Of a stretch of DNA of 20,000 nt, positions 1-20,000 are shown in pieces. The notes under the pieces were generated by a model, which was not told the origin of the DNA, did no database searches, and was given only the letters and a program-made list of their open reading frames with translations. Numbering within the stretch: the stretch's first letter is position 1; each line of letters opens with the position of its first letter. The DNA is from an uncultured virus (IMG/VR IMGVR_UViG_3300032093_000079) (taxonomy: Duplodnaviria > Heunggongvirae > Uroviricota > Caudoviricetes). The DNA lies in the IMG/VR virus record IMGVR_UViG_3300032093_000079; one strand, written 5' to 3'. Position numbers and translations under genes: made by a program.

Positions 1-1531
1 TGGCTTCGATCTCAACATCTGTCATTTTAAGCTCCTCTCTAATCAAGTATTCAGTAGCAAAGTATGGAGTTCCATCGTCTTTCATGATTCCTTTCTTAGC
101 GGTGAATGCAGCGATTCGTTTAGCTTCAATATCATTCTTCTTCATCTCCTCAAAGACGTTATCGTTGTGATACTTAACTCCTATCGCGTTGTTAAACTTA
201 TAATCATCGGCAAGTTCCGGAAAATCTAAACACATTTGTAAGTACCAAGGTTTCACCATCATTTCTGAAAAGGCCGATCTTAATCGATTAATAAATTTCT
301 GATACCTAACTTCTTCCCTAGTTATACCCTCAGCATTGAGAGTAAACGCACCCATTCCAGATTGACCTTCCCACCTAGAATAAGGAATCTTAGAATCCAT
401 TTTTAGTTTTTTATAGAAGTAATTTAAGAGCTCTGAGCCAGAAAGGTTTGGTCCAGGAGTCTGAAGAGTCTCGATCTTTACTTGCTGGTTTTGGTCGTTT
501 ACCGGCATGATATAATTCTTATAGAACATGATGTTTGGTTTACCATCAACGTTTAATTCTCCAGTGTCCCCATTAAAATAAATATCCTCTTTAAATAAGT
601 TTAAGAACTCTCGAACGTCTTCCTGTCCTTTTTGAAAGCTTTTACTTCCAATGGGAACTGTTGTAGTAAGTCGGATTGGAGCATTCATTACGTGCCAAAT
701 AACTTTACTGTGTTCAACTATCCTTAATAGGTTAAAGGATCTAATCAATCGTTCAACAAAGCTAACGCGTTTGGTCCTAAAATGATTAGCATAAGAAATA
801 TAGATCACCTGAGAATCGTTAAGAACCCTGGTAGAACCAGTCTGCTGATCGTACTGTAACCACTGTAAAAAGATCTTGCCCTTAGCATCCTTTTGTAATT
901 GAGGGGCTATGCTGGCGGGATCCAATTCCTTAAATCCAATTATCTCTTTAGGTTTTTCTAGATTATCATAGATGATCTCAAAGGAAAGGTGACCTTCTAC
1001 CAAGAACTGGAAGGCATATTGCCATGCAGCGATACCTTCGGCGAATCCCCAAGAATTATAAACTCTTTCAAAGTTATCATTGTACTTTTTAAGTACTTTT
1101 TCTTGAAAGTTTAAACGCTCTTCTTTAGTATCACCACGATAAAAGATCTTGCCCGTTAGGTCCCTAGGATAGAGAAAACGTTGTTCCTCATCGTAGACTA
1201 TCATGTCATCAACGATGGTCTCAAGAACAAACTCGATTTCTCCATTGGAGGCAACATCCCTTAGTCTTTCTCTCTTAACTACATAGTCCAATTGAAAAAA
1301 GGCAATTGCTTTGGTTCTTAGTTGAGAAGTAGTATCTGAGATGGCCATTGAGAACTTAAGAAGCTCGTCATTTGCGTTTAGTCTAGACGTTCTAGACTGT
1401 AGCTGGCTTTCGATAAAACCGATCGCTTGTGAGTTTCTAAGCAAAAGGTCTTCGTGTCGAGTACCAAACTTACTTAAGCTTGATAGCGTGCCGCTTACTT
1501 TTTTTCCTGATGTGTCTAAAAATCCTGCCAT
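1..1531 (-). CDS. gp20: Portal vertex protein, T4 gp20-like (3' end runs off the window; absent from the ORF track)
   Basis: Hand translation from ATG 1531 gives MAGFLDTSGKK...YVVKRERLRDVASNGEIEFVLETIVDDMIVYD...FQFLVEGHLSFEIIYD...GFKELDPASI...SFVERLIRSFNLLRIVEHSKVIWHVMNAPIR...YFYKKLKMDSKIPYSR...PYFATEYLIREELKMTDVEIEA. These blocks parallel T4 gp20 (EIVxDAIVY, ELRxLDP, NQLKLLEDAxxIYRITRAP, LYxALxVPxSR, MTDEEI). The segment at base 2 is in the same frame as the ATG. Confidence 0.9.
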   Translation of the reverse strand, partial: MAGFLDTSGKKVSGTLSSLSKFGTRHEDLLLRNSQAIGFIESQLQSRTSRLNANDELLKFSMAISDTTSQLRTKAIAFFQLDYVVKRERLRDVASNGEIEFVLETIVDDMIVYDEEQRFLYPRDLTGKIFYRGDTKEERLNFQEKVLKKYNDNFERVYNSWGFAEGIAAWQYAFQFLVEGHLSFEIIYDNLEKPKEIIGFKELDPASIAPQLQKDAKGKIFLQWLQYDQQTGSTRVLNDSQVIYISYANHFRTKRVSFVERLIRSFNLLRIVEHSKVIWHVMNAPIRLTTTVPIGSKSFQKGQEDVREFLNLFKEDIYFNGDTGELNVDGKPNIMFYKNYIMPVNDQNQQVKIETLQTPGPNLSGSELLNYFYKKLKMDSKIPYSRWEGQSGMGAFTLNAEGITREEVRYQKFINRLRSAFSEMMVKPWYLQMCLDFPELADDYKFNNAIGVKYHNDNVFEEMKKNDIEAKRIAAFTAKKGIMKDDGTPYFATEYLIREELKMTDVEIEA

Positions 1532-1532
1532 A

Positions 1533-2153
1533 TTATGATAATGTATTTGTTAAAAAGTCTTCCCAGACCACTGCCAGATTTATTGGATCTGGAAACATGC
1601 CCTCTATAGTAAGCGCAGGATTGACTAGCATGCCGAAGTTATCCCAGTCTATTAATCGAGCCTCAAGTATTTGGTCCATGTTATATTTATTTATTGCGTA
1701 ATTTAAGTTGTTTACCCCAAGTATAGTGCTCAAGGCCGAAGGAGTGATAAGATAGAACCTCTGATCGATTAATCTTCTCTCTTCAATAGAACGAAGAGCG
1801 CCGTCCTTATCGAACAAGTTATTTAGACCGTTGAGCTGAGAAAACTTCCAGTATGCTTCGAGGATCTTTGCGCTTGCCCTAGGCGGCATCGCCTTTAGGT
1901 TTAAGACAAGAGCAGTCTCTTTCCAATTATCGTGAAATAATAAAAGACCGACTGGGCTTAGATCCATGTAATTTTTACCGGAAATCTCTCTAACGATTTC
2001 TTCGGTTAGGCTTGGAACTTCTACCTGTGCCCTAAAGGAGTAAAACCTTCCTGGAATGACCTCATTTCTTCTTTGAACAATTCCTATTCTTCGAGCCGAC
2101 TCGTTAAGTGATAGGGATCCATCGTTCTTTTGTATGTCTTTAAAGTCTTTCAC
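1533..2153 (-). CDS. gp2: DNA end protector protein, T4 gp2-like
   Basis: PGRFYSF...YMDLSPVGLLL...LVLNLKAMPPRASAKIL resembles the T4 gp2 pattern PGRIYxF...YWDxFPL...GLNLHYIPPKAR. It lies next to a gp4 homologue, as in T4. GTG start. Confidence 0.65.
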   Translation of the reverse strand: MKDFKDIQKNDGSLSLNESARRIGIVQRRNEVIPGRFYSFRAQVEVPSLTEEIVREISGKNYMDLSPVGLLLFHDNWKETALVLNLKAMPPRASAKILEAYWKFSQLNGLNNLFDKDGALRSIEERRLIDQRFYLITPSALSTILGVNNLNYAINKYNMDQILEARLIDWDNFGMLVNPALTIEGMFPDPINLAVVWEDFLTNTLS

Positions 2154-2161
2154 CTAATATT

Positions 2162-2662
2162 CTACACCTTATTGAACAGAAAGTTTTCTGTAATTATTCC
2201 AAACCTCATATTATTCTTTTTGGCATAAACTTTTGCTGCCCTAAACTTAGCATCATTGATGATGTAAGCTTTAGCGTGTCTAGCATAATTAAGAGTCGCC
2301 TTCTCAGTCAATCTATTTGGAGCTTCGGGTGGAGTCAGATACTTTTGAGGCTTGACCTCAATGAGCCATTTTGTGATCTCTCCATCCGGCGACTTGGTTG
2401 CCATGTAACAGTCAACCCAATAAGTAGATTCTTTTTTTAGGATCGGATTCCAATAGGCGATTGGAACGGGTTCGGATGCATATTCGACTACTGCTTCAGT
2501 GTTATCACAGTAGGATAGAAACTTAAGTTCCCAGCTTGATCTGTAAATTATCTTTGAAACGTCTCCCGAATATTTTTCAGGATTCATTGGAGTAAAATAA
2601 CCTTGTTTGACCTTTCCTTTTTGAGGTTTTAGAAAGTCATGTATGTCTCGTTCTTGTTTCAT
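2162..2662 (-). CDS. gp4: Head completion nuclease, T4 gp4-like (TnsA-N/PD-(D/E)xK fold)
   Basis: QGYFTPMNPEKYSGD..IIYRSSWELKFLSYCD, ASEP..IAY, YWVD, LIEVKP, N.AKFRAA, FGIITE are the canonical gp4 blocks. Confidence 0.92.
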   Translation of the reverse strand: MKQERDIHDFLKPQKGKVKQGYFTPMNPEKYSGDVSKIIYRSSWELKFLSYCDNTEAVVEYASEPVPIAYWNPILKKESTYWVDCYMATKSPDGEITKWLIEVKPQKYLTPPEAPNRLTEKATLNYARHAKAYIINDAKFRAAKVYAKKNNMRFGIITENFLFNKV

Positions 2663-2668
2663 ATTAAT

Positions 2669-2675
2669 TATTTAT
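2669..2675 (-). promoter_or_regulatory. Putative late promoter (ATAAATA core) for gp4-gp2-portal
   Basis: The minus strand reads AAATAAATAATTAAT-ATG. The site sits just downstream of the 2681-2709 terminator and shares its core with 7 other intergenic sites. Confidence 0.6.
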
Positions 2676-2680
2676 TTAAT

Positions 2681-2709
2681 AAAAAACCCGCCTCGGTTAG
2701 GTGGCGGGT
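2681..2709 (-). terminator. Rho-independent terminator
   Basis: Minus strand ACCCGCC-ACCTAACCGA-GGCGGGT followed by a T run, about 30 nt after the stop of ORF 2741..3049. Confidence 0.85.
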
Positions 2710-2740
2710 CAAGCAAACTCTTAATATGTCAAAATTAAGA

Positions 2741-3049
2741 TTATCCTAAGTATTTTTCGATTAGTCCATCAGCGTCGTCTGGACCAAGCTTTCCTTTTTC
2801 TACTAGTTTTACCAATAGTGCAGCGATCGCCAGTTTTTCTGGCATGTCGTCTTCTGACATTTCAACGTCTCCTTTTTCTGCTGCTTCTGCAAGATCAGAA
2901 TAAGCGCCCTCAGCTGCCTCTTCGATGTCTTCCTCTGAACCGACTAGCTCAACTAGTTCATCGAACAAAGATTCATCGATCTCAAATGGAATTTCAGATT
3001 CTTCCATTTCATTTAGTTTATATTCTCTAAAAGACATTACTCTTTTCAT
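2741..3049 (-). CDS. Small, highly acidic hypothetical protein; candidate internal head protein
   Basis: 102 aa with about 31 D/E by hand count. N-terminus MKRVMSFREYKLNE. It has its own late-type motif and terminator. Confidence 0.75.
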   Translation of the reverse strand: MKRVMSFREYKLNEMEESEIPFEIDESLFDELVELVGSEEDIEEAAEGAYSDLAEAAEKGDVEMSEDDMPEKLAIAALLVKLVEKGKLGPDDADGLIEKYLG

Positions 3050-3060
3050 GAAGTTTTAAT

Positions 3061-3074
3061 TTTTTATTATTTAT
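3061..3074 (-). promoter_or_regulatory. Putative late promoter ATAAATAATAAAAA
   Basis: Exact 14-mer on the minus strand, 11 nt upstream of ATG 3049. Confidence 0.7.
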
Positions 3075-4211
3075 TTAAACATAGAGCAAATCTAATGGAG
3101 ATTCAGAAAAGTATTGTAAAACTGTTGCATTGAAGGAGTCGAACGTGAGGGAGCTATCGTGCTTAAGCATGAACGAATATAGGTCATTCACATCCTTAAT
3201 GAGTCTAACGTTCCGATAATCCGCATTGTACTTTTTTCGAAGATCTGCCATCATCTTATTCCATAAAAATACTCGATATCCCTTTTTAATCAAGTCGACC
3301 GATTGTGTCTTACCCGCAACATCACTATCAAATAGGATCAAAGTATTTGATTTACTTAATAGGTTTTCAAGTAACAGCTTGCTCTTGGAGATGCCAGTCG
3401 TTGCAATCGAGTTATTTAAAAACATCGCATCAATCTGGCCCTCAGTCACTAGAATGGGTTTTGAGAAATCGACATTTAGCACATTAAAATAGTTGTTGAT
3501 CGAATCGATATCAGAAACGATATCGTCTTCAACGTTTCGAACAAGACCGTTCTTCTTTAGTTCAGAGTAGTTTTTAATCAGGTATTTTGGTCCAATTACA
3601 TCTTCTCCGATTCGACGTATCGCGAATCCTAGGACCTTACCTGACTTGAGATCAATATTAAATAAATAGATCTTATCGTCTCGAGAGTCAAAGTATGCAC
3701 ACTCATTAAAAAGAGGAAGGTCTAGCAGGCTTCGATTTCGGATGAAGGAGCCGACTCTTGAGTCAGCATCAGCCTCACAGCACGGAGACAGCGAAAAACG
3801 GTCAACCATTGCATCTATTCTTAGCAGGTGGTCACCGACGTTCTTACTAATTAAAAATTCTATGAGCGAGCCTCTCTTCTTCCTAGTCGTCTGAGGAGTC
3901 CATTTTACTTCAGGAGACTTTATGTCAGGAACACCCAACGAATATTTAAGAGAAAACTTTGAAATAAACTTAGTGAGATCTACCTTTACTCCACAACCAT
4001 CATTATAACACTTATAGAAGCTACGATCAGGATATAAGTTTCCTCTCTTTTTTCGAGAATCGGATTTGGAGTCTCCGCAATATGGACAAGCAAAATTAAT
4101 TTTATCGCCAGACTCGTATACTTCTTGCTTAAATCGATCTTCGGGAAACCTCTTTTTTAAGAGATCTTTTATGAATTGGTGTATGTTGTATCCAGTCAAT
4201 AGGTTAATCAT
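3075..4211 (-). CDS. gp61: DNA primase, T4 gp61-like
   Basis: Zn-binding INFACPYCGDS...KKRG...YKCYNDGC, TOPRIM motifs LVTEGQIDAMFL and LFDSDVAGK, and C-terminal KDVND. The start overlaps the polymerase stop (ATGATTAA). Confidence 0.92.
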   Translation of the reverse strand: MINLLTGYNIHQFIKDLLKKRFPEDRFKQEVYESGDKINFACPYCGDSKSDSRKKRGNLYPDRSFYKCYNDGCGVKVDLTKFISKFSLKYSLGVPDIKSPEVKWTPQTTRKKRGSLIEFLISKNVGDHLLRIDAMVDRFSLSPCCEADADSRVGSFIRNRSLLDLPLFNECAYFDSRDDKIYLFNIDLKSGKVLGFAIRRIGEDVIGPKYLIKNYSELKKNGLVRNVEDDIVSDIDSINNYFNVLNVDFSKPILVTEGQIDAMFLNNSIATTGISKSKLLLENLLSKSNTLILFDSDVAGKTQSVDLIKKGYRVFLWNKMMADLRKKYNADYRNVRLIKDVNDLYSFMLKHDSSLTFDSFNATVLQYFSESPLDLLYV

Positions 4212-5637
4212 TTTCTTCCTCTAATTCAAGAACAGGATTATTTTTCTCCTTTTTCTTAGTCATTCTCTTCAAGTACTTATCTAGTTCCGGCTTGGGCACA
4301 ATCGTTGTGTTTAGACCATATCGTGTGATGACTCCCAAATATTCTTGAAAATCTTCTTCTGGAATTTCAGCATCGGGGTTACCGATCATCTTCCAAAATT
4401 TCTCTGGAACCTCAACGTATTCCAATGTCTCTTGATCAACGATGTATAAAGGATAAATCTCAGCATCAGTTAAAACCTTTTTGCTCTTTACTGTGACGAC
4501 ATCGACTGACCTTTTTAGATTGATATCGAGCGAACTCATCTTCATTGCAGTAAGAAGACGATTGACAGGTTCGACTATTAGCGAAAAGAATTGAGCATCG
4601 ATATCCATCAGCAGAGCGATTTCATCCGGATATGTTCCAGGAGAATATGCAAAGACGTCGTGACCTCCATCATTTGTTTCAGGATTGCAATAATAAAACT
4701 TGATCTTGTCCTTTTCTCTAATCTTAGGGTATTTTTCAACAAGTCCCGTCTTGATCAGGATGTGATTATAGATGGCGGCTGCCCTAGGGAAGATGGAAAT
4801 TCCTTTTTTAAGTTCCAATCTCTCTTCACTAGCAACGTATTTATTGTATATTCTGATATTAAAGTTAAATGCAAGATCGTCAGGATGCAGGGAAAGAGCT
4901 TCATTTTTAAGAGCAGTAAGTCGAGGCACGATATCTTTTTCAATATCAAGACGTTTACCTCGATCCATAATGAAAGACGTGAGATCGATTAGCTTTTCTC
5001 TAGCCCAGATTGGATATGATCCTTTTACTGGTTCAAGACCCTTGATTATTAGATACCTTTTTTGTTGAGGCTCAAGCTCATAGTTTGGATTGGGTTCGTA
5101 TGCGACTCGAATGGCATAGTTCTTCTTTTTAAGCCAGATTCCAGTCTCAGAAAGGTTTTCTAATTTGAACTTAAGTCGATTCTTAGTATTAAACAGACGC
5201 CCATATTTTTCAAAACAAATATCAAAGTAATTAGAGAGTCGATATCGATCGATGTTGATACATATATTCAATGCTTCGTCTTTTGTAAAGCTAGCCCCTA
5301 CTATTGAGTCAAGTGCAGAGTCAAACTGGACATAGATTGAATCAGTATCTGTGTAGATCGCAGCCTCGTCTTCTATCTTATTAATAGTATATCCATCGAT
5401 TCCTAATTTTTGATGTAACTCAGTATCAAGATGCCATTTTTCTAAAAAATAGTGATTTACTGCTTTAATTGAAAACTTAATTAGATCCTGTCCCTGTAAA
5501 GTGATGGACTGCGCAATATCTGGATTGTAAAAATAGAACCACTTGTTTCCAAAGGCACCATAAATAGAGTTAATTAAGATCTTAATCGCATTCTGTTTAA
5601 GGTCTAATTTTTTAATTTGTTTTTCTTTGTTTTCCAT
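4204..5637 (-). CDS. Family-B DNA polymerase, C-terminal subunit only (gp43B-like: fingers-palm-thumb)
   Basis: Motif B QNAIKILINSIYGAFGN lies within the first 31 aa, followed by SITLQGQ, motif C YTDTDS, KKKNYA and IKGLE. There is no exonuclease domain and no motif A (DxxSLYP). Confidence 0.92.
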   Translation of the reverse strand: MENKEKQIKKLDLKQNAIKILINSIYGAFGNKWFYFYNPDIAQSITLQGQDLIKFSIKAVNHYFLEKWHLDTELHQKLGIDGYTINKIEDEAAIYTDTDSIYVQFDSALDSIVGASFTKDEALNICINIDRYRLSNYFDICFEKYGRLFNTKNRLKFKLENLSETGIWLKKKNYAIRVAYEPNPNYELEPQQKRYLIIKGLEPVKGSYPIWAREKLIDLTSFIMDRGKRLDIEKDIVPRLTALKNEALSLHPDDLAFNFNIRIYNKYVASEERLELKKGISIFPRAAAIYNHILIKTGLVEKYPKIREKDKIKFYYCNPETNDGGHDVFAYSPGTYPDEIALLMDIDAQFFSLIVEPVNRLLTAMKMSSLDINLKRSVDVVTVKSKKVLTDAEIYPLYIVDQETLEYVEVPEKFWKMIGNPDAEIPEEDFQEYLGVITRYGLNTTIVPKPELDKYLKRMTKKKEKNNPVLELEEEND

Positions 5638-5643
5638 GTAGTT

Positions 5644-5670
5644 TTATACTTTATTTTTAAAAACTGGTTT
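5644..5670 (-). promoter_or_regulatory. Putative early/middle promoter AAAC-N18-TATAA
   Basis: Minus strand AAAC CAGTTTTTAAAAATAAAG TATAA AACTAC ATG. The same architecture occurs at 3 other sites. Confidence 0.55.
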
Positions 5671-5762
5671 AATGGTGATAAGATACTATTTTTTCATGAG
5701 GATTTTATGGTCTGTTTGAATCTATCGAGAGATCATCCATACAAGATCGAGTGGATTTCAAA

Positions 5763-5776
5763 ATAAATAATAAAAA
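5763..5776 (+). promoter_or_regulatory. Putative late promoter ATAAATAATAAAAA
   Basis: Exact 14-mer, 10 nt upstream of ATG 5787. Confidence 0.7.
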
Positions 5777-5786
5777 GAAGATAGCT

Positions 5787-6413
5787 ATGGAAGACCATAA
5801 CTACAAAGAGGCGGAGGGAAAACTATTGGACCTAAGGAAGGTTCTTCCATTTATGGCAGAATTTCCTTTTCCTGATTATGAGATTACTGTTGTAGAAAAA
5901 GGCAGTAGTTTTGTTTCGTTAGGAATATCTCCGATCCTAATCAATGCATTCGGCGACACCGGAACATCAGCTATCGTTAATTTTGATTATCCTGAATCCG
6001 ACTCAAACGTAACTATCTCAATCTATAAAGATGACATTGAGTGGATTGCCCAAGAATCTAATAAGATTAAAAAGATGGATAAACTTCGACTTCTATTGGA
6101 CCTATCTCTGGAAAGTGATAACTTGATTGAAAAAATAAAGGCAATTCGAGTGGGTAAAAAATTCATTCGATTATTGGATTGTGAAAACTTTACTGAGTTT
6201 GATGTAGGCGACGTCATCTCTGATTTTATTTTGATCTATGAGACGGTCCTTCCTTCAAAGGTAAAATTGGCTTTGCAAAAACTAAGCGAATCTGCGTTAA
6301 AATCCACTGAATTTTCAGAAAAACAATTTAAAGTAGCGACAGCTTTTCTTAATTTTCAAATCCACTATATAAAGATCCTACTAGGGATCGTGATTGCAGC
6401 TAAAATATATTAA
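5787..6413 (+). CDS. Hypothetical protein (208 aa; start revised from GTG 5751 to ATG 5787)
   Basis: Long ORF ending 3 nt before phoH. The promoter-like motif lies within the first 12 codons of the track ORF, which favours ATG 5787. Hydrophobic C-terminal tail IKILLGIVIAAKIY. No family recognised. Confidence 0.75.
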   Translation: MEDHNYKEAEGKLLDLRKVLPFMAEFPFPDYEITVVEKGSSFVSLGISPILINAFGDTGTSAIVNFDYPESDSNVTISIYKDDIEWIAQESNKIKKMDKLRLLLDLSLESDNLIEKIKAIRVGKKFIRLLDCENFTEFDVGDVISDFILIYETVLPSKVKLALQKLSESALKSTEFSEKQFKVATAFLNFQIHYIKILLGIVIAAKIY

Positions 6414-6416
6414 CAC

Positions 6417-7175
6417 ATGGCAAAAAAAAGATTAAGTAAAGAGGAATTAGAGGATATTGAAACTTGGCAAAGAGAGCGAGAGGCACTAACGACTGCAAAA
6501 ATGTTTACTAATAAAATAGAGATAAAATGCAGATCTAAAGCTCAAAAGGACGCGATGAATGCGATAGAAAACCACGATATCTCTATCGTGACCGGTCCTC
6601 CAGGAACAGGTAAGACTTATCTTTCTTGTGCTCGAGCTCTCAAGTACTTAAAGGAGGATCCTGGAACCTACAAAAAGATCATCTTAATAAAATCAGTTAA
6701 CGTGCCCAAGGACGAGGAGATCGGATATTTAAAAGGAACGCTAGAAGAAAAAATGGAGATGTACATGTATCCATTCATCTCAAATTTTCACAAAGTAATA
6801 GGTAAACAGGCTACTGAGTCGTTAAAAGCGAATGGGGCGATTGAGATCTTGCCTATCAAATTTGCATTGGGCGTAACTCTAGACAATGCAATAATCCTGG
6901 TCGACGAAGCTCAACAGATCGCAAAGGACCATCTTCATACTCTCATAACTAGGATCGGAAATGATTCTAAAATGGTTTTCTTGGGAGATATTAAGCAAAA
7001 ATCAGTAAACAAAGGACAAAAAAGCGCTCTTGAGATCCTGATGGAGTATTTTGTTGAGATCGAGGAGATAGGAATAGCTCAACTTTCAAACGAGGATATT
7101 GTACGTCACCCAATAATTAAAAAAATAGAAGAAGTTTTTGAAAAGATCGAAAATAACGAGAAGTTGAATAAATAA
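6417..7175 (+). CDS. phoH: PhoH-family ATPase
   Basis: GPPGTGKTYL (Walker A), IGYLKGTLEEKM, ILVDEAQ (Walker B), ITRIG, FLGD..Q, DIVRHP. Confidence 0.92.
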   Translation: MAKKRLSKEELEDIETWQREREALTTAKMFTNKIEIKCRSKAQKDAMNAIENHDISIVTGPPGTGKTYLSCARALKYLKEDPGTYKKIILIKSVNVPKDEEIGYLKGTLEEKMEMYMYPFISNFHKVIGKQATESLKANGAIEILPIKFALGVTLDNAIILVDEAQQIAKDHLHTLITRIGNDSKMVFLGDIKQKSVNKGQKSALEILMEYFVEIEEIGIAQLSNEDIVRHPIIKKIEEVFEKIENNEKLNK

Positions 7176-7187
7176 ATAAAAATAAAA
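7168..7187 (+). promoter_or_regulatory. Putative late promoter (ATAAATAAATAAAAATAAAA)
   Basis: Two overlapping ATAAATA cores overlap the phoH stop, upstream of ATG 7199. Confidence 0.55.
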
Positions 7188-7198
7188 GCAAGAGTATT

Positions 7199-7573
7199 AT
7201 GAAAAATCAAATAAAGACTTTTAATCAATTTATCAATGAGAGTCGCAGACATTCAGAAGTACAAGAGAGCCTTTTTGGACCTAGTGAAAAAGATCTAGAG
7301 CTTAGAAAAATGGATTTGATCAGAAAGATCGACGACGCGTTAGAAGAAGAAGGACTAACTGATGCAGATTTATATAATTCAGTTGAGTCAGTTATTAGAC
7401 AGGCTGAACAACATGACTATGATGGAAAAATTAGCATTGAGCAAGGAAGAACTGGCAATATCGTCATGTTATTTAGACCTACTCCATCCAAGTTCTACAA
7501 GTCAAGCTTCTATAAAAACTTCGCAGAACCTTTGACTCAAGGTATGAGAAAGTTTCAACCTAAAATGTATTAA
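7199..7573 (+). CDS. Hypothetical protein; candidate internal head protein
   Basis: 124 aa. The N-terminus MKNQIKTFNQFINES closely resembles the T4 capsid-targeting sequence (MKTYQEFIAE type). Confidence 0.75.
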   Translation: MKNQIKTFNQFINESRRHSEVQESLFGPSEKDLELRKMDLIRKIDDALEEEGLTDADLYNSVESVIRQAEQHDYDGKISIEQGRTGNIVMLFRPTPSKFYKSSFYKNFAEPLTQGMRKFQPKMY

Positions 7574-7598
7574 TTAAAAATTTAATTTAATTAAAAAT

Positions 7599-7626
7599 AA
7601 AAGCGACTCAGTTGGGTCGCTTTTTT
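7599..7626. terminator. Probable bidirectional intrinsic terminator between convergent genes
   Basis: AAAAGCGAC-TCAGTTGG-GTCGCTTTTTT: an inverted repeat flanked by an A tract and a T tract, overlapping the helicase stop codon. Confidence 0.75.
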
Positions 7627-9182
7627 GTTAAGTCTACTTTATTTTCAGAAACCTCAAACTTTTGTTCTCGATAGATTTCCTTCCTGACCTTTGAGTGTCG
7701 GATAGAATAACCATCTAGTTGGTCAACCAGATCCCAGACTAAAACCTTAGTCTTTTCAGCTAATTTACGCATGCCTCGACCTATCGCTTGACGCAGAGTC
7801 ACCTCAGCTTTAATAGATTCTGCTAAAATTATATGATGCAGATTCTTAGAGTCGATTCCAGTAGCAAAAGTCCCAAACGAAGCGACTAGGATCACATCAT
7901 CTTGAGATTCAAGTATATCTTTAAATCTGTCTCTTTCCTTTGAATCAACTTCGCCGTCGATGTAAAAAGTGTTAGGATTCCATTCCAATAGCTTAGATTG
8001 AATCATCTTACCGTAACCGTTCTTGACATCAGAAAAAAGGATCAGTGAGTTTTTACCGAATTTTTTAGCAAGATCACTAATAAAATCTAATCTCTCCTTG
8101 CTTTCAAAGATGATTCCTTTTTCTATCGCCAACATGTCTCGCCCAAAGTCCTTTGGATTGTTGTACATCTGCTTACCCGTCTCCTTTAAGTGCCAGTATT
8201 TTTGAATCATCGGCTCGCTCTCATCATACTTAAGATTAACTACTTTGATCTTGATGTTTGGCGAGTAACCGTGATCGATTAGATGTTTGGCAGAGAGCAC
8301 CATCACTAGAGGACCAACATTTTCTTGAACCTTAAAAAAATCAGAAAACTGCTCATCAAGCTTTACTGTTCCTGAAAGACCCAATCGATATTCCCAATTG
8401 ACACAAGAGAGGAGGATCTCTCGAATGGAATTACCCTTAGACTTGTGAACCTCATCAACCTGAACGATTGAAAACTTTCTAAAGACCTCGACTGGCAGAT
8501 TTATTAGGCTTTGATATGTCGAAATGACTACCTCAGCCTCATCGAATCTCTCTTGGGTAAATTTATCTTTTCCTCCAATGGTACACACGCTCCATTCCCT
8601 TCCAGGTTGAGCGTACATCTCAAATTTTTCAGCAGTCTGACCGACCAGTGAAATGTTAGGCACTATGATTAGTGATTTCGAGTCCTTAGTGATCTTTCCT
8701 CCATCTCGTAAAAATGAATTATAGATAAAAAAGATGAGAGTCTTTCCAGCAGAGGTCGCTAGTTCTTGGGTACAGAACTTATATTTGATTGCTCTAAACG
8801 CACCCTCAATCTGATAATCTCGAGGAACTATTGGGAATCCTCTTTCATCGACTATTCCTTCAAGAAGATCTTCAACGTACTTTAAGTACTTGGACTTGTC
8901 TAACTTGTTATTGACGAATCCTTCAGATCCTTCGATCTCGCAGTCGTATCCATACTTATCGGCAAAGTTATAAACTTCCTTCCATAGACCTATCGCAATG
9001 TGACCGTCCTTGGTGATAAAGGAGTCAAGGCCGTCCCAGATACCTCGATCAACTAATACATTGAATGCTGCTTTTTTAGATTTTCTTTTAAAGAACTTAA
9101 ATAGGCTTGTTCGCTCACTGTTTAGAGTTGAATCGACAAGCTTAATAAATTTTTTATCTGGAGTTACTTTAAAACTTAACAC
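7608..9182 (-). CDS. uvsW: SF2 DNA helicase, T4 UvsW-like
   Basis: WDG, PRDYQ (Q motif), LATSAGKT, IIVPNISLV, STYQSL, DEVH, GLSGT, ASFGTFATGID, QAIGRGMR, WDLVD. GTG start. Confidence 0.92.
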   Translation of the reverse strand: MLSFKVTPDKKFIKLVDSTLNSERTSLFKFFKRKSKKAAFNVLVDRGIWDGLDSFITKDGHIAIGLWKEVYNFADKYGYDCEIEGSEGFVNNKLDKSKYLKYVEDLLEGIVDERGFPIVPRDYQIEGAFRAIKYKFCTQELATSAGKTLIFFIYNSFLRDGGKITKDSKSLIIVPNISLVGQTAEKFEMYAQPGREWSVCTIGGKDKFTQERFDEAEVVISTYQSLINLPVEVFRKFSIVQVDEVHKSKGNSIREILLSCVNWEYRLGLSGTVKLDEQFSDFFKVQENVGPLVMVLSAKHLIDHGYSPNIKIKVVNLKYDESEPMIQKYWHLKETGKQMYNNPKDFGRDMLAIEKGIIFESKERLDFISDLAKKFGKNSLILFSDVKNGYGKMIQSKLLEWNPNTFYIDGEVDSKERDRFKDILESQDDVILVASFGTFATGIDSKNLHHIILAESIKAEVTLRQAIGRGMRKLAEKTKVLVWDLVDQLDGYSIRHSKVRKEIYREQKFEVSENKVDLTKKRPN

Positions 9183-9196
9183 AGATGCGCGTTATT

Positions 9197-9631
9197 TTAT
9201 AGACCAAGAGTCTTTTCGATATCTAGCCTAGTCTTTATACCAAAGATGATATTATCGATGGTCTTGATTGATTCATTAAAAAATGAAATTTGATTTTCAA
9301 ATATTTCTAGCGATTCTTTTGTCAATGATGTTCGACCTTCAATCACCACTGATTTTTCATTGGCTTGATATCGTATCTGTAGGTTTCTAGAGATGTTCTC
9401 CATTTCAAGAGAGCGCTCGTCTCGATATTTCTTACGAAGAACCGTTATGTGTTCGAGCAGAGTATGATTATCTTCCAATAGCCTCTGTCGAAGGGAAAGC
9501 ATGTTTACTTGAGCCTCCTTTAGAGTCTTTAGGTTAGAAAGCTTTTCGATATTCTCATAAATCTCTTTGGATACTTCAGATCTACGATCTTGAAATTTTT
9601 TAGAAATCTTTGATTTTGTCTCCTCGTTCAT
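9197..9631 (-). CDS. uvsY: Recombination mediator, T4 UvsY-like
   Basis: 144-aa helical protein. The C-terminus ISFFNESIKTIDNIIFGIKTRLDIEKTLGL matches the UvsY tail pattern (LDFCxxALDAIKxRGFAIKHIxDxRxFEAG). It is adjacent to uvsW. Confidence 0.65.
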   Translation of the reverse strand: MNEETKSKISKKFQDRRSEVSKEIYENIEKLSNLKTLKEAQVNMLSLRQRLLEDNHTLLEHITVLRKKYRDERSLEMENISRNLQIRYQANEKSVVIEGRTSLTKESLEIFENQISFFNESIKTIDNIIFGIKTRLDIEKTLGL

Positions 9632-9651
9632 GTTGATGGAAAATTTATCTT

Positions 9652-9677
9652 TTATACTAAATTGAGAACAAAAGTTT
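9652..9677 (-). promoter_or_regulatory. Putative early/middle promoter AAAC-N17-TATAA
   Basis: Minus strand AAAC TTTTGTTCTCAATTTAG TATAA AAG, upstream of uvsY-uvsW. Confidence 0.55.
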
Positions 9678-10167
9678 AACCTTCAAAATCAATGAACTTG
9701 TAATAAGTTGAACCTATTTTAAAGTGTTCATCGTTTTCCATGTCGTCCTTGCTTATGGAGGATACTACCTCATTACCTGCAGGAGAGGTCGACCCATCCT
9801 CATAATAGTAGTCAATGTATTCTTCACCCTTTTTACCAAGAATTAGGTTCTTAACTTTATATTTCTCAAAAATTTGTGGTATCTTATTCTTAAAGCGAAC
9901 GTCATCATCTAGTATCATGAAGACTGAAGGATAATCTAATAACTTACCGTCGTGGCTAATCGCAGCGGTTTGTTTTATGAAATCGTCCTCCATAAGATCT
10001 GAGTCTAGAGCAGAGTTATAACTTTCGCTGTTTTTAAAGGTGATTATTACGAATGGTATCTTGGTTTGGATAGCATCCCTAATTTGAGTCCAAGTATGAC
10101 TGGTTTCATCGGAGTTTTTTGCTATGTCCCTTTGATAATCTTCATAAAGTTTAATGTATCTAGTCAT
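9676..10167 (-). CDS. Hypothetical protein; candidate internal head protein
   Basis: 163-aa ORF with N-terminus MTRYIKLYEDY, preceded by an exact ATAAATAATAAAAA. Confidence 0.75.
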   Translation of the reverse strand: MTRYIKLYEDYQRDIAKNSDETSHTWTQIRDAIQTKIPFVIITFKNSESYNSALDSDLMEDDFIKQTAAISHDGKLLDYPSVFMILDDDVRFKNKIPQIFEKYKVKNLILGKKGEEYIDYYYEDGSTSPAGNEVVSSISKDDMENDEHFKIGSTYYKFIDFEG

Positions 10168-10178
10168 GCTTTAGGATA

Positions 10179-10205
10179 AAACTTTTTATTATTTATCAAT
10201 AAAAT
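10179..10205 (+). promoter_or_regulatory. Putative early/middle promoter AAAC-N17-TAAAAT
   Basis: AAAC TTTTTATTATTTATCAA TAAAAT ATACT ATG. Confidence 0.45.
10183..10196 (-). promoter_or_regulatory. Putative late promoter ATAAATAATAAAAA
   Basis: Exact 14-mer on the minus strand, 15 nt upstream of ATG 10167. Confidence 0.7.
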
Positions 10206-10210
10206 ATACT

Positions 10211-10801
10211 ATGAAAGATATAACTCGACTAGTAGTCTTTGATTTTGATGAGACTATGTTTAGAATGCCAGGATATACTGATAGGTTTTCAGTAGAAAGA
10301 TTACACCCTGAGCTTAATTTTCCAACCCCTTATTCGTTTTACGATCACCCCACCTCAATGGATCCAGAGATTCATAACATTCAGCTGATCGGAACTGTGT
10401 ATGAAGATTGGAAAAAGGCTTCACAGGATCCAAATACACGAACGATCTTGATAACTCACAGAACTGAAGAGCTTAGACCCTGTGCAGAAAAGCTATTGGA
10501 CAAGCATGGAATAACCTTTGATACAAGTTATTTCCTAGGTCGGCTTTGTGAAAAGATTTCTATTCTTGAAAAAGAACTTATTCGTTTACCTAACGTAAAA
10601 GATATAGTAGTATATGAAGATTCGCTAGAACAGCTAAGGAAATATCAGGAGTTCTTTTATGAATATACTCGTAAGATACACCGATCCTTTACTAGCCTAA
10701 GCGATCTAATCACCCTAGACATGCAATTTGTCGATAAGTCTAAAGTAATAGCACTTTACGATTTTAGTGCAGGTCATCCAAGAAGAATTGAATTGATATG
10801 A
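10211..10801 (+). CDS. HAD-superfamily phosphatase (capless; Swiss-army-knife RNA-repair/PNKP-phosphatase-like)
   Basis: Motif I LVVFDFDETMF, motif II ILITHR, motif III K (CEKIS), motif IV VVYEDS. Confidence 0.85.
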   Translation: MKDITRLVVFDFDETMFRMPGYTDRFSVERLHPELNFPTPYSFYDHPTSMDPEIHNIQLIGTVYEDWKKASQDPNTRTILITHRTEELRPCAEKLLDKHGITFDTSYFLGRLCEKISILEKELIRLPNVKDIVVYEDSLEQLRKYQEFFYEYTRKIHRSFTSLSDLITLDMQFVDKSKVIALYDFSAGHPRRIELI

Positions 10802-11397
10802 TAATTATGATCGAGGGCCACCGACATAGTGGCAAAACATTCCTAATCGATAGGTTCTTTGAACAGAACACTAATCCAAATGTTCACTATTATAAGTTTC
10901 AATTTGCTAAGCATATCGATGATCTTGGAATGCGAGATCAGGAATCTGGCCCAGGAGTACACTATTTTAGCATTGCAAATGTGCTTACCATTCTTGAGCT
11001 AAATGAGACTTTGCTGAAGGATCACATCTTAATCTTTGATAGATGCATATTTTCAGCATACGTCTGGTCGATATACCGAGAAAGAATGAATCAATTTAGA
11101 TTGCTTAGCGAGTTTCAAAAGATCTTGATCAGCAATCTTTATCAAAATAGTAAAATCCTATATGTTGAACGCGATGAGGATATTGAAATTACTAAAAGGG
11201 ACAAGGACTATTTTGGTAACTTTGAAAATGTAAATCGTGAAAAGGAACTTTTTGAGAGAATATTCTCAGAATTTAGATATGAGATCTCAGATTCAAGCAG
11301 AAATAACGATTTTGTAAGGGTGATAAATCACTTTAACAATGAAAGCAGTAATGAATTCAATCAAATACTAAGCAGTCTAATAAATAACGGGAAATAA
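10798..11397 (+). CDS. P-loop nucleotide kinase (thymidylate/dNMP kinase-like)
   Basis: MIIMIEGHRHSGKT and IFDRCIFSAYVW (DR motif of the TMPK/dNK class). ATGA overlap with the HAD gene. Confidence 0.8.
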   Translation: MIIMIEGHRHSGKTFLIDRFFEQNTNPNVHYYKFQFAKHIDDLGMRDQESGPGVHYFSIANVLTILELNETLLKDHILIFDRCIFSAYVWSIYRERMNQFRLLSEFQKILISNLYQNSKILYVERDEDIEITKRDKDYFGNFENVNREKELFERIFSEFRYEISDSSRNNDFVRVINHFNNESSNEFNQILSSLINNGK

Positions 11398-11402
11398 TCT
11401 TA

Positions 11403-11416
11403 ATAAATAATAAAAA
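11403..11416 (+). promoter_or_regulatory. Putative late promoter ATAAATAATAAAAA
   Basis: Exact 14-mer, 10 nt upstream of ATG 11427. Confidence 0.7.
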
Positions 11417-11426
11417 ATATTTTAGG

Positions 11427-11990
11427 ATGGCTACCAAATATACACTAGGCTATTTACAATACATTAAGGAAGCAGAAGAGGCTGAGGCGAATTCTCCGTT
11501 AAAGGGATATCCTTCAGATCAGTTAATCACTAGGATCGGAGAACTAATGGAAGTTCTTTCAGATCAAGTAAGATTTGGAGTTCCTTCTGATAACTTAGGT
11601 CGAGCAACAACATACAGAGATGCAAACGGAGCCATTCAAAGAATTAAGGATATTGTGCACTATTATAATAGTAAAAACGAGCAGGTTAGGTTCTATTGCT
11701 GGTCCCTAAGTTATGGCGGAACTTGGAAAGCGGCTAAAAACTTAAGACAAAAGATAGAGGATGCCGGAGGATTCGGAGAAGAGATGAATAACGTTAATTT
11801 GAAAAAAGTTGTCGAATATTTCACGGCTAACCCAGAGGATTCAGATAACTTGAGAAGCATCTCGATTAGTATCGATTCAATAAGCATTAGAAAAGCGATG
11901 TCTGCTCCAAAACCAGAAGAAAAGCCTGCTGAGTCCACTAGGGAAGCGTCAGCTGAAGAAAAACCAGGATCATCGCAAGTTGAAGTATAA
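11427..11990 (+). CDS. Hypothetical protein; candidate internal head protein
   Basis: 187 aa. N-terminus MATKYTLGYLQYIKEAEE (YxxYIxE) and a low-complexity E/K/P/A tail. Confidence 0.75.
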   Translation: MATKYTLGYLQYIKEAEEAEANSPLKGYPSDQLITRIGELMEVLSDQVRFGVPSDNLGRATTYRDANGAIQRIKDIVHYYNSKNEQVRFYCWSLSYGGTWKAAKNLRQKIEDAGGFGEEMNNVNLKKVVEYFTANPEDSDNLRSISISIDSISIRKAMSAPKPEEKPAESTREASAEEKPGSSQVEV

Positions 11991-12007
11991 ATCTAAAGGC
12001 TAATTAC

Positions 12008-13882
12008 ATGGCAGGAATAAACAATTTAAAGGAGATCTATGAAAAAAGGGGAGAAGACTTTTTAAATGGATTGCTTAACGGTTACGTTATAATCAACGAA
12101 AAAATGGACGGTGCGTTCTTTGGTCTAAAAAAGACGACGGACGATCAGTTTAAGTACTTTAAAAAATCAGGTGAAATAACTTACGTTGATCAGGTCCTAA
12201 TGAAATACTACAACCCTGCAATAAATCACTTTCAAAGATTAGCCATTGAAAAGAGACAGAGGATCCCAGCGAACTTCTTTTTTGGATTTGAATATTTTAC
12301 AAAGAGCGACACTCAATCCAGTAGGAGGGCAGAATTACCTAAAAATAACCTGATGCTTTCTTACATTCATAGATTAGGAGAGGACGGCAAGATCGAGGAA
12401 ACCCTCCAATCTAAGGAGCAATTATCCAGATGGGCAAATTACTTGGAAGTTGAGTCGCCGCCGATCATTTTTGAGGGCAAGCTTGATGATGAACAGAAAA
12501 GCAAGATACTTGAGTTCATATACACAGAAAAAAAAGAGCTTGATGAAAAGTTTAAGACCACTAGCTTTACTAAATACATAATCTCAACCTTGTGTCCGGA
12601 AGAAAAGAATGAGTTTTCGGATAGGGAGCTCGAAACAATCGTTTTTAGATTTTATCGAGATGATTCTGAGAATGAAGCCTTTTTAGCTAAGCTGGTCGAT
12701 CCTATTTTTCAAAACAGATCACAGGAAGATAAACCCAAATCTACTAACACTCAAGATTATATTTGGCTGATCGTCATTGACTTGATGAATCACTTTGAAA
12801 TGTACGACATTGACGATATACGTAAAATGGTGCCGCAGTCCGACTCGTACGAGGAAAAGTACATTAGCCTAATCAATAGGATGTTTAAGGACTTTCTTCA
12901 GGAATATTCAGAAAAGTACGATGGTCTTGAACTAGAGATACCGGAATATTTAAAAAGACCTGAATTTGAGCTTGATGTGAATTTAGTGGGCGATCCTGAG
13001 GTAGTAAATCTGATCTCAAAAAACGCGACGAACTTGGAGATCTATAAGGTTATTCTTAATTTCTTTAGAAAGGTTAGGAAAAAATCTAGCGCGGGTTTCT
13101 TTACTCCGGACATGATCTCACAGCTTAACCTGATCGTGCAAAAGATCAAGAACATCATCATGGGAGATGCGGTATACGAAGGGCTCTTTCCAAGTTTTGG
13201 AGAGTTTATCGGAGCGCCCAATGATTATATGGCAATGAGCGAGGTAGAGCATGCCAAGAATATCGGTGAAAAGAACGAACCTCAAAAGGTGAACATTTTA
13301 ATCGGTCGATTTCAGCCGATCACCATGGGTCACATTAAAGCCGCAAAGGCATTAAAAGAAAAGAACGGAAACAAGACAGTTTTTATTTCTGTCAAGGGAG
13401 AGATCCCAAGTAAAAAATCTCCATTTTCACTAGAAACGACTCAATTGCTCCTAAATAAGACTCAACAGGAATATCCTGAACTTATTGCTAGCACAATAAT
13501 CGTCCCTAACGGGCAGATTACTGAAATAATAAAGGAACTACGACCTGAGTATGAACCGATCCTGTGGGGAACGACTGATCGTAGAATAAAGGATTATGCT
13601 ATCCAGTTTGATTATATCAAGAAGAGGGACATTCCAATAAGAATATCGAAAGAATTTAAACTAGTTGAGATTCCCAGCTTTGTGAAATCTGAGGAGATGA
13701 TTGAGCTAATTCGATCCTCTAACTTTGAAGAATTTAAAAAGCTTACCCCTTCATCAGTTTCATCTGAATTTTTTAATCTGCAAAGGGAAGTAGGTCGATC
13801 AATCGACTTAAATGAGGCAAATAGCGACATTAGATTGCTTGAACCTGATACAAAGGACGATACTGAAGAGGAGATAGTCTAA
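12008..13882 (+). CDS. Fusion protein: RNA-ligase-like (Rnl2-type) adenylyltransferase domain + helical region + HIGH-superfamily cytidylyltransferase/NMNAT-like domain
   Basis: Ligase motifs I INEKMDG, III FGFEY, SPPIIFEG, IV ELETIVFR and V FLAKLVD. C-terminal ILIGRFQPITMGH, KSPFS and WGTTDRR. Confidence 0.8.
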   Translation: MAGINNLKEIYEKRGEDFLNGLLNGYVIINEKMDGAFFGLKKTTDDQFKYFKKSGEITYVDQVLMKYYNPAINHFQRLAIEKRQRIPANFFFGFEYFTKSDTQSSRRAELPKNNLMLSYIHRLGEDGKIEETLQSKEQLSRWANYLEVESPPIIFEGKLDDEQKSKILEFIYTEKKELDEKFKTTSFTKYIISTLCPEEKNEFSDRELETIVFRFYRDDSENEAFLAKLVDPIFQNRSQEDKPKSTNTQDYIWLIVIDLMNHFEMYDIDDIRKMVPQSDSYEEKYISLINRMFKDFLQEYSEKYDGLELEIPEYLKRPEFELDVNLVGDPEVVNLISKNATNLEIYKVILNFFRKVRKKSSAGFFTPDMISQLNLIVQKIKNIIMGDAVYEGLFPSFGEFIGAPNDYMAMSEVEHAKNIGEKNEPQKVNILIGRFQPITMGHIKAAKALKEKNGNKTVFISVKGEIPSKKSPFSLETTQLLLNKTQQEYPELIASTIIVPNGQITEIIKELRPEYEPILWGTTDRRIKDYAIQFDYIKKRDIPIRISKEFKLVEIPSFVKSEEMIELIRSSNFEEFKKLTPSSVSSEFFNLQREVGRSIDLNEANSDIRLLEPDTKDDTEEEIV

Positions 13883-13908
13883 AACTTTAGACCTACTCTT
13901 TAATATAA
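13882..13908 (+). promoter_or_regulatory. Putative early/middle promoter AAAC-N18-TATAA
   Basis: AAAC TTTAGACCTACTCTTTAA TATAA GAT, 21 nt upstream of ATG 13930. Confidence 0.55.
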
Positions 13909-13929
13909 GATACAAAACTTTTCTAACCT

Positions 13930-15489
13930 ATGAGATTTAACGATCTAGACGAATCTGATAAACTTTACATATGCGAGACTTATTATAACAAAGAACTTTC
14001 CTGGGATAAACGATTGGACACGCTATCCGAAAGGTTTGACTGTTCTAGAAGAACCATTGGAACATGGGTCGCTCGACTTAACTTAACTGAAAACTCACAG
14101 GAAGACTCGCCTCAACTAAAGATAGCTCAAGCCAAGGAGCACAATAAAAAGACAAAACGTTTTATTATAACTTGGGCGCAAAACAACACGCCAGTCCATC
14201 CAGATTTTATGAATAACGTGAAGGCATACGCCGACTTTATCAATGCAGATATTCACGTAATTGCAGGTAGGTATAAGAACCCGACCAGCGTTTGGACAAA
14301 CAACCAAGAATACGAAGAAAGGTGGGCGGATGAGGTCTTGGAATATCTAGACGCGAATCGTCACGACATTCACAAATACGTATCGATCATGTCAGACGTA
14401 AAGATCCAGCCTACTGCGGTCAATCCAATGACCGGCATGGAAGGATTGAGCGGAATAAACTCATGCATATTTGGCTCGCCTAAAGTGCAAATGGAGATGA
14501 TTCCGGTGCTTGAAACCAATTCTCCAAAGATGATGGTAACGACCGGTGCGTGCACAATCAAAAACTATACTGATTCAAAATCGGGTAAAAAGGGAGAATT
14601 TCATCACACCCTAGGTTTTGTGATCGTCGAGATCAAAAACAATGAGATCTTTTTTATGAGACAGGTGACTGCGACCGATCAGGGCAGTTTCACTGATCTT
14701 TTTTATCGAGTTGAAAACGAGGAGGTCACACGAATCAATAGGATTTCAGCTATAGTCTTTGGTGACTTGCACATAGGTAGCCATGATAAAAAGGTGGTCA
14801 ATAAGACCTTGGAGCTGATGGATGAGTTGCATCCTGATCACGTGATCCTTCACGACGTCTTTGATGGAAAATCAATCAGTCACCATGAAGAAAAAGACCC
14901 GTTTCTACAGTATCAAAAGGAACTAGAGGGCACAAATTCACTAAGACGTGAGATAGATGAGATGCTCTCATGCCTAGCAGATTTTGAAGAATATAATACT
15001 GTGATCGTAAGGAGCAATCACGATGATTTTGTGGATCGTTGGTTAAAGAATACTGATTGGCGAAAGACTGTCACTCCCAAAAACTCACTAGAGTACATGC
15101 ACTACTCAGCGGCGATACTAAGCGGTGAGGCACCGAACGGTGTCATTCCATGGGTGATAAATAAACAATATCCTCACTTTATAACTTTAGGCAGAAGCGA
15201 CAGTTACATAGTTAATGGATGGGAATTGGGTCAACATGGAGACATTGGTTCAAATGGTAGTCGAGGATCGCTACAACAGTTTAGAAAGCTAAACAATAAG
15301 ATCGTAGTCGGCCACTATCATTCACCAGGAAGAAAGGATGGAGCTCTGGCAGTCGGAACCTCAACTCACCTAAGAGTAGGCTACAACATAGGAGCTAGCG
15401 CATGGTTACAGTCTCACGTAATCATTCATGAGGACTCAAAAGCTCAACACATTAGCTTTATAAAGGGAGAATACACGACCTTAAAATAA
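13930..15489 (+). CDS. T5 A1-like protein: N-terminal HTH-like segment + calcineurin-like metallophosphoesterase/nuclease
   Basis: Metallophosphoesterase motifs GDLH, HDVFD, SNHD, HGD and GHYHS. Blocks KRFIITWAQNNT, QPTAVNPMTG, TTGACTIKNY..K.GKKGEFHH.LG..IVE, NGSRGS and GYNIGASAWLQSH match T5 A1 as I recall it. HTH-like LSERFDCSRRTIGTW. Confidence 0.85.
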   Translation: MRFNDLDESDKLYICETYYNKELSWDKRLDTLSERFDCSRRTIGTWVARLNLTENSQEDSPQLKIAQAKEHNKKTKRFIITWAQNNTPVHPDFMNNVKAYADFINADIHVIAGRYKNPTSVWTNNQEYEERWADEVLEYLDANRHDIHKYVSIMSDVKIQPTAVNPMTGMEGLSGINSCIFGSPKVQMEMIPVLETNSPKMMVTTGACTIKNYTDSKSGKKGEFHHTLGFVIVEIKNNEIFFMRQVTATDQGSFTDLFYRVENEEVTRINRISAIVFGDLHIGSHDKKVVNKTLELMDELHPDHVILHDVFDGKSISHHEEKDPFLQYQKELEGTNSLRREIDEMLSCLADFEEYNTVIVRSNHDDFVDRWLKNTDWRKTVTPKNSLEYMHYSAAILSGEAPNGVIPWVINKQYPHFITLGRSDSYIVNGWELGQHGDIGSNGSRGSLQQFRKLNNKIVVGHYHSPGRKDGALAVGTSTHLRVGYNIGASAWLQSHVIIHEDSKAQHISFIKGEYTTLK

Positions 15490-15498
15490 TCAAGTAAT

Positions 15499-15690
15499 GT
15501 GGACAATAAACACAAAGATTGGAAAAACCTAGAAAACTACCGTAAGGGTAAGGAGAAACTAGAAAACGCAGTATTGCAACATCCAGAAGAAGGAAAGACC
15601 GGTAATTCTGTCTATGATTTTATGAAAGGTGAGGTTCGTCGAAACATGTGGACCATTCCCTATGAGCAACTTAAAAAAAGAGATAAATAA
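15499..15690 (+). CDS. Small hypothetical protein (63 aa)
   Basis: GTG-start ORF that fills the gap between the A1-like gene and the next promoter motif, on the same strand. Confidence 0.6.
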   Translation: MDNKHKDWKNLENYRKGKEKLENAVLQHPEEGKTGNSVYDFMKGEVRRNMWTIPYEQLKKRDK

Positions 15691-15696
15691 TTAAAA
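15683..15696 (+). promoter_or_regulatory. Putative late promoter ATAAATAATTAAAA
   Basis: One mismatch to the 14-mer, 13 nt upstream of ATG 15710. Confidence 0.65.
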
Positions 15697-15709
15697 TCTC
15701 GAACATCAT

Positions 15710-17650
15710 ATGAGTTTTGAAGCATACTTACGAAATTGGCTGAACCTACAGCAATCAGTAGTCAATGAGGCAGCTGATACCAAGGATGATAAAAAAGGCT
15801 CAGAGTTCGATGAGTTAACGAATATCATTAATTCGGGAATAGGTGGAGAAACGACCGACAAGATCGCAAGAACAACTTCATTTGAATCCATTGAACAGGT
15901 TTTACAAAAACTGGACGTTCTTCTTCTAGAAAAGGTAAAATCTAACCCAGAACTACAGAAGATTCTGCTCGCAATGGTCTCTCCAGGAAAAGTTGAATGG
16001 TTGGGTGAATACTTGACCCGATCAAGAAAGAGCCTAAGTGCTCTTAATTCAGACAAGAAGAAGATCGACCCAAATCAAAACTTTGACAGCTATAAAAGAT
16101 TTTTAATACGTGAAGCTGACGTTAAGAGTAGGATCTATAAGATGCACCTTATCTTTAGCTATGCAGCAAACGAGTCTCCGGACTTGGACAAGGACACCAG
16201 CATTCTTCTTGCTCTAAAAAGCTTAGACTCCTCCCTTATCACTTCAAGTGAGGAAGGAGCACCAACCATAAAGATCGGAAAGATTGGAATGGTCGATAAT
16301 AAGGTTGAATCAAATGAGTTTGAAACGATAGATTCAAATGGAGAGAGCAAGATAGTAAAAAAGGAGGAGCTTAAGGATATACTAGAAAAGAATCCGGATA
16401 TTGCTGAAAAGGCACGTACAATCGCTAGCGAATCTTATAAAAAGAAGGTTGCTAAGCTTTTACAAAGAACCGAAGATGCAATTAAGAAAGAGGTAGCTAA
16501 CTCGCTAAACGATATTAAAAACGTGATCGCAGACATTCCCAATACTGAGACGGGTAGAGAAAAATTGGAAGTAGACTGGAAGCCTCTCATAGATGCTCTA
16601 GGATATTCTAAATTTTTCGCAGAACCAATCAAGAATAAAGAGAAGGAGACGGTTAAGACCGAGAGACCAAGTCTAAGAAAAAAGAATAGGATTAAGGAAA
16701 AGCTGATGAGCGCACTAAGCTTAGCTCTTCTTCCTCCAATGACAAACGGCGAGATCGCTGAGCCCGGAGGAGACTACTATAAGCTATTTAAAAGTTTAGA
16801 ATCTCAAAATGCTGCCTGGCTAGAAGCGGCCATTCGAGAAGTACTAGTGGATTCGGTCAGGATCTCACAGTTTAACACTTCTGCCAGAACCGCAGAGAGC
16901 GCTCTTGAGGAAAACCAGCTAGCATACCTACAGATCAGTAGTTCATGGATAATTAAATACATTGAGAGCGAAGTGGATGGTGAGCTATCGAAGCGAGACA
17001 CTGATAACGCTATCGCTAAGATAAAATCCATCACCCAAGAAAAGGAGAAAGAGATTAAAAACTATTACTTGTCCAAGGACTTTAACATGAAGAACTTTAA
17101 AGGTATTCAGTTAAAACCAGACCTTCGTCTGCCTCTTTATCAAAGAATAAGATTAGCAGTTAGCGAAGCAGATAGGATCGCTGAGAGCCCACTAAAGAAT
17201 CTTCTTAAAGGACTGGGCCAGATAGTAGTAGGACTCTTTTCCACCATTCCAGATAGAGGAGATGCGGCTGTCGCTAGAAAAAATGCCGATCAGAACAGAG
17301 CAATCTTTAACGGGATATTTAGCATAATCAAGGGAGGAGTATACGCAGTAAGCAAGCAGGGAGGTCGAGATCTTGAAAAAGGCGTAAGCAGTGTCACCAA
17401 TAAATTAAGACTTGATGCACTTGGTCTCACGCCTTACGAAAAAGGAGAGGGTCCAAAATTCTATAAATCGGCTGAGAAAAAGACAAATGAAGATGCGGTT
17501 TCCCCAGGAGCAGCATTTCAGACCCCAGGAACTCTGCCTGCAGACAACATGGATACGCTATCTCTAGCTGGACCAGGCAAAAAGAGTAAAAAGAAAAAGC
17601 TAGTAAAAAAGGTAACTAGCTTTAACGATTTTTTGAAAAGTAGAGACTAA
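15710..17650 (+). CDS. Large hypothetical protein (646 aa); candidate virion/internal protein
   Basis: Long ORF after a late-type motif. N-terminus MSFEAYL...VVNEA; C-terminus KKSKKKKLVKKVTSFNDFL. No family recognised. Confidence 0.8.
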   Translation: MSFEAYLRNWLNLQQSVVNEAADTKDDKKGSEFDELTNIINSGIGGETTDKIARTTSFESIEQVLQKLDVLLLEKVKSNPELQKILLAMVSPGKVEWLGEYLTRSRKSLSALNSDKKKIDPNQNFDSYKRFLIREADVKSRIYKMHLIFSYAANESPDLDKDTSILLALKSLDSSLITSSEEGAPTIKIGKIGMVDNKVESNEFETIDSNGESKIVKKEELKDILEKNPDIAEKARTIASESYKKKVAKLLQRTEDAIKKEVANSLNDIKNVIADIPNTETGREKLEVDWKPLIDALGYSKFFAEPIKNKEKETVKTERPSLRKKNRIKEKLMSALSLALLPPMTNGEIAEPGGDYYKLFKSLESQNAAWLEAAIREVLVDSVRISQFNTSARTAESALEENQLAYLQISSSWIIKYIESEVDGELSKRDTDNAIAKIKSITQEKEKEIKNYYLSKDFNMKNFKGIQLKPDLRLPLYQRIRLAVSEADRIAESPLKNLLKGLGQIVVGLFSTIPDRGDAAVARKNADQNRAIFNGIFSIIKGGVYAVSKQGGRDLEKGVSSVTNKLRLDALGLTPYEKGEGPKFYKSAEKKTNEDAVSPGAAFQTPGTLPADNMDTLSLAGPGKKSKKKKLVKKVTSFNDFLKSRD

Positions 17651-17670
17651 TCGTAATCTCTGTTATCTTA

Positions 17671-17684
17671 ATAAATAATAAAAA
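17671..17684 (+). promoter_or_regulatory. Putative late promoter ATAAATAATAAAAA
   Basis: Exact 14-mer, 8 nt upstream of ATG 17693. Confidence 0.7.
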
Positions 17685-17692
17685 GAAAAGAT

Positions 17693-19618
17693 ATGGGAAG
17701 ACCGCTAAATCTAGACGGCGATGAAGAGGCTGACAGAGTATTGAATCTTAGTGGAGCTCAAAATGATGGAGTGACGAATAAGATAATTTCCCAAAGCAAT
17801 ATTAATTCTTCCGAAAAACAAATAACTGGAGGAATTGATGGGATTGGAGGAAACGTGTTACTTGCAGTAGGAGCAGAATCTATATTTAATCCATTTACGG
17901 TCTTTAGATATTCTGAATTTGGATTGGGCACTAATTCAAAAAATGAAGGTATATATGAAGTAAATAGACATAAAAACACATATGTCGACGGAAAAATACT
18001 AGATTATGCTAATGCAACTGCCCAGGATCAATATAGAGCAATTATACAGAATCCTAGTGCAGTTAACATTATAGATTGGGCAAACAATCAAGCTCTTAAG
18101 GGATCATCTCATAAAGGTCCAATTTATCCATATCCATATCAAATAAACGATTTTTTGTGGTGTAAGTGGTATGGAAAAATACCAAATAATAGGTTATTAA
18201 CTCTTCGAAGATATCCAATACCGATAGAAGATAATTTGGCAGTCGACGGATCAAAACTTCCACTTGTTCCCATTGCCCAAGCAGTTTCATGGTGGGGAAC
18301 AGATACTGGAAACAATTTATCTGAAATATTGGGCATGACGTATGGGTTTAAGTGGACTGAGGATACAGCAAAAGTAGATGATGTGCAGGGAAACGAAATA
18401 ACGATTGAGCAATTATTAGACACTGCTGGAATTCCTAAAGAAAATGAGACTCTTCGACAAGCGCTAATCACAGTATTTAGAAACCAGGCAGATTCCAATC
18501 CATTTGCACTGTCTGGATATGATGCAACTCTACAACAGTTTACAAAAGACAGTTGGGAGCGAGGAGCTTACTGGAATAGGGTACTTGGACCAGTAAACGT
18601 GATCGATAGAACTCAGAGAAGAGAAAGAGGGTATGATTTTACTCACACAATAAAACTAGATTTTGAATATACTCTAAGATCATATGGCAAAATAAATCCA
18701 AAGGTAGCTATGCTAGATTTAATTAGTAACTTTATGTCACTTACATATAATAGAGCTACTTTTTGGGGAGGAGGATATAGATATTTTCAACAAACTGGTG
18801 CGTTGCTTCCCGCATTCAATACAGATGCGATGGAAAAAGGAGATTATATCACAGCAATGAAAGACGTTGCCTCACTGGTAGGAAATGAGGTATTAGCAAA
18901 AGCGGATGGGCTAAAAAAATTCGTAGAACAACTTGGTCCTAAGCTTACTGGAAAGAGTGCAGAGGAAATGGCAAAAATACTTGCGACCGAACTTGCTGGA
19001 ACAAATATTGCAAACGATGTTGCAGCATCGCGTATGGGAAAATTGCATCAAAACCCATTAGTTTTCAGAGCATTATTAGATGGACGAGCAGTCGGAGAAT
19101 GGCACCTGATGGTAGGAAATCCAATGGATCCTATTGCGGTAATGGGTAATTTATGCTTAGACTCAACTACTATTTCTCTATCTGATGAATTGGGAGCCGA
19201 TGATTTTCCAACTTCCATAAAATTTACAGTTAATTTAAAGCCAGGTCGACCTAGAGCAAAACAGGATATTGAATCTATGTTTAATCATGGAGGAGGAGAC
19301 TTAGGATTCACAGCACTAAGTCCACCAGCAAGTACAATGGATTCAAATGGAGAATATAACTCAACTCGAATAGCAAAAGCATATGGGGCCAGTTCATTGA
19401 CTGCTGGAAATGAGCAACTTAAAATGGATTTGGAAAAATCTTCAAGCAGCATAACAGAAAATTCAACAGTAAAGGATAAGGATGGAAAAATCGATCCTAA
19501 TGCAGCAACATATGCAGCAAGCTATTTTAAAGTAAATGTAGCAAACAGATATGGGGTCGGATTCGGTAATTCTCCTATACTTGTGGATTATTTCGTTGAC
19601 TTAAAAACAAAAGATTAA
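17693..19618 (+). CDS. Probable tail/baseplate structural protein (possibly gp48-like tube cap/initiator)
   Basis: 641 aa, G/N/T-rich, with a late-type motif, 2 nt upstream of a gp53-like gene. Beta-strand blocks YDFTHTIKLDFEYTLR and NLCLDSTTISL...DDFPTSIKFTVNL are reminiscent of tube-fold proteins. The CDS is certain; the product is tentative. Confidence 0.5.
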   Translation: MGRPLNLDGDEEADRVLNLSGAQNDGVTNKIISQSNINSSEKQITGGIDGIGGNVLLAVGAESIFNPFTVFRYSEFGLGTNSKNEGIYEVNRHKNTYVDGKILDYANATAQDQYRAIIQNPSAVNIIDWANNQALKGSSHKGPIYPYPYQINDFLWCKWYGKIPNNRLLTLRRYPIPIEDNLAVDGSKLPLVPIAQAVSWWGTDTGNNLSEILGMTYGFKWTEDTAKVDDVQGNEITIEQLLDTAGIPKENETLRQALITVFRNQADSNPFALSGYDATLQQFTKDSWERGAYWNRVLGPVNVIDRTQRRERGYDFTHTIKLDFEYTLRSYGKINPKVAMLDLISNFMSLTYNRATFWGGGYRYFQQTGALLPAFNTDAMEKGDYITAMKDVASLVGNEVLAKADGLKKFVEQLGPKLTGKSAEEMAKILATELAGTNIANDVAASRMGKLHQNPLVFRALLDGRAVGEWHLMVGNPMDPIAVMGNLCLDSTTISLSDELGADDFPTSIKFTVNLKPGRPRAKQDIESMFNHGGGDLGFTALSPPASTMDSNGEYNSTRIAKAYGASSLTAGNEQLKMDLEKSSSSITENSTVKDKDGKIDPNAATYAASYFKVNVANRYGVGFGNSPILVDYFVDLKTKD

Positions 19619-19620
19619 TT

Positions 19621-20000
19621 ATGTTAACTAGTAAATTACTTGGAGCAAAAAAATTATTCTCCACTATTACTGGAGAATCAATAGTTGACTTAATTAGTGC
19701 AACTTTTAAATATGCAAGTTCTCCTATATCTTCAGGAACAATATTTGTAAATGAGTTTGAGGTAATGCGACCAGATTTGATCGCAGAAAGAGTATACTCT
19801 AATTCAGATAGTTGGGATATCGTATTAAAATATAATGGAATATCTAATCCATTTTCCATAAATTTCGGAGAAGTGATATTGGCTCCAGCTTTTACTTCAA
19901 TCTCAACTTTAATTCGCCCCCCAAGAGAAGTTGTAGAGAAAGGCACTGAGCCTGCCAAAAAGAATGAAAGCAAAATAATTGTTCCAAAAACACAAAAAGA
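19621..20000 (+). CDS. gp53: Baseplate wedge protein, T4 gp53/LysM-like (truncated by window end; absent from the ORF track)
   Basis: Hand translation: MLTSKLLGAKKLFST...VNEFEVMRPDLIAERVYSNSDSWDIVLKYNGISNPFSINFGEVILAP. RPDxIAxxxY....W.ILxxNxIxNPF is the gp53 signature. The frame is open to the window end. Confidence 0.8.
   Translation, partial: MLTSKLLGAKKLFSTITGESIVDLISATFKYASSPISSGTIFVNEFEVMRPDLIAERVYSNSDSWDIVLKYNGISNPFSINFGEVILAPAFTSISTLIRPPREVVEKGTEPAKKNESKIIVPKTQK

Follow-up and report, generated by a model that had tools for sequence, protein, structure and literature searches.

A ligase-like domain fused to a HIGH-type nucleotidyltransferase in a large aquatic phage: a candidate RNA repair protein

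RNA ligases and NMNAT-type enzymes have each been well studied, and a single protein that carries both kinds of fold raises the question of what their union accomplishes. Such a protein is encoded by an open reading frame (ORF) at 12008..13882 (+) of the window, by which we mean the whole 20,000-nt stretch of DNA analysed here, belonging to a large T4-like aquatic phage. The initial annotation knew of no demonstrated function for the fusion, and this still holds: the literature search found no publications on a ligase-HIGH fusion, and the passages bearing on the subject in two reviews describe no function for it (PMC7824862, PMC9503650). We tentatively propose, with confidence a little short of even, that the fusion is an active RNA ligase for RNA repair to which a nucleotide-binding HIGH domain is attached. 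The folds, the motifs and the conserved gene order are observations; ligase activity, an RNA substrate, a partnership with the neighbouring HAD and kinase genes and the part played by the HIGH domain are proposals.

Architecture of the fusion protein

The ORF (P0001) encodes 624 amino acids, in which a ligase-like domain, a helical module and a HIGH nucleotidyltransferase are combined, and translation places every motif named in the initial annotation exactly where it had been reported. Since 392 proteins among 7999 scored candidates match it at E<=1e-3, and 548 clusters at 50% identity match the fusion family at the same threshold, the ORF is no chance frame. Its three parts were resolved by Pfam together with two AlphaFold2 models. 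That two unrelated nucleotidyl-transfer folds are truly fused, as had been claimed, is borne out by Pfam and by separate fold searches of the N- and C-terminal parts, which recovered an Rnl2-like ligase fold and an NMNAT/PPAT-like HIGH fold, respectively.

Residues 1-240 (12008..12727, +) adopt the covalent nucleotidyltransferase (ligase) fold, with T4 Rnl2 as the nearest match. Pfam RNA_ligase (PF09414) matches residues 26-181 with E 8.5e-5 and 23.2 bits, short of the cut-off of 27; the same model is found at E<=1e-3 in 8 of 40 relatives scanned, and four relatives (P0121, P0133, P0140, P0148) exceed the cut-off, with P0139 at exactly 27.0. The family overall is thus linked to PF09414, the 624-aa sequence by itself lying below the cut-off. 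The N-terminal model (pLDDT 88.2, pTM 0.82) was compared with 48,161 PDB representatives in a VIA wide search, and the best match was T4 Rnl2 (1s68; Z 10.8, rmsd 3.6 over 186 aa, model residues 1-238), with NgrRnl (Z 10.5), the Trl1 ligase (10.4), REL1 (8.9) and T4 Rnl1 (8.6) among the further top rows and DNA ligases and capping enzymes next (Z 5-8). Ranks 1-45 all belong to ligases or capping enzymes, save four same-fold entries, three of them snurportins and the fourth a pox processivity complex. Foldseek ranked full-length T4 Rnl2 (2hvq) first for the whole model (E 1.4e-7), and viral RNA_ligase clusters make up the atlas neighbourhood of residues 1-400. Within the PDB, ligases were found by the fold searches only, neither a sequence search with the protein nor a search with the family profile having recovered one, and when the family was aligned with T4 RnlB by hhalign, the match was weak (E 0.031, probability 1.6%).

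The motif set expected of such an enzyme is complete in this protein (K32, E95, E209, K228). Motif I is EKMDG at residues 31-35 (12098..12112, +), with K32 as the putative AMP-accepting lysine, and the weak hhalign alignment (E 0.031) places it on EKIHG of T4 RnlB; the candidates for motifs III, IV and V are FGFEY at residues 92-96 (12281..12295, +), ETIVFR at 209-214 (12632..12649, +) and AKLVD at 227-231 (12686..12700, +), the last keeping its lysine in 124 of 137 representatives. The domain thus resembles T4 Rnl2 (gene 24.1/rnlB; 1s68, 2hvq) in its fold, its KxDG motif I, its candidate motifs III-V, its lack of an OB domain and the helical region after the catalytic domain. It differs from Rnl2 in the single-lysine motif V and in the HIGH nucleotidyltransferase fused C-terminally, while its sequence similarity to T4 Rnl2 and the Rnl2-like members of PF09414 (REL1, NgrRnl, DraRnl) is marginal, at 12-14% identity. 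On these grounds residues 1-240 would be an ATP-dependent ligase of polynucleotides, akin to Rnl2 and most likely acting on RNA, which would be adenylylated on Lys32 and would then seal breaks with 3'-OH and 5'-phosphate ends. A replicative DNA ligase was also considered and rejected: of 5 records searched, 3 encode an ATP-dependent DNA ligase of ~440-450 aa apart from the fusion, one of them the record of a relative whose fusion is 79% identical; none was found in the window's own 125-kb record, which is about 50% complete, and no NAD-dependent ligase was found in the 5 records.

The ligase-like domain is followed by a family-specific, all-helical module (residues 250-390; 12755..13177, +) without a clear solved counterpart. 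The helical stretch that had been noticed between the two enzyme parts does appear as helices in the models, over residues 250-385. It sits where Rnl2 has its substrate-binding C-domain, although the two are unmatched in the VIA alignment to 2hvq, which covers model residues 1-237 and stops short of the module. The Foldseek alignment to 2hvq spans 377 columns, yet with an rmsd of 16.7; matched separately by VIA, the module reaches a best Z of 3.8, and Pfam T4_Rnl2_C has no match in the 624-aa protein. A low-confidence linker (residues 391-423; 13178..13276, +; pLDDT below 50 for 397-421) leads to the C-terminal enzyme part.

This part, residues 424-600 (13277..13807, +), is a HIGH (Rossmann-like) nucleotidyltransferase of the NMNAT/NadD/PPAT type. 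It matches Pfam CTP_transf_like (PF01467) with 27.4 bits against a cut-off of 21, a PDB profile search found PPAT (E 4.5e-5) and the NMNAT MJ0541 (8.1e-5), and VIA gives Z 14-16 to NMNAT, NadD and PPAT, led by the archaeal NMNAT 1m8f (Z 16.3, rmsd 2.4, 152 of 167 residues). The likeness to archaeal NMNATs (M. thermoautotrophicum 1m8f/1ej2, M. jannaschii MJ0541 1f9a) extends over the whole-domain fold and the GRFQPxTxGH signature, and the (H/T)xGH nucleotide-binding motif GRFQPITMGH (residues 433-442; 13304..13333, +) is an intact GxFxPxTxGH, canonical in at least 80 of 119 close relatives and in all motif variants listed for the clade. Unlike the NadM/NadR/NadD/PPAT group, the domain is fused behind a ligase and has lost ISxTxxR. 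This distal motif had been described as a degenerate SxT-type motif (KSEEM, residues 560-564), and comparison with relatives confirms it: ISATKVR, present in many family members, P0150 and P0214 among them, is replaced by VKSEEMI (13682..13702, +), with K560, E562 and I565 in place of S, T and R. The ISxTxxR motif of NMNAT holds the beta and gamma phosphates. Because the ATP-binding GxFxPxTxGH is kept and ISxTxxR is lost, the HIGH domain of this clade is probably a nucleotide binder whose catalysis may be poor or absent.

Gene neighbourhood, NAD+ salvage and packaging

Upstream of the fusion, and in the same direction, lie a HAD phosphatase, a P-loop kinase and a gene for a 187-aa protein. The HAD gene (10211..10801, +; Pfam HAD_SAK_1, 31.8 bits vs a cut-off of 25.6) carries a DxDxT motif, with D11, D13 and T15 unchanged across 17 sequences; its Pfam family is named for fungal 'Swiss Army Knife' RNA repair proteins, and among the PHROGs it hits one that bears the name polynucleotide kinase (E 1.6e-4). 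The kinase (10798..11397, +), whose start overlaps the HAD stop, has a Walker A motif (GHRHSGKT) and resembles nucleoside and nucleotide kinases. The 187-aa protein (orf187; 11427..11990, +) has no known family, nothing in the PDB or the family libraries answering to its profile; it always adjoins the fusion in this lineage and is found at 52 of 142 loci. The order HAD-kinase-orf187-fusion is kept down to ~40% identity of the fusion (loci L133-L136).

Taken as one co-directional block, the phosphatase, the kinase and the fusion could constitute a heal-and-seal kit for RNA, analogous to T4 Pnkp and its RNA ligase, with tRNA cut by host defence nucleases as an example of a substrate. As in T4 tRNA repair by Pnkp and Rnl1 and in fungal Trl1, a DxDxT HAD phosphatase, a P-loop kinase and a ligase are gathered in one block; unlike in those systems, they are three separate genes in another order with an extra gene between them, and the kinase is of the nucleoside/nucleotide type rather than Pnk. 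Searched against the PDB, the profile of the kinase recovers deoxynucleoside and thymidylate kinases, with a best E of 4.4e-4, and no polynucleotide kinase is among its matches at E<=1; relatives of the kinase carry the source label 'thymidylate kinase', and the HAD profile found no Pnkp phosphatase. Given these closest matches, both could be ordinary nucleotide-metabolism genes. Against cultured phages, tblastn gave no match for the kinase and one match, itself uncultured, for the HAD gene. A further point against the repair role is that the window's 125-kb record, about 50% complete, contained no tRNA gene and no RlaP. In favour of it, where the context is HAD/kinase/orf187, 41 of 57 loci have the full K32/E95/E209/K228 set, as against 22 of 73 with the other main context.

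The same neighbourhood bears on another role, in which the HIGH domain would be an NMN adenylyltransferase partnering a phage Nampt in NAD+ salvage, for instance against NAD-depleting defences, with the ligase as an accessory or as a consumer of NAD+. The 125-kb record encodes a 501-aa Nampt (NAMPT_N and NAPRTase, E 4.3e-38) adjoining the end of a PRTase/PRPP-synthetase-like ORF and a nucleoside deoxyribosyltransferase-like gene; the fusion is the sole CTP_transf_like match in that record, and NMNAT and NadD are its top structural matches (Z 16.1-16.3). The neighbouring kinase also matches AAA_28 weakly, a family that we take to contain the NadR riboside-kinase domain. Phage NadV works with HIGH-type NadM or NadR, according to passages in two reviews (PMC9503650, PMC7824862). 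We consider this role unlikely for the present protein, as ISxTxxR is lost in its clade and the NCBIfam models for NMNAT, NadD and PPAT all score far under their cut-offs (NF002243 19.5 vs 127, TIGR01527 15.6 vs 181.2). Nampt, moreover, was found in just 1 of 5 other large fusion-carrying records and not in the one that is 92% complete; the window's record is only about 50% complete, and the part not covered could contain a gene for NadM or NadR. The initial annotation had also raised the idea that dinucleotide synthesis is coupled to RNA repair, to RNA capping or to the nucleotidylylation of proteins; this is speculation.

Late expression of the gene had been suggested as well. The fusion starts 17 nt behind the stop of the upstream late-motif ORF at 11990, as had been reported, and two late-promoter-like ATAAATA motifs, at 11380 and 11403 (11380..11409, +), precede the 187-aa gene. 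ATAAATA occurs 17 times in the window against 7.7 expected, 9 of the 17 lying within 50 nt upstream of 7 ORF starts. Judged by the motif ahead of the neighbouring upstream gene, late expression is plausible. The complete T4 late box TATAAATA has 0 matches in the window, and only the shorter ATAAATA is enriched.

An extension of this suggestion was that the protein is cleaved at an L-N-E site and packaged, as an enzyme injected from the virion after trimming by the prohead protease at L-x-E sites. The late-type motif before the upstream, probably co-transcribed gene fits such a fate. So does the C-terminus, a disordered acidic tail (LNE...LLE...TEEEIV, residues 601-624; 13808..13879, +; pLDDT below 50 for 607-624) that opens with LNE at residues 601-603: of 113 close relatives, 100 have six or more D/E among their last 20 residues, and the arrangement of a hydrophobic residue, x and E before an acidic tail recurs, with [LI]xE in the last 45 residues of 79 of the 113. 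However, the exact LNE is found in only 8 of 113 relatives, and because [LI]xE occurs 17 times in the 624-aa protein, the LNE site carries little information. An N-terminal capsid-targeting leader was also sought and rejected, since residues 1-24 belong to the modelled ligase fold; with the N-terminus confidently modelled and model residue 1 falling on Rnl2 residue 6, there is no removable targeting leader. An observation in favour of packaging comes from cyanophage S-SZBM1, in which virion mass spectrometry detected the 'cytidylyltransferase' S-SZBM1_140 and the adjoining S-SZBM1_139; the function of the enzyme is said to remain unclear ('remains unclear'; PMC9146016). Of the fusion, however, S-SZBM1_140 shares just the HIGH domain, and remotely (hhalign probability 85.6%, E 5.5e-6); its genomic context is different, and genes 139, 141 and 142 yielded nothing significant as relatives of the ligase module. 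Cleavage and packaging are thus unsupported, and a packaged enzyme seems to us very unlikely.

Family spread and turnover of the active-site motifs

Members of the fusion family abound in uncultured large phages from lakes and seas, one sub-branch alone accounting for more than 426 viral contigs. Among sequenced phage records, relatives occur in six uncultured huge phages only, and no cultured relative of the ligase part was found; the labels that databases attach to the family are only 'cytidyltransferase' or 'phosphopantetheine adenylyltransferase'. The neighbourhood described above is not universal either, 73 of 142 loci having entirely different neighbours. In these other lineages the fusion is preceded by a second ligase-like (candidate) gene instead of HAD, kinase and orf187. 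The protein of this 427-aa gene has no match in Pfam, PHROG, NCBIfam or the PDB, its likeness to DUF6267 falls short of significance (E 0.11), and the window's 125-kb record holds no copy of it.

The catalytic motifs have changed repeatedly within the family. The ligase lysine is absent in 31 of 133 representatives, and on the tree the state of the lysine changed at least 10 times, that of the HIGH motif at least 13 times and that of ISxTxxR at least 9 times; among 93 full-length representatives, 27 have all three motif sets and 15 have none. Changes in the lysine state and in the ISxTxxR state showed no correlation on the tree, with too few informative pairs. Since the lysine is often absent, the states change repeatedly and 15 of 93 proteins lack all three sets, the common function of the family may not need ligase chemistry.

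One consequence could be that the protein is mainly non-catalytic, serving as a scaffold, a nucleic-acid binder or an assembly factor in which the catalytic motifs seen here are relics. T4 Rnl1 (gp63) has a second function in the attachment of tail fibres, the 15 motif-less proteins are of unchanged length, the gene lies between recombination genes (UvsW, probable UvsY) and late-motif genes, and a baseplate-like ORF stands at the end of the window. Set against this is the conservation within the clade of the window, where FGFEY is kept in 110 of 119 close relatives and the K228 motif in 119 of 119 among the motif variants listed, motif I EK is kept in at least 98 of 119, and the HIGH motif is canonical as described. 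That the four residues of the ligase motifs are so well kept speaks for catalysis being under selection, and for the present protein we regard a mainly structural role as distinctly unlikely, the proposed RNA ligase being preferred.

The turnover could also be accounted for if the ligase fold and the HIGH enzyme formed an obligate two-step pathway, retained over a very long time by T4-like aquatic phages, with the HIGH enzyme either adenylylating the 5'-phosphate of a nucleic acid to give AppRNA or making an NAD-like cap or dinucleotide, and the ligase-fold partner using the product. To our knowledge, HIGH enzymes always adenylylate a phosphate monoester. If true, such a pathway would mean ligation or end-modification chemistry without the classical lysine-AMP step, and it would explain why the fusion endured through at least 10 losses of the lysine; we judge it highly improbable all the same.

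Candidate ligase-like partners of HIGH enzymes in cyanophages

The closest parallel to the fusion is a pair of cyanomyovirus genes, T4-GC71 (Pfam DUF6267) and the T4-GC190 'cytidyltransferase', which are apparently fused in S-PM2 d138 (591 aa). The cyanomyovirus HIGH enzyme is related to the HIGH domain of the fusion (hhalign probability 92%, E 6.6e-7), and it stands directly after, or is fused to, a ~400-aa DUF6267 protein, in the same order as in the fusion. DUF6267 occurs in 465 phage records, and an alignment read by eye offers candidate ligase-like motifs (KWDG, PEGYV, K(L/I)VDR). It has no profile-level match to the N-terminal module of the fusion, and its profile matched no sequence in the PDB; its HMM found no match in the genome of the window, in a search whose control likewise matched nothing anywhere. 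The neighbourhood of the pair, with MazG and a primase-helicase, differs from that of the fusion.

In T4-like aquatic phages, the apparent association of a ligase-like protein with a HIGH enzyme takes several forms: the two are fused in the present protein, the HIGH enzyme is apparently fused to a different ligase-like family in S-PM2, and ligase-like and HIGH genes are adjacent in cyanophages. At 73 loci, a second ligase-like (candidate) gene accompanies the fusion.

The fusion and the cyanophage DUF6267/cytidyltransferase pair together point to a conserved link between ligase folds and HIGH folds. If the fusion is an RNA repair enzyme, it would represent a new ligase clade and a new layout of the repair kit for phage counter-defence, and the patchwork loss of either active site among the lineages amounts to a natural experiment on which chemistry matters.

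Two nucleotidyl-transfer folds in one phage protein

The open reading frame at 12008–13882 (+) encodes a protein of 624 amino acids, and its translation contains every motif that the initial annotation had named: EKMDG at residues 31–35 (nt 12098–12112), FGFEY at 92–96, ETIVFR at 209–214 and AKLVD at 227–231, followed by GRFQPITMGH at 433–442 (nt 13304–13333), KSEEM at 560–564, and LNE at 601–603 before an acidic tail. In Pfam, CTP_transf_like covers residues 430–514 with 27.4 bits (cut-off 21), and RNA_ligase covers residues 26–181 with 23.2 bits, under its cut-off of 27; among 40 relatives scanned, the former matches 26 and the latter eight at E ≤ 1e-3, four of them above 27 bits and one at exactly 27.0. 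A profile of 36 family members found PPAT (4.5e-5) and M. jannaschii NMNAT (8.1e-5) in the PDB, and none of its 32 PDB matches was a ligase. 

Foldseek with a whole-protein AlphaFold2 model (pLDDT 80, pTM 0.54) retrieved full-length T4 RNA ligase 2 (E 1.4e-7), the fungal Trl1 ligase and REL1 as one set, and PPAT and NMNAT as another. Taken separately, residues 424–600 align with archaeal NMNAT in VIA-align (Z 16.3, rmsd 2.4, 152 residues), with NadD scoring 16.1 and PPAT about 14–15. A second model, of residues 1–400 (pLDDT 88.2, pTM 0.82), was set against 48,161 PDB representatives without Foldseek; its best match is T4 Rnl2 (Z 10.8, rmsd 3.6, 186 residues, model residues 1–238), followed by NgrRnl (Z 10.5), Trl1 ligase (10.4), REL1 (8.9) and T4 Rnl1 (8.6), with DNA ligases (Z 6–8) and capping enzymes (Z 5–7) lower down. 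The helical part, residues 250–390, has no separate match above Z 3.8 in that set, and the Atlas neighbours of residues 1–400 are viral clusters with RNA_ligase. As modelled, the N-terminal part is closest to Rnl2-type RNA ligases, and the N-terminus itself belongs to the ligase fold. Both folds are matched by Pfam and by structure, and the protein therefore truly joins, as proposed, two unrelated folds for nucleotidyl transfer.

The family is represented by 548 matches at E ≤ 1e-3 among 1.84 billion cluster representatives (329 at E ≤ 1e-10, 160 at E ≤ 1e-30). Most of the 150 listed representatives (the best 150 of the 548) span both domains; some carry about 400 extra C-terminal residues without a Pfam match, and others consist of the N-terminal module alone (roughly 400 aa). 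Their source names are 'phosphopantetheine adenylyltransferase', 'cytidyltransferase-like' or 'hypothetical'. Across 50,697 phage records the query has only six matches, all in uncultured huge phages and one of them over both domains. A second family member also matches, in its HIGH part only, HIGH proteins that stand alone in phages of Xanthomonas and Stenotrophomonas. The initial annotation, which knew of no demonstrated function for the fusion, agrees with our literature searches, which gave no description of it; the portions of PMC7824862 and PMC9503650 available to us contain none, and deal with RNA ligases of phages in one place and with HIGH NMNATs in another.

Active-site states and the role of each domain

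The query retains K32, E95, E209, K228 and (T)xGH. Its distal SxT-type motif is degenerate, as had been suspected, with K560, E562 and I565 replacing the S, T and R of relatives, and (F/Y)VKSE(E/D) replaces ISxT in all motif variants listed for 119 close relatives. In these same relatives motif I reads EK in at least 98 and EN or EQ in at least 11, and FGFEY is found in 110. When the query and the 150 listed representatives (151 sequences) were aligned on the family HMM, the motif I lysine was present in 102 of the 133 sequences with that column filled, its replacements being Q (13), N (10), D (2), M (2) and L, P, I and R (one each). The K228 column holds lysine in 124/137 aligned sequences; the full GxFxPx[HT]xGH occurs in 58/109, and its last histidine in 95/109.

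Motif states were classified in the 93 full-length listed representatives. Ligase lysine, HIGH motif and ISxTxxR are all present in 27 and all absent in 15; the lysine stands without the other two in 28, with the HIGH motif only in 10 (the query's class) and with ISxTxxR only in three, while lysine-less members have both other motifs in nine and the HIGH motif only in one. On a FastTree phylogeny of these 93 sequences, computed without the motif columns, at least 10 changes are needed for the ligase lysine, at least 13 for the HIGH motif and at least nine for ISxTxxR, and no correlation was detectable between changes in the lysine and ISxTxxR states.

Repeated loss of the lysine would fit a split pathway, judged improbable, in which the HIGH domain adenylylates a nucleic-acid 5'-phosphate (giving AppRNA) and the ligase-fold partner then uses that product without the Lys-AMP step. 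According to the part of PMC1807946 available to us, the ligation steps of DraRnl are separable, several mutants without self-adenylylation still sealing a pre-adenylylated nick, but this sealing still requires the motif III and IV glutamates. Since the motif III glutamate is also missing from many lysine-less family members, such a division of labour becomes less probable. For the query, we tentatively favor, at a little under even confidence, an RNA-repair enzyme, namely an active RNA ligase of the Rnl2 type with a partly degenerate NMNAT-like domain.

That the HIGH domain serves as the phage's NMNAT would fit the presence, in the same record, of a 501-aa Nampt (NAMPT_N + NAPRTase; G000:C1:111673-115470, locus L151), just downstream of the end of a PRTase/PRPP-synthetase-like ORF and a nucleoside 2-deoxyribosyltransferase-like gene, genes which together look like an NAD+ salvage cluster; the fusion is also the sole CTP_transf_like match in these 125 kb. 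However, Nampt was found in only one of five other large fusion-carrying records, the 92%-complete one being among those in which it was not, ISxTxxR is lost in the window's fusion, and NMNAT models all score far under their cut-offs on it.

Gene neighborhood, expression and the C-terminal tail

The parent record comprises 125,167 bases (an estimated 50% or so of the genome), and identical or near-identical fusion proteins lie on contigs of up to about 250–275 kb. A gp20-type portal, head-closure protein, primase, PhoH and UvsW-type helicase mark a T4-like phage. So does a family-B DNA polymerase, which is split: the window holds only its C-terminal half (4204–5637, −; PHROG 262 positions 500–841 of 856); no exonuclease half lies next to it, and relatives encode that half as a separate 467-aa gene (L035:13153-14556). 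The UvsW helicase lies 3–5 kb from the fusion in 120 of 142 fusion loci, and an adjoining 144-aa ORF (9197–9631, −), kept with the helicase in 101 of the 142, is probably UvsY, as the gene at the equivalent position of the cyanophage S-SZBM1 is annotated. Neither a tRNA gene nor RlaP was found in the roughly half-complete 125-kb record. Seven loci (e.g., L106:13337-14764) encode a DUF2828/DUF7788 protein (PHROG 850 'RNA-binding protein') some 4.5 kb on the 3' side of the fusion.

The order HAD, kinase, orf187 (a 187-aa gene), fusion, metallophosphoesterase is kept in 25/25 close loci. The metallophosphoesterase (519 aa; 13930–15489, +) stands directly 3' of the fusion, a position kept in 46 loci, and matches PHROG 1745 'DNA transfer protein' (E 2.3e-152). 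The HAD gene (10211–10801, +) matches HAD_SAK_1 with 31.8 bits (cut-off 25.6), has an invariant DxDxT in its family alignment and weakly matches a PHROG named polynucleotide kinase. The kinase gene (10798–11397, +) begins before the HAD stop codon, with which it overlaps, and its product carries a Walker A motif. A profile of the kinase picks up deoxynucleoside kinase (4.4e-4) and thymidylate kinase in the PDB, with Pnk not among the matches; its 310 relatives all come from the window's phage lineage, many auto-named thymidylate kinase. For orf187 (11427–11990, +) family libraries and the PDB gave no match. On the HAD and kinase matches, reading the block as a heal-and-seal kit is plausible but not secured.

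The full T4 late box, TATAAATA, has no occurrence in the window. ATAAATA is enriched, with 17 copies where 7.7 would be expected (1/200 shuffles reached 17), and nine of these copies stand, in the correct orientation, no more than 50 nt in front of the starts of seven ORFs (e.g., at 2669, 3068, 7168, 10190, 11403, 15683 and 17671, 16–47 nt before the starts); it probably marks late promoters. Copies at 11380 and 11403 precede orf187, whose stop codon is 17 nt from the fusion start, and no terminator-like site separates the two genes, so that co-transcription from a late-type promoter is a fair inference. For the late expression proposed earlier there is a late-type motif before orf187 and none immediately in front of 12008; transcription may also read through from the HAD-kinase pair.

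The initial annotation had also proposed processing at L-N-E and packaging. Its interpretation is borne out in part, but our data show neither cleavage nor packaging, and [LI]xE occurs 17 times in the fusion. Within the last 45 residues of 113 close relatives, exact LNE is found in eight, [LIVM]NE in 60 and [LI]xE in 79, while the acidic composition (at least six D/E in the last 20 residues) is kept in 100. The tail (13808–13879) follows a pattern across relatives of hydrophobic-x-E-A, D-x-R-[LF]-x-E, an acidic run and a hydrophobic end. It could be a partner-binding tip.

An apparently recurrent pairing of ligase-like and NMNAT-like proteins

The 142 fusion loci, which are related to one another so that the counts are not independent events, fall into two mutually exclusive contexts: HAD and/or kinase and/or orf187 upstream (57, including the window's lineage) or a second ligase-like gene (73), with neither in 12. 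Intact ISxTxxR is found in 5/57 of the former versus 72/73 of the latter, and all four ligase residues in 41/57 versus 22/73; among the 73 second-ligase loci, motif I keeps its lysine in 62, carries Q, N or M instead in 10 and is not aligned in one. The second gene (427 aa), directly upstream of the fusion in these 73 loci (within L028–L107; e.g., L057:6595-7878, +), has no match in Pfam, PHROG, NCBIfam or the PDB. Its consensus contains EKTDGQN, EGLVFK and KLTG, resembling ligase motifs I, IV and V. The fusion thus seems to be partnered in these loci by another ligase-like enzyme, one that is intact.

In cyanophage S-SZBM1, the 'cytidylyltransferase' S-SZBM1_140 and its neighbor S-SZBM1_139 are among 30 virion proteins detected by mass spectrometry, and the function of the former is called unclear, in the part of PMC9146016 available to us. 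The relationship of S-SZBM1_140 to the fusion is confined to the HIGH domain (probability 85.6%, E 5.5e-6). Just upstream, S-SZBM1_141 (L146:5478-6671) is Pfam DUF6267 (cyanophage core gene T4-GC71). Matches to DUF6267 come from 465 phage records, most of them cyanophages, and a 'cytidyltransferase' frequently adjoins it; in S-PM2 the single 591-aa gene d138 (L147:2992-4767) encodes DUF6267 followed by a HIGH domain. An alignment of DUF6267 (at loci L146–L150) shows KWDG, PEGYV and K(L/I)VDR, which resemble motifs I, IV and V of ligases, and the domain may be an unrecognized ligase-like family; its profile found no match in the PDB. The HIGH part of the cyanophage pair is related to that of the fusion, whereas the N-terminal partner has no profile match to the fusion's N-terminal module.

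The fusion belongs to a very large phage family. The two domains are fused in the window's lineage, and DUF6267 adjoins or is fused to a HIGH protein in cyanophages. A ligase-like protein thus seems to have been paired with an NMNAT-like one in two or more unrelated ways, and it is this recurrence that makes the finding most interesting.
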